Positions 1-64,000 of a stretch of DNA of 64,000 nucleotides are shown piece by piece. Positions within the stretch are counted from its first letter, which is position 1, and each line of letters opens with the position of its first letter. The translations under genes and the position numbers were made by a program. Source of the stretch: an archaeon (GTDB lineage: Archaea; B1Sed10-29; WALL01; JAGHAM01); contig JAIOSL010000043.1 of the NCBI GenBank assembly GCA_021107635.1, positions 9,873 through 73,872 of the forward strand. Direction: 5' to 3'. The notes beneath the pieces were generated by a model. That model was not told the DNA's origin. It saw only the letters and a list, made by a program, of their open reading frames with translations, and did not search any database.

Positions 1-664
1 CATCTCCTTTACGCACTGGAATACCAAGCTTACTCAAAAACAATTCACACGCTTCCTCATCCCCAGTCAAACCAGGAAAGAAAGGCTCAGAAGAAAAAGA
101 CAAGAATTGTGCTAAAGGCCTTGAATGTCTACCATACAAACTGATATCCTTTCTTGATTCAATTAAACCTGCTTTAATACCATCAGCTAAAATATCCCTA
201 TTTTTTCCAACCAGTGCGCCTGTAGAATCCTGCATGTCACCTACAGCACCAACTAAAGCTATTGGAGATAAATCTATGTTCTTTGGATCAAGAGCTTTCG
301 CAACCAAGTAAGTACATCCTGAACCAGAAATTTCTTTCGCACCATCCCAGCCAACTAAATGTGCATTAAAATGAGGTTTGTCTGTCTGGCTTAGTGTTTC
401 ATGATGATCAATAATGCCATAAGAAGAAAAATTCTTTTCTATGAGTGGAATCTGACCAGAACCCAAATCCACAAACAAATAATTTTCCCCTAAATCTTTT
501 AGAATTCCAAGACGCTCTTCGTCTAATTGCCTTGTCGGCTGGATGCGCTTTTTCTTGCCTAACCGCTCTAACATCAAAGAAGCGATCGCTCCAGCAGTCA
601 AACCATCAGCATCATAGTGACAAACCACTGCAAAATCATCTTTAGATTTTAGATATTTCAACAT
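1..664 (-). CDS. DHH-family phosphoesterase, RecJ/GAN-like (3' end runs off the window)
   Basis: Absent from the ORF track because it is open at the window edge. Reverse translation from the ATG at 664 gives MLKYLKSKDDFAVVCHYDADGLTAGAIASL...FVDLGSG...GIIDHHETLSQ, which carries the DHH-family motifs DADG, DxG and DHH. Confidence 0.7.
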   Translation of the reverse strand, partial: MLKYLKSKDDFAVVCHYDADGLTAGAIASLMLERLGKKKRIQPTRQLDEERLGILKDLGENYLFVDLGSGQIPLIEKNFSSYGIIDHHETLSQTDKPHFNAHLVGWDGAKEISGSGCTYLVAKALDPKNIDLSPIALVGAVGDMQDSTGALVGKNRDILADGIKAGLIESRKDISLYGRHSRPLAQFLSFSSEPFFPGLTGDEEACELFLSKLGIPVRKGD

Positions 665-743
665 AGACTTTAAAGGTTCCAAAATAAACACCGCGTCTTT
701 TTTTAGCGAAAGACTACTATTTATAGGCTCTGGACATGCCTCA

Positions 744-753
744 TTTATAAATA
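744..753 (+). promoter_or_regulatory. TATA-like box TTTATAAATA in the divergent intergenic region
   Basis: An AT-rich box sits about 25-30 nt upstream of the ATG at 776. That spacing fits an archaeal leaderless or very short-leader transcript. Confidence 0.35.
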
Positions 754-775
754 CCTTGACCCTAAAATAACCATA

Positions 776-2011
776 ATGGTGGGGGTAATAGAAGTAAGCA
801 TCTTTTTTGTAGGCCTAGTAATAGGTTTGGTGATAGCTCTAATCCTAACACACAAAAAATTTAGATTTTACCTGCCAAAACAAAAAGATCCCTGGGCACA
901 CCTAGAACAAATATCAAAAGAACGTGCAGAAATAAGAGCCAAACAAAAAGCACTACAAAAAGCATTTTCAAATCGGACAATTGATGAAGCAATTTTCGTT
1001 TCCAAAGACGCAGAATACACTCACCTCATAGAAAAATATGATGTTGAAATAGAAACAATTATAAACAGAATTGCATACTCTGAATTACCAGAAGAATTAA
1101 AGAAATCACAAGAACAACTGAGACAAGCAGGAGACATTAGAACACTAGCAAAAACGATAAAACAACTTGAAAAAGAAAAAATCGAGCTCCAACACCAAAT
1201 GGAAAACAAACAAATACAAATGAGAGACATTGACGAAGAACGAAAAAGAACACTAGCAAAAAAGAACCAGCTCGAAGAAAAATATGATGCAATAGGCGAA
1301 GAAATGAAAAAAGAAAAAAATAAAGTAGAAAAACTTTCAAAAACCAGGGAAAAACTAGAAGATCGAATCTCAGACCTGGAAGCGAAAGAAAGTCCAAGCG
1401 AAGAATTAAACAACCTAAAAAGAGAAAATCGCTTACTGCGCGAAAGTCTTGAAGAAAAAAACAAACGCATGAATCAACTATCCAAAAATCTTGGCGTGCT
1501 CAAAACAGTGTTTGACAAATATACGGACATAATAGAAGAAAAAGAATCCAAAACTGCAGAAGAATTAAAACGTTTAGTCCAACCAAACAACCAAGGAATA
1601 ATATCTGTTGCCAAAGCATACAACACACCAAAAAAAGCCTTTGAATTTGTCAGAGACAACATAAGTGAAGTCACACCTAACATTTCTGCAACCTACTGGC
1701 TAACAGTAGATGACATGTTAAGATTAAGAGCAGCAGACACAGAAGATGAATCCATCCTACTTTGTTCACTCTTAAGAACACTAGGAGAAAATGCTCATGT
1801 TATAGTCGTTGAACTTGACAGAGGAACAGTAAAAACCATAGTATCACTAGAAGATAGAATCCTAGACCCAAGCATCAAAAGCAACTTTGATGATTACGTA
1901 GGAATAAGCGAAGAAGAAGCACTCAAAAAATATATGTTCAACGGAGAATTCGTAAAACAAGTACTCTACAGATTCAACGACAAAAACTACCAAACACAAG
2001 GGGAACAATAA
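776..2011 (+). CDS. Membrane-anchored coiled-coil protein with a C-terminal transglutaminase-like fold (catalytic Cys position not conserved)
   Basis: 411-aa ORF with an N-terminal TM helix (VIEVSIFFVGLVIGLVIALIL) and a long K/E-rich heptad region. The C terminus reads ...TEDESILLCSLLRTLGENAHVIVVE and resembles the TGase core segment (GxCxxF..LLRaxGIPaR), but a Thr sits at the nucleophile position. Confidence 0.55.
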   Translation: MVGVIEVSIFFVGLVIGLVIALILTHKKFRFYLPKQKDPWAHLEQISKERAEIRAKQKALQKAFSNRTIDEAIFVSKDAEYTHLIEKYDVEIETIINRIAYSELPEELKKSQEQLRQAGDIRTLAKTIKQLEKEKIELQHQMENKQIQMRDIDEERKRTLAKKNQLEEKYDAIGEEMKKEKNKVEKLSKTREKLEDRISDLEAKESPSEELNNLKRENRLLRESLEEKNKRMNQLSKNLGVLKTVFDKYTDIIEEKESKTAEELKRLVQPNNQGIISVAKAYNTPKKAFEFVRDNISEVTPNISATYWLTVDDMLRLRAADTEDESILLCSLLRTLGENAHVIVVELDRGTVKTIVSLEDRILDPSIKSNFDDYVGISEEEALKKYMFNGEFVKQVLYRFNDKNYQTQGEQ

Positions 2012-2187
2012 TGACTGCAAAAATAGATAAAAACAAATGCTGCTATTGTGGAGGATGTACCTCAGTATGCCCAGTAGGAGCCCTGCAACTTAAAGAAACA
2101 TACATAGAATGCGACGCAACCAAATGCATCAATTGTGGCGCATGTCAAAAAATATGTCCAGTAGGAGCAATAAAGGTGGAAAAATGA
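2011..2187 (+). CDS. 2x[4Fe-4S] ferredoxin (58 aa)
   Basis: Below the ORF-track size cutoff. It translates as MTAKIDKNKCCYCGGCTSVCPVGALQLKETYIECDATKCINCGACQKICPVGAIKVEK, with two CxxCxxCxxxCP motifs. Its ATG overlaps the upstream stop, and its own stop overlaps the next ATG (ATGA). Confidence 0.75.
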   Translation: MTAKIDKNKCCYCGGCTSVCPVGALQLKETYIECDATKCINCGACQKICPVGAIKVEK

Positions 2188-3395
2188 ACTACGATAAAGA
2201 ATGGGACGTCATAATTGTAGGTGCAGGACCCGGCGGAAACAAATGTGCAGAAGCATTTGCAAAACGTGGAATGAAAACTATAGTCATAGATCGCAAACAA
2301 GAAATAGGCACGCCGAAACGCTGCGGAGAAGGGCTTTCAATGCGATGGATAAAAATCGCTGAACAAGAACCCTGTCCACGCTGGGCACTCCAAGAAATCC
2401 ACGGAGCCATACTAATTTCTCCCACAGGCAAAAAAATCGAAATAGATACCCGAAAAACAGGACAAACAGGATACATAATCGAACGCAAAATGTGGGAAAA
2501 AGAACTCGCCGCTAATGCTATAAGAGCAGGCGCAAAATACATGCTCAAAGCTCTAGTAACAGAACTAATCAAAAAAGAAGATCAAATAGTAGGCGTGAAA
2601 GTCAACCACGAAAGCCAAGACCTCAAACTTCACGCTAAACTAGTAATCGCAGCAGATGGAATAGACTCGCTAATAGCAAGACAAGCAGGACTCAACACAC
2701 AACTACCACTCACAGAATGTGACTCTGGCTATCAATACGAAATGGCAGGAATTAAACCATTAGACCCACACAAAATGGAATTATACTTTGGCAACGAAGT
2801 ATCGCCTAGAGGATACGTTTGGATATTCCCAAAAAGTGAAGACACAGCCAACGTTGGCATAGGCATACGCGGAGACCTTGATAAAACAGCAAAAGAATAC
2901 CTAGACGAATGGATAGAAAAGAACACAGAACGCTTCGAAAAAGCAAGCATAATAGAAATTAATTCAGGAGTCATACCCGTAACTGCCCCAATACCAGAAA
3001 AAGTTGCCAATGGCTTAATGGTAATCGGCGACGCAGCCAGAATGGTCAATCCCATCCATGGTGGAGGAATCGGCTCAGCAATGGAAGCAGGAATGCTCGC
3101 AGCAGAAGTAGGCACAAACGCAATCAAAGAAAACGATTTATCAGCAAACCGCCTGAAAGAATATCAAGAACGCTGGGAAGAACTCAGAGGAAAAGAATTC
3201 AAAAAAATACTTAAAGTCAGACAATTCTTTGAAAAACTAGACGACGAACAAATGGAAATAATAGCAGATTCAGTAGAACCACAAACTCTTTTAGACCTAG
3301 GACATGGAAAAGGACTGAAAAAAATTCTTGCTATCATGACACAAATGGGACCAGCAAGCGCAAAACTTGCAATGTCATTCCTCAAAAAACTCTAA
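2184..3395 (+). CDS. Geranylgeranyl reductase family flavoprotein (digeranylgeranylglycerophospholipid reductase-like)
   Basis: MNYDKEWDVIIVGAGPGG is an FAD dinucleotide-binding motif, and RCGEG, VIAADG and GDAARMVNPIHGGGIG are typical of GGR. The track start at 2109 would overlap the ferredoxin, so I prefer the ATG at 2184. Confidence 0.85.
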   Translation: MNYDKEWDVIIVGAGPGGNKCAEAFAKRGMKTIVIDRKQEIGTPKRCGEGLSMRWIKIAEQEPCPRWALQEIHGAILISPTGKKIEIDTRKTGQTGYIIERKMWEKELAANAIRAGAKYMLKALVTELIKKEDQIVGVKVNHESQDLKLHAKLVIAADGIDSLIARQAGLNTQLPLTECDSGYQYEMAGIKPLDPHKMELYFGNEVSPRGYVWIFPKSEDTANVGIGIRGDLDKTAKEYLDEWIEKNTERFEKASIIEINSGVIPVTAPIPEKVANGLMVIGDAARMVNPIHGGGIGSAMEAGMLAAEVGTNAIKENDLSANRLKEYQERWEELRGKEFKKILKVRQFFEKLDDEQMEIIADSVEPQTLLDLGHGKGLKKILAIMTQMGPASAKLAMSFLKKL

Positions 3396-3428
3396 CTATT
3401 TAATACTCTCCCAGCCTAATCAAAAAAG

Positions 3429-4364
3429 ATGAAAAAGCCCTACGCAACGCTACTCATAATACTCATAGCAACAGCTACATACCTAACAATGTCTCAAGGC
3501 AACCTCTACGTAAACCCAGTAACAAAAATGTACGACTATGGAGTCAAACGTGACCCAATCTGCGAACGCTGGGAAAACAACACCTGCAGAGAATACGTCT
3601 GCGCAAAAACAGAAAACAACACTTGCAAAGAATACGCCTACCAAATAAACTACCTAGGCGCGTTCACATACTCATTCATGCACATAGTAATCAAACACCT
3701 ACTAATAAACATGATAATGCTCCTAGCCATACGCTGGGTAATAGAAACCAAACTAGAAAAAAAACTATTGATAGGCATCTTCTTATTCTCTGGAATACTT
3801 GCAGGCCTAGGTTATGCACTAGCAAACCCACACAGTTGGGTAATAGGAGCTTCAGCAGGCGTAGCAGGAATGCTCGTAGCAGCATACCTAGTCGACGTGA
3901 AAAAAACAATCATAGTCCTCACAGGCTCAGTACTATTACTTTCTTGCATAGTACTCCCACTAACAGATTATACAATACACCAGTTAACCACAAGCCATGA
4001 ACAACAACTCAACAACACCCAACAAGAAATACAAAAAATAAACGAAACCATAAAACAAGTAGAAAAAACCATACAAGAAAAACAAGAAAAAGGAGAAAAT
4101 GCCACTCAAGAAATCAAACAAATACAAAACCTAACCAAACAACTAAACCAAACAATAATCAAAAAAGAAACAGTAACAACAGAAAAAGAAACAATAAAAG
4201 AAGGCTCAGAAAAAGAAAAAGAAACACCCGCCTCAGACCTAATACATATGCTAGGAGCACTATTTGGAATAGTCTACATGCTAGCATTCAAAAGAATATC
4301 CTTCGAATGGTTCATAACAGACCTCAAAAAATACTGGAACTGGATGAAAAAGAAATGGCACTAA
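3429..4364 (+). CDS. Rhomboid-family intramembrane serine protease with a long insert between the Ser and His helices
   Basis: FMHIVIKHLLINMIMLL matches the HxxxxHxxxN motif. GASAGVAGML holds the catalytic Ser and IHMLGALFG the catalytic His. About 85 aa of Q/K/E/T-rich sequence separates the last two. Confidence 0.7.
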   Translation: MKKPYATLLIILIATATYLTMSQGNLYVNPVTKMYDYGVKRDPICERWENNTCREYVCAKTENNTCKEYAYQINYLGAFTYSFMHIVIKHLLINMIMLLAIRWVIETKLEKKLLIGIFLFSGILAGLGYALANPHSWVIGASAGVAGMLVAAYLVDVKKTIIVLTGSVLLLSCIVLPLTDYTIHQLTTSHEQQLNNTQQEIQKINETIKQVEKTIQEKQEKGENATQEIKQIQNLTKQLNQTIIKKETVTTEKETIKEGSEKEKETPASDLIHMLGALFGIVYMLAFKRISFEWFITDLKKYWNWMKKKWH

Positions 4365-5368
4365 CAAACCTAGAAATTCACTGGCTCACAGAAGAACTGA
4401 CTTGCCTGCAAGGCTGCTTCTTCGAAAAAATGCAAGACATAAAAGAAGGACACAAATTCCGATTCACAGCTCATGACCTAATAATCGCACTCCCAGAAAG
4501 AATACACTTAACACGCTACCCATACACAGCAAGCACACCATCCAACCTTGCAATGTACGCTAGAAAACACCTGAAAGGAAGCAAAGTCAAAAAAGTAAGC
4601 CAACAAGGCTTTGATCGAGTCATAACCATAGAACTAGAAAACGGCTTCTCAATAATAATCGAACTCTTCGCAAAAGGAAATATCATCATAACCAATGAAA
4701 ACAAAACCAAACACTGCCTCAGAAGAGAATCATGGAAAGACAGAGAAATCAAACCAACCAAAGAATACAAATACCCCCAATCAAACAAACTCAACCCAAA
4801 AAAAATGACACAACAAGAATTCAACGAAATATTCAAAATAGACACAATAAGAAGCCTAGTAAAAAACATTAACATGAGCGGGAAATACTTAGAAGAAGTA
4901 TGCAGACACGCAAAAGTAGACAAACTCTCAAAAAATCCATCTGGAAAAGAAAAAACCATGCTCTTCAAAGAAATCAAAAAACTACTAGAAGAACATAAAC
5001 CAGGCCTACAATCAGAACCAGTTGCAACCAAACTAACCATACCAGAAGACTATACACCAAAAGAAACACTTAACCAAGCAATAGACGATTACTACTCACC
5101 AGAAGAAAACAAAGAGATAGCAACCTTCCCAAAACTAGAAAAACGCTTGAAAAAACAAGAAGAAAGCCTCCAAGAACTAAAAAAAAGAGCTATTGAAACC
5201 AAACAAAAAGGAGACCTCATATACGCACACTTTAATGAATTACAAACCATGCTCGCAAAAGCAAACCAACTTAAAAAACAAGGAAAAACATGGAAAGAAA
5301 TAGAAACAGAACTAGGAATAACAATAAACACAAAAACCAGAAAAACCAAAATAACATTAAGTGAATAA
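4355..5368 (+). CDS. NFACT-N / FbpA-like protein (short RqcH-type ribosome quality-control homologue)
   Basis: MALTNLEIHWLTEELTCLQGCFFEKMQDIKEGHKFRF...IIELFAKGNIIITNE matches the NFACT N-terminal domain pattern, and a coiled coil follows. I prefer the ATG at 4355, which is in frame with the track start at 4307. Confidence 0.6.
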   Translation: MALTNLEIHWLTEELTCLQGCFFEKMQDIKEGHKFRFTAHDLIIALPERIHLTRYPYTASTPSNLAMYARKHLKGSKVKKVSQQGFDRVITIELENGFSIIIELFAKGNIIITNENKTKHCLRRESWKDREIKPTKEYKYPQSNKLNPKKMTQQEFNEIFKIDTIRSLVKNINMSGKYLEEVCRHAKVDKLSKNPSGKEKTMLFKEIKKLLEEHKPGLQSEPVATKLTIPEDYTPKETLNQAIDDYYSPEENKEIATFPKLEKRLKKQEESLQELKKRAIETKQKGDLIYAHFNELQTMLAKANQLKKQGKTWKEIETELGITINTKTRKTKITLSE

Positions 5369-5369
5369 C

Positions 5370-5753
5370 ATGAAAAAAATCAGGAGAGCAGTATATAACA
5401 GAGAAGGCCCACACAGAATGGAAGGAACCATGATAAAAATGCTTCACAACGAAAAAATTGGAAACTATGCGTTCATTCACAAAAATAGAGCTGAAAAACT
5501 AGGATTCAAAAAAGAACATATTACAAGCCATAGTATGAGAATAGAAGAAACTACTACCGAACAACTAAAAAGCACTGACCTAGTAAGTAAAAAAGGTTGG
5601 ATAACAGAAAAAGCAAAAACTGAACAAGGACAAGAATTACATTTAGTAACAATACCAGACAACCATGAAGTGCTAACAGGACTACTAGAAAAAGTAAAAA
5701 AAGGACAAGAACCAGAAATAAAAAAAGGTTCTTACCACTTTAAAATCTTTTAG
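5370..5753 (+). CDS. Hypothetical basic protein
   Basis: ORF immediately downstream of the NFACT-N gene on the same strand. I recognise no motif. Confidence 0.4.
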   Translation: MKKIRRAVYNREGPHRMEGTMIKMLHNEKIGNYAFIHKNRAEKLGFKKEHITSHSMRIEETTTEQLKSTDLVSKKGWITEKAKTEQGQELHLVTIPDNHEVLTGLLEKVKKGQEPEIKKGSYHFKIF

Positions 5754-8202
5754 ACACAAAGAAAGCTAACCCAGGCAATATAACAATCATCAACAAAAGC
5801 ATTGTCAAAGGATACTCACTGCCAGTATACTCAGTATCAACTTCAATAACAAAACTAGTCCTAGTCAAATTATAAAGCATAGAACCATCAGCCAAACTAT
5901 AAATACTTGCATTAGTAGTATACTGTCCAGAATCAGGAGGCACCCAAGAGAAACCCTTATAACGCATAGTTGAACCAGGAAGAACCGCTTCATCACTTGA
6001 ATTATCAAAGACTAAGTCGCCGCTTGAATTAAACACTCTAAAGATAATTTCATAACCCTCTCCTTGACCACCACGATTAGAAACTAAAACAAAAGACTCT
6101 GAAGTTATCCCACGTACTATAGGCTGAACCAACTCAATCTCCTCAACCACCAACTGAGCAGGAGGCAAATCCACTACAATCACAGTTGGATCATTATCAG
6201 AAATTCTACTAGTCCTATTAGTAACCACTAAATCTACAGCATAAGATCCTGGAGCACCACACGGAAAATCAGGAGTTATTTCAGCACTATGCCAAACACC
6301 AAAAGCAGCAGGACCCCTAACAGTCCAATAAAACTCAAAAATGGTACCAAGAGCAGCTTCACTACAAGAATGCATTGGAACACACTCACAAGAAGTCAAA
6401 TTTTGACAAGAGCCAGTGGCATCAAGAGAGATAACCTGGCCAGAGAAACAACTATATGTACCACCTGCATCTGCTAAAGGCTCAGAAGCAAAGAAAGAAA
6501 TGTTCCACAAATCAATCCGAGGAGTCTCCCCATAAACATCAGTAAACATCTCACCATACAAAACCACAGAAGGAACATCCACAACATTAACATCAGTCAT
6601 ATCAACACATTGCACCTCAGAAACACCAGAAAAAAAATCAGAACAATCAGGACACTCAGTACTATTAATAAGAAAACCAGACCCATTCAACACATAAAAA
6701 GTAGAATTAGTGTCTGATGTTCCAGAATCATGAAGGTTATCAAAACAAAAACGCCCCCAACCTTTTAACGGTTCTGTTGCCGTACCCGGTATATACTCAT
6801 ATGAACTGATATGACCACTTCGGTAAGCACCAAAACTGTTAATATCAGTTATTTCAATTTCTCCGCCAGAACTAGAACCAATAGAAATGTTTATTTCACA
6901 AAATTTCTCTTCAGTAATCGGATCTGTCACGTTAGTACAAGCAGCACAACTACAAACAGGACTCGTCTGCAAATGATACATAAGCCACGGAGCAATATTC
7001 ACAACATTCCCAAACCCAAGTTCTCCAGATTTAATCCACTCTTGAGTACCATTCCCACCAACATCAATATACACATCCTCAGGAGTATTAAACGCAATAT
7101 TTCGTGCAATCATCTCATAAATTTGACTAAGCTCAGCCGCATCAGGTGCAAAAAAGTAATACCCCCTAGCATCAGTACCAGAAGCATTAACAGCAGCAGC
7201 CATCGCAGTCAAAGTACCAACATCAGCACCACTCCCAAAACCAATAACATACAAAGAGATATTAGCAGCTCCGACTTCTCCTGACTTTGAAATAGCTTCA
7301 AGAATAGCAGCAGCAGTATCTGGAGGAGCATCACAATAATCATCAATTCCACCACATAACCCAGTAGACCAACAAGTACCCAATACATCTCTTGCTTGCC
7401 CATCAGTCATCAATAAAATAACCTTATTATCAGACAAAGTATAATCATCTAAAAGAGCCATAGAAACGTTAAGACCAGCACTTATAGGCGTATCGCCATA
7501 AGCAGTATAAGAATCAACACTAGAACTCAAAGAAATATTGTCATCACTCATACAATGAGTAACCTCAGCATGTGCCCTACGCGGCGAACCACTCCAATAA
7601 CCATAAGAAACCAACCCTAATCTAGTATCTGAATGCTCACTTCCATTCAAAACAGTAAAAGTAAAAAGTTTATCCGCATCCTTCGCATCACACATCTTAC
7701 AACCACAAGCACAACCCGGACCAACACAAGTAGCAGGATTACAATCCCCACAAGGATTTGCAGTAGACCCCCCAGAAGACCAAGGATCCCCCGGAGAACC
7801 ATCATAACAATCAAAATACATACTCCCAGAAACATCCGTAGAAACAACAGCACCAACAGGCCTAGGCTCATTAATATCAAGAACCAAACCAGTCATATTT
7901 ATCTCAAAAGTTGTGATGTTAATATCAAGAGGAAGACGTATCAGCATAGTAGAATTTTCACTGGATTGTGCAATTGAGATATTAATTTCAGAAGAACCAT
8001 CAGACAAATTAATCTCATAAGCATCAGCCAAACCCATATACCCACCAAAAAGACTACAAGTATGGTTATGACCAGTTGAATTATCATCGTCAATCAAATT
8101 AGTTTTAGCAGTACCTATGCAAAAAGTATCTTCCTGAAAACCAGAAAAACACAAGGGCAAAAGAATCAACAAAATCAACAAACCAGACGCAACTTTAATC
8201 AT
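5740..8202 (-). CDS. Large secreted, C-terminally anchored surface protein: vWA domain with a Cys-rich insert, plus PKD-like and CARDB-like modules (copy 1)
   Basis: Signal peptide MIKVASGLLILLILLPLCFSG. vWA MIDAS signature STDVSGSM ... ILLMTDGQA ... VIGFGSGAD. PKD-like segment FYWTVRG...GSYAVDLVVTN. CARDB-like segment LVVEEIELVQP...VLVSNRGG. C-terminal TM helix. The ATG at 8202 is preceded by AGGTGA; the track start at 8211 is a GTG inside that motif. Confidence 0.8.
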   Translation of the reverse strand: MIKVASGLLILLILLPLCFSGFQEDTFCIGTAKTNLIDDDNSTGHNHTCSLFGGYMGLADAYEINLSDGSSEINISIAQSSENSTMLIRLPLDINITTFEINMTGLVLDINEPRPVGAVVSTDVSGSMYFDCYDGSPGDPWSSGGSTANPCGDCNPATCVGPGCACGCKMCDAKDADKLFTFTVLNGSEHSDTRLGLVSYGYWSGSPRRAHAEVTHCMSDDNISLSSSVDSYTAYGDTPISAGLNVSMALLDDYTLSDNKVILLMTDGQARDVLGTCWSTGLCGGIDDYCDAPPDTAAAILEAISKSGEVGAANISLYVIGFGSGADVGTLTAMAAAVNASGTDARGYYFFAPDAAELSQIYEMIARNIAFNTPEDVYIDVGGNGTQEWIKSGELGFGNVVNIAPWLMYHLQTSPVCSCAACTNVTDPITEEKFCEINISIGSSSGGEIEITDINSFGAYRSGHISSYEYIPGTATEPLKGWGRFCFDNLHDSGTSDTNSTFYVLNGSGFLINSTECPDCSDFFSGVSEVQCVDMTDVNVVDVPSVVLYGEMFTDVYGETPRIDLWNISFFASEPLADAGGTYSCFSGQVISLDATGSCQNLTSCECVPMHSCSEAALGTIFEFYWTVRGPAAFGVWHSAEITPDFPCGAPGSYAVDLVVTNRTSRISDNDPTVIVVDLPPAQLVVEEIELVQPIVRGITSESFVLVSNRGGQGEGYEIIFRVFNSSGDLVFDNSSDEAVLPGSTMRYKGFSWVPPDSGQYTTNASIYSLADGSMLYNLTRTSFVIEVDTEYTGSEYPLTMLLLMIVILPGLAFFVSKRF
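6863..6987. repeat. 125-nt block identical to 10235..10359, inside the two vWA paralogues
   Basis: Aligned by eye. The run ccgccagaactagaaccaatagaaatg...gcaaatgatacataagcca is identical in both copies, while the flanking sequence is clearly diverged. Confidence 0.8.
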
Positions 8203-9049
8203 CAGAATCACCTACAAAAGAAAAACACAAAGCACCATCAACTGTACTGTTAAAAACCAAAACCCAGTCGTTCAAAGTAATATTCTCACCAGGATTCAAA
8301 ACCTTAGTTTCTTCAACACCGAAATGATTAACCAAAACTTCAACAGCACCCTCAGAACCACCTTCTGAAAAAGACGCAGAAAACAAATAATCACCAATCT
8401 TAACCGTCTGGCCACTCAAAACTGAAAACTTCTCTTCAACCTCCAACTCAGGATAATCCAACTTTAACCAAACACCATGATACACTTTTTTCAAAACAGA
8501 AAGCTCATAAGAATTAAGATTTGCCCCACTCCAATACCAAATATCAAAAACTTCACCTTCTTTTAAATTTAAAACATCCGTCCGATTATTAGGAAAAGCT
8601 ACATCCATACGCATTTTCACATAATCAGACAATTTGAAGTTAATACCATCAACAGTTACTTCCTGATTAAAACAAACAGAAAAATTCTCGCCCAAACTAG
8701 CCTTGCCAACACCGCTAGGATTCATGCAAGCACACTCCATAGGCAAGTCCTGCGGACAACTTACACAATCCTCCCTTGGATCAGCAATACCATTCCCACA
8801 AATCCACATTCCAGCATAAGGATCTCCAGAACCATTTTCAGTAACATTATTTTCTGGAGTGAAAGGAAGGACAGACCCATTAGAACCATTAGGATGAGCA
8901 CTGTTATTGACAGTCACATTAGGTAAAATCGGCTGAGTATCAGACATAGTCAAAACAAAAACTAAAACCAAAACAAACGACAATAAAATTAAACCAATAG
9001 CAACCTTAAGCAAACGAGGAGAAGTCCTAGCTATCAAACGTTTAACCAT
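8195..9049 (-). CDS. N-terminally anchored Cys-motif protein, partner of the vWA protein (copy 1)
   Basis: MVKRLIARTSPRLLKVAIGLILLSFVLVLVFVL forms a TM helix. The conserved motif is PYAGMWICGNGIADPREDCVSCPQDLPMECAC. Its stop overlaps the downstream ATG as ATGATTAA. Confidence 0.7.
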   Translation of the reverse strand: MVKRLIARTSPRLLKVAIGLILLSFVLVLVFVLTMSDTQPILPNVTVNNSAHPNGSNGSVLPFTPENNVTENGSGDPYAGMWICGNGIADPREDCVSCPQDLPMECACMNPSGVGKASLGENFSVCFNQEVTVDGINFKLSDYVKMRMDVAFPNNRTDVLNLKEGEVFDIWYWSGANLNSYELSVLKKVYHGVWLKLDYPELEVEEKFSVLSGQTVKIGDYLFSASFSEGGSEGAVEVLVNHFGVEETKVLNPGENITLNDWVLVFNSTVDGALCFSFVGDSDD

Positions 9050-9120
9050 AAAAAAGCACCAACAAAACAAAAGAAATAGAGATATATAAAAGTGCCGGCA
9101 AACTCCCCTCCAAAAAATGA

Positions 9121-11544
9121 TTAATGACGTTTAAACGCAAAGAACGCTATTCCTGGCAATACAACAATCACCAACAAAAGCACTGTCAAAGGATACTCAT
9201 CACCAGTGAATTCAGTATCAATATGAATAACTAAACTTGTCTTGTCAACCGTGTATATTATTGACTGGTCAGCAAGATCATGAATAGTAGCATTAACCGT
9301 GTACATTCCAGGAGAAGAAGGAATCCAAGAAAAACCACGATTTCTTAAAGTTGAACCAGGAAGACTCTCCTCAATCCTTGAACCAACAAAAACCAAGTCA
9401 TCGCTTTCATTAAACACTCTTAACGTTATGTTATAGCTAGAACCCTTACCACCCTTATTATAAACTAAAACAAAAGTATCAGAACGTATTCCATCCACTA
9501 TAGGCTGAACCAATTCAATTTCCTCAACCACCAACTGAGCAGGAGGCAAATCCACCTCAAGCACTGTCGAAGCATTATCAGAAATCCGGCTAGTCTTATT
9601 AGTAACCATTAAATCCACAGTATAAATCCCAGGAGCACCACACGGAAAATTAGGAGTTATCTCAGCACTATGCCAAACACCAAAAGCAGCAGGACCCTTA
9701 ACAGTCCAATAAAAATCAAAAATCGTATCAAGAGAAGTTTCATCACAAGAATGTAAAGGAGAACACCCACACGGAGTGAAATTCTGACAAGAATTAGAAG
9801 CATTAAAAGTCACAACTTGACCCGCATTACAGTAATAAGGTCCAGAAACATTAGCTAAAGGAGCACTAGCATAAAAAGAAATATCCCAATAATCAATTTG
9901 AGGCATTTCCCCATAAACATCCGTGAACATCTCACCATACAAAACAACAGAAGGAATATCCACAACAGGAATACTGGTTACATCAATACATCTCGCCTCA
10001 GAAGCATCAGAAAAAATATTAGAACACTCAGAACAACCAGAAATAATAAAACCAGAACCATTCAACACATAAAAAGTAGAATTAGTGCTTGCTGTATGCG
10101 CATTATCAAAACAAAAACTACCCCAACCCTTCAAAGGCTCTCCAGGACTTATAAGAACAGGATCTCGCTCAAGTGAATTTATGTGACCACTCATGTAAGC
10201 CCCAAACGCATTTATGTCAGTTATAGAAATATTCCCGCCAGAACTAGAACCAATAGAAATGTTTATTTCACAAAATTTCTCTTCAGTAATCGGATCTGTC
10301 ACGTTAGTACAAGCAGCACAACTACAAACAGGACTCGTCTGCAAATGATACATAAGCCAATCAGCAATATCCACAACATTTCCAAACCCAAGTTCTCCTG
10401 CCTTAGTCCATTCTTGAGTGCCATTCCCACCAACATCAATATACACATCCTCAGGAGTACTAAACGCAATATTTCTTGCAATCATTTCATAGATTTGACT
10501 GAGCTCAGCCGCACCCGGTGCAAAATAATAATATCCCCTAGCATCAGTTCCAGAAGCATTAACAGCAGCAGCCATCGCAGTCAAAGTAGCAGTGTTAGCT
10601 CCACTCCCAAAACCAATAGCATACAAAGAAATGTTAGCAGCTCCTGCTTCCCCTGACTTAGTAACAGCCTCAATTAAAGCATCAGCAGGATCTTGAGGAG
10701 CATCACAATAATCATCAATTCCCCCACATAATCCTGTGGACCAACAACTTCCTAAAACATCTCTTGCATCACCATCAGTCATCAACAAGATAACCTTATT
10801 GTCAGATAGTGTGTAGCTCTCCAAAAGATTCATTGAAACTTCAAGACCCGCACTTATCGGAGTGTCTCCATAAGCATCATAAGTGTTTATACTAGAATTC
10901 AAAGAATTATTGTCATCGCTCATACAATGATCCACTTCAGCGTGAGCAAGATAAGTTGGCCAACCAGTCCAATAACCATAAGATACCAAACCCAACCGAG
11001 TATCTAAATGCTCACTCCCATTCAAAATAGTGAAAGTAAAATTTCGAGCTGCATTCTTCGCATCACACATTTTACAACCACAAGGACAGCCAGCACCAAC
11101 GCAAGTAGCAGGATTACAATTACCACAGGGGTTCGGAATAGGACCTCCGGCATAACAATCAAAATACATGCTTCCAGAAACATCTGTAGCAACTACAGAA
11201 CCAACCGGCCTAGGCTCATTTATAACAAGCACCAAACCAGTCATATTTAGAGTAAAAGTAGTAAGATTAATGTCCAAAGGAAGCACAATTAACATGGTAG
11301 AATTTTCTCCAGAAGCCTGAATAGACAAATTCATCTCAGAAGAACCATCAGACAAATTAATCTCATAAGCATCAGCCAAACCCATATACCCATCAGGACA
11401 AAAATGGTAATAGCCAGTTGAATTCTGAATATCAACATAATTAGTCTGAACACCAAGTTCACAAAACTCATCTCTCCAAACACCAGAAAAACACACCGGC
11501 AAAAGCACCAACAAAACCAACACACCAGAAATAAGCTTAGTCAT
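9121..11544 (-). CDS. Large secreted, anchored vWA/PKD-like/CARDB-like surface protein (copy 2, paralogue of 5740..8202)
   Basis: Same architecture as copy 1: ATDVSGSM, LLMTDGDA, AIGFGSGAN, and the identical central peptide WLMYHLQTSPVCSCAACTNVTDPITEEKFCEINISIGSSSGG. The ATG at 11544 is preceded by AGGTGA. Confidence 0.8.
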   Translation of the reverse strand: MTKLISGVLVLLVLLPVCFSGVWRDEFCELGVQTNYVDIQNSTGYYHFCPDGYMGLADAYEINLSDGSSEMNLSIQASGENSTMLIVLPLDINLTTFTLNMTGLVLVINEPRPVGSVVATDVSGSMYFDCYAGGPIPNPCGNCNPATCVGAGCPCGCKMCDAKNAARNFTFTILNGSEHLDTRLGLVSYGYWTGWPTYLAHAEVDHCMSDDNNSLNSSINTYDAYGDTPISAGLEVSMNLLESYTLSDNKVILLMTDGDARDVLGSCWSTGLCGGIDDYCDAPQDPADALIEAVTKSGEAGAANISLYAIGFGSGANTATLTAMAAAVNASGTDARGYYYFAPGAAELSQIYEMIARNIAFSTPEDVYIDVGGNGTQEWTKAGELGFGNVVDIADWLMYHLQTSPVCSCAACTNVTDPITEEKFCEINISIGSSSGGNISITDINAFGAYMSGHINSLERDPVLISPGEPLKGWGSFCFDNAHTASTNSTFYVLNGSGFIISGCSECSNIFSDASEARCIDVTSIPVVDIPSVVLYGEMFTDVYGEMPQIDYWDISFYASAPLANVSGPYYCNAGQVVTFNASNSCQNFTPCGCSPLHSCDETSLDTIFDFYWTVKGPAAFGVWHSAEITPNFPCGAPGIYTVDLMVTNKTSRISDNASTVLEVDLPPAQLVVEEIELVQPIVDGIRSDTFVLVYNKGGKGSSYNITLRVFNESDDLVFVGSRIEESLPGSTLRNRGFSWIPSSPGMYTVNATIHDLADQSIIYTVDKTSLVIHIDTEFTGDEYPLTVLLLVIVVLPGIAFFAFKRH
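10235..10359. repeat. Second copy of the 125-nt identical block (partner 6863..6987)
   Basis: Same by-eye alignment as for the partner block. Confidence 0.8.
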
Positions 11545-12364
11545 TAGAATCACCTACAAAAGAAAAACACATTGCTCCATCAATAGTGCCATTAAATGCT
11601 AAAACAGTGTCTCCCAAAGTAATATTTTCATTAAGATTCAAAATCTTAGTTTCTTCAGCACCAAAGTAACTAATTGAAACCTCCACAGTTTCTTCAGAAC
11701 TATTCTCTAAAAAAGACGAACTGAACAAAAAATCACCAATTTTAATTTTCTGACTGTTTAAAACTGAAAAGTCTTCTTCAGCATTTAATTCACGATAATC
11801 CAAATTCAACCAAACACCATGATGTACATTCTTCAACACAGAAAGCTTGTAAGAGTTAAGATCTGCTCCATCCCAATACCACACATCAATAACAGTTCCT
11901 TCCTCAGGTCTTAAAACTTCTTCTTTTCCACTCGGAAAACTCACATCAACACGCGTTTTAGTATAATCAGATAACAAAAACTCAATGTCATCAACAGAAA
12001 CCTTCTGATTAAAGCACACGGAAAAATTCTCTCCAAGACTAGCCGTTTTAGAACCATAATTGGATGTTGTGCAAGCACATTCCACCGGCAAATCCTGAGG
12101 ACAACTCAAACAATCCTCCCTCGGATCAGCAATACCATTCCCACAAATCCACATTCCAGCATAAGGATCAACGCTAGGGTTATCAACCTTTGGGACAGGA
12201 ATATCCTTGACATCAGGAAGAGGAGCATTGTTAACATCTACTTTTGGAACAACCCTAGGACGAAGCAAAGCATAAAAAATAAGCAAAATAAACGATAATA
12301 AAACTAACCCGATTACAACCTTAATCAAAAGAGGAGAAGAATCCTTTTTTAAACGTTTAACCAT
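11537..12364 (-). CDS. N-terminally anchored Cys-motif protein (copy 2, paralogue of 8195..9049)
   Basis: MVKRLKKDSSPLLIKVVIGLVLLSFILLIF forms a TM helix. The motif PYAGMWICGNGIADPREDCLSCPQDLPVECAC is present. Its stop overlaps the downstream ATG as ATGACTAA. Confidence 0.7.
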   Translation of the reverse strand: MVKRLKKDSSPLLIKVVIGLVLLSFILLIFYALLRPRVVPKVDVNNAPLPDVKDIPVPKVDNPSVDPYAGMWICGNGIADPREDCLSCPQDLPVECACTTSNYGSKTASLGENFSVCFNQKVSVDDIEFLLSDYTKTRVDVSFPSGKEEVLRPEEGTVIDVWYWDGADLNSYKLSVLKNVHHGVWLNLDYRELNAEEDFSVLNSQKIKIGDFLFSSSFLENSSEETVEVSISYFGAEETKILNLNENITLGDTVLAFNGTIDGAMCFSFVGDSND

Positions 12365-12590
12365 TAAAATTACACCAGTAAAATAAAAAGAAGTAGAAGT
12401 ATATAATAATAAGGAAAAAAAGTGCAAGAAGAAAAGTAAAACTTTACGTAAGATTACGAAATTCTTTTATAATACCTCTTCCATAAGTTAGTTTGGAGAG
12501 TGCTTTCCGTTTTTTAAAAAAACCTACCAAGAGTTCCCTAACCAAGCGCGCGAGCCCTCTCCAACCTTTCTCGCATCGGGGGGTGCAAGA

Positions 12591-12749
12591 ATGCGAAGAG
12601 ACGTTGAAAAAGTTATTAATAGTTATAAAAATGGAGAAATAGGACTCTTTGAGGCATCTAAAATTGTTGATATGCATCCTAAAGAGTTTCTTGATGTTCT
12701 AGTACAAAGAAATAAATTAAAAGCTGCAGCTATTTGCAGCTCTGCATAA
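12591..12749 (+). CDS. Small ORF (52 aa), possibly a UPF0175-like HTH protein
   Basis: MRRDVEKVINSYKNGEIGLFEASKIVDMHPKEFLDVLVQRNKL... resembles the UPF0175 pattern (y..g.iSlg.AAe.ag....eF...l...). It is below the track cutoff and has no partner toxin gene. Confidence 0.3.
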   Translation: MRRDVEKVINSYKNGEIGLFEASKIVDMHPKEFLDVLVQRNKLKAAAICSSA

Positions 12750-12766
12750 AAAAAATCAGAAAAAGA

Positions 12767-13030
12767 TTATTTTATTAGATTTTCATCTACAACAATAACA
12801 TCACTAACAGCGAAAATTGCTTTGAAAGGAATAGCAATAAATTCTTCTTCATTTCTTGGCAGTTTCTGTGCGAACTTACTGTCTTCTGAAGGTTCAACGA
12901 GGAATGTGTCCAACTCACCAGACCTTTCTTCTATTTTAATGTCGCTCAGCCTTCCAACTTCTTCTCCTTTGTTAGTTATGACCCTCTTTCCGCCGAGCTG
13001 TTTAGCTATTGCAAATTTTCTTGTGGTCAT
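12767..13030 (-). CDS. PRC-barrel domain protein
   Basis: 87 aa. LGGKRVITNKGEEVGRLSDIKIEERSGELDTFLVEP is a typical PRC-barrel core. Confidence 0.75.
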   Translation of the reverse strand: MTTRKFAIAKQLGGKRVITNKGEEVGRLSDIKIEERSGELDTFLVEPSEDSKFAQKLPRNEEEFIAIPFKAIFAVSDVIVVDENLIK

Positions 13031-13119
13031 TTAAATCACTGTGGATACTTACTCTTTGAGCCTATAAAAGCTTTTCGTTAACTCAAAGGCGCATAGAAAG
13101 CAATAATAGGAGGAAAAAC

Positions 13120-14058
13120 TTGAATCTAAGCATGATTTCGAAAGAGTTGAAAGAAGAACTCATGCGACAACAATATCGCTTAGCAGGCAACCACTCAGCA
13201 GTAAAAGTTTGCCATTGGACTAAAGAAAGCCTTGTGAACGATAGACAATGCTATAAACAACAATTTTATGGCATTAACAGCCATCGCTGCCTGCAGATGA
13301 CGCCAGCGGTAGCATGGTGTCAACAACGCTGCCTCTTCTGTTGGAGAACATACAAAGACACAACTCCAGACCAAAAATGGGATGCTCCTGATGAAATAAT
13401 TGAAAAGAGTATTGAAGCACAACGAGAATTACTACAAGGGTATTATGGTTTTGACAAAGTCAACAAAGCCAAACTCGATGAAGCCATGAATCCAAACCAA
13501 GTAGCAATCAGCCTAGCAGGAGAACCCACACTTTATCCACACTTAAGTCAGTTAATCGATGCTTTCAACGAACGCAAATTCACTACGTTCCTCGTCACAA
13601 ACGGCCTTGCCCCGAAAGTTCTCTCAGAACTATCCCTACCAACACAACTATACATTTCGCTCAGCGCGCCAACTGAAAGCGTGCACAAGAAACTGAACGT
13701 TCCTATGATTCCGGGCACATGGAAAGCACTGAACGACAGCCTCGAGCTGATGCCATCACTGGACACGAGAAAAGTCATTAGAATTACATTGGTTAAAGGC
13801 TGGAATGATATTAATCCAGAGCTTTATGCGAAATTGATTAGCAAAGCACAACCTGATTTTGTGGAAGTGAAAAGTTACATGTTCGTTGGTGACAGCAGAA
13901 AACGAATGACCATAGAAAACATGCCATACCATGAAGACACAAAAGCATTTGCAGAACAAATAGAGCAACGCCTGGAAGGGTATAAGATAGTTGATGAAAA
14001 GAAAGCGTCTAGAGTAGTCTTATTAAGTAATGGAAAAAAAGGAATGATAAAATCGTGA
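13120..14058 (+). CDS. taw1: tRNA 4-demethylwyosine synthase (radical SAM, Taw1/TYW1)
   Basis: The radical-SAM cluster CQQRCLFCWR is present, with TYW1-like flanks (HSAVKVCHWTKESL, ISLAGEPTLYP). The TTG start at 13120 lies 6 nt downstream of GGAGG; an alternative ATG is at 13132. Confidence 0.85.
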   Translation: MNLSMISKELKEELMRQQYRLAGNHSAVKVCHWTKESLVNDRQCYKQQFYGINSHRCLQMTPAVAWCQQRCLFCWRTYKDTTPDQKWDAPDEIIEKSIEAQRELLQGYYGFDKVNKAKLDEAMNPNQVAISLAGEPTLYPHLSQLIDAFNERKFTTFLVTNGLAPKVLSELSLPTQLYISLSAPTESVHKKLNVPMIPGTWKALNDSLELMPSLDTRKVIRITLVKGWNDINPELYAKLISKAQPDFVEVKSYMFVGDSRKRMTIENMPYHEDTKAFAEQIEQRLEGYKIVDEKKASRVVLLSNGKKGMIKS

Positions 14059-14624
14059 ACAAATCAAGAGAACTAGTTAAAAAAAATGTGATATTGAAGA
14101 AAAAGGTTTTGCCAGAAGGTTATATGAAAACTAGTTTTCATAAAATTAAATATGATGTGTATAGTAAAAAACCAAGAGAATCATTTTTTAAAAATGTTTC
14201 TAAAGAATTAGAAAAACAGATTAGGAAAACTACATCTGAAAAAAGACTTGGAAGTGTAGAGGTTGTTTGTTGGCCAGCAGGACAGCGACCAGAACATTTT
14301 CCTGAATTATTCAAAAAAGTTAAAAAACAAAACTTGAATGATCACTCCCTTGTTGCAGACATTAAAACATTTTGGCCTTTAGCAAAAACCCCAATGATAG
14401 AACATGAAGGACTAATTCTAAAGAATAAAGGAAGAGGAGTAGGTGGAAAAGTTCTTGATGAAATATTAGAAGACCTAGAAAAAAATCATGAGGTCAAAGC
14501 TATTTTTGCTACTACTGAACAAAAAGACATGCAAATGCTTCTCACATCAAGAAACTTTCAACCACCAAAAAAATCAAGAATGAAAAAATCCATGCTTGAC
14601 TATGTATATATAAAAAAGCTCTAA
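14055..14624 (+). CDS. Putative GNAT-family acetyltransferase-like protein
   Basis: KNKGRGVGGKVLDEILEDL resembles the GNAT motif A (R/Q-x-x-G-x-G/A). The GTG start overlaps the taw1 stop (GTGA). Confidence 0.45.
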   Translation: MNKSRELVKKNVILKKKVLPEGYMKTSFHKIKYDVYSKKPRESFFKNVSKELEKQIRKTTSEKRLGSVEVVCWPAGQRPEHFPELFKKVKKQNLNDHSLVADIKTFWPLAKTPMIEHEGLILKNKGRGVGGKVLDEILEDLEKNHEVKAIFATTEQKDMQMLLTSRNFQPPKKSRMKKSMLDYVYIKKL

Positions 14625-14782
14625 GAGCCTTTTCCTTTAGCAGTTTTTTTGCTCTTTTTTCCTTCAGGTTTAGAAGGTTCTATCTTAATGCGCAAAATAT
14701 CTTGCATTACTTGAGGTATGGGCTTATCATACTGGTATGACAATTCGAGAATTTTGAATCTTATTTCCATTAACTCGTTCAT
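14621..14782 (-). CDS. Small ORF (53 aa) translationally coupled to thyX
   Basis: Below the track cutoff. Its ATG overlaps the thyX stop as ATGA. Sequence: MNELMEIRFKILELSYQYDKPIPQVMQDILRIKIEPSKPEGKKSKKTAKGKGS. No motif recognised. Confidence 0.35.
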   Translation of the reverse strand: MNELMEIRFKILELSYQYDKPIPQVMQDILRIKIEPSKPEGKKSKKTAKGKGS

Positions 14783-15492
14783 TTTGAATCACCTTGAATA
14801 GAAAACAATGCTTCACTAGTTCTAGGCTTACCACAACTAAACTTACCTTCAGGACAACCACCATTCACACAACCAGGACCAGCATTCTCAAAAATTGTTG
14901 GAGCAACTTTTTTGACTTCCGCAAGCATCAAATCAGCAAGCTGTCTAATTTCCCATTGAGCCCGATTACAACAACGAAGCTTGAAAAAATTCAATAACGC
15001 ACGAGCATTCATTGTAACCACAATACTCGTATGCATTGCGTTCGGCAGGAGGTATCGCGCGTCTTCAGTAGGAACGCCATTTTCACGTAGCTTGGAATAA
15101 GTTTCAAAACATTGGTTGATGAGCTGTTGATATTCTTTTAAGTGTTCTGGATTAGCTTTTATTGAATCAGGTACCGTATACGCTTCTTCAGAAAGCTTTA
15201 CATAGCGCTGACTTTGTTGAGTGTAAGTAGCAATACGATGCCTTACTAGTTCATGAGTCAATGTTCTTGACACCCCACTGACATTAAAAGTAAACACAGC
15301 ATGCTCTATTACAGATAAGTGTCCTCTAGAAATAACATTACGCAGTAGCCCTTTCGCTTTCTTTTCATCTAGTTCATCAAAAAAATTGTCTCCTAACCGT
15401 TCTTTTGTACTGGCATAAGCAGCTGCTGCACAAGTTATTTCAGGATTAGGGGTGTGATTAACAAGAGTTACATGCATGATAGGTCCTCGCAA
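14779..15492 (-). CDS. thyX: FAD-dependent thymidylate synthase ThyX
   Basis: The ThyX signature is present: LTHELVRHRIATYTQQSQRY (RHRxxSxxxxSxRY). Confidence 0.9.
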   Translation of the reverse strand: MRGPIMHVTLVNHTPNPEITCAAAAYASTKERLGDNFFDELDEKKAKGLLRNVISRGHLSVIEHAVFTFNVSGVSRTLTHELVRHRIATYTQQSQRYVKLSEEAYTVPDSIKANPEHLKEYQQLINQCFETYSKLRENGVPTEDARYLLPNAMHTSIVVTMNARALLNFFKLRCCNRAQWEIRQLADLMLAEVKKVAPTIFENAGPGCVNGGCPEGKFSCGKPRTSEALFSIQGDSK

Positions 15493-15534
15493 GCTAATTT
15501 ATATGTTCAAGACATAAAAAGACTAGTGGTGTTC

Positions 15535-15702
15535 ATGGTCTGGCCTTTTAAAAACGAAGAAAAGCCGATTGAAGAAGAATCTGGTAAAGGTCCTGAATGT
15601 GCTGCTTGCGGTCAACCCGGAGCAGATAAAAAATATGGTGGTCAATACTGGCACAAAAAATGCTTGAGAAAAGCCAAAAAACAAGCAAAGAGTATGTTTT
15701 AA
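15535..15702 (+). CDS. Small putative zinc-binding protein (55 aa)
   Basis: MVWPFKNEEKPIEEESGKGPECAACGQPGADKKYGGQYWHKKCLRKAKKQAKSMF has a CxxC...HxxC arrangement. A TATA-like AATTTATATG lies about 30 nt upstream. Its stop abuts the next ATG. Confidence 0.4.
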   Translation: MVWPFKNEEKPIEEESGKGPECAACGQPGADKKYGGQYWHKKCLRKAKKQAKSMF

Positions 15703-16830
15703 ATGGATGACGAAATTGGAGTGAAAAGCTTTGGAGTGCTTGCAGTACTCGCACTCCTTTTTGCAGTAGTAAATGTGTTAGTAGTACTTTATCTTCAAGA
15801 ACATGCAGGTGTAAGACTTCCGAACTGCGGTGATTGTCAGTATTTAGCAGGCGGAAAATGTTTTGATTATGAATGTTGTGAAGACGAACATTGTTTGACC
15901 ATCCAAACTTGCAGAGGTCATATTTGTTACGATTTGGACTGCCCTTTGAATAAAACAGAGAATCATGCTTGTGTATACCAAATGAAAGATCTTTTAATTA
16001 GAATAAACCAGACTAACGTGTCTAACATAAGTGAAAAAATTAAAGAAATAGAATGCTTGGATCCTTCAGATTGTTTGGACAACCAAACTTGCGAAAATAA
16101 TAAATGTGTAAAAGTTGAGTGTGAACCTGGAATAGTAATATACAATCATACCTGCACAGGAAAAGCATGCATAAATAACATAGATTGTGAACAGGAAGAT
16201 GTATGCATTAGAAACATTTGCACTCCACTAGAATGTGGCACATGTCAATATCCTGCCAATCACACCTGCATAAACTATGAATGCTGTGATTACACAGACT
16301 GTGGTTTTGAAGAAACTTGTGAAGAACATTCCTGTAAAAAACTAAATTGTACTGGAAAAACAATATTTTTCGCAGGAAAATGCGTAACTCCAGAATGTTC
16401 AGAAGATAGTGAGTGTGAAGATGGAATAAACACCAATAAGGACACTTGCTTGGATCCAGGAAAACCATATGCTAGATGCACTCATGAATGGAAAATAGCT
16501 AATTTCACGGGGGATGCAACCCTAACACTAAATTTGAACCAGACAGCATATAACAAAGGGAAAAATTCCAGAATAACATTTTTAGACTATAAAGAAGATG
16601 ACAACTATTTTTGGACAGATCGAGCAAAAATCGACTTTTCGCTTTGGGGACAACACAGAGAAGAATGGATCATAAAACCCCCAGGATACGTTAACACAAC
16701 ATATGCAGCAATACACTACTGGCAGAATATTACAATCAATGGACAAAGAATCACAATAATAATGGACAGCGTAGAAAAAAGTACGCTAAAAGCAAAACTT
16801 CATGTTAAATATTATAACGTGACAGGGTGA
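15703..16830 (+). CDS. Secreted or anchored Cys-rich repeat protein (type A)
   Basis: N-terminal TM helix, then repeated C..C....C.DYECC.D..C....C..h.C modules and many N-x-S/T sequons. Confidence 0.65.
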   Translation: MDDEIGVKSFGVLAVLALLFAVVNVLVVLYLQEHAGVRLPNCGDCQYLAGGKCFDYECCEDEHCLTIQTCRGHICYDLDCPLNKTENHACVYQMKDLLIRINQTNVSNISEKIKEIECLDPSDCLDNQTCENNKCVKVECEPGIVIYNHTCTGKACINNIDCEQEDVCIRNICTPLECGTCQYPANHTCINYECCDYTDCGFEETCEEHSCKKLNCTGKTIFFAGKCVTPECSEDSECEDGINTNKDTCLDPGKPYARCTHEWKIANFTGDATLTLNLNQTAYNKGKNSRITFLDYKEDDNYFWTDRAKIDFSLWGQHREEWIIKPPGYVNTTYAAIHYWQNITINGQRITIIMDSVEKSTLKAKLHVKYYNVTG

Positions 16831-16866
16831 ACATTTAATACCTAGAAAAAACAAAAATAGGATTCA

Positions 16867-17319
16867 ATGGCTGATTCTAAAAGAATGGACTTAGACCACT
16901 ACTTCATGAGCATAGCAGAACTAGTAGCAAAACGATCCACCTGCCTCAGACAAAATGTTGGAGCAGTACTAGTCAAAGATAAACACCTGTTATCCACCGG
17001 TTACAACGGTGCTCCCTCAGGTCTCAAACACTGTTTGGATATTGGATGTTTGAGAGAACAACTTAAAATCCCTTCAGGTGAACGCCACGAACTATGTAGA
17101 GCAGTGCATGCTGAACAAAACGCAGTAATACAAGCAGCCTTGCATGGAGTAAACACAAAAGGTTCAACACTTTATTGTACTCACACCCCTTGCAGCCTAT
17201 GCGCGAAAATACTAATAAATGCCAAGATAAAGCGTGTGGTCTACAAAGGAGAATATCCTGATGATTTTGCTAGAGGATATTTTGAAGACGCTGGAATAGA
17301 ATGTATGAAGATTGACTGA
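16867..17319 (+). CDS. dCMP deaminase
   Basis: The cytidine/deoxycytidylate deaminase zinc motifs VHAEQNAV and PCSLCAKIL are present. Confidence 0.85.
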
Positions 17320-17328
17320 GATGTTTGA

Positions 17329-18012
17329 ATGAACATAGGGAAAATAATCGATCAAGACTTTAAGATATGGAAAGGCAAAACCAGTTTTGTGATAAACGTA
17401 CAAGGCTGCAATATGGCTTGTCCTTACTGCAACAATAAAGACTGCGTAAAAAATGCCCTTTCGAAAAAAGATTGGAGACCAGCTTTTGAACAAGTAAAAC
17501 ATTCTGTAAATAGCGTAGTTATCACTGGAGGAGAACCATTAATACAACAACACCTTAGCATATTCTGTAAAAAAATAAAACTAGCTGGTATGAAAGTACG
17601 CTTGGAAACCAACGGCTCCAACCCAGAAGTACTATCTCAACTAATCCAAAGAAAGGTTGTGGATAGTGTTGCATTAGACATTAAAGCTCCATTTAATGAC
17701 TATCCGAGAATAGCCAAGAGTGGAGATTCCATGAAAGTTAAAAAAAGCATGGACCTGCTTCAAAACAGTAAAGTAGAACACGAATTCAGAACCACTTGGA
17801 CTCCAGACCTAACAGAAGAACAACTGCTTGCCATAGCAAGACAATGCAAGGGCATTTGGATACTCCAACAATTCATTCCAGGCAACTGTTTAAACCCATC
17901 ATATGACACAAAACCATTAACACCATACGAACAAATACTAAACCTTGCTAAAAAAGCAGAAGGGCCAACAGAAAAAAGAATACTCAGCGAAAAAGGCGAA
18001 GAAGTGGTCTAA
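17329..18012 (+). CDS. Radical SAM activating enzyme (NrdG/PflA-like family)
   Basis: INVQGCNMACPYCNN (CxxxCxxC) and ITGGEPL are present. No cognate glycyl-radical enzyme lies in the window. Confidence 0.75.
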   Translation: MNIGKIIDQDFKIWKGKTSFVINVQGCNMACPYCNNKDCVKNALSKKDWRPAFEQVKHSVNSVVITGGEPLIQQHLSIFCKKIKLAGMKVRLETNGSNPEVLSQLIQRKVVDSVALDIKAPFNDYPRIAKSGDSMKVKKSMDLLQNSKVEHEFRTTWTPDLTEEQLLAIARQCKGIWILQQFIPGNCLNPSYDTKPLTPYEQILNLAKKAEGPTEKRILSEKGEEVV

Positions 18013-18512
18013 TGCGCTGCTTCATAGGCGTACCACTCAACAAAAAAACAAGACAAGAACTAACCAAAATCCAGCAACACTTCTGTGAATCCAACACTAA
18101 AATGAAACTAGTAGAACCAGAAAACCTACATGTTACACTACATTTTCTAGGAGAAATAAAAAACACTGAACCAATCAAGAAAAAACTCGCTCAAATCAAA
18201 CAAAAAAGTTTCGAACTACAAGTGAACGGATTGGGAGCATTCCCAAACAAAAACCACGCAAGAGTATTATGGGCAAGAATCAACAAAGGTAAAGAAACAC
18301 TTAAAAGCCTTCATGACGAAATAACCCATGGGGAGTATCACCCACACATAACTCTAGCAAGAATCAGAACAAAACCAGACGAAACACTGAAAAAACTGCT
18401 AGAACAACAACTCCAACTTTCCATGCCAGTTAACAAAATAGTACTCTATCAGAGCACTTTAACGCCTGACGGCCCAAAATACTCAAAGGTGCAAGAAATT
18501 GAACTTGATTAA
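18012..18512 (+). CDS. thpR: RNA 2',3'-cyclic phosphodiesterase (2H phosphoesterase, ThpR/LigT)
   Basis: Two HxT/S motifs are present: HVTLHFLG and HITLARI. Confidence 0.8.
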   Translation: MRCFIGVPLNKKTRQELTKIQQHFCESNTKMKLVEPENLHVTLHFLGEIKNTEPIKKKLAQIKQKSFELQVNGLGAFPNKNHARVLWARINKGKETLKSLHDEITHGEYHPHITLARIRTKPDETLKKLLEQQLQLSMPVNKIVLYQSTLTPDGPKYSKVQEIELD

Positions 18513-20028
18513 AACCATTATCGCGCTACTTCTCATCACTACCTGCACGTCTGCAGTAACATTTGTAGCTAACACTAACAATGACACAATGATACTCTCA
18601 AGCAAAACATATACTGCAAAACTTAACATACAAGAAAACCTGTTAGGAATAAACAACATTCTTGAAATTTATCAATACCCAAAAGTTGAAATTCTTGGAA
18701 TTACAGTAGAACCAGTAGAGCCTAGCATTGGTGGAATAACTATTGGAGAAAGTGTTAATGAATACTTAGTAGATTATCCTCAAGCAGTAAAAAAAGATGT
18801 ATATGTTTCAAGCAGAATAACCTTCTTTGAAGACTACATACACCAAGAGATAAAAATAGAAAACACCCACTCAAGCGAAATGGAAATAAACATAAAACTA
18901 ATTCCAAAAACAAACAAAAGCAGTTATATTTACACACCATACAACACTAATCCCTCAGCCAATTACCTATGGATTTCACCACCATTCCATCAAGAAAGAG
19001 GACTAGGACTAGCAGTATACTTTGATACACTCATGACCAGCTATGTTCAACCTGGAGAAACCATGCTAGCCAAAAATACTGAACTAATAGGAGATTGGAG
19101 CATAACAATTAACTCAGGAGAAATTAAAACAATAAGCCTAAGATACATTACAGGATACGCATCAGACAGAAAACTAATAGAACAACACGCATTCAGTCCT
19201 CCAGCAACAAAACAACACTTGCTTGATGTTGAAACAGACTCACTTTTTGAAATCAAAAACACAGAAAGCCTCAAACAAATAAGAAGTGAAATAAGTGCAG
19301 GATCAGCAGCAGAACTAGTCACTAAAGTTAAAGAACGCTTAGACTTGATTCCTGACACCCCAACCTCTGAAACCACAAACCAAAAAACAATTTATGACAT
19401 GAAAGAACTACTTGAAAAAAGCCAATTAAACAGTCTAGAAAAAGCATTATTATTCAGAGAGATAATACGCAAAAAAGGAGTCCCCGCAGAAATAATAATC
19501 GGGCTAAAAGAAAACACATACTACGCATGGGTATACGCATACCCAACAGTTGAACCAGTATTTTTTGATCCTGCAGGAAAACTAGAAGCATACGAAAAGA
19601 TTTACGAAGAACCAACACCGAAATACTGTAGCAATACAATCAACTCATGCAACTGGGCTTCAGACATCGGAACAGACAGAATGTGCATACTAAACTTTTG
19701 CGCGAGTACATACTTGTTCATAACATTCATTCTAATAGCATTAATCACAGTATTCTTGTTCCTTCAATACAAAGCAGACTTTTTGTATAAAATAGCAGGA
19801 AGAGCAAAAATGAAAAAAACAGACGATGAAAAAATACATTCATATCACATAATCAAAAGAGACTATGTTCCAATAAACCCACTGGAAGAAACAGTCCTTA
19901 AAAAACTTAAAGAAAGAATGGGCATAGTTGAACTTGCTAGATACGAAAAAGAAACAGGTTTCTCAAGACTTCTAATAGAAACAACTATAGAAGAACTTGA
20001 AAACAGAGAAATAATTAAAAAGATGTGA
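18499..20028 (+). CDS. Bitopic membrane protein: extracytoplasmic transglutaminase-like fold (nucleophile replaced), one TM helix, cytoplasmic winged-helix domain
   Basis: Signal peptide, then LNSLEKALLFREIIRKKGVPAEIIIGLKENTYYAWVYAY, a TGase-core-like segment with Ser at the Cys position. TM helix YLFITFILIALITVFLFL. The C terminus LEETVLKKLKERMGIVELARYEKETGFSRLLIETTIEELENREIIKK looks like a wHTH. Confidence 0.6.
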   Translation: MNLIKTIIALLLITTCTSAVTFVANTNNDTMILSSKTYTAKLNIQENLLGINNILEIYQYPKVEILGITVEPVEPSIGGITIGESVNEYLVDYPQAVKKDVYVSSRITFFEDYIHQEIKIENTHSSEMEINIKLIPKTNKSSYIYTPYNTNPSANYLWISPPFHQERGLGLAVYFDTLMTSYVQPGETMLAKNTELIGDWSITINSGEIKTISLRYITGYASDRKLIEQHAFSPPATKQHLLDVETDSLFEIKNTESLKQIRSEISAGSAAELVTKVKERLDLIPDTPTSETTNQKTIYDMKELLEKSQLNSLEKALLFREIIRKKGVPAEIIIGLKENTYYAWVYAYPTVEPVFFDPAGKLEAYEKIYEEPTPKYCSNTINSCNWASDIGTDRMCILNFCASTYLFITFILIALITVFLFLQYKADFLYKIAGRAKMKKTDDEKIHSYHIIKRDYVPINPLEETVLKKLKERMGIVELARYEKETGFSRLLIETTIEELENREIIKKM

Positions 20029-21508
20029 TTTTGTTCAAAAAGCCGTCACGGTCACTATAAAATTCATTAAACAAGTTAACTGTTTCAACATAAGACAAAT
20101 CCTGTTCAAGCATCCAATCTAATATCCCCTTACGTAAGTTCATACGTTCCATTACTTCTTTTTTATTCATCCCACCAGCAAAAGCCAGTTTTTCTATAGT
20201 CTGGCTTGGAAGCTGAGTGCGCGAAAGAACGTCTCTGCCTTTATCCCATTTGTAAATACCATTAAGCAAAACTTGATCTCCCATCCAACTAACTTCTGAA
20301 ATCTCAGTAACCCTTCTTTGTACTCCTCCACCCTCAGAACGAAATCTATGCTGGATAACAATCACATCAAGTAAAGAAAGCAATTGTTTATGAACATTCA
20401 TTGGAGGAGACCTAAGTCTTAAAAGAGTTTCTTTAGCGTCATTAGCGTGCAATGTTCCCATTGAGCCAGTAATACCAACATCCATCGCAGTAAACAAAGA
20501 CATTGCTTCTGGACCCCTAACCTCTCCAACCATAATTCTGTCCGGTCGCATCCTTAACGATGCTTTAACTAAATCATTCATTGTAATTTCGGTCTTGCTC
20601 TTATAATCGTAAGTAGCCTCTAACTGAACCCAATTATCCCTACCACCTAAGTTTAACTCAAGCGTATCCTCAATAGTAAGAACTCTATTATCAAAAGGAA
20701 TGAAAGAAGACAACGCATTAAGAGTAGTAGTCTTCCCTGAACCGGCTCCACCACTAATAATTAGGTTCATAGGAAGAACATTCAAACCCTCAACAGCAAG
20801 CCACAAAAAAGAAGCAACTTCAGGAGTAATCGTTCCAAACTTGACTATATCAAGCAGAGAAAAAGGCTTGAAAGAAAATTTTCTTATAGTAAGAGTAGGA
20901 GATGTCGATGCAGGAGGAACAGTAATGTTGACTCTTGGCCCACCAACCATCCTTGCATCAACAATAGGATTTGCTCTTGTTAGTTCCTTTCCTTCAGAAG
21001 AAGCAATTCTACTCAAAAGCACTAATAGTTTATCAGAAGAATGAAAAATAATGTTAGTCTTACAAGCACCATGCTTCCTATGAAACACTCTTACTGGCTT
21101 GTTAGTGCCATTAATCATAATTTCCTCAAGCTCATCATCCGCAATAAGCTGAGAAAGCATTCCAACACCACACAACATGTTAGTGACTTCTTTAGTCAAC
21201 TCCTTTTGATTAGAAGATTTTGGCAAATGCTTTTTAACAAACTTTGAAACCAACTCCTCACGATCTTTCAATATAGACGGTTCTAAAGTCAATTCATGAA
21301 CCTTAAGTTTGCAAACCAATTGACCCTCAATAGCATGCAACCAAGTACCAGCACGCTTATCAGTAAGAAATACTTGTTCCATTTCACGAATAGAAAACTT
21401 TTTCAACGCAACTCTGGAAATAACATCCAAAAAAGCATGCTCGTCCTCAGTAAACTTTGGTCGATCTACAAGGTAATAACACTGTCCGCCCTTGTGGACT
21501 ATACTCAT
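20015..21508 (-). CDS. Type II/IV secretion-family ATPase (archaeal PilB/FlaI-like)
   Basis: Walker A is SGGAGSGKTTTLNAL. The Asp and His boxes are RPDRIMVGEVRGPEA and GSMGTLHAN. Confidence 0.85.
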   Translation of the reverse strand: MSIVHKGGQCYYLVDRPKFTEDEHAFLDVISRVALKKFSIREMEQVFLTDKRAGTWLHAIEGQLVCKLKVHELTLEPSILKDREELVSKFVKKHLPKSSNQKELTKEVTNMLCGVGMLSQLIADDELEEIMINGTNKPVRVFHRKHGACKTNIIFHSSDKLLVLLSRIASSEGKELTRANPIVDARMVGGPRVNITVPPASTSPTLTIRKFSFKPFSLLDIVKFGTITPEVASFLWLAVEGLNVLPMNLIISGGAGSGKTTTLNALSSFIPFDNRVLTIEDTLELNLGGRDNWVQLEATYDYKSKTEITMNDLVKASLRMRPDRIMVGEVRGPEAMSLFTAMDVGITGSMGTLHANDAKETLLRLRSPPMNVHKQLLSLLDVIVIQHRFRSEGGGVQRRVTEISEVSWMGDQVLLNGIYKWDKGRDVLSRTQLPSQTIEKLAFAGGMNKKEVMERMNLRKGILDWMLEQDLSYVETVNLFNEFYSDRDGFLNKITSF

Positions 21509-21560
21509 AAATAGTAGTTCTCAGTAAGTGAATAAAAAGCTTTCTAAGGACTCAAAAAAA

Positions 21561-22787
21561 ATGAATTTAGAAAAAATAATTCCAAAACAAAGGAAAAAAG
21601 AACTAGCACTAGCAACTGAAATAATCACTGAAATAAACAAACAAGGACACGAAGCCATGCTAGTAGGAAGCATAGCAAAAGATACCTGCCTAAGAGGTTC
21701 AAAAGACATAGACATTTTCATAATGTTCTCAAAAAACACAACCAGAAAAAAACTAGAACAAAAAGGCCTAGAAATAGGCAAAAAAGTCTGTCAAGCATTT
21801 GGAAGTAAAGCAATAGTTCACTACGCAGAACATCCATACACTAAAACAGTCATAAAAGGCTACGACATTGACCTAGTTCCATGCTACAAACTCAAAAAAG
21901 GAGAAAAAATAATCTCTTCTGTTGATAGATCACCCTTACACACACATTACGTAAAAAAACATTTAATCAAAAACAATGAAGTAAGAATGCTAAAATATTT
22001 CATGAAAAAAATTGGCGTCTACGGAGCAAACATTCGAGTACGAGGCTTCTCAGGATACCTATGCGAACTATTAATACTAAAATACGGTTCCTTCCAAAAC
22101 GTGCTAGAAAAAGCCAGTTTGTGGAAACCAAGAGAAAAAATAGACTTAGAAAACCACAGCACACTAGAATTCAACAACCCACTAATAGTAATAGATCCCG
22201 TTGACCCTGAGCGTAACGTTGCAGCAGCACTCCACGAAAACCAGTATTGCTGGTTCATACTCGCAGCAAGATACTACATAAAACACAAAAAAATACCAAG
22301 CAAAACAAAACTCATGAAAAAACGAGGGAAATTCTTTGTCATAGAATGGAAAATAAAAGAAGATCTAGAAGAAATACTCTGGTCACAACTAGAACGCTTC
22401 CAAGAAAAAGTCGTCAAACAACTCAACTTCCATGAACTATCAGTAATAGACAGCCTCGTCTGGACAGACTCACAAAAACTTGCCCAACTGCTAATAGAAC
22501 TAGAAGTCTGGGAACTACCACTAATAAACGACCACGAAGGCCCAGAAGCATACGACCAAGCAAGAGCAGACAGCTTCATAGAAAAATACGGCAAAGTAGT
22601 AGTGCGCGGATCACGCTTATACACAGAAAAAAAACGAGAATATAGGAAAGCAGAACCTTTACTGAAAAAACTTTTAAAAGAACCACCATCACACCTAGAA
22701 AAAAACTGGAAAATCAAAACAGGCGCAACCACCAAAAAAACGCGCGTCTACAAAGAATATTCTAAAAAATTCTGGAAGTTGACCTAA
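21561..22787 (+). CDS. cca: CCA-adding enzyme (archaeal class I tRNA nucleotidyltransferase)
   Basis: VGSIAKDTCLRGSKDIDIFIMF and VDRSPLHTHYV are typical of archaeal Cca. I prefer the ATG at 21561 over the GTG at 21528. Confidence 0.85.
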   Translation: MNLEKIIPKQRKKELALATEIITEINKQGHEAMLVGSIAKDTCLRGSKDIDIFIMFSKNTTRKKLEQKGLEIGKKVCQAFGSKAIVHYAEHPYTKTVIKGYDIDLVPCYKLKKGEKIISSVDRSPLHTHYVKKHLIKNNEVRMLKYFMKKIGVYGANIRVRGFSGYLCELLILKYGSFQNVLEKASLWKPREKIDLENHSTLEFNNPLIVIDPVDPERNVAAALHENQYCWFILAARYYIKHKKIPSKTKLMKKRGKFFVIEWKIKEDLEEILWSQLERFQEKVVKQLNFHELSVIDSLVWTDSQKLAQLLIELEVWELPLINDHEGPEAYDQARADSFIEKYGKVVVRGSRLYTEKKREYRKAEPLLKKLLKEPPSHLEKNWKIKTGATTKKTRVYKEYSKKFWKLT

Positions 22788-23173
22788 TGGAAAAGAAAAC
22801 TAAATATATGATAATCGCTTTGATTGCACTTTTTGTGATAGCAATGCTCATACTAGCCGCACTTGTGGTTGGAATGGTTTTTGTTGTGCTAGGAACAACC
22901 TTCTCCACAAGATACCCCACTCCTGCACTTATTTCTCAGGATAAGAGTGTTTGCGCGGCTTCAGGGATACAACTGTTGGACTATACCGAGCAGTATGAAA
23001 TCATTTCAGAAGCAGACGGAGACCTCAAAATAAGATACATTGGAGAAACACTAACTTGTAGGATAGGTAGTGTTGATAGAACAGGGTCAACATGTGTTAT
23101 AGGCCAAGGCTCTGGGAATAAGATAAGGATTCTAGTATCAAAAACAGAATGCGCTCTGCAGGAAGTTTCTTGA
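22787..23173 (+). CDS. Small membrane-anchored hypothetical protein
   Basis: 128-aa ORF with one N-terminal TM helix. Its start overlaps the cca stop. Confidence 0.5.
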   Translation: MEKKTKYMIIALIALFVIAMLILAALVVGMVFVVLGTTFSTRYPTPALISQDKSVCAASGIQLLDYTEQYEIISEADGDLKIRYIGETLTCRIGSVDRTGSTCVIGQGSGNKIRILVSKTECALQEVS

Positions 23174-23217
23174 GTCGATTAATGGACTGACAAACTTTTT
23201 TATACAGCGCTAACCTA

Positions 23218-24516
23218 ATGTTATCCATGAGCTGGAAAGACGAAACATTTAAGCACATCTCTGAGATAGACAAAAACATAGGCAAAACAATCAAACTTAG
23301 AGGATGGGTCTACAGACAAAGAGCAGGCAAAAACAATGCCTTCATAGTGTTACGAGACGCAACAGGACACATACAATGCGTTGTACGCAAAGAATCTGCA
23401 TTCTTTTCTTTGGCTTCAGGACTAGGAATTGAAGCAAGCATTGAACTAGAAGGAACCGTTAAAAAAGATGAACGTGCTCCCACCGGCTATGAACTTGAAA
23501 TAGAAAAACTCAAACTAATCGGTGAATCAATAGACTTCCCGATCAACAAAGACCAAAGCACTGAATTTCTAATGGACGTGAGACATCTCTGGTTACGCTC
23601 ACAAAAAATGACAAACATGCTTAAAGCCCGTAATTATATGATTGGATACCTTCGTGAATGGCTTAAAAACAACGAGTTTTGGGAAGTACATGCTCCAATA
23701 TTTACTACAGCAGGATGTGAAGGAGGCTCAACACTATTCCCTGTGGATTACTTTGGCAAAGAAGTATACCTATCCCAAAGTGGACAAATGCACATGGAAA
23801 TAGCAATACATAGCTTAGAACGCGTTTACACTTTAACCCCTTCATTCAGAGCTGAAAAATCCAAGACAACAAGACACCTAACAGAATACTGGCACTTGGA
23901 AGCAGAAGAAGCTTTCGTTGATAACAAAGGCAACATGGAAGTAGAAGAAGAAATGATTTCACACGTTTGCCAAAGCATGGCAAAAAACCACTCAGCCCTG
24001 CTCAAATATTTTGGAAGAGATCCAAAAGAAATGAAATCAATTAAACCACCGTTTGAACGACTAAGCTATGAAGAAATGCTTGAAGAACTCAAACATAAAG
24101 GAGTAGAAATGACCTGGGGAGATGATCCAGGAGCACCACAAGAAAAAGCGTTAACAGAAGACAGAAAAGAACCTATTTTTGTTTACAATTATCCACGTGG
24201 AACAAAAGCATTCTACATGAAACTCCTTGATGAAAAACACGTGGCTTGTGCAGACATGCTTGCACCGGAAGGACACGGTGAGATAATCGGCGGAAGCGAA
24301 AGAGAATGGAGAATTGACGAACTAAAACAATCAATGGAAACATTTGGTCTCAAAGAAGAAGACTATTCATGGTATCTTGACCTACGACGCTATGGATCCA
24401 TACCCCACTCAGGATTTGGTTTAGGCATAGAAAGAACAGTAAAATGGATTCTCAGCTTAGACCACATAAGAGATGCAATTCCATTCCCAAGAACATTAAA
24501 CAGAACCAGCCCTTAA
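23218..24516 (+). CDS. asnS: Asparagine--tRNA ligase (class IIb)
   Basis: Motif 2 SFRAEKSKTTRHLTEYWHLEAE is the AsnRS type rather than the AspRS type. Motif 3 is HSGFGLGIERTVKW. Confidence 0.85.
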   Translation: MLSMSWKDETFKHISEIDKNIGKTIKLRGWVYRQRAGKNNAFIVLRDATGHIQCVVRKESAFFSLASGLGIEASIELEGTVKKDERAPTGYELEIEKLKLIGESIDFPINKDQSTEFLMDVRHLWLRSQKMTNMLKARNYMIGYLREWLKNNEFWEVHAPIFTTAGCEGGSTLFPVDYFGKEVYLSQSGQMHMEIAIHSLERVYTLTPSFRAEKSKTTRHLTEYWHLEAEEAFVDNKGNMEVEEEMISHVCQSMAKNHSALLKYFGRDPKEMKSIKPPFERLSYEEMLEELKHKGVEMTWGDDPGAPQEKALTEDRKEPIFVYNYPRGTKAFYMKLLDEKHVACADMLAPEGHGEIIGGSEREWRIDELKQSMETFGLKEEDYSWYLDLRRYGSIPHSGFGLGIERTVKWILSLDHIRDAIPFPRTLNRTSP

Positions 24517-25463
24517 TCTTCAAGAAGCTTGTTGATTTCCTGAAGCTCATAAAGTGCTTCTTGCATCTCTTTCTTTTCTTTTTCAGTTGCAGCATTTTCT
24601 ACATGCTTCTTAATTTTTTGTTCGTGAGCAATACGATCTTTTTTATGAGGAACCTCTTCAGCAACCTTAAGCTTGCCAATCAAAGCAAGTGTTTCCTCAA
24701 CTTCATTAGAAACCTTAGATAAACCTTCAGAATTACTTGAAGTTACTGGCTGAGGGAGCGTTTTAACTGATTGTGCTAGCGTCTTCGGTTCTGCAGAAAC
24801 TTTTTTGACAGGAGAAGGAGGTACTGAAGGAAGACTAATTGACTCTCGTGTCTTTTCCTTAATCTTTTCAACATCCACTCCTTTAGATGTTAAAACCTCT
24901 TGTCTGATTTCTGTAACCATTAATTTAACAGTCTTATGAAGCTGCCCCATTATTCCCTCAATTACCTTCTGATGAGTTACTCCATGCCAATCCTCAACAG
25001 TAAGTCTCAACCGAAAAGCACCCTTAACAATCTCACAAACTTCATCCAAAGAATACTTATCTGTACTAGCACTAGCAGCAACACGCCAACCAGGAAGTTT
25101 TTCGCCAGACTCCTCAGCATACTTATGCAACAAACTTCTAAAAATAAGAAAAGGTGGCTGAAAATCAATTGTCATATCCCCTTCCTGTAAATCAAACTCT
25201 CGGAAAGACCGTTTAAAAGAACTAAAAATAGTCCAAACCTTTTTTATGTAACCAATAAATCGAACAATACTAACACCCACACAAAAAAATGCAATAGTTG
25301 GAACCAAAATAACCAACGCTTGAAAATGAACCAAACCTGAAGCAATAATAACCCCAGTAAAAATTAAAGTAAGAATGAAAAAACTTGCCAGTACATCATT
25401 GACCACCATCTTAATCAAAAGAGTCTCCAAATGTGAAGGAGAAGACCGCAAGCTAACGCGCAT
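24513..25463 (-). CDS. Hypothetical membrane protein with a cytoplasmic coiled-coil tail
   Basis: 316-aa ORF with 2-3 predicted TM helices near the N terminus and a K/E-rich C terminus. No motif recognised. Confidence 0.5.
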   Translation of the reverse strand: MRVSLRSSPSHLETLLIKMVVNDVLASFFILTLIFTGVIIASGLVHFQALVILVPTIAFFCVGVSIVRFIGYIKKVWTIFSSFKRSFREFDLQEGDMTIDFQPPFLIFRSLLHKYAEESGEKLPGWRVAASASTDKYSLDEVCEIVKGAFRLRLTVEDWHGVTHQKVIEGIMGQLHKTVKLMVTEIRQEVLTSKGVDVEKIKEKTRESISLPSVPPSPVKKVSAEPKTLAQSVKTLPQPVTSSNSEGLSKVSNEVEETLALIGKLKVAEEVPHKKDRIAHEQKIKKHVENAATEKEKKEMQEALYELQEINKLLED

Positions 25464-25517
25464 GACTAAAAATAAGTTGCCATAAGTATAAAAAGCTTGC
25501 TTATCACAAAAAACCGC

Positions 25518-25949
25518 ATGGTAAGGGCTATTGCCTTTGGAACATTCTCATTGATACACCCAGGACACATATACTATCTGACCACTGCTAAAAGCTTAGC
25601 AGATGAACTGATAGTTGTTATCGCACGAGACTCAACAGTCAAAAAAATTAAAGGAAAAAGCCTAGTTCCAGAAGAACAAAGAAAAAAAGTAATAGAAGCA
25701 CTCAAGCCAGTGGACCAAGCAATTCTAGGCAGCGAAACAGACCGTTACGAAATTATTGAAAAACTAAAACCAGATGTAATAGTACTTGGAGTTGACCAAG
25801 ACGAACAAGAAGACAAGCTTGCTTACGAACTATCTAAACGGGGACTTAAATCTAAAATAGTAAGAGTATCAAAAGCAGAAGGCATACTCTACAAAAGCTC
25901 GAAACTCTTAGACTATGTTTGTTCTATTTCCTCAAAAGAGGAAGAATAA
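25518..25949 (+). CDS. ribL: FAD synthase (archaeal FMN adenylyltransferase RibL, cytidylyltransferase fold)
   Basis: AFGTFSLIHPGHIYYL...LIVVIARDSTVKKIKGK...EEQRKKVIEALKPVD closely follows the RibL pattern. Confidence 0.8.
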   Translation: MVRAIAFGTFSLIHPGHIYYLTTAKSLADELIVVIARDSTVKKIKGKSLVPEEQRKKVIEALKPVDQAILGSETDRYEIIEKLKPDVIVLGVDQDEQEDKLAYELSKRGLKSKIVRVSKAEGILYKSSKLLDYVCSISSKEEE

Positions 25950-26757
25950 GACTACCTGGACCACCACTGCCTTTCTTAAGTTCTCGCATAGGAAGAGAAA
26001 TGACCTCAACTCCATGCTTCTTCAAAGTTGGAATCATTTCATCACAATCGTCTCCAATGATCACTTTGTTTTCTTCCAACAGAATAACATCTGCTGCGAA
26101 ATGCCTCTGCTGAAAAGCAGTTAAAGGAATAACATCAATATCGTTTCCACACAAAAAAGTCAGAAAATCTGTTGATAATGCTCTCTCGTAAGCCAGTGCT
26201 AACGAATCATTCAATACATTAAAAAACGCATCCAAATGCACGTCCTCTTCATGTAAAGCAGGAACAGCAACATGATCCAAAAACTCACACATCTGCTGAA
26301 AACCTGCCTGGTTAGTTCTCTGCTTTAAACCAATAGCAACAGCCTTATCATTCAAAAAGACTAGATCCCCACCCTCAAAATAACCATCACGTACTATTCC
26401 AAACACGGGTATATCCAACTGGTCGGCCATCGCCTCCAAAAACAGTTCTTCACCTTGTCGGTACTCATGCCTGAAATAAGATAGGATAATACCATTAGTA
26501 GTACACACACCCAAATCACGCGTGAAATAAAGATTAGGAGGAGGCACATCAGGACCAACTTCAATCAAATCTATTTTAACTTTTTCTCCTTTCAAAACGT
26601 CATAAAGTGCATTGAACTCTTTAGTGGCTTTATTCCAATTAGGACGGGCTTGAAAACCCCAAGAACTAGGATCTGTAACTAACTGAAGTTCCTCTTCAGG
26701 CTTATGCATTAAAACCCAGCGAAGCCTGCCAAAACAAGAGTGAATCCCATAATCCAT
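25924..26757 (-). CDS. Guanidino-group-modifying enzyme fold protein (amidinotransferase/DDAH/arginine deiminase superfamily)
   Basis: GGDLVFLNDKAVAIGLKQRTN and the C-terminal KKGSGGPGSLILPLLRK align to the superfamily C terminus (GGg.rCmtlPl.R). A Ser sits where the catalytic Cys is expected. Confidence 0.6.
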   Translation of the reverse strand: MDYGIHSCFGRLRWVLMHKPEEELQLVTDPSSWGFQARPNWNKATKEFNALYDVLKGEKVKIDLIEVGPDVPPPNLYFTRDLGVCTTNGIILSYFRHEYRQGEELFLEAMADQLDIPVFGIVRDGYFEGGDLVFLNDKAVAIGLKQRTNQAGFQQMCEFLDHVAVPALHEEDVHLDAFFNVLNDSLALAYERALSTDFLTFLCGNDIDVIPLTAFQQRHFAADVILLEENKVIIGDDCDEMIPTLKKHGVEVISLPMRELKKGSGGPGSLILPLLRK

Positions 26758-26797
26758 ACTACTAATTAATAGCCACTCAAGTATAAATGGCTAGCAT

Positions 26798-27307
26798 TCA
26801 CTGGATTTCATTAAACTTTTCCTTTGGAGCACTACAAACAGGACAAACTTCCAAAGCATCTCCTTCAAACGTATAACCACAAACCTGACAAACAAAAACA
26901 GTCTTCTCCGGTAATTCTTCACCCTTTTCAAGATTTTCTAAAGCATGCTTGTAAAGATGTTCATGGACTTTCTCAACAGAATTAGCCCAAGAAAAAACTT
27001 GAACCGCACTAGCATTCTCCTCTTTTTTTGCTTGATCTATGAAACCAGGGTACATTTTAGTATACTCATAATTTTCGCCTGCAATAGCCTCTTTTAAATT
27101 TTCTTCAGTTGATTTAATTCCGCCAGAAACACGAAAATGGTTTAATGCATGCACAGTCTCTGCATCTGCTACAGCACGAAAAATCTTTGCTATTTGTAGA
27201 TGTCCTTCCTGCTCAGCCTTTGCAGCAAACGCAAGATACTTTCTATTAGCCTGACTCTCGCCAGCAAACGCTTTTCCAAGATTTTCTTCAGTTTCAGTCA
27301 TAAACAA
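26798..27307 (-). CDS. rbr: Rubrerythrin
   Basis: The ferritin-like diiron region (LGKAFAGESQANRKYLAFA, E..H motifs) is followed by a C-terminal rubredoxin-like CQVCGY...CPVCSAPKEKF. Confidence 0.85.
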   Translation of the reverse strand: MFMTETEENLGKAFAGESQANRKYLAFAAKAEQEGHLQIAKIFRAVADAETVHALNHFRVSGGIKSTEENLKEAIAGENYEYTKMYPGFIDQAKKEENASAVQVFSWANSVEKVHEHLYKHALENLEKGEELPEKTVFVCQVCGYTFEGDALEVCPVCSAPKEKFNEIQ

Positions 27308-27419
27308 AACCTCTAGTAATTGCTTTTACTTTTTTGTATATTAAAGGGTTTCCAACAGAAACTTTTTTAAGCAACCATAGCGTATGCCTTCTATAGGAAT
27401 GCATTGAGGTGAACAATTA

Positions 27420-27731
27420 ATGCCACCAAAAAAGAAGAAAATGACTAAAAAGAAAGTTACGAAGAAAAAAATCGTGAAGAAAAAACCCGTGAAGAAAAGG
27501 GTAACCAAAAAAAAGACCACTAAGAAAAAAACTGTGAAGAAGAAAGTCACAAAAAAGAGGGTTGTAAAGAAAAAACCCGTGAAGAAAAAAATGACCAAGA
27601 AAAAAACAGTTAAGAAAAAAGTAGTCAAGAAAAAGACCACTAAGAAAAAAACTGTGAAGAAGAAAGTCACAAAAAAGAAAGCAGTTAAGAGAAAAAAGAC
27701 CAAGAAAAAAACAGTTAAGAGAAAGAAGTGA
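27420..27731 (+). CDS. Extremely lysine-rich repeat protein (103 aa, histone H1-tail-like composition)
   Basis: The sequence runs MPPKKKKMTKKKVTKKKIVKKKPVKKRVTKKK... throughout. A strong GAGGTGA lies 8 nt upstream of the ATG. An internal 49-nt perfect repeat occurs at 27510..27558 and 27630..27678. Confidence 0.6.
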   Translation: MPPKKKKMTKKKVTKKKIVKKKPVKKRVTKKKTTKKKTVKKKVTKKRVVKKKPVKKKMTKKKTVKKKVVKKKTTKKKTVKKKVTKKKAVKRKKTKKKTVKRKK

Positions 27732-27747
27732 CTATCTGTTGTATTAA

Positions 27748-27770
27748 AAAGGGGATTCGGCATCCCCTTT
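27748..27770. terminator. Perfect 9-bp hairpin between convergent genes
   Basis: AAAGGGGAT-tcggc-ATCCCCTTT lies between the 3' end of the Lys-rich ORF and the 3' end of the minus-strand tRNA. Confidence 0.4.
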
Positions 27771-27792
27771 AGTTTAATCAAAGTAAAAGTAG

Positions 27793-27926
27793 TGCTCCCG
27801 CCGGGAGTTTCTCACGTTTCCGCGTGGGAAACGGATTTGAACCCGGGTCTCAAGCTCCGCAAGCTTATATTCTCTTTAGGTTTTCCAGCAATGCTAAAAA
27901 AACAATCCAAGCTATACTACGAGAGC
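27793..27926 (-). tRNA. tRNA with two large insertions; best reading is anticodon GCG (Arg)
   Basis: On the minus strand the acceptor stem GCTCTCG/CGGGAGC pairs 7/7. The anticodon arm is TAAGC-TTGCGGA-GCTTG and the T arm is CCGGG-TTCAAAT-[29-nt insert with GTTTCC/GGAAAC hairpin]-CCCGG. A second insert of about 35-40 nt sits in the D region. I could not resolve the D-stem exon junction by eye. Confidence 0.6.
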
Positions 27927-28022
27927 ACAGAATCAAATTTGGAATTTTCTGGTTTTTAAACCCAAACCTTTTAAAAGAAACCAGCCCAAATATAGCCCTT
28001 GAATAAATGGAGAGTGTAACAA

Positions 28023-28175
28023 ATGAAAAAATGCATCTCTTGCAAGAAAGAAGTTACAGATGACTACGTTAAATTTAATTGTCCAAACTGCAAAAAAGAA
28101 CTAGTTAGATGTCACAACTGCAGAAAAAACGTTATCAAATACAAATGCCCCGAATGTGAATTCACGGGACCATAG
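28023..28175 (+). CDS. Small zinc-ribbon protein (50 aa), the type usually found upstream of aEF-1beta
   Basis: MKKCISCKKEVTDDYVKFNCPNCKKELVRCHNCRKNVIKYKCPECEFTGP has four CxxC pairs. It is below the track cutoff. Confidence 0.7.
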   Translation: MKKCISCKKEVTDDYVKFNCPNCKKELVRCHNCRKNVIKYKCPECEFTGP

Positions 28176-28184
28176 GTGAATAAA

Positions 28185-28439
28185 ATGGGAGAAGTAATAG
28201 CTGTTTTTAAAATAATGCCAAAAGATTCAGACTCCTTTGAAGTCATGAAAGAACAAGTACTAGCCGCAGTTGGTAAAATAGAAAAAATAGAAGAAGAATA
28301 CGTTGCTTTTGGCCTAAAATCCCTAAAAATTACCGTTTTAATGGAAGATTCAGAAGGCGGAACAGACGCACTAGAACAAAAAATCACATCAATAGACAAA
28401 GTCGGAAGCATGGAACTAGAAGGCATCGGAAGAATCTAA
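28185..28439 (+). CDS. Translation elongation factor aEF-1 beta
   Basis: MGEVIAVFKIMPKDSD...EEEYVAFGLKSLKITVLMEDSEGGTDALEQ matches the aEF-1beta pattern. The ATG at 28185 follows GGTGAA. Confidence 0.85.
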   Translation: MGEVIAVFKIMPKDSDSFEVMKEQVLAAVGKIEKIEEEYVAFGLKSLKITVLMEDSEGGTDALEQKITSIDKVGSMELEGIGRI

Positions 28440-28865
28440 ACACCTAACCTTCTCCAGAAACTTTTTAATACCATTCCAATGCGAGCCATGCCAATACAGC
28501 TGGTTACAATCAACACACGCCCACCCCTGCTCGACATGCTCAGGCAACTCGCTTTGCCCTGCATCGCGCAGCGTGCCATTACAAAGAGAACAGCAAAGAG
28601 GCCTCGGACACTCTGAAAGCTTAAGTCCAAAAGTCTTAACGAGAAAATGCATTTGCTCAGCATCATCAGAAGACTCTAAAAGAACTACTCCGTCATTCTC
28701 ACCAAGCTTCTTGTCACGAGTCAACAATACACGACCCTCCAAACGAGCTCTCTTTAAAATCTTCTCGTCGCACTCATCACCAGACGCAAGCTCGGCATCA
28801 TACCCAAAGATACGCAACCACCTCGCAAGTTTTGCAAGCATCGCATCACACAAAAAGAGCGCCAT
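28416..28865 (-). CDS. Mut7-C/DUF82 PIN-like RNase domain protein with a zinc ribbon
   Basis: MALFLCDAMLAKLARWLRIFGYDA is the family N-terminal signature. The C-terminal Cys pairs are CSLCNG...CVDCNQLYW. Confidence 0.8.
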   Translation of the reverse strand: MALFLCDAMLAKLARWLRIFGYDAELASGDECDEKILKRARLEGRVLLTRDKKLGENDGVVLLESSDDAEQMHFLVKTFGLKLSECPRPLCCSLCNGTLRDAGQSELPEHVEQGWACVDCNQLYWHGSHWNGIKKFLEKVRCLDSSDAF

Positions 28866-28903
28866 AACTATTTATTGAACACCCTCCTAAAATAGCAATA
28901 CAC

Positions 28904-31249
28904 ATGATAAAATCACTCAAACTCAAAAACTGGAAATCCCATGAAAACACAGAACTAGAATTCACAAAAGGAACCACTGTTCTAATCGGCCAAATGGGAT
29001 CAGGCAAAACATCTGTAATGGATGCCATTTCCTTCGCGTTATTCGGCACGTTCCCATCACTCAACTCCAGAAAACTAAAACTAGAACAATGCATAATGGA
29101 CAAACCAGAAAAAAAAGAACAATCTAGCATACAACTGATATTTACGCTAGAAGACAACGCATACGAAATAACAAGAATAATAGAACGCGGAAAAGGAACA
29201 ATCAGCGCAGAATTCAGAAAAAATGGAAAGATAGTTGAGACAGGCAACACAAAAAGTGTCACAGAATCCATAGAAAAAGAACTGCAAATAGACTATGAAC
29301 TGTTCTCAAGAGCAGTATACTCAGAACAAAACCAAATAGACTACTTCTTACAAATACCATCAGGACAACGCAAGAAAAAAATCGACGAACTGCTTAAACT
29401 AGATCGCTTCGAAAAAGCAAGAACCACAACCACAAGCGTAATCAACCGACTAAAAAACATGACAAAAGACAAAGAACAAACAATAACAGACCTAGAAGGA
29501 GAAGACTACGACAAAAAAATAACAGAACAAAAAAAAGAACTTGAGCAAACACTCAAAAACGCTGAAAACCTGGAAAAAGACCTACAATCAAAAAAAATCC
29601 AATTAGACCGAATAACAAAAGAAACTCAAGCCCTCGAAGAAAAACAAGAAAAAGCACGCACACTAGAAAATCAATTAAACTCATTTAAAGGCCAAACAAG
29701 CACACTCAAAGAAAAAACAAACACCATAAAAGACAAACTAAAAACCCTCCTAGACAAAGACCTAACACAAAAAAAACAAGAACTAGAACAACGACTTGAA
29801 CAAATCAAAAACCAATTAAAAGAACTCAAAAACAATGAAAACCAAAAAAAACTAGAAAAACTAAATGCAGAAAAAGGCTCACTAGAAGCCAAACTAGAAG
29901 AATTAACCAGAAAAAGTAAAGAGAAAGCCACCCTAGAAAAAACTTTGAAAGAACTAGAAAAACAAGACTGGAAACAAAAACTAGGAGAACAAAAAGAACA
30001 ACTCAAACAACTAGAAGAAGAAATAGGAAGAAGTCAACTGCTAGTAGATACTGAAGAAAAAAGACTCAAACAATTAGACTCCCTACAAGAACGCTGCCCA
30101 GTATGCGATGCTGAACTAACAGAAGAAAAACGCAAAGAACTAACCGATGCTTCACTTAAAACAGTACTAGAAAACAAGAAAAAAATTCACCAACTCAAAG
30201 AACAACTCGAAAGAACAAACATTGAAGAAACCGAAACAAAACTAAGACAACAAGAAAACACCCGCGGAAAACTAGCTGAACTTGACACCAAATCACTAGA
30301 AGAAACCAAACAAAAATTAGAAACAACCAAAAACGAACTAGAAACAACCAAAAACGAACAAAAACAAGACAACAAGAAAAAAGAAGAGCTAGAAAAAGAA
30401 AAAGAAAAAAACAACAAAACACTCGCAAAAATTGAAAGAATAACAGAACTACAAACAGAATACAAACAAGCACAACAACAACAAAACCAAACAGAAGAAC
30501 AAATCAAAAAAACAGAAATCCAGTTGAAAACAATAGACTTCAAAGAAAAAGAACTGAAAGTCAAAAGAGAAATGAAAGAAGACCTAAAAGTCATACACAG
30601 TCAACTCAAAACTAAAATAGACTCCAGTCAACAACTCATAAAAGAAAAACAACAAAACATTGAAACCCTTGAAAAGACAGAACAAAAACTAAAACAATGG
30701 AAACAAGAACTAATTAAACTCAAAGAAACCATTGTATCAATGGACATATTCAAAAACGCTCTAGAAGCAACACAAATCCAACTAAGAGAAGAAACCCTAT
30801 TAGCTCTAAACGCAGGCACAGAGGACCTATGGCCAAAAATCTACCCATACAAAGACTACACCAGCCTAAAACTAGCAATAGAAGGAAGCGATTATGCGCT
30901 TCAAGTAAAACGACGAGATGGAACATGGGTCAACGTAGAAGGCATAGCTAGTGGAGGAGAACGCTCTACTGCTTGCCTAGCTTTGCGCATTGCATTTTCT
31001 CTGGTACTAACACAAAACATATCCTGGCTAGTGCTAGACGAACCAACACACAACCTGGACACGCAAGGCGTTGCAACTCTTGCAAATGCACTCAGAGAAC
31101 ATCTACCCGAACTCGTAGAACAAGTATTTATCATCACTCACGAAGAGGAAATGGAAACAGCAGTCAGTGGTACACTCTATCGCTTTGAAAGAAAGAAAGA
31201 ACTAGACGAACCAACAAACGCAATTCTTGTTACCATGGGACCAAACTAA
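28904..31249 (+). CDS. rad50: Rad50 (SMC-like DNA double-strand break repair ATPase)
   Basis: Walker A is GQMGSGKTSVMDAISFALFG. A long coiled coil carries the zinc hook CPVCDAEL. The signature motif is SGGERSTACLALRIAFS and Walker B is LVLDEPTHNLD. Confidence 0.85.
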   Translation: MIKSLKLKNWKSHENTELEFTKGTTVLIGQMGSGKTSVMDAISFALFGTFPSLNSRKLKLEQCIMDKPEKKEQSSIQLIFTLEDNAYEITRIIERGKGTISAEFRKNGKIVETGNTKSVTESIEKELQIDYELFSRAVYSEQNQIDYFLQIPSGQRKKKIDELLKLDRFEKARTTTTSVINRLKNMTKDKEQTITDLEGEDYDKKITEQKKELEQTLKNAENLEKDLQSKKIQLDRITKETQALEEKQEKARTLENQLNSFKGQTSTLKEKTNTIKDKLKTLLDKDLTQKKQELEQRLEQIKNQLKELKNNENQKKLEKLNAEKGSLEAKLEELTRKSKEKATLEKTLKELEKQDWKQKLGEQKEQLKQLEEEIGRSQLLVDTEEKRLKQLDSLQERCPVCDAELTEEKRKELTDASLKTVLENKKKIHQLKEQLERTNIEETETKLRQQENTRGKLAELDTKSLEETKQKLETTKNELETTKNEQKQDNKKKEELEKEKEKNNKTLAKIERITELQTEYKQAQQQQNQTEEQIKKTEIQLKTIDFKEKELKVKREMKEDLKVIHSQLKTKIDSSQQLIKEKQQNIETLEKTEQKLKQWKQELIKLKETIVSMDIFKNALEATQIQLREETLLALNAGTEDLWPKIYPYKDYTSLKLAIEGSDYALQVKRRDGTWVNVEGIASGGERSTACLALRIAFSLVLTQNISWLVLDEPTHNLDTQGVATLANALREHLPELVEQVFIITHEEEMETAVSGTLYRFERKKELDEPTNAILVTMGPN

Positions 31250-31312
31250 AATACAATAATTTTAAATAAAAGTATTACTAAACAAGCTTAGAGCAACCGA
31301 GGAGGCAAAAAC

Positions 31313-31858
31313 ATGAACAAAAAACTAAAAGGATTCGCTGGATACTTCAGAATACTAGCAATACCCCTAGTAGTAATAATTTTCTGGAGCATAATTGTTT
31401 TTGCAGTAGGAGTTGCAGGAGCACTTAGCGTAGACGTAGCAGGACTATCAGTAGTAGGCGCGTCCCTTGCAATCCTTGGATCAATAATAGGCTCGCTCAT
31501 GGCTGTGCTAGTAGGATTCAACGCAGCAAAAGAAGGAACTAAAAAAATTACCAGACTAGCAGTAATGGGAACCCTATTCGGCCTAATAACTGGAGCAATA
31601 AACAGCATACTTGCAATAGCAACCTCTTTATTTGCTTGGATAACAGACACATCAGTAACAAGCGGGCTCCAAGGAATCTCTCCTTCACTCATAGTAAGCT
31701 TTCTTAAAGACCTGCAAGTTCTTGGACCAGAAGTTGAAGGATTCATAGACATAGCGATAGTCATGTTTGGATCTCTATTAGTACTAGCATCCTGCATAAT
31801 CACCGGAGCAATACTTGCAATAATTGGTGGAATAATAACAAATAAATTTCTTAAATAA
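31313..31858 (+). CDS. Hypothetical polytopic membrane protein (Gly/Ala/Ile-rich)
   Basis: 181-aa ORF preceded by GAGGAGG. I prefer it over the antisense 233-aa ORF at 31288..31989. Confidence 0.55.
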   Translation: MNKKLKGFAGYFRILAIPLVVIIFWSIIVFAVGVAGALSVDVAGLSVVGASLAILGSIIGSLMAVLVGFNAAKEGTKKITRLAVMGTLFGLITGAINSILAIATSLFAWITDTSVTSGLQGISPSLIVSFLKDLQVLGPEVEGFIDIAIVMFGSLLVLASCIITGAILAIIGGIITNKFLK

Positions 31859-31904
31859 AAACCAAAACATTTTGTTACCAAAACCATTAAATATAACAAT
31901 CTGT

Positions 31905-31956
31905 GATATATCCTACTAAGATATATCTTTTTATGATATATCTTGAAGTGATATAC
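31905..31956. promoter_or_regulatory. Array of four palindromic GATATATC boxes at exact 15-bp spacing, ending 1 nt before the PadR start codon
   Basis: GATATATC occurs at 31905, 31920 and 31935, and GATATAC at 31950. Every spacer is 7 nt, and the box is its own reverse complement. Confidence 0.55.
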
Positions 31957-31957
31957 A

Positions 31958-32365
31958 ATGAAAAAGAAACACAAACTCCCAGAAGACATGCAAAAAGCAT
32001 GGGAACAAGAAAGAAAAGCTCTTCCACAAATGGTTCCAACAATGGCACTTTCACTTCTAAAAGAAAATCCCAGACATGGCTATGAAATAATGAAAGAAGG
32101 AAATAACCTCTTACAAAAACACTTCGATGCAAACTTTGAATTTGACGAAAAATTAGATTATTTCACGCCTAGCAACACATACCCCGCTCTTCACAAAATG
32201 GAAAAACAAGGCTTACTCAAATCACACTGGGAAGGAAGGAAAAAATTCTATTCAATAACACCAAAAGGACTTAAAGACTACCAACTAAGAAAAACAATAA
32301 TGCTAGAAAGCATGAAAATGATGGCAATATTATTTAAAGAAATGTTTCACGAAGAGGTAATCTAA
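31958..32365 (+). CDS. PadR-family transcriptional regulator
   Basis: PRHGYEIMKE...YPALHKMEKQGLLKSHWEG is the PadR wHTH signature. Confidence 0.8.
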   Translation: MKKKHKLPEDMQKAWEQERKALPQMVPTMALSLLKENPRHGYEIMKEGNNLLQKHFDANFEFDEKLDYFTPSNTYPALHKMEKQGLLKSHWEGRKKFYSITPKGLKDYQLRKTIMLESMKMMAILFKEMFHEEVI

Positions 32366-33616
32366 ATGAAAAATAAATTACTGATACCAATGCTACTACT
32401 CATACTAACAGGAGTAATGGCGACAAGCGGATACAGGGCAGGCCTTTTATACCAATCCCCAACAGCAAACACATACCCAACACAAGTACACCCAGGAGAT
32501 GAAGGAGTCTTCCTTGAAGTAGAACTAACGAACAACTTTAACTTTCCCTACGAAAATGTAACAACAAGACTAGAACCACAAGGACCATTCAAGGGAATTA
32601 AAACAGAAAACTTCATAAGCGACATACGACCAAACGGCCAAAAAAGTATGTTCTACAAAGTAAATATTGATTCTAATGCAGAACCAGGAGAATACTTACT
32701 CAACCACTACATGACATACAGTTACACAGAATACGATGAAGATGGAGAACAAGGAACATACACAATAGAAGTAAAAAAAACTGTTGCAGTAGAGATATAC
32801 TTCTCTGAAAAACTAGATCTTGCATCAGTAGGCCTAACAGAAAGAGAAATACTGCCAAATGAAGAAACCCAACTGTTAATTAAAGTGAAAAACACAGGGA
32901 GTGTTCCAGTAAGCGACGTAATAGTTTCATACGCAGGCCTCACAACCACTGCAACCATAATAACCGCTGCAGGAGCAAGCAGCGCAACAACAATAAACTT
33001 CCTCCCACTTGAATCCACAAAAAAAACCATTCCATCAATCCAACCAGATCAAGAAATAGAAATATCCTTCCTTCTACGCGCACTAAGAAATACTGAAATA
33101 AAAGCCTATGAACTTCCAGTAACAGTTACTTACGGCGATCAAACCTTAACAGATTCAGCAGTAGTTAATGTAAAAGGAAAACCAGACGTCAGACTAGCAG
33201 GACTGCAAAACGATGAAAGCCTAATTTTCCAAGGACAAGCATTCTCTGTTTCAGTCCAGCTTGAAAATATTGGCACTGGCGATGCAAAATCAGTTAAAGC
33301 TAAAATAATCAGCGATAATATCTCAGGCATAAAAACAGCATACATAGGAACAATAGATGTAGAAGACACAGGAACAGCAATCTTTGACCTCAAAGACTAC
33401 AACCCAGGCAATCATGAACTCACCATAGAAATAACCTATGAAGACATGTATGGAAATGAGCAACCTCCTTTCCAGTTCAAAACAGAATATAGCATATATG
33501 AAAGACCTCCAGATTACTCAGGAGTATTCATCTTAGTAGGAGTAGTACTAATTATAATATACCTCATCTACAGAAGATGGAAAAAGAAAAAAGAACTGGA
33601 ACAATTGGTGAACTAG
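32366..33616 (+). CDS. Secreted CARDB/S-layer-domain-like protein with a C-terminal TM anchor
   Basis: Signal peptide, then repeated beta-sandwich-like segments (LLIKVKNTGSVPVSDVIV; FSVSVQLENIGTGDAKSVKAKI) and a C-terminal TM helix followed by RRWKKKK. This is the typical neighbour of FtsX-type ABC systems in archaea. Confidence 0.6.
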   Translation: MKNKLLIPMLLLILTGVMATSGYRAGLLYQSPTANTYPTQVHPGDEGVFLEVELTNNFNFPYENVTTRLEPQGPFKGIKTENFISDIRPNGQKSMFYKVNIDSNAEPGEYLLNHYMTYSYTEYDEDGEQGTYTIEVKKTVAVEIYFSEKLDLASVGLTEREILPNEETQLLIKVKNTGSVPVSDVIVSYAGLTTTATIITAAGASSATTINFLPLESTKKTIPSIQPDQEIEISFLLRALRNTEIKAYELPVTVTYGDQTLTDSAVVNVKGKPDVRLAGLQNDESLIFQGQAFSVSVQLENIGTGDAKSVKAKIISDNISGIKTAYIGTIDVEDTGTAIFDLKDYNPGNHELTIEITYEDMYGNEQPPFQFKTEYSIYERPPDYSGVFILVGVVLIIIYLIYRRWKKKKELEQLVN

Positions 33617-33617
33617 A

Positions 33618-34757
33618 TTGCTTGATATAGCCTATAAGAACCTAGCTAAAAACAAAGCACGAACAGGGCTATCCCTAATGGCTCTAATAATAGGCGTAGT
33701 CACTATCATATCAATGGTATCAGTAACAGCAGGAATACGCTCGATGGTGACAGACGCCATTTCTGGAATGAACGGCATCATGGTTTGGGAAAAAGATGCA
33801 CTTGACCAACCATGGTCCTATCTTTCCACTGATTATGAACAAAAATTGGAGTCTATTTCAGGGGTGAGAGTAGCTCTACCAGAAGTTTTCGGTTTTATTA
33901 CAGAAATAGATGGAGACACAGCGCGAGGAAGCGAAATGATGATGGGCATGACAGGAGTCATGGGCATTGACCCAGTCAAAGAACAAGAACGTGAAGGCAC
34001 TTTTTATGGAATGGAAATGGATAAAGGTAGATGGCTCAAACCAGGAGACAAAAGTGTAGTCATCCTTGGAAATGAAATAGCAGACAACTACAAAAAACGA
34101 ATAGGATCAACCATTGAACTAGACGGGAAAAAACTTAAAGTAATCGGTATTCTTAAAGAAAGCCAAATGTTTGGAGGCTACATGCTTGCACCGATAGATG
34201 TTGCTAGAGAATTAGCTGATCTGGATAGTGACATAGTTAATGATTATACAATACAAGCATATAACCCACAAGATCAAGGAAAAATAGCTAAAATAATAGA
34301 GTTTAAATATGATGACCTTCAAGCAATGAATTCACAATCAGCAGGAGAAGAAATGTCAGACCTGTTAAACACCTTTGACATGGTCTTTCTTGTAATTTCA
34401 CTCATAGCATTGCTAACCGCAGGAGTAGTCATCATAAACACCATGCTAATGTCTGTCATGGACCGACAAAAAGAAATAGGTGTGCTTAAAGCGGTTGGTT
34501 GGACCAACGATGACATACTCAAACTAGTCCTGATAGAATCTCTACTCCTAGGAATCATAGGAGGCATAATAGGCTGTATAATCGGAAGCGTTATTGTAAC
34601 AATAATCAACAGTGCAATACCTTTTTCTCTTACATTAACTCCAACAAACATTTTAGGAGCATTCATATTTGCAGTATCCGCAGGACTGTTTGGAGGACTT
34701 TATCCAGCATGGCGAATCAGTAGAATAAATCCAATTGACGCGATAAGGATGGAATAA
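33618..34757 (+). CDS. ABC transporter permease, FtsX/MacB-like
   Basis: An N-terminal TM helix and a large periplasmic-type domain are followed by a C-terminal FtsX 3-TM module (MSVMDRQKEIGVLKAVGW). The start is TTG. Confidence 0.8.
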   Translation: MLDIAYKNLAKNKARTGLSLMALIIGVVTIISMVSVTAGIRSMVTDAISGMNGIMVWEKDALDQPWSYLSTDYEQKLESISGVRVALPEVFGFITEIDGDTARGSEMMMGMTGVMGIDPVKEQEREGTFYGMEMDKGRWLKPGDKSVVILGNEIADNYKKRIGSTIELDGKKLKVIGILKESQMFGGYMLAPIDVARELADLDSDIVNDYTIQAYNPQDQGKIAKIIEFKYDDLQAMNSQSAGEEMSDLLNTFDMVFLVISLIALLTAGVVIINTMLMSVMDRQKEIGVLKAVGWTNDDILKLVLIESLLLGIIGGIIGCIIGSVIVTIINSAIPFSLTLTPTNILGAFIFAVSAGLFGGLYPAWRISRINPIDAIRME

Positions 34758-34759
34758 AA

Positions 34760-35902
34760 ATGCTAAGAATGGCTTTGCAAAATCTGTTAAGAAAAAAGAG
34801 TAGGACAATTTTAGCAATGCTTGCACTCATCATTGGAGTGATGACCATCATTTCCTTAATCTCAATCACTGAAGGAGTAAAAGGAAGAGTTACTGATGTA
34901 GTATCTCAAATGAAAGGAATAGTAGTAACTCAAGAAGACGTATTTATGCCAACTCTTTCCAGGCTAGAAACATCAGACATTAATAAAATTGAATCAATAC
35001 CTGGAGTAAGTGTTGCAGCTCCAAGAATAGTAGGTCAAATAATGCTCTTAAAAGAAGGAGAAAAAAGATCAATGACTGCTCAACCATTCTCCATATACGG
35101 TTTGGATCCAGCTAAAGAAGCTCTCACAAAAAAAGGATCTCTCCCAACCGGAGGAACTATACTACGAGGAAGAGCCTTGAAAAGCGGAGATACAAAAGCA
35201 GTAGTGCTTGATGAAGATACTGCAAAAGACGAAAAAAAACTAGTAGGCTCAAAAATAGAATTAGGAGGAAACAAATACACAGTAGTAGGACTAGCAGAAG
35301 CAGTAGGTGGAGCAGGAAGAATGGCAGTAGTTCCTATTAGTGAAGCCAGAGACATACTAGAAGTACCAACAGACAAAATTACTGGAATCTACGTTGAAAC
35401 AAACAATCCAGAAGATGACAAAAAAATAGCAAGATTAATAGAAGCTAAAATAGACGATTCAAGCGCCCAAACAACCGAAGATTTTGCTCAACAACTCATG
35501 GGAATGCTATCTAACATAGACGCGTTTCTTTGGGTAATCTCAACAATCTCTATTGTAGTTGGAGGACTAGGAATAATTAACACCATGCTAATGAGCGTAA
35601 GAGAACGCAAAAAAGAATTTGGAGTCTTAAAAGCAATAGGCTGGACACAAGAAAACATACTCCAACTAGTTATGTATGAATCAATACTTATCGGAATACT
35701 CGGAGGAATCATCGGAGTAACACTCGGTTGGATAGCCGTACAAATTGCAAAACCACTACTAGGCATCTCAATAATGACAGTTACACCAAGTCTTGCAATC
35801 CAAGCCACATTATTTGCAATAATAGTTGGAGTTATCGGTGGGATATATCCCGCATGGGAAACCAGCAGATTAGACCCAATAAAAGCAATGTCAGACAGGT
35901 GA
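34760..35902 (+). CDS. ABC transporter permease, FtsX/MacB-like (paralogue)
   Basis: Same architecture as the upstream permease: MSVRERKKEFGVLKAIGW. Confidence 0.8.
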   Translation: MLRMALQNLLRKKSRTILAMLALIIGVMTIISLISITEGVKGRVTDVVSQMKGIVVTQEDVFMPTLSRLETSDINKIESIPGVSVAAPRIVGQIMLLKEGEKRSMTAQPFSIYGLDPAKEALTKKGSLPTGGTILRGRALKSGDTKAVVLDEDTAKDEKKLVGSKIELGGNKYTVVGLAEAVGGAGRMAVVPISEARDILEVPTDKITGIYVETNNPEDDKKIARLIEAKIDDSSAQTTEDFAQQLMGMLSNIDAFLWVISTISIVVGGLGIINTMLMSVRERKKEFGVLKAIGWTQENILQLVMYESILIGILGGIIGVTLGWIAVQIAKPLLGISIMTVTPSLAIQATLFAIIVGVIGGIYPAWETSRLDPIKAMSDR

Positions 35903-35908
35903 AAAAAA

Positions 35909-36619
35909 ATGGCAAAGAAAAAAATGCTAGAAGCAAGAGAAGTAAAAAGAGAATACATAATGGGTAAAACTGTGGTGCGCGCATTAAGAGGAGTAGACAT
36001 AGACATAGAACAAGGAGAATTTGTATTTATAATCGGCCCAAGTGGGAGTGGAAAATCTACAATTATGCACATTTTAGGCGCGTTAGATCACCAAACCGCA
36101 GGTTCAGTAACACTCGACGGAAAAGAAATGGCCAGAATGAGCGATTGGCAATTATCAATGATACGCAGAAACAAAATAGGATTCATATTTCAAAACTTTA
36201 ATTTAGTTCCCTCATTAAACGCAATAGAAAATGTCATGCTTCCCCTTATGACAAGCGACATGAACAAAACTGTTTTAGAAGCAAGAGCAATCAAACTGCT
36301 TAAACTTGTTGGACTAGGTCATAGAATACATCACCGACCAACTGAACTCTCTGGAGGAGAACGACAAAGAGTAGCAGTTGCACGTTCTTTAATCAATGAA
36401 CCAGAAATTATCCTAGCAGATGAACCAACAGGAGAACTAGACACTAAAACAGGAACAGGAATAATGCAATTAATGCGCAAATTATGTAAAGAAAAAGGAA
36501 CAACGTTTGTTATTGTCACTCACGACACTGAATACATTCAAAAAGGAGATAAAATCTTTCATATCAGAGATGGACTAATAAACCAAGAGATATACAAAGG
36601 CGGAAAAGTAATAGAATGA
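35909..36619 (+). CDS. ABC transporter ATP-binding protein (MacB/LolD type)
   Basis: Walker A is GPSGSGKST, the signature is LSGGERQRVAVARSL and Walker B is ILADEPTGELD. Confidence 0.9.
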   Translation: MAKKKMLEAREVKREYIMGKTVVRALRGVDIDIEQGEFVFIIGPSGSGKSTIMHILGALDHQTAGSVTLDGKEMARMSDWQLSMIRRNKIGFIFQNFNLVPSLNAIENVMLPLMTSDMNKTVLEARAIKLLKLVGLGHRIHHRPTELSGGERQRVAVARSLINEPEIILADEPTGELDTKTGTGIMQLMRKLCKEKGTTFVIVTHDTEYIQKGDKIFHIRDGLINQEIYKGGKVIE

Positions 36620-36943
36620 CTAAACTTCCCTTAAAAAACTTTTTGCCTCTTGGAGTGTTTTTTTTCCGCTATCAGTAAGCTCATAGTACTTACGTTTTCT
36701 TCCGTCCACTTCCCTAATGAAAGAAGAAACCAACCCTCTTGCTTCCAAAGGATAAAGAACACGATAAGAAACAATCCTACTAGCTTTGATGCCTAATTCA
36801 TCAGCTAATTTTTCCTGAAGAGCATAAGCATAGAGAGGTTCCTGCTCAAGCATAGTAAGGATATGAAACCATAAGCATTCTATCCCAAGCTTACGCTTTA
36901 AACGATTAAGCTCCGGAGACTTTCCAAAAGAAAAATCAACCAT
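36620..36943 (-). CDS. PadR-like winged-helix transcriptional regulator
   Basis: LWFHILTMLEQEPLYAYALQEKL...YRVLYPLEARGLVSS is present. Confidence 0.65.
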   Translation of the reverse strand: MVDFSFGKSPELNRLKRKLGIECLWFHILTMLEQEPLYAYALQEKLADELGIKASRIVSYRVLYPLEARGLVSSFIREVDGRKRKYYELTDSGKKTLQEAKSFLREV

Positions 36944-37009
36944 TCGTATATTTTACGGACGTTAAATATATATAAAGTATTGCCCATAAATAGAAGAGAG
37001 GGGTCACTA

Positions 37010-38116
37010 ATGGACAAAATCAAAGTAGCTATATCTGGCGTAGGAAATTGTGCTAGTTCTTTAATACAAGGAGTATACTACTACAAAAACGTAAGTTCTA
37101 ATGATAATCTCGTTCCCGGCTTAATGCACAACGTTATTGGCGGATACAAGATAAGGGATATTGAATTTGTCGCTGCTTTTGATATAGATAAAAGAAAAAT
37201 AGGCAAAGACCTAAGCGAAGCTATTTTTGCCGAACCAAATTGCACAGAACTTTTCCAGCGAGACATTCCAAACCAAAATGTAGAAGTAAAGAAAGGACCT
37301 GTACTTGATGGTTATCCAGATCACATGCTTGAATATCCTGAAAATAAACGATTCATTACTGATGATACTCCTCCAGTGGATGTAGCAAAAGAATTAAAAA
37401 AATCTGGAGCACACATGCTTGTCAACTACATGCCAGTAGGAAGCCAAGAAGCCACTGAATATTATGCTCAAGCAGCCCTTGACGCAGGACTTGCTTTTGT
37501 TAATTGTATGCCAGTGTTCATTGCATCTGATCCACAAGGCAAATGGCCAAAAAAATTCGAAGAAGCCGGACTGCCAATAGTTGGAGACGACATAAAAGCA
37601 CAAATAGGCGCAACCATAGTACACAGAACACTTTCCAAACTTTTCAATGACAGGGGAGTAAAACTTGACAGAACTTATCAATTGAACGTTGGCGGCAACA
37701 CAGACTTCATGAACCTCATAGAACGCTCTCGGGGCAAAACCAAGAAAATCAGCAAGACTGAGAGCGTTCAGTCCCAATTGCCTACACCAATGCCTCCAGA
37801 TGATATTCATATTGGACCTTCAGACTACGTGCCTTGGCTGAAAGACAACAAACTTTGTTTCCTTAGAATGGAAGGAAAGAAATTTGGAGACGTTCCAATG
37901 AAGATTGAGCTACGGTTAAGCGTGGAAGACTCACCTAACAGCGCGGGATGTGTCATCGATGCACTTCGATGCTGCAAGCTAGCTTTAGACAGAAAAGTGA
38001 CTGGCCAGCTAACATCCATTTCCTCATACATAATGAAACACCCACCACAACAATATCCTGATTATGTAGCAAAACAAATGGTAGAGGAATACATTAAAGG
38101 TGAGCGTGAGAGGTGA
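37010..38116 (+). CDS. myo-Inositol-1-phosphate synthase (archaeal short type)
   Basis: KVAISGVGNCASSLIQGVYYYK, YMPVGS and LNVGGNTDF are present. The ATG at 37010 follows GAGGGG. Confidence 0.85.
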   Translation: MDKIKVAISGVGNCASSLIQGVYYYKNVSSNDNLVPGLMHNVIGGYKIRDIEFVAAFDIDKRKIGKDLSEAIFAEPNCTELFQRDIPNQNVEVKKGPVLDGYPDHMLEYPENKRFITDDTPPVDVAKELKKSGAHMLVNYMPVGSQEATEYYAQAALDAGLAFVNCMPVFIASDPQGKWPKKFEEAGLPIVGDDIKAQIGATIVHRTLSKLFNDRGVKLDRTYQLNVGGNTDFMNLIERSRGKTKKISKTESVQSQLPTPMPPDDIHIGPSDYVPWLKDNKLCFLRMEGKKFGDVPMKIELRLSVEDSPNSAGCVIDALRCCKLALDRKVTGQLTSISSYIMKHPPQQYPDYVAKQMVEEYIKGERER

Positions 38117-38681
38117 GAGCGTGAATGCTCGAACTCGCATTGGAATGCTTTTCTCTAAACTAAGAATACCTGCAGACGCATGGACAGTACTCATACTCCT
38201 ACCGGGAGTTATCTCCCTTTATTTCCTTGCTTCAGGGAATTTTCTTCTTGCTGGAGTCTTTTTCCTGGGAGCTCTCTTATTTGATGTGATAGATGGAGCT
38301 GTTGCTCATGTCACAACAAAAGTCACTAGAAAAGGAGTATTCTTGGATGGCATTGTTTCTTCTTACCTGGAAGTACTTGCTCTGATTGGCTTGGCCTTAT
38401 CTGGATTACCAGAAGTTTTCGCGCCTGCTTCCACATGGGTTGCACTAGCAGTTTTTGGATTTTTAGGAATGGAGTACTCTTCAATTCTAGCAAAACATAA
38501 CGGCTTGATTGAACAAGATTGGATGCATCTAGTAATAAAACCAACAAGAACCAGCCTGTTACTGATAATCATCTTTTCCGCTCATTTTAACCAGTTGTTT
38601 GCAGTCTCACTGCTCATAGCAGCAAGCGTGATTTCAGTACTTGTTATGCTTAACAGGCAATTCAAGGCTTTGACCCAATGA
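38100..38681 (+). CDS. CDP-alcohol phosphatidyltransferase family protein, divergent motif (copy 1)
   Basis: DVIDGAVAHVTTKVTRKGVFLDGIVSS follows DG(x)2A(R>H)(x)8G(x)3D(x)3(D>S), so the last Asp of the family motif is replaced. The start is uncertain (GTG at 38100, or the ATG at 38145). Confidence 0.7.
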   Translation: MSVRGESVNARTRIGMLFSKLRIPADAWTVLILLPGVISLYFLASGNFLLAGVFFLGALLFDVIDGAVAHVTTKVTRKGVFLDGIVSSYLEVLALIGLALSGLPEVFAPASTWVALAVFGFLGMEYSSILAKHNGLIEQDWMHLVIKPTRTSLLLIIIFSAHFNQLFAVSLLIAASVISVLVMLNRQFKALTQ

Positions 38682-39312
38682 AACGTTTTGCTACCCAAGT
38701 AATAGGCAAAACAGTCCAAAGAGTTGAATGTTTTCCATAACCCATAGTTCTGCCTTGTTTCAGTTCAGTATAAAATTCATCTAAGCTTTCGGCTTTTGCC
38801 TTGGTATATGCGTTTCCTATCGAAAACCGGATATGCGAATCGCTTCCTCCGGTCATCGCAAGACCATGCTTTTTAGCAAACTCGAAAGCTTTTTTGTTTC
38901 CACCAGGCTTTTTCATTCTTGAATTAAACACTTCAATTCCATCAATTTGCTTGACAAAATCCTCAGGCTTTTTGAAATAAGTTCGAAAAGTATCAAAAGG
39001 ATGCGGAAATACAGCCAGGCCGCCTTGATCATGAACTGCATCTATAACTTCACAAGGCTCTCTGGTCTTAATCTCTTCAGTTAAGAATAAGCAGAGTATA
39101 TCGCCCATAGTAGAAGAAATTTCTTCTCCAAAAATAACAGGAAAATCCACATTCTTGAAATGTTTCCATGCTTTAATCATGTCATGATCTGTGACAGCAA
39201 TTCCATCAATAACACCCTGCGCGCGTCTTTTTTGAACTGTTTTTATTATTTTGCTGGGAGGAGAGCAGCCATCAGGCGAATACTTTGTATGCAAGTGTAA
39301 ATCCATTTTCAT
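38662..39312 (-). CDS. PHP-domain metal-dependent phosphoesterase
   Basis: MKMDLHLHTKYSPDG ... VTDHD ... GGSDSH are the PHP His/Asp motifs. Confidence 0.8.
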   Translation of the reverse strand: MKMDLHLHTKYSPDGCSPPSKIIKTVQKRRAQGVIDGIAVTDHDMIKAWKHFKNVDFPVIFGEEISSTMGDILCLFLTEEIKTREPCEVIDAVHDQGGLAVFPHPFDTFRTYFKKPEDFVKQIDGIEVFNSRMKKPGGNKKAFEFAKKHGLAMTGGSDSHIRFSIGNAYTKAKAESLDEFYTELKQGRTMGYGKHSTLWTVLPITWVAKRFIGSKP

Positions 39313-39998
39313 TTTATTTCCTCTTTTATGGCTTGTACTAGTTCTTGTTTGCTGCCTTTAAAGCCGCTTAATATTTTAGGTATACAACTGAAATCTTCTG
39401 CTACCAAGTCAGCTCCTTCTGCCAACAATTTTTCTTTTGAATGCATACCAGTACTTGGAGTTCCTGCGCGTCCAATGGTAATAACGTTTTTTCTTGAGAG
39501 TTTTACGTCATATGTAGAGTCGCCGAAAAATACTATTAAATCTGGGTTTAAAGTGTTTAAGACTATTTGAATGTGTTTTTCTTTGAGACCGGACTCTGCG
39601 CCGTAAACGTCCTTGAAAAAAGAAGTCATGTGTTCTCTTTCTAGGATTGGTTTTATGAAAACTTCCTCATTACCTGAAGAAACGAAAAGATTTGACCCAG
39701 AAAGCTCGGAAAGCATTTTTGGGACATCCGGGAACGGCTTGGATTTTTCAAAAACTTCTTTTATTCTTCTTTCATTGTATTCTTGAATGGATGCATCGAT
39801 TTTTTCTTTTGGCTGTCCAGAAAAAATTTGGTACATTTGGTTCCTATAGGAAATTCCAGCGGTTTCCAAGTAACATCTTCTTGCTTCTTCGATAGGCATG
39901 CCAAAATACTTGTTCATGGTATCAGAAGCCAAGTCTGCATGTAAATGCATTGTGTTGAATAGCGTGCCATCAAAATCAAACATTAAGACTATCATCAA
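39309..39998 (-). CDS. HAD-superfamily phosphatase
   Basis: Motif I is MFDFDGTLFNT and a late motif is FFGDSTYDV. Confidence 0.8.
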   Translation of the reverse strand: MMIVLMFDFDGTLFNTMHLHADLASDTMNKYFGMPIEEARRCYLETAGISYRNQMYQIFSGQPKEKIDASIQEYNERRIKEVFEKSKPFPDVPKMLSELSGSNLFVSSGNEEVFIKPILEREHMTSFFKDVYGAESGLKEKHIQIVLNTLNPDLIVFFGDSTYDVKLSRKNVITIGRAGTPSTGMHSKEKLLAEGADLVAEDFSCIPKILSGFKGSKQELVQAIKEEIK

Positions 39999-40038
39999 TA
40001 TTTATTATAATAGAAAAAGAATAATAAAGTGAAGGAAA

Positions 40039-40620
40039 ATGAAGGACAAAGAAATTAGAACTGCACTGAAAAGCTATAGCGAAACCACGGGCAAGCTCTT
40101 TGGTACTTTTATCAGTCCAAACCAAATGACAATGATAACCTTGCTCTTTGGACTTGCCTCCGCCTTAATGATCTTCCTAAGAGAAGACTATCTGGCAATA
40201 ACTTTTTTTGTTCTCTCCTGCCTAGCAGACTGGATTGATGGAGCCATAGCCAAAGCCACAGGTAAAGTAACTGCCTTTGGAGGCGCGCTTGACTCAATAG
40301 TAGACAAAAGCGCTGAGCTTGCAATATATATTGGTATTGCACTGCGTTCACCAATGTTTTTGTTTCCAGCATTTATTGCGGCTTCAGCAATGATGTGGTC
40401 TAGTTATACCAACCAACGTTGTAAAAGCATTGGACTGGAAGAAGGAATCGGATTCATGCAAAGAAAAGAACGTGCAGCATTGCTTTCAGTGTGCTTGCTT
40501 TTATTTGCGTTTACAATAGGAACAAGTTATATTGTGTCTTTTTTGCTTTATGCAATAGCGTTATTTTCATTCTTAACTGGAATGCATAGAGTGTACTTAG
40601 CCTATAGGAGAAGTGTTTAG
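40039..40620 (+). CDS. CDP-alcohol phosphatidyltransferase (copy 2, canonical motif)
   Basis: DWIDGAIAKATGKVTAFGGALDSIVDK gives the full DG(x)2A(R/K)(x)8G(x)3D(x)3D motif in a polytopic membrane protein. Confidence 0.85.
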   Translation: MKDKEIRTALKSYSETTGKLFGTFISPNQMTMITLLFGLASALMIFLREDYLAITFFVLSCLADWIDGAIAKATGKVTAFGGALDSIVDKSAELAIYIGIALRSPMFLFPAFIAASAMMWSSYTNQRCKSIGLEEGIGFMQRKERAALLSVCLLLFAFTIGTSYIVSFLLYAIALFSFLTGMHRVYLAYRRSV

Positions 40621-41388
40621 ATGAAAGCTATTGGAATTCATAGAGAGCAAGACTTTGCGGGAAACCCTGAAGGTGACGAAAGGATATTAACTCTGGTTGG
40701 AGAAGAACTTGAGAGAGAAAAAGTTCAAGTAGAATTGAAACATCCAGTAGAAGTCACTGGAAAAGAAAAAGCAGACCTTGTTTTTACAATGGCGAGAAGC
40801 GAAAGCACAAGACAAAAAATAAGTGAAATAGAAAAAAATGGTGCGATTGTTGTCAACAACCCAAAAGCCATAGGCGAATCACTTAACAGAGAATTATCAT
40901 ACCAAAGACTTAAACAAGCTGGAGCAAGAATCCCAGAAACATACACTAAAAATATCAGTGAATTAACCTTTGAAGAACTGAACGGACATAAATTCTTGAA
41001 AAGAGCAGATAGGCATGAACAATGGTTTGACGTCTCAACCAAACCAGAATTCAAAGCAGCAATGGCATTTTACAAAAATCATGAAGCTGAAAGAGTTGTA
41101 GTCCAAAAATTTATTCCAGGAGAACACATCAAATTTTATGTAATAGGTAACAGAGCAATCTTTCCAGAAGGCACCAAAAATCTTACTGAACTAGCAAAAC
41201 AATCAATTTATGGTGGAAAAGCTTGTGGACTTGAGATATATGGAGGCGACTTTATTGTGAACGAACAAGCATACCTAGTCGACCTGAACGACTGGCCAAG
41301 CTTTGGTTCAGTTCAAGGATACACTCAAGAAGAAGCGGCAAAAACCATAGCAGAATACCTAGCCCAAAAACTTAAACAAACAAAGTGA
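40621..41388 (+). CDS. ATP-grasp protein resembling inositol-phosphate kinases (ITPK1/Ins(1,3,4)P3 5/6-kinase-like)
   Basis: VVVQKFIPGEHIKFYVIGN and YGGDFIVNEQAYLVDLNDWPSF parallel the ITPK1 segments (vvQeFI.h...fKvyvvG; viDiN.fPgy). Its start abuts the stop of the CDP-alcohol transferase gene. Confidence 0.6.
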   Translation: MKAIGIHREQDFAGNPEGDERILTLVGEELEREKVQVELKHPVEVTGKEKADLVFTMARSESTRQKISEIEKNGAIVVNNPKAIGESLNRELSYQRLKQAGARIPETYTKNISELTFEELNGHKFLKRADRHEQWFDVSTKPEFKAAMAFYKNHEAERVVVQKFIPGEHIKFYVIGNRAIFPEGTKNLTELAKQSIYGGKACGLEIYGGDFIVNEQAYLVDLNDWPSFGSVQGYTQEEAAKTIAEYLAQKLKQTK

Positions 41389-41663
41389 TAACAATGCCTA
41401 GCATAGAAGAACTTGAAAAAGAAATCAAAGAAATAAAACAAAGGAACAAGGTAGTTGAGGGAAACAAATCCTGGGAAACCAGCTGGGCAAGAAAAATAGT
41501 GATTTTTGTTCTAACTTACATTGCAATAAGCGCATACTTCTACTTTGCACAACTTCCAGACCCTTTCCTTAATGCAGTAGTGCCAGCATTTGCGTTCGTG
41601 CTTTCCACTTTAACACTTCCATTCTTCAAGAAACACTGGCTGAAAAGCATGTATAATCAATGA
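41385..41663 (+). CDS. Small coiled-coil protein with two TM helices
   Basis: 92-aa ORF whose start overlaps the upstream stop. It contains EGNKSWETSWARKIVIFVLTYIAI. Confidence 0.45.
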   Translation: MITMPSIEELEKEIKEIKQRNKVVEGNKSWETSWARKIVIFVLTYIAISAYFYFAQLPDPFLNAVVPAFAFVLSTLTLPFFKKHWLKSMYNQ

Positions 41664-41702
41664 ACACAATAATAAATAGCCCTTTATCCACAATTAAAGC
41701 CA

Positions 41703-42608
41703 ATGCTCAAAACAAAATTAGCAGGAATCAAACTGAAAAACCCTACTGTTCTATGTTCTGGAATCCTTGGTACCAGCGCGGCAATTCTCAAGCGAGTCGA
41801 ACGCAACGGAGCAGGCGCACTAACACTCAAATCCATTGGTCCTCAGCCACGCGAAGGCCACAATAATCCTACAGTAATAGCATATGAATCAGGGCTTTTG
41901 AACGCTGTTGGACTCTCAACACCAGGATACAAAAACATGGAAGAAGAATGGAAAGAACTTCAAGACATAAAAATCCCAGTAATAGCCAGCATTTATGGCG
42001 GAAGCATAGAAGAATTTGTGGAAATAGCAGAATTTGTTGCAGAAAAAAAACCTTCCATGATTGAACTAAACATAAGCTGTCCCAATACCAAAAAACACGG
42101 CCAACTGTTCGGCTTTGAACCGGATGTAGCAGGAGAAGTAGTAAGCAAAGTTAAAGCAGTAAGTAAAGTGCCAATAATGCCTAAGTTAACTCCGAACACC
42201 CCAAAACTCAAAGAAGTTGCTAAAGCCTGTGAAGACGCAGGAGCAGACGCCATAGCAGCTATTAACACTGTAGGACCAGGCATGATAATAGACATAGAAA
42301 CAGCAAAACCAATCCTACACTTCAAAACAGGCGGCTTAAGTGGACCCGCAATACGCCCAATCGCAGTGCGCTGCGTTTATGACATCTATGAAACAGTTAA
42401 CATTCCAATCCTTGGCATGGGTGGAATTACAAACGGAAAAGACGCAATGGAAGTGCTCATGGCAGGAGCTAATGCAGTTGGTATTGGCTCTGCAACTTAT
42501 TATCGAGGAATAGAAGCATTTAGCCTAGTCAGCCAAGAACTAGAAACCTTAATGAAAGAACAAGGCTACACAAACATAAAAGAAATAACGGGGACTGCAC
42601 ATGAATGA
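41703..42608 (+). CDS. pyrD: Dihydroorotate dehydrogenase 1B, catalytic subunit
   Basis: LKNPTVLCSGILG, ELNISCPN and GGLSGPAIRPIA are present. Confidence 0.9.
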   Translation: MLKTKLAGIKLKNPTVLCSGILGTSAAILKRVERNGAGALTLKSIGPQPREGHNNPTVIAYESGLLNAVGLSTPGYKNMEEEWKELQDIKIPVIASIYGGSIEEFVEIAEFVAEKKPSMIELNISCPNTKKHGQLFGFEPDVAGEVVSKVKAVSKVPIMPKLTPNTPKLKEVAKACEDAGADAIAAINTVGPGMIIDIETAKPILHFKTGGLSGPAIRPIAVRCVYDIYETVNIPILGMGGITNGKDAMEVLMAGANAVGIGSATYYRGIEAFSLVSQELETLMKEQGYTNIKEITGTAHE

Positions 42609-43356
42609 ACAAGACTATCCACAAGGCACCAAAATCATTGAAATCAAACAAGAAACGCCCACAGTGAAAACCGTAGTATTCCAAAGAGAATTTAACTTCA
42701 AACCAGGGCAATTTGTCATGGTATGGGTTCCCGGCCTAGACGAAGTACCCATGAGCCTATCCTCAAAAAACAGCATAACAATCAAAGACGTAGGCGAAAC
42801 CACACACGCACTACATGCAATGAAACCAAGTGACAAAATCGGCTTACGAGGACCTTACGGCAATGGCTTCTCCCTAAAAGAGAAAAACATTCTCGCAGTA
42901 GGTGGAGGATTTGGAACAGCCCCACTCAAACCATTGTTCAAAAACACAAACATAAAATGGATTATTGGAGCCAGAAACAAAGAAGAACTACTATTTACTG
43001 AAGAAATAGACACACTAATCTGCACAGATGACGGATCAAAAGGAGAAAAAGCTTTTGTCACAGTACTCGCTGACCGCGAGCTCGCAACAGGCAAATATGA
43101 TCTTGTTATATCATGCGGACCAGAAATCATGCTAAAAAATCTCTTCAAAGTCTGTGAACAGCATAACATAAACGCTGAATTCAGCCTAGAACGCTATATG
43201 AAATGCGGTTTTGGTATATGCGGACACTGTGCCATGGACCCAACTGGCTGGATGGTTTGCAAAGACGGACCAGTAGCAAACAGTAAAATTCTCAGAGAGC
43301 TCAAAGAATTTGGAGAATACACTCGAGACAAAAAAGGCGAAGTGACCTCTTTATGA
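42601..43356 (+). CDS. pyrK: Dihydroorotate dehydrogenase electron-transfer subunit
   Basis: A ferredoxin-reductase-like fold is followed by the C-terminal 2Fe-2S motif MKCGFGICGHC. The gene overlaps pyrD. Confidence 0.85.
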   Translation: MNEQDYPQGTKIIEIKQETPTVKTVVFQREFNFKPGQFVMVWVPGLDEVPMSLSSKNSITIKDVGETTHALHAMKPSDKIGLRGPYGNGFSLKEKNILAVGGGFGTAPLKPLFKNTNIKWIIGARNKEELLFTEEIDTLICTDDGSKGEKAFVTVLADRELATGKYDLVISCGPEIMLKNLFKVCEQHNINAEFSLERYMKCGFGICGHCAMDPTGWMVCKDGPVANSKILRELKEFGEYTRDKKGEVTSL

Positions 43357-44639
43357 GCCTAGCAATCAAAAACGGCAAAGTCTACTTAAGCGGAAAACTA
43401 ATAGAAGCAGAAATACTCTGCGTTAACGGAAAAATCAGAGAAATAGCTAAACATGTCAAAGGCGAACAAGAACTTGATGTAAACGAACAAATAGTTCTAC
43501 CAGGAATAATAGACGCTCACGTACACTTTCGCGTACCAGGAGGAGAACACAAAGAAGACTGGAACACAGGTTCACGCAGCGCGGTGAAGGGAGGAGTTAC
43601 TTCTGTTTTTGATATGCCAAACACAAACCCGGCAATCATTACAAACGCACTGCTAGAAAAAAAACGCAAACTAGTCAAAAATAAAAGTTTTGTTAATTAT
43701 GGATTCTACTTCGGAGCATCAAAAGAACACCTAGAAGAACTAAACAAAATTCAAAACGTGCCAGGAATCAAAATATACATGTCCTCTACTACTGGTGACT
43801 TGCTTGTAGAAGACGAAGAAAACATAAAAAAAGTTTTCCAAGAAATCAAAAAAAGAAATCAACTAGCATTCTGTCATGCTGAAGACGAAACCATGCTACA
43901 AAAGGCAATAGCAAATGCAGATCCAAGCGACCCGTTAGTGCACTGCAAATCCAGGCCAAAACAATGTGCGATAGAAGGCGCAAGACACGCTTGCGAAATA
44001 GCAAAACAGGTAGGCAATAGACTCCATATAACACACATTAGCACACCAGAAGAAGTTGAAGTAATAAAACAGCATAAAGCTAGCTGTGATACCACAACCA
44101 CATATCTTTTCCTAGAAGAACGCGACCTTGAAGAAAAAGGCAACTATGCTAAGATGAATCCGCCAGTAAGAAGCCACGAAGACAGAATGGCACTCTGGGA
44201 AGAACTAAAAGCAGGTCGAGTTGACATGATCACCACCGACCATGCTCCACACACCAAAGAAGAAAAAGACCGTGACTACGCTGAATCACCAGCAGGCGTT
44301 CCAGGCGTTCAAACGCTAGTACCATTACTACTCAATGAAGTTAACCGAAGAAACCTCTCAATACAAGACTTTGTGAGAATGACCAGTGAAAACCCTGCAC
44401 TCATAACACGCGCAAAGAACAAAGGTAGTATCGCTGAAGGTTTCGATGCAGACCTGACAATAATAGACATGCACTTAAGGAAAAAAGTTAGCGATGACGC
44501 TATTGAAAGCAAGTGCGCGTGGACTCCTTATCACGGACGCAGCCTTAAAGGATGGCCGACAGCAACCATAGTCAACGGACGAATCGCGTGGGATGGAAGT
44601 TTCCAAGAACGCAACGGCAAAGAAGTCATATTCAAATAA
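43353..44639 (+). CDS. pyrC: Dihydroorotase
   Basis: PGIIDAHVHFRVPG and ITTDHAPH are present in an amidohydrolase fold. Confidence 0.85.
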   Translation: MSLAIKNGKVYLSGKLIEAEILCVNGKIREIAKHVKGEQELDVNEQIVLPGIIDAHVHFRVPGGEHKEDWNTGSRSAVKGGVTSVFDMPNTNPAIITNALLEKKRKLVKNKSFVNYGFYFGASKEHLEELNKIQNVPGIKIYMSSTTGDLLVEDEENIKKVFQEIKKRNQLAFCHAEDETMLQKAIANADPSDPLVHCKSRPKQCAIEGARHACEIAKQVGNRLHITHISTPEEVEVIKQHKASCDTTTTYLFLEERDLEEKGNYAKMNPPVRSHEDRMALWEELKAGRVDMITTDHAPHTKEEKDRDYAESPAGVPGVQTLVPLLLNEVNRRNLSIQDFVRMTSENPALITRAKNKGSIAEGFDADLTIIDMHLRKKVSDDAIESKCAWTPYHGRSLKGWPTATIVNGRIAWDGSFQERNGKEVIFK

Positions 44640-44676
44640 ATATCTCTATAGAGAAGACTAGGTAAAGGTGAATAGA

Positions 44677-45666
44677 ATGAAACAAATATTACTACTTGGA
44701 TTACTACTTACGGCAGTATTCATTATTGGGTGTACAGAAATCCCAGAATGCGAAACAGTTGCAGACTGTCCAAAAATAAACGGAACAATAGTAACATGTC
44801 AAGACGGAGGATGTCACTACATACCAGAAGACGAAGCACCAGAATGCCTAACAGCAATTGATTGCCCAGAAAAAGAAGGAGCAACAGTAAACTGCACCGA
44901 AGAAGGATGGTGCGTATACATAAAAATAGACGAAGAACATGAACCAGAATGCGAAACCGCACAAGACTGTAGAGAAATACCAGGAACAACAGTAATCTGC
45001 AACGAAGGCAGAGGATGCCAATACACAAAAGTAGACAACGGAACCAACGAACCAGAATGCGAAACCGCAGCAGACTGTCCGCCAAAAAACGGAACAGTAG
45101 TATTCTGCACCGAAGACGGAGGATGTCACTACATACCAGAAGACGAAGCACCAGAATGCCTAACAGCAATTGATTGCCCAGAAAAAGAAGGAGCAACAGT
45201 AAACTGCACCGAAGAAGGAGGATGCCAATACACAAAAATAGACAAATACGAAGAACCAGAATGCACAACAGCACAAGACTGCACACCAATAGAAGGAACA
45301 ACAGTAATCTGTAACGAAGAAGGATGGTGCGAATACACAAAAATAAACAACGAAACCAACGAACCAGAATGCACAACACCAGAAGACTGCCCACCAAAAA
45401 ACGGAACAATAGTATTCTGCAAAAACGAAGGATGCTACTACATGCCAGAAGACGAAGCACCAGAATGCCTAACAGCAACAGACTGCACACCAATAAATGG
45501 GACAGTAGTATTCTGCACGGAAGACGGAGAATGCCTCTACATGCCAGAAGACGAAGCACCAGAATGCTTAATGGATGATGACTGTCCACCGATGGAAGGA
45601 ATGACAGTAACATGCACTGAAGACGGAGAATGTGACTACAAATCAGATGACAACGAAGAAGACTGA
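44677..45666 (+). CDS. Secreted Cys-rich tandem-repeat protein (type B) embedded in the pyr operon
   Basis: A lipoprotein-like signal (LLLTAVFIIGC) is followed by about nine repeats of PEC.TA.DCP...GT.V.C...G.C.Y.(P)EDEA. AGGTGA lies 5 nt upstream of the ATG at 44677. Confidence 0.7.
   Translation: MKQILLLGLLLTAVFIIGCTEIPECETVADCPKINGTIVTCQDGGCHYIPEDEAPECLTAIDCPEKEGATVNCTEEGWCVYIKIDEEHEPECETAQDCREIPGTTVICNEGRGCQYTKVDNGTNEPECETAADCPPKNGTVVFCTEDGGCHYIPEDEAPECLTAIDCPEKEGATVNCTEEGGCQYTKIDKYEEPECTTAQDCTPIEGTTVICNEEGWCEYTKINNETNEPECTTPEDCPPKNGTIVFCKNEGCYYMPEDEAPECLTATDCTPINGTVVFCTEDGECLYMPEDEAPECLMDDDCPPMEGMTVTCTEDGECDYKSDDNEED
44801..45219. repeat. Two perfect 107-nt copies (44801..44907 and 45113..45219) offset by 312 nt within the Cys-rich gene
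   Basis: By-eye alignment; aagacggaggatgtcactac...actgcaccgaagaagga is identical in both places. Confidence 0.8.
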
Positions 45667-45703
45667 ACATAACAAAATAGCGTAATTTAACGAGGTGTAA
45701 CAC

Positions 45704-46324
45704 ATGGACTGGAACGAAAAAAAGAAAAAACTAGCAAAAACATTATACGACATGAAAGCCATTAAATTCGGAGAATTTACTTTAGTATCAGGAAAAACAA
45801 GCCCGTACTATATTGACCTGCGCGTTGTACCGTCATATCCTGAAGCATACGACTACATCACAGACTTGTACGTAGACAAAATCAAAGAAGAGCTCACCCC
45901 AAACGGAAACGAAGTGCTTGTAGGAGTACCCACAGCAGGAGTACCATTAGCAAGCCTAATCGCCTACAAAATGAAAACACCCATGGCATACATACGCAAG
46001 AAAGCAAAAGATCATGGCACATCAAAACGCGTAGAAGGAATAATCAAACCAGACCAGAAAATCATCGTTATTGAAGACCTCATAACCAGCGGAAAAAGCA
46101 TTATAGGAACAGTTAACGACCTCCGTGAAGCAGGATTCGAATCAAAAGAGGTAGTGCTATTAGTCGACAGGCTCCAAGGAGGACCTGAAAAAATGAAACA
46201 AGAAGGCGTGACAGTCAGACCAATAATGACAGTGCTTGAAGTAGTGAATGCCTTGGAAGAAGATGGCATTATTCCAGCAGAACAAGCAAAAACCATCAGA
46301 GATTACGTGGAGGCAGAACAATGA
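45704..46324 (+). CDS. pyrE: Orotate phosphoribosyltransferase
   Basis: FGEFTLVSGKTSPYYIDLR and the PRPP loop VIEDLITSGKS are present. Confidence 0.9.
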   Translation: MDWNEKKKKLAKTLYDMKAIKFGEFTLVSGKTSPYYIDLRVVPSYPEAYDYITDLYVDKIKEELTPNGNEVLVGVPTAGVPLASLIAYKMKTPMAYIRKKAKDHGTSKRVEGIIKPDQKIIVIEDLITSGKSIIGTVNDLREAGFESKEVVLLVDRLQGGPEKMKQEGVTVRPIMTVLEVVNALEEDGIIPAEQAKTIRDYVEAEQ

Positions 46325-47199
46325 ACTTCGCAGACACTCTTATAAAAGCAATAGACAAAAAACAAAACCCCAGTATTGTCGGCCTAGACCCTCGCATCGA
46401 AAGCATTCCAGATGCAATAAAAGAAGGGAAAAATCCAGCTGAAGCATTCCTAGAATTCAACAAAGGAATCATCAACGCAGTCAAAGACACAGTACCAGCA
46501 GTAAAACCACAGATTGCCTTCTATGAACAATACGGAGTAGAAGGAATAAAAACATTCATCGAAACAGTTCAATACGCCAAATCAAAAGGCATGGTTGTCG
46601 TAGGAGACGTAAAACGCAACGATATAGGCAGCACAGCCAAAGCATATGCAAACGCACACCTAGGAGAAGCATTTGGTCTAGACGCAGTAACGGTCAATGC
46701 ATATTTAGGCACTGATGGAGTACAACCATTCCTAGACAAAACAACTGAAGGCAAAGGAATGTTCATTCTCGTAAAAACCTCAAACCCCTCCTCAGGCGAA
46801 CTCCAAGACCAACTGCTAGATGATGGAAGAAGCGTCTACCAAGCAATGGCAGAACTTGTAAACGGATGGGGACAAAACAGCATTGGAGAAAAAGGATATA
46901 ATTCTGTGGGAGCTGTAGTCGGCGCAACTTATCCAAAAGAAGCTGAACGCCTCAGAGAAATAATGCCAAAAACCATCTTCCTTGTACCTGGATACGGAGC
47001 TCAAGGAGGCGGAGCAGATGACGTGCTACCTTGTTTTAACGCTGATGGCTACGGCGCGATAGTTAATTCTTCCAGAGGAGTAATCTTTGCATATCAAAAA
47101 CAAGGCGGAGAATTTGATGAAGCAGCAGGTAAAGCAGCTCAAGCCATGAAAGACGACCTAAAAACGTCCCTCAGAAAAGCAGGAAAGTGGCCTTGGTGA
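46321..47199 (+). CDS. pyrF: Orotidine 5'-phosphate decarboxylase (type 2)
   Basis: SIVGLDP, GDVKRNDIGSTA and LVPGYGAQGG are present. The gene overlaps pyrE. Confidence 0.85.
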   Translation: MNFADTLIKAIDKKQNPSIVGLDPRIESIPDAIKEGKNPAEAFLEFNKGIINAVKDTVPAVKPQIAFYEQYGVEGIKTFIETVQYAKSKGMVVVGDVKRNDIGSTAKAYANAHLGEAFGLDAVTVNAYLGTDGVQPFLDKTTEGKGMFILVKTSNPSSGELQDQLLDDGRSVYQAMAELVNGWGQNSIGEKGYNSVGAVVGATYPKEAERLREIMPKTIFLVPGYGAQGGGADDVLPCFNADGYGAIVNSSRGVIFAYQKQGGEFDEAAGKAAQAMKDDLKTSLRKAGKWPW

Positions 47200-47303
47200 A
47201 TAGATAGTTTTAGTGTTTATTCCAATATGCTAACAGGTATGAATGGCACGGAAAAAGCATATAAAGGAATGGCAACCAACACTTAATAGTTGGTGTGTTG
47301 CTT

Positions 47304-48197
47304 ATGGTGTGGCTAATAGATTTGATAAATCTCATATTTGGTTTATTCATAATGTTATTGATGTTTATACCGACTGCAATGATAGCAGTATTTTTTATAC
47401 AATTCATGAGCGCGCTTGCCCTAAAAAAGCCAACAAAAGAAGAAACTGAAAAGAAAGGGATCAAAAAGTTTTTTAAAAAAGATTGGAAGATAATTCCAGA
47501 TGTAACAAAAAAGGATATTAAAAGAGTAATCAAAAAACCGTCTGGAATAAGCCTGATTGTAGCAAATCTCGTGATACTTATAAGTGCAGTCTCTATTTTC
47601 AATACTTTATGGGCTTTCCTTCTCATTTATTGGATGGAAAGTGCTATGATAGGATTTTATCACGTTCTAAAAATGCTATTAGTAAAAGGTGGAAGTCAGT
47701 TAAGAGACAACAAATTTGTCATGATACCCGCATTCATTTTTCTATTTGGCTATTATATGGCCAATCTTTTGTTATGGGTGTTTGCTATTCTCATAAGCAC
47801 AGCGGAAATCCCAGACATGACCCAAGTGTTTTCTATTCTGTTAGGAGTAGGTTTATTATTCTTGAGCCACGGAATTTCGTTCTATACAAATTTCCTGAAG
47901 AAAAAAGAATACGAGAAAAAAACTCTCCGAGAAATTATGTTTACTCCGTTCAGAAGAACCATAGTAATGCAACTCTCAATCGGCTTACTTTACCTTCTAG
48001 TAATACCTTTAGCAGCTATAATGATAAAGTTAGTGGAGATTCTTTTCATAACATTCGAATTAATGCCTAAAGAAAATTTTGAAATTTTAGGCGCTCAAAT
48101 AATTTTGTATTTTGTCGCTGCAGTGATAATAACCGGTAAAACTCTAATAGACCTAGCTTCTCATGCAGCAGAAAGAAAACGCTTTGGCTCGTTATAG
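47304..48197 (+). CDS. Polytopic membrane protein, family A (paralogue of 49253..49999)
   Basis: It shares PSGI.LI.AN, YW.E....GFY, SHG.SF.TNF..(K/R)KEYE and the C-terminal D L..HA.ERK.F with the paralogue. The start could be the GTG at 47295 or the ATG at 47304. Confidence 0.6.
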   Translation: MVWLIDLINLIFGLFIMLLMFIPTAMIAVFFIQFMSALALKKPTKEETEKKGIKKFFKKDWKIIPDVTKKDIKRVIKKPSGISLIVANLVILISAVSIFNTLWAFLLIYWMESAMIGFYHVLKMLLVKGGSQLRDNKFVMIPAFIFLFGYYMANLLLWVFAILISTAEIPDMTQVFSILLGVGLLFLSHGISFYTNFLKKKEYEKKTLREIMFTPFRRTIVMQLSIGLLYLLVIPLAAIMIKLVEILFITFELMPKENFEILGAQIILYFVAAVIITGKTLIDLASHAAERKRFGSL

Positions 48198-48249
48198 GAT
48201 AAAACAAAACTATTTAAATCGTTGTTTCATACTCTTGTTAAGTGATAAA

Positions 48250-48627
48250 ATGGGCATGTTTGATTTTCTGAAAGGAGAAACAGAAGAACAAAAAATGAAA
48301 ATAAAAAGAGAAGAACGACAACAAAAAATGGAAATGCAAAAAAAATTGATAGAGAATAAAGGCAAACCATTGAAAATACTAATACAAGACACTTATGAAA
48401 TAACAGGTATAGGATTAGTGGCAGTGGGTAGAGTTGAAAGTGGAATAGCAGAGATAGGTCAACAAGTTGTAGTCCGGCCCTCTGGAGCTACTGGAGAAAT
48501 TAAAACAATTGAAGCAAACCACCAAAAACTACAGCAAGCCGCTCCTGGTACCAGCATTGGATTTAGTATCAGTGGAATAAACAAAAGTCAAATTGGTAAA
48601 GGAAGTATTGTAGAAATACTAGAATGA
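48250..48627 (+). CDS. Stand-alone EF-1alpha/EF-Tu domain-II beta-barrel protein with a K/E-rich N-terminal tail
   Basis: PLKILIQDTYEITGIGLVAVGRVESGIAEIGQQVVVRPSGATGEIKTIEANHQKLQQAAPGTSIGFSISGINKSQIGKGSIV is a near-textbook EF-1alpha domain 2. No GTPase domain is present. Confidence 0.65.
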   Translation: MGMFDFLKGETEEQKMKIKREERQQKMEMQKKLIENKGKPLKILIQDTYEITGIGLVAVGRVESGIAEIGQQVVVRPSGATGEIKTIEANHQKLQQAAPGTSIGFSISGINKSQIGKGSIVEILE

Positions 48628-49176
48628 TTCAGCAGCAAAAATCAACACTAAAGCAATCACCAACAAAATCACACCAAAGGCAAACAACAATAAACCAAGC
48701 TTTTGCTTCTTCAAAAACTCCCTCTCAACAATACCAACCAAAATCAACGCAGCTCCGAAAAAACCAATAGCTGCAATCATAATAATTTTGTCAAGAGTGA
48801 AAATTTGTTTAGTGATTTCGCCAAAACCAGAAACTACATAAACAGGCAATTCATGTTCAAGAATAACACAACTTTTTTCTTCATTCGCTCCAACCCAAAA
48901 CCTTAAAGAAAAACTTCCTCCTGGAGGCAAATCAGCTAAAGTAACAAACTCACCAGAACCAATTGAAACATTACGAGAAACAATAGTAATAGTTGTATCA
49001 GAATCACATTCTAAGTTAACAGGAACAGAAGCATTACCCACGTTCTTAATCCTATAATACCAGTTGTCTCCAGTTAACTCAAGAGAAGAATCATCCAATT
49101 CCTCAAAAGTACTCTCAGGTAAACTAAGAGCAAACGCAGAAGAAATTAACAATAACAAAAGAATAATCCTTTTCAT
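48619..49176 (-). CDS. Secreted hypothetical protein with a C-terminal membrane anchor
   Basis: Signal peptide MKRIILLLLLISSAFA and two C-terminal TM helices. The ATG at 49176 is preferred over the TTG at 49191. Confidence 0.5.
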   Translation of the reverse strand: MKRIILLLLLISSAFALSLPESTFEELDDSSLELTGDNWYYRIKNVGNASVPVNLECDSDTTITIVSRNVSIGSGEFVTLADLPPGGSFSLRFWVGANEEKSCVILEHELPVYVVSGFGEITKQIFTLDKIIMIAAIGFFGAALILVGIVEREFLKKQKLGLLLFAFGVILLVIALVLIFAAESF

Positions 49177-49252
49177 CAAAAATAATAACAAGGTTCAAAT
49201 ATTTAAAGGCATAAGCCTACTGATTTTAATATTACAACAGAGTATTCCCCTC

Positions 49253-49999
49253 ATGCCCATAAGAACACTCAAAACAATGCTTTTTCCACACGTTGGCCTG
49301 ACAGAACTTAAAAAAGTAATTACATATCCATCCGGCATAGTCTTGATTCTAGCAAACATTATAGTACTTTTAGGAGTAATCTTCTCAGGATGGAATGCAC
49401 TCACAGTAATAACGCTCTACTGGGCAGAAATAGGCATTGTTGGATTCTACACAATGATCAAAATGGAAATGGCAAAAAAAATCCAAAATCCAGCAGAACA
49501 CTTTTTTCCAACAATGACACCACGCTTCCTTAAAGAACACTTCTTCACAGCAAAATTACTTGCACTACTCTTTTTCCTAATATACTTTGGAATACTAATG
49601 CTAGCATACATCTCACTAATCTTTGCGATATTCCTTCCAACCCTAGCGCTCCCAAACACACCGGGACACCTCCTTCCCCACTACATCAATCAAATCATGA
49701 ACATTGCACTCCTAGAAGGAGTATATATCGGACTGGCAGTACTATTCATAAGTCACGGAGTCTCCTTTGCAACTAACTTCATAGGAAGAAAAGAATACGA
49801 ACACGAAAGTCTCATAGCAGGAGCAACCTCTCCACTCCCAAGACTTATAGTAGTACACATAATACTATTACTAGGAATAGCAATAGTAGTTTACTGGAAA
49901 GGCGACATACTTTTACCACTCACGTTAGTAGTAATAGGAAAAACCGTTTTAGACCTTCTAGGACACGCAAACGAACGAAAACTTTTTGAAACAATCTAA
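49253..49999 (+). CDS. Polytopic membrane protein, family A (paralogue of 47304..48197)
   Basis: See 47304..48197. The ATG at 49253 avoids overlap with the minus-strand gene; the track start at 49064 is rejected. Confidence 0.6.
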   Translation: MPIRTLKTMLFPHVGLTELKKVITYPSGIVLILANIIVLLGVIFSGWNALTVITLYWAEIGIVGFYTMIKMEMAKKIQNPAEHFFPTMTPRFLKEHFFTAKLLALLFFLIYFGILMLAYISLIFAIFLPTLALPNTPGHLLPHYINQIMNIALLEGVYIGLAVLFISHGVSFATNFIGRKEYEHESLIAGATSPLPRLIVVHIILLLGIAIVVYWKGDILLPLTLVVIGKTVLDLLGHANERKLFETI

Positions 50000-50499
50000 C
50001 ACATTAGAGCAGCAAGCTCATGATTAAGCTCCTCAGCACGCTGAATAACAGGACTATTAGGGCCTACATCCTCTTTTAGTTTCCTTAAAGCTTCTGCAAA
50101 ACTCATTAAATGAGTGCCATCCACAAGAAAATCCACAAAAGTAACAATCTTCTCTTCCAAAGTCTCAGGCATATAATTCTTTTTAGGAAGACCAAGTTTA
50201 ACAGCACACTCCTTGCTGATTCCAACGCCAATATGACGCTCAGCAATATTAGCTAGCTTATCCAATTCCTTTTCTCGTAAAATGATAGCTCCTTTAATTC
50301 CATGATCTAACCCATAAGACTGAGACCGCCCAATATCATGCAATAAAGCCCCAACCTCAACAAGTTCTAAATCAACAGGAACACTCACCTTCTTAGCAAA
50401 TTCTACTGCTTTCTTAGAAACAAACTTGGAATGTTCTATGACTTCCTGTGGCGTTTCAACTTCTTCAAGCAACTGCAGTGCCTCATCTCTTGAAATCAT
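49996..50499 (-). CDS. HD-domain phosphohydrolase
   Basis: LLHDIGR and ERHIGVG are the HD-superfamily metal-binding motifs. Confidence 0.8.
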   Translation of the reverse strand: MISRDEALQLLEEVETPQEVIEHSKFVSKKAVEFAKKVSVPVDLELVEVGALLHDIGRSQSYGLDHGIKGAIILREKELDKLANIAERHIGVGISKECAVKLGLPKKNYMPETLEEKIVTFVDFLVDGTHLMSFAEALRKLKEDVGPNSPVIQRAEELNHELAALMC

Positions 50500-51008
50500 T
50501 TTCCATCAAGTTTGTGAAGTGATTTTTGAAGATTTTTTATCTCTTTAATTATTTCAGTGACAGCTTCCTTATTGTCCACATGCCTCATTTCTTTACCACA
50601 CTCAGGACACTTAAAATCATACTCTGCTGCAAGCTCAAAAGGCAGTTTTTCACAACCTGCAACACATTTAAAGAAAACATAATTAGATTCATCATCCAAT
50701 TGTACCTCAAGACTTTTCATCCGGTTCTTCCAACGCTCTTTAACCACTTGTTCAACTTTATCCTTATTCAAAAACCAAGTATACGTGTACCAATTAGTAC
50801 GAGCATCTTTCTCCCGGTCATAACCAATCAAACCAGAATAATGCAATTGATTCAATAAAGACCTAATAACATTTAACTGAAAACCAGTCTTTTTCATAAT
50901 CTCTTCGTCAGTAAGCTCCCCCTTCTTACAAGCTTCCAACACCACTAAACCGTTCTCACCAACAACGTCTTTTAAGACCCCACGCGCCTCTCGATAACAT
51001 AAACTCAA
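50496..51008 (-). CDS. tfe: Transcription factor E (TFE alpha, TFIIE-alpha homologue)
   Basis: An N-terminal winged helix (LTDEEIMKKTGFQLNVIRSLLNQLHYSGLI) is followed by the zinc ribbon FKCVAGCEKL...FKCPECGKEM. Confidence 0.8.
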   Translation of the reverse strand: MSLCYREARGVLKDVVGENGLVVLEACKKGELTDEEIMKKTGFQLNVIRSLLNQLHYSGLIGYDREKDARTNWYTYTWFLNKDKVEQVVKERWKNRMKSLEVQLDDESNYVFFKCVAGCEKLPFELAAEYDFKCPECGKEMRHVDNKEAVTEIIKEIKNLQKSLHKLDGK

Positions 51009-51100
51009 AAAAATCCCTTGAATTATTTATAGTAAACCAGATATTTAAGTCTTCCTTGTTAAAGTTTTTATACCCCTAGATTCCTAAAATGAGAGCTGAC

Positions 51101-51201
51101 GGGCTCGTAGCTCAGTCTGCAAAGGGTTAAACCTTTGCCTGTAATGGCAGAGCACCAGGCTCTTAACCTGGCTGCCGCGGGTTCAAATCCCGTCGGGCCC
51201 T
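51101..51201 (+). tRNA. tRNA-Lys(CUU) with an intron of about 26 nt in the D-loop
   Basis: Acceptor GGGCTCG/CGGGCCC, D stem GCTC/GAGC, anticodon arm CCAGG-CTCTTAA-CCTGG, T arm GCGGG-TTCAAAT-CCCGT. The insert CAAAGGGTTAAACCTTTGCCTGTAAT, with a CAAAGG/CCTTTG hairpin, splits the D-loop GG region. A TATA-like TTTTTATA lies about 28 nt upstream. Confidence 0.85.
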
Positions 51202-51206
51202 TCAAT

Positions 51207-51300
51207 GCGCCAATAGTCTAGCCTGGTAGGACTCAAGCTTGCCACTTTTCGCGAGAAAAGCAAAGAGCTTGTGGCGGGGGTTCAAATCCCCCTTGGCGCA
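51207..51300 (+). tRNA. tRNA-Gly(GCC) with a canonical 37/38 intron (about 21 nt)
   Basis: Acceptor GCGCCAA/TTGGCGC, anticodon arm CAAGC-TTGCCA[CTTTTCGCGAGAAAAGCAAAG]A-GCTTG, T arm GGGGG-TTCAAAT-CCCCC. It starts 5 nt after the preceding tRNA. Confidence 0.85.
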
Positions 51301-51344
51301 TTTTCAAAAAAAGATTTATACTAGCAACAGTTAAACATTATCAA

Positions 51345-52943
51345 ATGAAAACCCTGTTGCTAATCTTACTACTTTTAACTTTCGTACAAGCTCAAACACT
51401 TAGTGTAATCAACGCAGGAAGTGCAGAAATAGAACTAGTACTAGAAGGAAATGCAGCAGAAAATCAGACATTATACTTGCCTGCCACAAACACACGTCAA
51501 AAAGTAGTTTATCCTACAGAAATAGAAACATGGAAAGACGAACACGAAAACGTTCTAACTAACGTAACAGGAAATTACTCTCATACATTTCATGTTACAA
51601 TAGATGCAACTAAACCCCTTCTATTCGATGAAAAATATCCGCCAAACAAAGAAAATCAATACCTGAAAGAAAGTGACTTCATAGAAATTACTCCTGAAGT
51701 CAAAAGCAAAGCAGAAAGCATAATTGGGAACAACAATTCCACTTTAGAAGCAATAGCACTTCTAACAGAATGGGTATATGATAACATTGAATACAACTCT
51801 TCATACTCTGGTATCAAAACTACAAAAGAAATATTAAACACCAAACAAGGAGTCTGTTCTGAATACGCAACCATGTATACTGCCTTAGCAAGAGCATCAG
51901 GAATACCCACCAGAATAATAACAGGGATAGCAAACACTGGCTCTGGCTGGGTGCGTCATGCATGGGCAGAAAGCTTAGTATCAGGACACTGGATTCCAAT
52001 CGAACCAACATACAAAGAAGCAGGAACTAGAAACGCCCTAGCAGTAAAACTTTATTCAGGAAATTCTTATCCACTCTATCTACTTCCTGATAGTACAGAA
52101 GAATTCAAAATCCAAAACTATAGCGCGAACGCATTCCAGTTTGAAACAACAATAAATGCCAAACTATCAAAAACTATTCTAGCTCCAGAAGAAATGTTTT
52201 ACCTACAAGCAGAAATAACGAATCAAGAAGCATCAACGATTATGCCCAGCTACATGGTACAAAAAAATATTGGGATAACAAGTTTGGACTCCTTCCGTAA
52301 AATCGTTGTAATACCGCCAGGAAAAAGGGCAAACATTGAATGGGAATTCATAGGCCCATATGGAGAAAGAAATGAATACGTACTGTTTTTCAAAGGACCC
52401 GGAACAGAAGAAAAATTCACTATAAAAGTAGATCCAAACCAAACCGCTCAAAAAACAGGAACCATAGAAATAACAGAAGTATTCGCAAAAGGACAAGAAG
52501 AAGTACTTGAACTAGAAATCACAATAAAAAATAAAGGAAACCGGGACATACAAGCAACAGTTAGAACAATAACCAAAACAGGCTCAAAAAGCAACAACAT
52601 AAACCTTAACGCAGGAGAAGAAAAAACAATTAACTTTTCCTATTCAATCAAACCAGGAATGCAAGAATATACAGTCATAGCAACATCCAACCGGGAAACC
52701 AGAATAGAAAAAGGCACAATAGAAGTTACAAAAGCCCTTGAACCACAGCAAAGCTTATTAAAAAGCTTAAACCAAAATTTACAAACACATCCTATATACT
52801 TTACAATCATCATACTAGTCATTCTTGGAGTAATAATCCTCTTAATACACCCAAGAATCAAAAAAACAAAAAAACCATTCAAAAAGAAACACAAAAGCAA
52901 ATGGCATCGGCTCGTCAAAATTAAGAAAAAAAAGCGACCGTAG
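51345..52943 (+). CDS. Secreted transglutaminase-like cysteine protease-fold protein with CARDB-like repeats and a C-terminal anchor
   Basis: Signal peptide, then the canonical core QGVCSEYATMYTALARASGIPTRIITG...RHAWAE. A C-terminal TM helix is followed by a K-rich tail. The stop codon lies inside the next tRNA gene. Confidence 0.8.
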   Translation: MKTLLLILLLLTFVQAQTLSVINAGSAEIELVLEGNAAENQTLYLPATNTRQKVVYPTEIETWKDEHENVLTNVTGNYSHTFHVTIDATKPLLFDEKYPPNKENQYLKESDFIEITPEVKSKAESIIGNNNSTLEAIALLTEWVYDNIEYNSSYSGIKTTKEILNTKQGVCSEYATMYTALARASGIPTRIITGIANTGSGWVRHAWAESLVSGHWIPIEPTYKEAGTRNALAVKLYSGNSYPLYLLPDSTEEFKIQNYSANAFQFETTINAKLSKTILAPEEMFYLQAEITNQEASTIMPSYMVQKNIGITSLDSFRKIVVIPPGKRANIEWEFIGPYGERNEYVLFFKGPGTEEKFTIKVDPNQTAQKTGTIEITEVFAKGQEEVLELEITIKNKGNRDIQATVRTITKTGSKSNNINLNAGEEKTINFSYSIKPGMQEYTVIATSNRETRIEKGTIEVTKALEPQQSLLKSLNQNLQTHPIYFTIIILVILGVIILLIHPRIKKTKKPFKKKHKSKWHRLVKIKKKKRP

Positions 52944-53006
52944 TCTAGTCTGGTAGGACTTTAGCCTTCCAAGCTAATAACCTGGGTTCAAATCCCAGCG
53001 GTCGCA
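52934..53006 (+). tRNA. tRNA-Gly(UCC), intron-less
   Basis: Acceptor GCGACCG/CGGTCGC, anticodon arm TTAGC-CTTCCAA-GCTAA, T arm CTGGG-TTCAAAT-CCCAG. Confidence 0.9.
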
Positions 53007-53024
53007 CTTTAACATTGTGATAAT

Positions 53025-54107
53025 ATGGAACACCTAGAAAGAAAGTATTCTGAACTCAAAAAACAGCGTAAGAAGCTCACCCAAGAAATGCTTGCCATAA
53101 TGAAAAACGAAAAAAAATTCATGCGAGACAACAAAACCAAAGATATAATCACTCTCCTTGAAAGCAAAGCTCTTCTCAAAAAAAATCAAAAAGAATACCT
53201 AATAAACTATCTGGACAGCTACGCTGGACAAGTAGGACCAGACATAGAAGTCCTGAAAAAAACCGATGCGGAAAAAATAGTCCGCAGAACTACCTTCTCA
53301 AATCCAGCGAACGAAGCAGCCGCAAGAAGAAACCCGGAAAGCTACAAAATAAGATACATAAACCTTTACAAAAATCTCACGAATCACAGCAATCACTTAA
53401 TAGAAAAAAGAGAACGTATGTTTCAACTAGAACAAGAAATGCACGACATAAACAAACAAATCGAAAAACATGAAAAAATCGCTGACATAGAACATGAAAA
53501 CCATAGAACTGCAATAAGACTCAAAAAAAGAAAAAAAGAACTAAGAGGCTACAGGAAAAAAATAACCGATTATGAAAAAAACGCTGAACACCACGCCATA
53601 GAAATAAACAGGCTAACCCAACAAGAAAAAAACATCCTAAATTGGCTCACCAAAGAAAGACTAGCCAAAGTCAAAGAAGTAACCAGGATAGCAAAAACAA
53701 TGAGAAAACACGGAGTAATCGAATATGACAAGCAAATCAAAGATCTCAAAAAAATCTCGTTCGTCAGAGTAACCATTGGAAAAAACAAGATAGAAACAGC
53801 AACAACCAAACACTTCGACCTAATGAAAAACTCTTTAGAATATGCTAGAACCATAGCTAAAAGTCCAGCAAAAAAACACAAAGAACAAAAAGAAGCATAT
53901 CAAGATCTTATAGACGTTGTGGACAAGGCAACTTTAAGTCCCCAGCAAACATTCCACATAAAAAACAGAGAAATTATCAAAAAAATTGAAGAAATACCAA
54001 AGATACAAAAGCAGCTCCATGAACATAGAGAACAAAGTAGAAACCACGCCAGAAACGCACGAAACGCGAGAGAACACCTGAGACGACTCAGATCCAAAAA
54101 AATCTAA
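53025..54107 (+). CDS. Hypothetical highly basic coiled-coil protein
   Basis: 360-aa K/E/R-rich ORF flanked by tRNA genes on both sides. No motif recognised. Confidence 0.5.
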   Translation: MEHLERKYSELKKQRKKLTQEMLAIMKNEKKFMRDNKTKDIITLLESKALLKKNQKEYLINYLDSYAGQVGPDIEVLKKTDAEKIVRRTTFSNPANEAAARRNPESYKIRYINLYKNLTNHSNHLIEKRERMFQLEQEMHDINKQIEKHEKIADIEHENHRTAIRLKKRKKELRGYRKKITDYEKNAEHHAIEINRLTQQEKNILNWLTKERLAKVKEVTRIAKTMRKHGVIEYDKQIKDLKKISFVRVTIGKNKIETATTKHFDLMKNSLEYARTIAKSPAKKHKEQKEAYQDLIDVVDKATLSPQQTFHIKNREIIKKIEEIPKIQKQLHEHREQSRNHARNARNAREHLRRLRSKKI

Positions 54108-54146
54108 AACCTTTAAAAACCAGAAAAACCAAAAGGATAAAACCGT

Positions 54147-54255
54147 GGGACGATAGCTCAGCTTGGGAGAGCGCCAGATTGACAGGATATTTCTTCGTGT
54201 CAAGGCGATGCTGAAGACCTGGGTGTCGGGGGTTCAAATCCCCCTCGTCTCACCA
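54147..54255 (+). tRNA. tRNA-Phe(GAA) with a 32-nt intron inside the anticodon stem (near position 30/31) and an encoded CCA
   Basis: Acceptor GGGACGA/TCGTCTC, D arm GCTC-AGCTTGGGA-GAGC. The anticodon arm is only restored as CCAG[ATTGACAGGATATTTCTTCGTGTCAAGGCGAT]G-CTGAAGA-CCTGG, and the intron has a TTGACA/TGTCAA hairpin. T arm GGGGG-TTCAAAT-CCCCC, followed by A-CCA. Confidence 0.8.
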
Positions 54256-54281
54256 AAATATTCATTGCCCGCTAGCTTTTA

Positions 54282-54467
54282 TTATTTCGGAACAGGAGGA
54301 GGATCACTAGGCTTCTTCCTTAAAGCCAAACTACGCTCAAAAACAGAAAGCTCTTCTTCAATCTGCTCATCAGAATACCCCTCCAAACGAAAATAACCAA
54401 AAATTTTAGAACGAACAATACCACGCTCAACCATACCCCTCAACACTTTCAAATGATTATACTTCAT
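54282..54467 (-). CDS. Small hypothetical protein (61 aa)
   Basis: MKYNHLKVLRGMVERGIVRSKIFGYFRLEGYSDEQIEEELSVFERSLALRKKPSDPPPVPK. I shortened it from the track ORF, whose N-terminal extension would run through the promoter region of the divergent gene. Confidence 0.35.
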   Translation of the reverse strand: MKYNHLKVLRGMVERGIVRSKIFGYFRLEGYSDEQIEEELSVFERSLALRKKPSDPPPVPK

Positions 54468-54522
54468 ACAAACACACCCTAACAGAAGCATATAAATACA
54501 CCCTACAAGTAAATAAAAAACA

Positions 54523-54873
54523 ATGAGAACAAAACTAGACACAACAGACAAAAGACTACTCTCAATAGCAGCAATACTCCTAATCGTTTCTGGACTGTTC
54601 TTCATTCAAATAAAAGACACAAACTTATTCTTCTATCTATTCGGCTCAGTCCTACTCCTAATCTTCTCACTAGTATCAATCGTCATGGCAGGACTAGCAT
54701 ACTCAATAGGAAAAGAAACCGGAGACATAGCATTCACAGGCAAAAATGGACTCGTAGACCACTTCTGTGAAATGAGTAGCAAAGACGGAACATACCTGAT
54801 AGGAGTCATAATACTCCTAATAGGAATAATCTTTGCATCAAACTTTGTCTCATATATACTCTTTCCCGCATGA
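54523..54873 (+). CDS. Small polytopic membrane protein
   Basis: 116 aa with four predicted TM helices. Its stop overlaps the track start of the next ORF. Confidence 0.5.
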   Translation: MRTKLDTTDKRLLSIAAILLIVSGLFFIQIKDTNLFFYLFGSVLLLIFSLVSIVMAGLAYSIGKETGDIAFTGKNGLVDHFCEMSSKDGTYLIGVIILLIGIIFASNFVSYILFPA

Positions 54874-54908
54874 ACCCTTTTAAAGCTCGCAAGAGAAAAA
54901 TAAAATCA

Positions 54909-56156
54909 ATGCTAGACATAAATATATTCAGAGAACAACCTGAACTCGTAACCAAAGACCTAGAAAAAAGAGGAAAACCAACAAAACTAGTTAACCAAAT
55001 AATAAAAAAAGACAAAACATGGCGCGACACACTCAAAAAAGTAGAAAACGCAAGACACCAAAAAAACATGGCATCAAGACAAATTGGAGAACTGAAAAAA
55101 ACAGGGAAAACTGCCACAAAACAAATCAAAGAAATGCAACACTTAGACAAACAAATGCAAGAACTAGAACAAAGAGTAAAACAACAAAAAAAAGAACGCG
55201 ACACACTACTCATGCAAGTTCCAAACCTGTTGGATGCCAGCGTGCCAGAAGGACAAGAGAATATTCAAATCAAAACATGGGGAAAAACCGAGAAAAAAAA
55301 CGTGAAAAATCACGGAGAACTCCTAGAAAAAAAAGACCTCATAGACTTCACACAAGCAGCAAAAATAGCAGGCTCTGGCTTTGCCTTCCTAAAAGGAGAT
55401 CTCGCACTGCTTGATCTAGCCTTACAACGCTACGCAATAGACTTTCTTACAAAAAAAGACTATACACTCATACAACCACCATTATTCATGAACCTCCAAA
55501 CCTATCAAGGAGTAACAGACCTAGCAGACTTCCAAGACGTAATGTATAAAATTCAAGAAGAAGACTCTTACTTAATCGCAACCAGTGAACACCCACTAGC
55601 AGCAATGCACATGAACAACGTCCTAAATGAAAAAGACCTTCCCATAAAACTTTGTGGAGTAAGTCCCTGCTTCAGAAAAGAAGTAGGCAGGCATGGAATT
55701 GACACGCGAGGATTATTCAGAATGCACCAATTCAACAAAGTAGAACAATTCATTTTCTGCAAACCAGAAGAAAACACTGCATTACATGAAGACCTTCTCG
55801 CTAACACAGAACAATTACACAAAGAGTTAGGCCTTCCTTACCGCATAGTTAATATTTGTACAGGAGACATTGGTACTGTCGCAGCAAAAAAATATGATTT
55901 AGAAGCATGGTCACCCAGACAAGAAAAATACATAGAACTAGCTTCCTGCAGCAATTGCACAGACTATCAAGCAAGACGTCTCAACATACGCTACGGCAAA
56001 TACGGAGGAGAGAAAGCATTTGTACATACACTGAATAGCACGGGCATCGCTACAAGCAGAGTAATGCTAGCAATAATAGAAAACTTCCAGAACGAAGACA
56101 CCATCAAAATTCCAAAAGTGCTTTGGCCATACATGAACGGTAAAAAGGAGTTTTAA
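54909..56156 (+). CDS. serS: Serine--tRNA ligase
   Basis: An N-terminal coiled-coil arm (MLDINIFREQPELV) precedes class II motifs: FRKEVGRHGIDTRGLFRMHQFNKVEQF and NSTGIATSRV. Confidence 0.9.
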   Translation: MLDINIFREQPELVTKDLEKRGKPTKLVNQIIKKDKTWRDTLKKVENARHQKNMASRQIGELKKTGKTATKQIKEMQHLDKQMQELEQRVKQQKKERDTLLMQVPNLLDASVPEGQENIQIKTWGKTEKKNVKNHGELLEKKDLIDFTQAAKIAGSGFAFLKGDLALLDLALQRYAIDFLTKKDYTLIQPPLFMNLQTYQGVTDLADFQDVMYKIQEEDSYLIATSEHPLAAMHMNNVLNEKDLPIKLCGVSPCFRKEVGRHGIDTRGLFRMHQFNKVEQFIFCKPEENTALHEDLLANTEQLHKELGLPYRIVNICTGDIGTVAAKKYDLEAWSPRQEKYIELASCSNCTDYQARRLNIRYGKYGGEKAFVHTLNSTGIATSRVMLAIIENFQNEDTIKIPKVLWPYMNGKKEF

Positions 56157-56834
56157 ATGAACATACTAGTACTCTTTGACATAGACAAAACTTTACTTAG
56201 AAGCAAACTTACTTCAACAACACACGCAAAAGCCTTTTCTTACGGAATAAAACAAAGCTTTGGCATAGAAGTAGAATTCACTTACAAAGCCATACATCCA
56301 CTTCCAGGACTCACAGACCAACAAATAATAAAACACTTACTAGAACAAGAATCAGTTGAACTAACTGAAAACAAAATCAAAGAATGCATGAAACACATGG
56401 AAAAATACTACATAACAAACATGCAAAAAGGAGAATTAGAAGCACTACCAGGAACCAAAAAACTCTTAGAACAACTAAAACAAAAAAACGTTACGCTAGG
56501 ATTAGTAACAGGAAACATAGAAGCAATCGGCTGGAAAAAACTTGAAGATGTACATCTAAAACACTACTTTTCTTTCGGAGGCTTCGGAAGCGACGCAGCA
56601 GACAGAGCAGAACTAGTACGCATCGCCCTAAAAAAATCAGGCTATCAAGGCAACAATGTGTTCCTGTTCGGAGACACTCCAAGAGACATAACAGCAGGCA
56701 AAGAAAACAATGTTAAAACAATTGGTGTTGCAACAGGACCATATACAATCAAAGAACTAAAAGACTCTGGTGCTAACCTTGCACTAGAAACTCTTGAAAA
56801 CACAGAACAGATACTCTCTTTCTTAAATTCCTGA
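56157..56834 (+). CDS. HAD-superfamily hydrolase (phosphoglycolate phosphatase-like)
   Basis: Motif I is LFDIDKTLL, and LVTGN and FGDTPRDI are also present. Confidence 0.75.
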   Translation: MNILVLFDIDKTLLRSKLTSTTHAKAFSYGIKQSFGIEVEFTYKAIHPLPGLTDQQIIKHLLEQESVELTENKIKECMKHMEKYYITNMQKGELEALPGTKKLLEQLKQKNVTLGLVTGNIEAIGWKKLEDVHLKHYFSFGGFGSDAADRAELVRIALKKSGYQGNNVFLFGDTPRDITAGKENNVKTIGVATGPYTIKELKDSGANLALETLENTEQILSFLNS

Positions 56835-56903
56835 CTCTACAGTGGTAAAAAAAAGCATATTTTTTTAAATGAGTATTGAGATATACCCTTTAAAGTGGTA
56901 ACA

Positions 56904-57212
56904 ATGGTTGATGCGTGGATATGGGTTTTAATCCCAATCGGAGGAATATGCCTTGGAGCACTAGCAATCTACTTAGAACACCAAAAGAAAATGGCCATGA
57001 TAGAACAAGGATTCGACCCAGAAAAAGAAGACCAACAATACAGAAAAGAAGATCGAATACAAGGTGGTCTTGTAATGATTGGAATAGGAGCTGCTTTCCT
57101 CATAAGCGGTTTTGTGGTATGGACCGACTTCATGCAACCATACGGTCTAGTCGGACTAATCTGTGGATTCATAGGTCTAGCCTTGCTAATATCACATGCC
57201 ACAGAAAAATAA
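56904..57212 (+). CDS. Small membrane protein
   Basis: About 102 aa with three TM helices. No motif recognised. Confidence 0.45.
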   Translation: MVDAWIWVLIPIGGICLGALAIYLEHQKKMAMIEQGFDPEKEDQQYRKEDRIQGGLVMIGIGAAFLISGFVVWTDFMQPYGLVGLICGFIGLALLISHATEK

Positions 57213-58214
57213 TCACTCAGACAATACCTTATCAATAACAAACTCTGAAATGTTACAAGCATACTCTCCAGTACGCTTTATGCTCTCAATAACATAACAA
57301 AGTTCAACACAAGGCATTCTACCTGAATCCACAGCCAATCGATTAATTCTATCAAGAGCAGGATAAAGCTTATCGAGAGAATCCACGTTGTCATTAGCAG
57401 CATTCAAATCCTTACTGAACCAAGCATCAATACCTCTAGTAAGAACACCAAGCGCAGTAGCACTCGCAGCCACTATCGCCTTAGTCATATCCTCATTTTC
57501 CCCATTATCAACTAAAGTTGAGACCTTCTTCGCAAGGATGCACGCATGATCACCAATTCGTTCAAGAGTACTTCCTAACAAAAAATAATAAGCCGCATCC
57601 TCTTGAGTAACACCAATTTTCTTGAAACGCATTGGATCCATTGAAAGCATACTAAACTGCCTGTAAATGAGCCAATGAAGCCGATTAACCTCATCATCCC
57701 GTTCAATCACATCATTAGCAAGAACCAAATCCTTCTTCACTAACGCAGTAATTGCATCTTCATGCATAACCTTCACAATATTATACATTCGCTTAACAGT
57801 TTTATCAAAAGGCATCTTCGCTGGACTCAACAAGTCTCTTATCACCATCTTTTTTGGAGTCTCTTCAATAATTTCCACCCCAACAGCTATCTTGTTAAAA
57901 CGAGTCACAGTATCCCTGAACGAATGAGGGATTCTCTTCTTAGAACTAACCTCAATAGTAGACAACCCAGTCACATACGCTCCAACAAGCATTCTAAACA
58001 AATAAGTGGGGTTCTTTAAATTATCAACATTAATCTCTCGAGTCTTAAGAGAAGAATCCATATGACTCCTAGGAGTCACCAACAAAGAACCATCGTTTTG
58101 AGTTACCAAAGCAAGAGCATCATTCTTTTGAATGTTGAACTGTTTCACCCATGCCTTAGGCAACGTTACAATGAATGAAGAACCCCCAGTCAGTTGAACT
58201 TTACGAATTTCCAT
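57213..58214 (-). CDS. PhoU-domain regulator with an N-terminal AbrB/SpoVT-like DNA-binding domain
   Basis: MEIRKVQLTGGSSFIVTLPKAWVKQFNIQKNDAL is an AbrB-like swapped hairpin. Two PhoU repeats follow (E..D.EVNRL; LERIGDHA; IKRTGEYACNI). Confidence 0.8.
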   Translation of the reverse strand: MEIRKVQLTGGSSFIVTLPKAWVKQFNIQKNDALALVTQNDGSLLVTPRSHMDSSLKTREINVDNLKNPTYLFRMLVGAYVTGLSTIEVSSKKRIPHSFRDTVTRFNKIAVGVEIIEETPKKMVIRDLLSPAKMPFDKTVKRMYNIVKVMHEDAITALVKKDLVLANDVIERDDEVNRLHWLIYRQFSMLSMDPMRFKKIGVTQEDAAYYFLLGSTLERIGDHACILAKKVSTLVDNGENEDMTKAIVAASATALGVLTRGIDAWFSKDLNAANDNVDSLDKLYPALDRINRLAVDSGRMPCVELCYVIESIKRTGEYACNISEFVIDKVLSE

Positions 58215-58331
58215 AAAAAAACCTCAAAAGTATATAAAAATATTGATTTTATATATATGACTATATTCTATGGCGAGAAAGTATATATTTGTAACTATAT
58301 CCAAGTAACGCCAGAGGTAGAGGTGAGAATA

Positions 58332-58556
58332 ATGGGAAAGTGTTACACCATGACAACAACAAGATATGAAACTCCTGAGGAAAGATTCCATGGAGATGAA
58401 GTTATAAAAAACGAGGAAAAATCTTGGCTTTCCATAATTGAACACCTAAAAGATCAGATAAGCAATCTTAAAAATGATAAAGAAAACCTTGAAGACCAAT
58501 TAAAAGACCTCAAGATAAGAAATCAAGAACTCACTAGAAACCTCTTAATGATATAA
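58332..58556 (+). CDS. Small coiled-coil protein (74 aa)
   Basis: The ATG is preceded by GAGGTGAGAATA. The C-terminal half is heptad-like (LKDQISNLKNDKENLEDQLKDLKIRNQEL). Confidence 0.4.
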   Translation: MGKCYTMTTTRYETPEERFHGDEVIKNEEKSWLSIIEHLKDQISNLKNDKENLEDQLKDLKIRNQELTRNLLMI

Positions 58557-58692
58557 ATTGGCGAAAGGTACCGGGGGGTCACGCCAACAGTCTAGTATAC
58601 TAAGCCCAGCAAAGATAGTACCTTCTTAAGTCGCTAATGCGGCACTCCCAAATCCCCCTAGGACCACCTCTCACGCCGGTGGAGGTGAATAA

Positions 58693-58839
58693 ATGGGAGA
58701 AAGTCTTGAAAGCCTGTTTGAAAGAATGAACGACAAAGAAAAAGATCAGAGGATAGAAAGAATGTATTCCAGAGAACATAGGAAACGAGAAAGTGACAGA
58801 CACTTTCTTTTGTTTTCATTTGGAAAACGAAGCGAATGA
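58693..58839 (+). CDS. Candidate small ORF (48 aa) behind a GC-rich structured leader
   Basis: The ATG is preceded by GGAGGTGAATAA. Coding status is uncertain, because a perfect hairpin followed by a T-run lies inside the ORF (58783..58815). Confidence 0.3.
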   Translation: MGESLESLFERMNDKEKDQRIERMYSREHRKRESDRHFLLFSFGKRSE

Positions 58840-58847
58840 TAACCTAG

Positions 58848-58877
58848 GGGATTCCGGGAAAAGATGCTCGGAATCCC
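58848..58877 (+). other. 9-bp perfect hairpin GGGATTCCG-(12 nt)-CGGAATCCC
   Basis: Read directly from the sequence. It lies just downstream of the candidate small ORF. Confidence 0.5.
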
Positions 58878-59023
58878 TACTAAAACCTGTTTCTGAATAG
58901 AGTTGCTCATGTTTTACAAAAACGTTTTTAATATTTCGAAAGAACACATACGAAATATAGATTAGAATGAAGCTAGAAAAGGGAAAACAATAAAAAAGGT
59001 ATAGGTTAGAATATATCCCTCAA

Positions 59024-59098
59024 GGGCCTATAGCTCAGTCTGGCTAGAGCACTAGGCTTTTAACCTAGGAGTCATGGGTTCGAATCCCGTTAGGCCCT
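59024..59098 (+). tRNA. tRNA-Lys(UUU), intron-less
   Basis: Acceptor GGGCCTA/TAGGCCC, D arm GCTC-AGTCTGGCTA-GAGC, anticodon arm CTAGG-CTTTTAA-CCTAG, T arm ATGGG-TTCGAAT-CCCGT. Confidence 0.9.
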
Positions 59099-59145
59099 TT
59101 ATTTATTGAAAACTATTTAATCAACAAGAAACAGAAGTTCTAACT

Positions 59146-60699
59146 ATGCACTGGTCTGACTCATACGCAAAGAAAATTGTTGAGAAAAAACCCGACAAGA
59201 AAGAATACATAGTAGAATCAGGAATCACTCCAAGCGGAGTAGTCCACGCAGGCAACTTCAGAGAAGTAATGACCCAAGAATTCGTCTATAAAGCCTTGCT
59301 CAAACTTGGTGTCAAAGCAAAGTATCAGTATGTATGGGATGATTATGACCGTCTGCGCAAAATACCTGCTAACGTCCCAGAAAACTGGAAAAAAGAAGGC
59401 GAGCAGTATATAGGAATGCCAGTCAGCGAAGTTCCAGATCCATGGGGCACAGACGAAAGCTATTCTAAACATTTTGCTAACAAGCTCATCGAAGAGAGTG
59501 AAAAGTGTGGAGTGCATGCTGATTATGTCTGGATGAGCGAAGAATACAAAAAATGCACGTTTTCTGAAAATATGCGCGTTGCGTTAGAGAAAAAAGAACA
59601 GATAAGAGAGCTACTTAATCAGTTCAGAAGAGAACCGCATCCAAAAGAGTGGATGCCTGTTCGAGTTTACTGTGAGACATGTCACAAGGATACTACTAAA
59701 GTAGAGTACGCAAGTGAGTATAAGCTGCATTATCAGTGTGAGTGTGGTGCAAGCGGAGAGTTTGATTTCAGAAAGAAGGGATTTGCAAAGCTAAAGTGGC
59801 GTATTTGTTGGCCTAGTCGATGGGCTTTTTATGACGTTGATTTTGAGAGCTCAGGCAAAGACCACAAAGCTTCAGGAGGAAGCTGGGACACAGGGGAACG
59901 CATTTGCCAGCACGTGTTTGAGCATGCTCCACCGATTGGACCAATGTATGAATTCATTTATGCTAAAGGTCAAAAAGAAAAAATGAGCTCTTCTAAAGGT
60001 AATGTGTTCACTGTTAGCGACTTGCTTGAGGTGTACGAACCAGAGATGGTACGTTATATTTACACTCCGAAAATCAACAGAGCTATTGAAGTTCCGTTCG
60101 ATGAAGGCATTTTTAATTATTATGAATCTTATGATTTGGCTGAGCGTGTTTTTTTCGGAAAAGAAGAAGTTTCAAATGACCGGGAAAAAGAAAATTTTGT
60201 TACTTCTTATGAACTAAGCCAGAATGAAAAACCAAAGCAAACACTACAACCTCAATTTAGTTTCCTTGCGGATGTTGCACAAATAGCACCAAACTTAGAT
60301 AAAGCTATTGCCGTGCTCCAACGCACTGGACACGCACCTGAAAAGCTGTCTGAAACAGATAAAGCAAGAATAGTGTTGAGGTTAGAACTTGCTGGAAACT
60401 GGGCTAAAAAATATGCTCCTGAAAATAGAAAATTAATTATTGTTGAAGATGTTCCTGAACTTTCAGAAGCACAGAAAAAGGCTTTGGCTAAACTGCCTGA
60501 AGCCATAAAAAAATCTACTAACCCTGAAGAGCTTGGAGCTGAAATAAAAACAATAATCGGCGAAAGCGGATTGAACCCTAAAGACTTTTTCCAAGGAGCA
60601 TACATGACATTGCTTGGAAAAGACAGAGGACCTAGACTTGCTCCGTTCTTGTTGACTTTAGATGAACAAGTAGTAGAAAAGAAATTTTCTAAACTATAA
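59146..60699 (+). CDS. lysK: Lysine--tRNA ligase, class I
   Basis: SGITPSGVVHAGNFREV is the HIGH-like motif of class I LysRS, and KMSSSKGN is the KMSKS motif. Confidence 0.9.
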   Translation: MHWSDSYAKKIVEKKPDKKEYIVESGITPSGVVHAGNFREVMTQEFVYKALLKLGVKAKYQYVWDDYDRLRKIPANVPENWKKEGEQYIGMPVSEVPDPWGTDESYSKHFANKLIEESEKCGVHADYVWMSEEYKKCTFSENMRVALEKKEQIRELLNQFRREPHPKEWMPVRVYCETCHKDTTKVEYASEYKLHYQCECGASGEFDFRKKGFAKLKWRICWPSRWAFYDVDFESSGKDHKASGGSWDTGERICQHVFEHAPPIGPMYEFIYAKGQKEKMSSSKGNVFTVSDLLEVYEPEMVRYIYTPKINRAIEVPFDEGIFNYYESYDLAERVFFGKEEVSNDREKENFVTSYELSQNEKPKQTLQPQFSFLADVAQIAPNLDKAIAVLQRTGHAPEKLSETDKARIVLRLELAGNWAKKYAPENRKLIIVEDVPELSEAQKKALAKLPEAIKKSTNPEELGAEIKTIIGESGLNPKDFFQGAYMTLLGKDRGPRLAPFLLTLDEQVVEKKFSKL

Positions 60700-60718
60700 A
60701 CTTACCCGGCAGAAAGTT

Positions 60719-61687
60719 TTAATCTCCCATTGATACTGTTGTTTTTAATCCGTTATCAGCCATCCATTCATCTCCGATATAATGCGCGCAGATGTATGTT
60801 CTAAGCGAGTTGTCACTAACTTCGATTGCATACTCTGGATTTTCAGCTACTGTCCAATCCCAAGTCAATAAATGATCAAAATGGTTTCCGTTACCTTCTA
60901 TGTTTTTGAGTCCCCAGCGAGAATACGTTGAAGTCTGACCTTTTAGGTGGTTGAAGACGTTGTGGTTGAAACAGTTGTATGGCTTTGATTCTGTTGCATC
61001 GAATTCAACCATTGTTTCAAAGCGGTCTATGTAAATGTTTTCAAAATAATTTCCGCTTATGTATGTGCCTTCATTTGTCATATGAAAACGAATTCCAGTT
61101 CCGACACCCCACATCACAATGTCTTTGAAACTGTTTTCAAGTATTCTTGAATCCGAAAAGCTTTCCAATGCAATTCCAGTCCAATCATGGTCTACAGCGT
61201 AAGGGCTGGGATTCCTGATGTAAATGTTTTCAAAGTGGTTGAAATCGCATCTGTCTGCCCACCTGTCACCTTCTGCTTCTGGAGTGTAAAGCTTGATTAC
61301 GGTTCCAGTATAAGGTACAGAACCAAACGTTACTTTTGCATTTTTTACAGTAGCAAAGCGTGTTGCTGTCAGTTCTATGAATCCAGTATTGCCGTTTAGA
61401 GTTATTTCATTGTTCTGAAAATCAATGATAACACCGTCATGCCCATCAAATTCAATTGGAGAAGAAAGAGTTATATCACTTCCAACCCACACAGTTCCCC
61501 AAGAACCAATATCATCTATAGCTGCTTGAAGGTTCTCTCCTGTCGGTTCCCAATACTTGCCATTGCTGTTTCTGATAAAAGTCTCTTTATTGTCTTGAGT
61601 ATCAGAGAGTGTTCGAGTGACAGACCCGACAAAGTATATGGAGAACAAGAAAAGTATCAATGCCACAAATACTTGAGCCCGTTTCAT
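60719..61687 (-). CDS. Secreted right-handed beta-helix protein (pectate-lyase-superfamily fold), paralogue 1
   Basis: N-terminal TM/signal segment. ENLQAAIDDIGSWGTVWVGSDITL resembles the Pectate_lyase_3 N-terminal signature. Repetitive N.F.N.. turns follow, then GNGNHFDHLLTWDW. Confidence 0.65.
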   Translation of the reverse strand: MKRAQVFVALILFLFSIYFVGSVTRTLSDTQDNKETFIRNSNGKYWEPTGENLQAAIDDIGSWGTVWVGSDITLSSPIEFDGHDGVIIDFQNNEITLNGNTGFIELTATRFATVKNAKVTFGSVPYTGTVIKLYTPEAEGDRWADRCDFNHFENIYIRNPSPYAVDHDWTGIALESFSDSRILENSFKDIVMWGVGTGIRFHMTNEGTYISGNYFENIYIDRFETMVEFDATESKPYNCFNHNVFNHLKGQTSTYSRWGLKNIEGNGNHFDHLLTWDWTVAENPEYAIEVSDNSLRTYICAHYIGDEWMADNGLKTTVSMGD

Positions 61688-61822
61688 GATTTCACTGGGA
61701 AGACATACAAAGTCAATGTATAAAAGACTAGCTGCTGCAGATGACCGCGTTCACGCTGCCGTTCACGTTCCACTCGCGGCTTGGGCTTCCAGTCAGTTCC
61801 AGGCAGGTGGTCAAAACAGTTG

Positions 61823-62992
61823 CTAGGTAAGCTCGGTTTTTACTTGTGTGCCAGCTCTATCTAAAATCAGATAATGCTCGTTGGTGCTGGTTTTGTGCCA
61901 GAAAGCAAAGCTGTCATCTTCTATATTCGGTTCTGACGTCTGAGAATATATCTTACCTTTGATTTCATTGTCTGTTGAAAGGAATCCTTTGATGTCTAGG
62001 TTGCTTCTGCCAGTGTCGTATGCCGTGTTACTGAAGCCTTCGTCTAAGAGGTCGTCTCCCCCTCCGAAAAACTGTAGGTAGGTGTATTGGGTGTCGGAGG
62101 TGAGGTGGTACGCATTAGCTCCTCCTGCAGCATGCCAGTCCCACAGGAAGATGTTCGAGAACTGGTTGTACCTTCCAATTGCCCTTATGCAGGACTCAGT
62201 CGGCGCGCCGGGTTGGACTTGGAAATTGTTGAATGTGTTGCCGTCGACAGTGGCGTAATTGTATCCTTCGGCTGTGTTCCTATCCAAGTATACGCTGTAT
62301 TTGTCGTAAATGCTCACGAAGTTGGTGAAAATGTTGCCGTTTATGTATGATATCTTGCTGCTGGTTCCACCTGAGCAGTTAAGGAGAAGCCCGTACTCGA
62401 AACCGTGGGTTTCTATGTTGTTGCACAGGGTGAACGCGATTATTTCGCCATTAGAGTCGGCGCGGTAGTGTATTCCTATTCCCTCTTGGTCATACGATAC
62501 AAGCCTCATGTCTTGGACGGTCGCCTGGCTCCAAAAAATAGGCTCGCCGTCGAAGAGTATGGCTGATTTGGTGAAAGGGCTTGGAGCATAGTACATGTGT
62601 ATTCTGCCGTTTCTGAGGTGTGAACCGTATGCCATTGTTACAACATCAACGTCTTCTCTTACCATCAAGACGCTGCCTTGCAGGTTGAGAGTTGAGTAAT
62701 TGGCCATCCTGATGCCGTTATAAATGTTGATGCTTTTTTTCCCTGGCACCCAGACGATGCCACCCTGATAACCTTCTCCTGTCTTAGGCTTGTCGATGTC
62801 GTCTAAAGCTGCTTGGATTCCTGCTTCTGTTGCTTCGAAGTAATTCCCGTTGCTGTTCCTCACATAGGTTTCCATGTTGTCTTGAGTGTCGCTAATTGTG
62901 CGAGTAACAGAGCCAACAAAATAGAGTGCTACTACCACCAAGGCCAATAGGGTCATGCCAGCTAAAATCCTTCCTGAAAATATTTTAGTCAT
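61823..62992 (-). CDS. Secreted right-handed beta-helix protein, paralogue 2 (GC-rich)
   Basis: It shares VGSVTRTISDTQDNMETYVRNSNGNYFE and IQAALDDI with paralogue 1. A 60-nt sample counted by hand is 33/60 G+C, against 24/60 in the neighbours. Confidence 0.65.
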   Translation of the reverse strand: MTKIFSGRILAGMTLLALVVVALYFVGSVTRTISDTQDNMETYVRNSNGNYFEATEAGIQAALDDIDKPKTGEGYQGGIVWVPGKKSINIYNGIRMANYSTLNLQGSVLMVREDVDVVTMAYGSHLRNGRIHMYYAPSPFTKSAILFDGEPIFWSQATVQDMRLVSYDQEGIGIHYRADSNGEIIAFTLCNNIETHGFEYGLLLNCSGGTSSKISYINGNIFTNFVSIYDKYSVYLDRNTAEGYNYATVDGNTFNNFQVQPGAPTESCIRAIGRYNQFSNIFLWDWHAAGGANAYHLTSDTQYTYLQFFGGGDDLLDEGFSNTAYDTGRSNLDIKGFLSTDNEIKGKIYSQTSEPNIEDDSFAFWHKTSTNEHYLILDRAGTQVKTELT

Positions 62993-63001
62993 ATTTATTC
63001 C

Positions 63002-64000
63002 TCACGTCAGTTCAACTATTCTTCTGTCTCCTTTCCAGAAGAAACAGAGATATGTCCTGTCATTGTCAGTATCAACCCAAAGCATGGTAGTGTTATCGGG
63101 CATGCCGCTTGGAGGATAACTTTCAGTAAAAATTTGTGGATAGTTAGCTCCACCCATTTCCCATGTGGTTCCTAGTCCTTCATCAAGTACATCATCACGA
63201 CCCCATTTAGCAGAAGCGTGTGTGTCAATTCTAGTGTACCATGAATTTGCGCCTATTCTCCATTGGTATTGGGGTTTATCAGCAATATACCAGTCCCAGA
63301 CGAGACAATGGTCGAAATGGTTTCCATTACCGCTGAATACTCCAACACCATAAAGATCATCATCTTGATATCCAGCAGCAGGATTAAAACCTCCTCCAAT
63401 AGTCTGGAGTTTCACATTATCAAAAACATTAGCACCGAACGCATCATCGTCAACACTTTCAAACCAAACACCCTTAACAAAACCGCTTATGAAAATATCC
63501 TCAAAAACATTACCATTCGCATACGCGCCATTATGATTACATTCAAGAAGAATACCATCTCCAGCTCCCCACATGAAAATGTTGCGGAAAGTGTTCATGG
63601 AAATATCTCCGTCTCCGTCCATAAGAATATGAATGCCAATCCATTCATGGCTACTTCTGTCCATGGGCTGCCCGTAAATTTTGATGTTTTCGATAAGATT
63701 GTAACGAGAGCGAACATCCCAACTGCCTCCTGAATTGAGGTATAGAGTAATAATACCTTCAGTGTGAGAAGCGGAGGTATAAACGATTGCATTTCTGACA
63801 ATTGCATGTTGAACGCGATCTTCAAATCTAACAAATTCAATGTCGTTGTTTAGCGTAACTTCATTATTCAGAAAGTCTAGTTGAACATTATCTTTCATGT
63901 TAATAGTAGATGTAAGAGTTATATCTGATCCAACCCAAACAGTTCCGCCTCCTGAGCTAGCAACATCGTCTATAGCTGCCTGAATGTTTGCTCCGGTTGG
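63002..64000 (-). CDS. Secreted right-handed beta-helix protein, paralogue 3 (5' end beyond the window)
   Basis: The frame stays open upstream of the track Met at 63898, reading ...PTGANIQAAIDDVASSGGGTVWVGSDITLTSTINMKDN. It also contains GNGNHFDHCLVWDW. Confidence 0.65.
   Translation of the reverse strand, partial: PTGANIQAAIDDVASSGGGTVWVGSDITLTSTINMKDNVQLDFLNNEVTLNNDIEFVRFEDRVQHAIVRNAIVYTSASHTEGIITLYLNSGGSWDVRSRYNLIENIKIYGQPMDRSSHEWIGIHILMDGDGDISMNTFRNIFMWGAGDGILLECNHNGAYANGNVFEDIFISGFVKGVWFESVDDDAFGANVFDNVKLQTIGGGFNPAAGYQDDDLYGVGVFSGNGNHFDHCLVWDWYIADKPQYQWRIGANSWYTRIDTHASAKWGRDDVLDEGLGTTWEMGGANYPQIFTESYPPSGMPDNTTMLWVDTDNDRTYLCFFWKGDRRIVELT

Follow-up and report, generated by a model that had tools for sequence, protein, structure and literature searches.

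Tandem, translationally coupled small–large gene cassettes of a Diapherotrites-like archaeon: a candidate two-chain surface adhesin

The best solved relatives of the VWA region described here, at E = 4e-9 to 9e-7 against PDB profiles, are Mfa5 of Porphyromonas gingivalis (6tnj/6to1), SpaC of Lacticaseibacillus rhamnosus (6m48) and 7w6b, which, like the large protein of the present locus, have a full MIDAS and carry the head on Ig-like domains. The same VWA subfamily, at profile scores of 62–173 bits, includes archaeal pilin-like VWA proteins (P0006, from an Aenigmatarchaeia contig, and the metagenome loci L018–L063), which are uncharacterised. These often have the same kind of Cys-rich insertion after DxSGSM, several share the N-domain, and, as in our locus, the gene directly upstream encodes a small membrane protein. 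Two other systems offer analogies only. The integrin α/β receptors, a likeness that rests on general knowledge, consist of two single-pass chains with a MIDAS-bearing, VWA-type head on an Ig-like stalk, as is proposed here. In the Sulfolobales, SlaA and SlaB are large and small glycosylated surface proteins that are encoded by adjacent genes and work together.

Most DPANN archaea have not been grown in culture, and in their biology they depend on contact with other cells or with surfaces; to our knowledge, for all but very few of their surface systems there is no definition that goes further than lists of "large secreted proteins". Strain-specific secreted PKD/CARDB proteins of DPANN archaea (e.g., Mia14) have been proposed to take part in cell–cell contact (PMC5498576). 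They share PKD-like and CARDB modules and rapid evolution with our large protein, but are described without a VWA head, an EYP-TM tail or a coupled small partner (PMC5498576).

The locus lies in a 64-kb window, by which we mean the whole stretch of DNA analysed, and its host is a small-genome DPANN, Diapherotrites-like archaeon. As the original prediction had it, two consecutive minus-strand cassettes encode two proteins each, and all four ORFs, with ATG starts read off the sequence, form tandem small-plus-large units:

12364→11537, minus strand: small1, 275 aa, a type II membrane protein, from its ORF, sequence and family profile match
11544→9121, minus strand: large1, 807 aa, a type I surface protein
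9049→8195, minus strand: small2, 284 aa, the small1 paralogue, with a family profile match
8202→5740, minus strand: large2, 820 aa, the large1 paralogue

The protein identity is 61% between small1 and small2 and 72% between large1 and large2, and orthologous cassettes are found on independent contigs, so that the arrangement exceeds chance. The predicted tandem duplication of a two-gene unit is real. The small proteins have the expected length (275–285 aa) and TM segment near the N-terminus. The large proteins come close to the 810–820 aa expected of them, and the label "giant" is not warranted. The sequence motifs attributed to the proteins are all present: PYAGMWICGNGIADPREDC(L/V)SCPQDLP(V/M)ECAC and FSFVGDS(N/D)D in the small copies, and DVSGSM, LLMTDG, IGFGSGA and CG(N/D)CNPATCVG.GC.CGCKMCDAK in the large ones. 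A rhomboid protease gene is found two genes away from the cassettes.

In each cassette, the stop of the small gene overlaps the start of the large gene, as ATGACTAA in cassette 1 (11544–11537) and ATGATTAA in cassette 2 (8202–8195), and AGGTGA stands 5 nt upstream of the large ATG. The junctions and the flanking signals are as follows:

11537..11555, minus strand: coupling junction 1, with AGGTGA at 11555–11550, a 5-nt spacer, ATG at 11544–11542 and the small1 stop TAA at 11539–11537
8195..8213, minus strand: coupling junction 2, with AGGTGA at 8213–8208, ATG at 8202–8200 and the small2 stop TAA at 8197–8195
12373..12409, minus strand: promoter-like region of cassette 1, with TTATTATATA at 12409–12400 and GGTG at 12376–12373, ahead of the ATG at 12364
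9057..9117, minus strand: inter-cassette spacer, with T6 at 9117–9112 just past the large1 stop, TTTATATAT at 9090–9082 and GGTG at 9060–9057
5720..5726, minus strand: candidate transcription end, a T7 run 14 nt past the large2 stop

The ATGAnTAA overlap and preceding AGGTGA that had been noted for both copies can thus be read directly off the sequence, and the same coupling geometry recurs in 9/9 core cassettes (see below). Each cassette was also said to have its own TATA-like box. Both boxes, TTATTATATA and TTTATATAT, are indeed present about 37–40 nt upstream of the small-gene ATGs, orthologous cassettes have A/T boxes at about −40, and GGTG precedes the ATG of small1 and that of small2 by 8–12 nt. 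The box upstream of cassette 1 is probably a promoter, and general archaeal rules would suggest that the T6 run of the spacer acts as a terminator and TTTATATAT as a second promoter.

The family of the small protein is unannotated and unnamed, and is defined in the present analysis. In small1, a TM segment (~aa 11–34) that serves as signal anchor is followed by a Pro/Asn-rich linker, a single CGNG…C..CP.D Cys knot (aa 67–98) and an all-β domain (aa 105–271), the last modelled by AF2 at pLDDT 80–90. An exhaustive profile search returned 23 cluster representatives of the family among 1.84 billion, including the two window genes. The defining features are six invariant Cys (C74, C85, C88, C96, C98 and C117 of small1), CGN, CP and LGE.F.LC; members have an N-terminal TM and a β-domain of ~150 aa, and the gene lies immediately upstream of one encoding CARDB and an EYP-TM tail. 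By alignment, profile search and gene context, the window proteins have all of these traits. Since no structural relative of the all-β domain was found, the role of the small protein cannot be read from its fold.

The PYAGMWICGNG motif, which had been taken as a signature of the small protein, is present but not unique to it, being one copy of a CGNGxCExGEDCxxCPxDC mini-repeat that is found widely. The small proteins have no match in Pfam, including DUF4215 / Myxococcus-type Cys-rich repeat (PF13948). Among proteins carrying the same Cys motif in tandem, P0010 reaches 74 bits against DUF4215 when summed, with no single stretch passing, and P0016 scores 22.9 bits, below the cutoff of 27; the Cys motif of the small proteins is at best related to DUF4215. 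Nor does it seem appropriate to call the small protein "the anchor", as small and large proteins each have a TM segment of their own. Because the TM and linker are the least conserved parts of the small protein (ω 0.7–1.3), a conserved TM–TM contact between the chains is disfavoured.

The large1 protein consists, in order, of a signal peptide, an N-domain of ~95 aa, the VWA domain, a middle domain, PKD-like and CARDB modules, and an EYP-TM-basic tail. Two segments are central to what follows:

10465..11202, minus strand: VWA domain of large1, aa 115–360, from Pfam, invariant columns, the AF2 β/α pattern and PDB profile matches
9124..9852, minus strand: stalk and anchor module of large1, aa ~565–807, comprising the PKD-like module, CARDB and the EYPLTVLLLVIVVLPGIAFFAFKRH tail

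The predicted vWA/MIDAS head is well founded, since all five MIDAS residues (D121, S123, S125, T228 and D257 of large1) are invariant in seven orthologues, and orthologues score 39.4, 61.0 and 75.7 bits against Pfam VWA. The window copies score 23.9 bits (large1) and 20.4 bits (large2, below the cutoff of 23.8) against PF00092, owing to two Cys-rich insertions, at aa ~127–160 (the β1–α1 loop) and ~260–285. The AF2 model of the large protein has β/α alternation over aa 116–360 at pLDDT 60–78, and is unreliable elsewhere (mean pLDDT 38.8).

The CARDB-like module of the window copy falls below threshold (12.4 bits; PF07705 cutoff 22.7), but gains support from the aligned region of the L010 orthologue, which scores 32.4 bits, above that cutoff; there are also weak PDB profile matches (2kl6, 3idu) over this C-terminal region. 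The PKD-like module of the window copies stays below threshold (19.0 bits for PF00801/PF18911, cutoff 23.5), as does that of L010 (21.4 bits, cutoff 27); a homologous module, that of the L064 partner, passes at 28.3 bits against a cutoff of 23.5. The tail has a tripartite EYP, TM, K/R shape but no known signature, and at E ≤ 1 neither large protein matches any NCBIfam model, the archaeosortase/exosortase CTERM sorting models (PGF-CTERM and related) included. Possibly, this conserved TM tail, which contains Pro, is where the protein is processed or shed, for instance by the nearby rhomboid protease. The large proteins are packed with N-x-S/T sequons, as anticipated, at 3.1–3.2 per 100 aa versus 0.67 in 24 other window proteins, and their Cys content is 3.5% versus 1.2%, so that sequon density is elevated ~5x and Cys ~3x.

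The pairing is strictly conserved. In 9/9 core cassettes on six contigs (window x2, L001, L005, L006, L007, L008 x2 and L010), an orthologue of the large protein is encoded directly downstream of the small gene (BLASTP E 1e-21 to 1e-122), with D.SGSM at aa 116–135. The core junctions are 4–8 nt overlaps or a 2-nt gap with an embedded Shine-Dalgarno (seven ATGA overlaps, two 8-nt overlaps and one 2-nt gap), and GGAGG or AGGTGA is present upstream at every one. The pairs stand in tandem in the window and in L008, and an EYP tail fragment upstream suggests the same for L001; one Diapherotrites MAG carries two highly divergent pairs at separate loci.

It had been proposed to test whether the small family is consistently found beside a vWA gene. 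This is so for the core members, but not for the distant members L064/L065 and L014/L015, whose partners keep PKD–CARDB–EYP-TM and have no VWA. The L064 partner has a Cys-rich head instead and matches positions 541–783 of the large profile (E = 1e-58); the match of the L014/L015 partner spans positions 647–780 (E = 1.5e-25). Since the distant partners swap the head and keep the PKD–CARDB–tail, the constant partner of the small protein is the stalk and anchor rather than the VWA domain.

On balance, we lean towards the view that the two products of a cassette are the chains of a single membrane-anchored surface complex, a metal-dependent adhesin. The small chain, N-in/C-out, would present its Cys knot and all-β domain on a glycosylated linker. 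The large chain would be exported via a Sec-type signal peptide and held by its C-terminal TM tail, its PKD-like/CARDB stalk bearing the VWA head, whose MIDAS would hold a divalent cation and, by way of it, an acidic residue on a ligand, with Cys-rich loops inserted at the MIDAS face. Termination–reinitiation, at the overlap and with the Shine-Dalgarno in the last codons of the small gene, would yield both chains in roughly equal amounts, and the docking site of the small chain on its partner may be the conserved PKD–CARDB–TM base. The head would be exchangeable, VWA in the window clade and Cys-rich in the sister paralogue. Counting against the two-chain adhesin, besides the weak conservation of the small protein's TM and linker, its unmatched β-domain and the poor model of the large protein outside VWA, are two further points: VWA domains have non-adhesive roles too, and the small family is wholly absent from 46 distant VWA relatives. 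Host attachment, or a part in episymbiosis, would be a plausible role.

The most serious alternative, which we nevertheless consider unlikely, is that the small protein, instead of being a stable subunit, is dedicated to maturing or assembling the large one, whether as a membrane-tethered chaperone, as a folding or disulfide helper for the Cys-rich modules, or as a processor or sorter of the EYP-TM tail. Strict adjacency and coupling fit such a factor equally well, the conserved partner module is the tail-proximal stalk plus EYP-TM tail, where sorting or processing would act, and no adhesive domain can be recognised in the small protein. On the other hand, the overlap of stop and start speaks for synthesis in near-equimolar amounts, not the usual pattern for a factor that is catalytic or recycled, and the small protein, which has no enzyme-like motif, is itself glycosylation-prone and surface-exposed. 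In addition, it evolves as fast as the large protein and has been co-duplicated with it each time, as is typical of co-evolving subunits.

Less probable still is that the pair is a structural component of the envelope or S-layer, a large canopy with a small anchored partner in the manner of SlaA/SlaB, and that adhesion is secondary. The large-plus-small module, the heavy N-glycosylation signals and the Ig-like PKD/CARDB domains do recall archaeal surface-layer proteins, and the PKD/CARDB proteins of DPANN archaea have been discussed as surface-layer components (PMC5498576). Yet there is no sequence similarity to SlaA/SlaB, and the pair resembles none of the S-layer families of Pfam or NCBIfam; the gene order here is small-then-large, each protein has its own TM anchor, and the invariant MIDAS suggests ligand binding. 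The swappable head, the 1 to 2 copies per locus and the extreme divergence fit variable adhesins better than a self-assembling lattice.

A reading of the large protein as a tip adhesin associated with pili, and of the small one as a diverged minor pilin, is very improbable, even though tip adhesins of pili are its best relatives in the PDB and the nearest outgroup VWA proteins (L018–L063, P0006) share the Cys-rich insert and have class III (pilin-type) signals and a pilin-like ORF upstream. Mfa5 and SpaC are bacterial and built into pili; our proteins are archaeal, and there are no pilin-like ORFs in the 64-kb window. Unlike Mfa5 and SpaC, the large protein combines a Sec-type signal peptide with a C-terminal TM tail in place of pilus-subunit attachment, is rich in N-glycosylation signals and has a coupled small partner whose family is new. 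The N-termini of the window proteins, MVKRLKKDSSPLLIK… and MTKLISGVLVLL…CFSG, have no class III motif, which would be a short basic N-terminus and then (K/R)(G/A) before a hydrophobic stretch; the outgroup proteins end in PY(L/M)WGPxIEVR(T/S)W rather than PKD–CARDB–EYP-TM; and their pilin-like partners are not homologous to the small family (hhalign probability 10%, over the TM only). That the two genes are functionally unrelated and merely co-transcribed can practically be dismissed, as adjacency, order, overlap geometry and Shine-Dalgarno are kept in every cassette, down to ~27% identity and through head swapping.

Returning to the two-chain adhesin, the pairing was thought to be unlike any described archaeal system, and we indeed found none that matches it; the cassette proteins also have no matches among anti-phage defence or viral families (PADLOC, PHROGs, viral contigs). 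It is tempting to propose, quite tentatively, a lineage-specific, integrin-like receptor platform in Diapherotrites-type DPANN, in which a type II chain of new fold would clamp the PKD–CARDB–EYP-TM base of a type I partner with a modular MIDAS/VWA or Cys-rich-knot head, and in which duplication of whole cassettes, head swapping and gene conversion would generate a receptor repertoire for attachment to partner cells or surfaces. Integrins themselves differ in that the small chain is not homologous to theirs and that the two chains here have opposite orientations, type II plus type I. Members of the small family are very few and confined to a narrow clade, and the reach of the finding is limited. 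Irrespective of this, the cassette defines a compact unit in which a new small-protein family is tied, obligately and by translational coupling, to a modular, adhesin-like protein, and it predicts a 1:1 complex formed via the stalk.

The cassettes evolve rapidly under purifying selection. Between genomes, their proteins are 27–35% identical, compared with 70–80% for housekeeping neighbours, while dN/dS is 0.375 for small1/small2 and 0.362 for large1/large2, and lowest in the VWA domain (0.08–0.27). Divergence of small and large proteins is correlated over the cassettes (r = 0.65, Mantel p = 2e-4), a relation that phylogeny confounds. One segment stands out:

10258..10377, minus strand: probable gene-conversion tract, large1 aa 390–429

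There, dS is 0.02; most of the other 40-codon segments range from 0.4 to 1.3. Taken together, rapid divergence, duplication of both genes at once, exchange of heads and gene conversion make a pattern typical of interaction interfaces, and a unit that duplicates whole, diverges fast and undergoes gene conversion could give rise to variant receptor pairs.

The region contains four minus-strand ORFs forming two cassettes, each with a small gene, for a membrane protein of an unnamed family, followed by a large one. The gene junctions were read from the sequence.

12364 to 11537, minus strand: small1, ATG to TAA, 275 aa
11544 to 9121, minus strand: large1, ATG to TAA, 807 aa
9049 to 8195, minus strand: small2, ATG to TAA, 284 aa
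8202 to 5740, minus strand: large2, ATG to TAA, 820 aa
9124–9204 and 5743–5823: C-terminal tail of the large partners, also present on contigs fetched for comparison (L008, L010, L014/L015 and L064)

In both cassettes the small-gene stop overlaps the large-gene ATG (ATGACTAA and ATGATTAA), with AGGTGA 5 nt before that ATG, exactly the overlap geometry described in the original prediction, whose quoted sequence motifs were all found in the window proteins. The TATA-like box noted for each cassette corresponds to an A/T box ~37–40 nt 5′ of each small gene (TTATTATATA and TTTATATAT). GGTG lies 8–12 nt 5′ of each small gene, and the stops of large1 and large2 are followed by runs of six and seven T, respectively. 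A scan for bacterial σ70 promoters and intrinsic terminators, whose models are bacterial and unsuited to an archaeon, showed no enrichment of promoter-like sites. GC skew is about −0.3 over both cassettes. A pair of 157-aa antisense ORFs, at equivalent positions within both large genes (6811–7284 and 10183–10656, plus strand), are most likely artefacts of strongly skewed codon composition, not genes.

The small protein has a single N-terminal hydrophobic helix; since basic residues precede it, the protein is a signal anchor with its N-terminus inside. The helix is followed by a variable, Pro/Asn-rich, sequon-bearing linker, a Cys cluster (six cysteines are invariant in the family alignments) and a C-terminal all-β domain of ~165 aa, modelled by AF2 at pLDDT 80–90 from three sequences alone. 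No significant match to the small proteins emerged from Pfam, NCBIfam, PADLOC or PHROGs scans. Foldseek searches of PDB and BFVD with the model gave nothing at E ≤ 0.001 (the best PDB TM-scores were ~0.2, and viral matches were short β-fragments of ~80 aa), and a sequence-profile search of PDB returned solely de novo designed Ig proteins and TM noise. The string PYAGMWICGNG… had been noted as a conserved motif of this protein. It proved to be one copy of a widespread mini-repeat, CGNGxCExGEDCxxCPxDC, apparently loosely related to DUF4215, that occurs in tandem in unrelated secreted bacterial and archaeal proteins (11 copies in P0015, for example). When genome contigs were scanned with the small family, the sole matches were unrelated proteins with a similar Cys motif (L003, Bacteroidia; L004, Woesearchaeota), and a metagenome scan with the family alignment yielded pattern matches of which none was confirmed. 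The L004 look-alike (7907–11415, Candidatus Woesearchaeota MAG WJJS01000008.1) is a 457-aa secreted protein in which the CGNG…CP.D Cys motif occurs twice, each time ahead of a ~150-aa domain; its gene sits among three whose products have pilin-like hydrophobic N-termini.

Members of the small-protein family are very scarce. Beyond the small genes of the window itself (NCBI 'archaeon' K8R43_04890, K8R43_04880), a word-indexed search of 5.8 billion proteins turned up just one relative. Among 1.84 billion representatives searched exhaustively with an HMMER profile, 23 proteins reached E ≤ 1e-3, nine of them full-length or nearly so at E ≤ 2e-29 (P0001, P0003, P0007–P0009, P0011–P0014). The contigs encoding small-family matches were fetched and their gene junctions analysed. 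In all nine core cassettes (two each from the window and L008, one each from L001, L005, L006, L007 and L010), a large-protein orthologue lies directly 3′ of the small gene (E = 1e-21 to 1e-122) and carries D.SGSM at aa 116–135. The large start either overlaps the small stop, by 4 nt (ATGA) or by 8 nt, or follows it after a 2-nt gap. GGAGG or AGGTGA is embedded in the final codons of the small gene in 9/9, and therefore the conserved 'GG(E/D)' C-terminus of the family probably reflects a constraint at the nucleotide level.

The large protein begins with a Sec-type signal peptide and ends with a TM segment followed by basic residues. Of the vWA/PKD/CARDB architecture originally proposed, the VWA part stands: its scores in the window copies are marginal (23.9 and 20.4 bits vs a cutoff of 23.8), but orthologues reach 39–76 bits, and the MIDAS (metal-site) residues D121, S123, S125, T228 and D257 are invariant in seven orthologues. 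CARDB is found in an orthologue (32.4 bits), whereas in the window copies PKD and CARDB both score under the Pfam threshold. The large protein belongs to the VWA/MIDAS superfamily; its head resembles bacterial pilus tip adhesins, and its stalk the PKD/CARDB surface proteins on record for DPANN archaea (PMC5498576). Among solved structures, the VWA region has its best relatives in the pilus/fimbrial tip adhesins Mfa5 and SpaC. The large1 model from AF2, poor overall (mean pLDDT 38.8, shallow alignment), recovers an alternating β/α domain at aa 116–360, broken by two low-confidence Cys-rich insertions (aa 123–156 and 260–285). The first directly follows DxSGSM, a position that in VWA domains corresponds to the β1–α1 loop and faces the ligand. 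This insertion is present in 5/7 orthologues and missing from L008a and L010, and so is an optional decoration of the domain. The large proteins are indeed packed with sequons, as had been noted (3.1–3.2 per 100 aa vs 0.67 in 24 other window proteins), and are rich in Cys (3.5% vs 1.2% in the same 24).

More distant family members separate the head of the large protein from its stalk. P0023, from a Candidatus Diapherotrites MAG (J7L23_04840), occupies the chromosomal slot that the cassette fills in the window, beside Tyw1, PRC and UPF0175, and its stop is overlapped by 4 nt by a 572-aa gene. The product of that gene is without a VWA domain or DxSxS and has instead a Cys-rich head (57 Cys). Its C-terminal module of PKD (28.3 bits), CARDB and the conserved tail matches positions 541–783 of the large-family profile (E = 1e-58) and shares 38% identity with the stalk of the L010 protein, which has a VWA head and whose small partner is at least 90% identical to P0028 of P0023's MAG. 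The protein encoded upstream of P0019 (L014/L015) matches profile positions 647–780 (E = 1.5e-25) behind a Cys-repeat head. Adjacency of the motif protein to a vWA gene, the check proposed with the original prediction, holds for 9/9 core cassettes but fails for P0023 and P0019, which pair with non-VWA or Cys-repeat heads. Judged from these profile matches, it is the stalk rather than the VWA head that constantly partners the small family. P0023's MAG also holds a core-type pair, that of P0028 (J7L23_04545), and hence carries two small/large pairs that have diverged deeply from each other.

The window cassettes are diverged paralogues (61% protein identity for small1 and small2, 72% for large1 and large2), in agreement with the tandem two-gene duplication first suggested. 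Their dN/dS values of 0.375 (small) and 0.362 (large) indicate that both copies are kept as coding genes. Synonymous divergence is uneven along the large genes, with dS of 0.02 at large1 aa 390–429 vs 0.4–1.3 in most other 40-codon segments. The near-identical DNA tract (approximately 10258–10377 vs 6886–7005), in which dN slightly exceeds dS, spans the conserved CxC…C motif region (WLMYHLQTSPVCSCAACTNVTDPITEEKFC) amid otherwise diverged paralogues. This patchiness indicates at least one gene-conversion tract, and a recent conversion is probable.

The window shares the order ThyX, Tyw1, PRC, cassette(s), NFACT, rhomboid, GGR with L008 (a 1.17-Mb contig) and with L010. Between these syntenic genomes the housekeeping neighbours are 70–80% identical vs 27–35% for the cassette proteins; the cassette evolves far faster than its surroundings. 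DPANN genomes are already known for many fast-evolving surface proteins. The cassette is tandemly paired in the window, in L008 and, judged by an upstream fragment of the large-protein tail, in L001; L010 and L064 each have a single cassette. Copies from one genome resemble each other more than they do any copy from another, and both window large proteins have the L008 B copy as their best match, a pattern that indicates lineage-specific duplication or concerted evolution, in line with the conversion tract in the window. Small and large divergence are correlated over cassettes (r = 0.65, Mantel p = 2e-4), a correlation confounded by shared phylogeny.

We propose, with somewhat better than even confidence, that the cassette encodes a two-chain, membrane-anchored surface adhesin. 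The analysis establishes gene structure, topology signals, domain identities, co-occurrence, coupling geometry and selection; what we infer for the small/large pair is a complex, its docking site, adhesion and a target, as follows. Coupled translation would supply the type II small chain along with the type I large chain; the small chain would associate with the conserved PKD–CARDB–TM base of the large chain; and the distal head, a VWA domain with complete MIDAS and Cys-rich loop decoration, would bind ligand in a cation-dependent manner. The receptor may have been diversified by duplication of the whole unit, conversion and head exchange.

Among the alternatives, we regard it as unlikely, though worth weighing, that the small protein is a dedicated maturation or sorting factor. 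The tail common to the large partners, E-Y-(P/G/S), a TM with a central Pro, (A)F/Y and then K/R, has a three-part shape like an exosortase/archaeosortase-type sorting signal and, among the fetched sequences, is confined to small-family partners. A known C-terminal sorting signal was rejected, with no NCBIfam match. A rhomboid protease gene (3429–4364) lies two genes from the cassette in 3/3 syntenic genomes, but we discount it as evidence, the entire neighbourhood being syntenic among genomes with 70–80% identical housekeeping proteins. Less probable still is an S-layer-like structural pair.

A pilus-associated adhesin seems very improbable. The nearest relatives of the large protein are uncharacterised archaeal pilin-like VWA proteins. 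At 46 metagenomic loci with more distant N-domain and VWA relatives, most of the VWA proteins and the ~170-aa ORF upstream have archaeal class III (pilin-type) signal peptides, and no small-family gene was found there; seen from the VWA side, the pairing does not hold. The large protein tested negative as a pilin, as a protein with a known C-terminal sorting signal and as a member of a defence/viral family. At probabilities of 10% and 4%, hhalign spoke against homology of the small family to the pilin-like and other small proteins encoded upstream of distant VWA genes. At three loci (L020 1157–6280, L023 763–4437, L044 3175–8332), VWA proteins with a signal peptide and the N-domain of the window large protein are preceded by a gene for an unrelated ~190-aa type II membrane protein, whose linker is acidic and whose helical domain contains Cys, a third arrangement in which a non-homologous small anchored partner pairs with VWA. 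L018–L063 (e.g., L031 2391–5563, L041 2203–5378) represent a widespread, uncharacterised archaeal operon type: a ~170-aa pilin-like ORF (class III signal …KGQ|VWSLDF…), then a ~900-aa VWA protein with a class III signal, a 7–9-Cys insert just after DxSGSM and a conserved C-terminal PY(L/M)WGPxIEVR(T/S)W.

That the genes are merely unrelated neighbours is scarcely credible; even in the MAG with both P0023 and P0028, no small gene has parted from its own large gene. An origin in viruses or defence systems was likewise rejected: PADLOC and PHROGs gave no match, and neither small nor large gene is present on viral contigs.

No description of the small family, its obligatory coupling to a stalk module or the modular head was found in the family libraries and literature searched, in keeping with the view that the pairing is absent from described archaeal systems. 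The putative adhesin cassette is a well-defined, testable system, limited to a narrow, uncultured clade.

Upstream of small1, the stretch at 12438–12590 (minus strand) matches L008 9790–9935 at 81% identity, a conservation like that of coding sequence. It contains a GC-rich block of ~110 nt (GCACCCCCCG…GGTTGGAGAGGGC…GCGCTTGGTTAGGGAACTCTTGGTAGG, then a T-run) and a palindromic element, TTTCGTAA(T/C)CTTACGTAAA, ~75–90 nt ahead of the small1 ATG. Rfam gave no match for this conserved non-coding block, and its fold did not beat those of shuffled sequences; a regulator-binding region and an undescribed small RNA are both conceivable. Divergent from the cassette is an unlisted 52-aa ORF (12591–12749, plus strand; MRRDVEKVINSYKNGEIGLFEASKIVDMHPKEFLDVLVQRNKL…), kept in L008 (50 aa) and weakly annotated as UPF0175 in L065; the window copy scores 20.2 bits for UPF0175, under the Pfam cutoff of 27.9. 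Elsewhere in the window, ARAGORN places a 96-nt tRNA-Ala(TGC) at 51206–51301 (plus strand). Since this exceeds the standard tRNA length, the gene may hold an intron, and tRNA introns are common in archaea.
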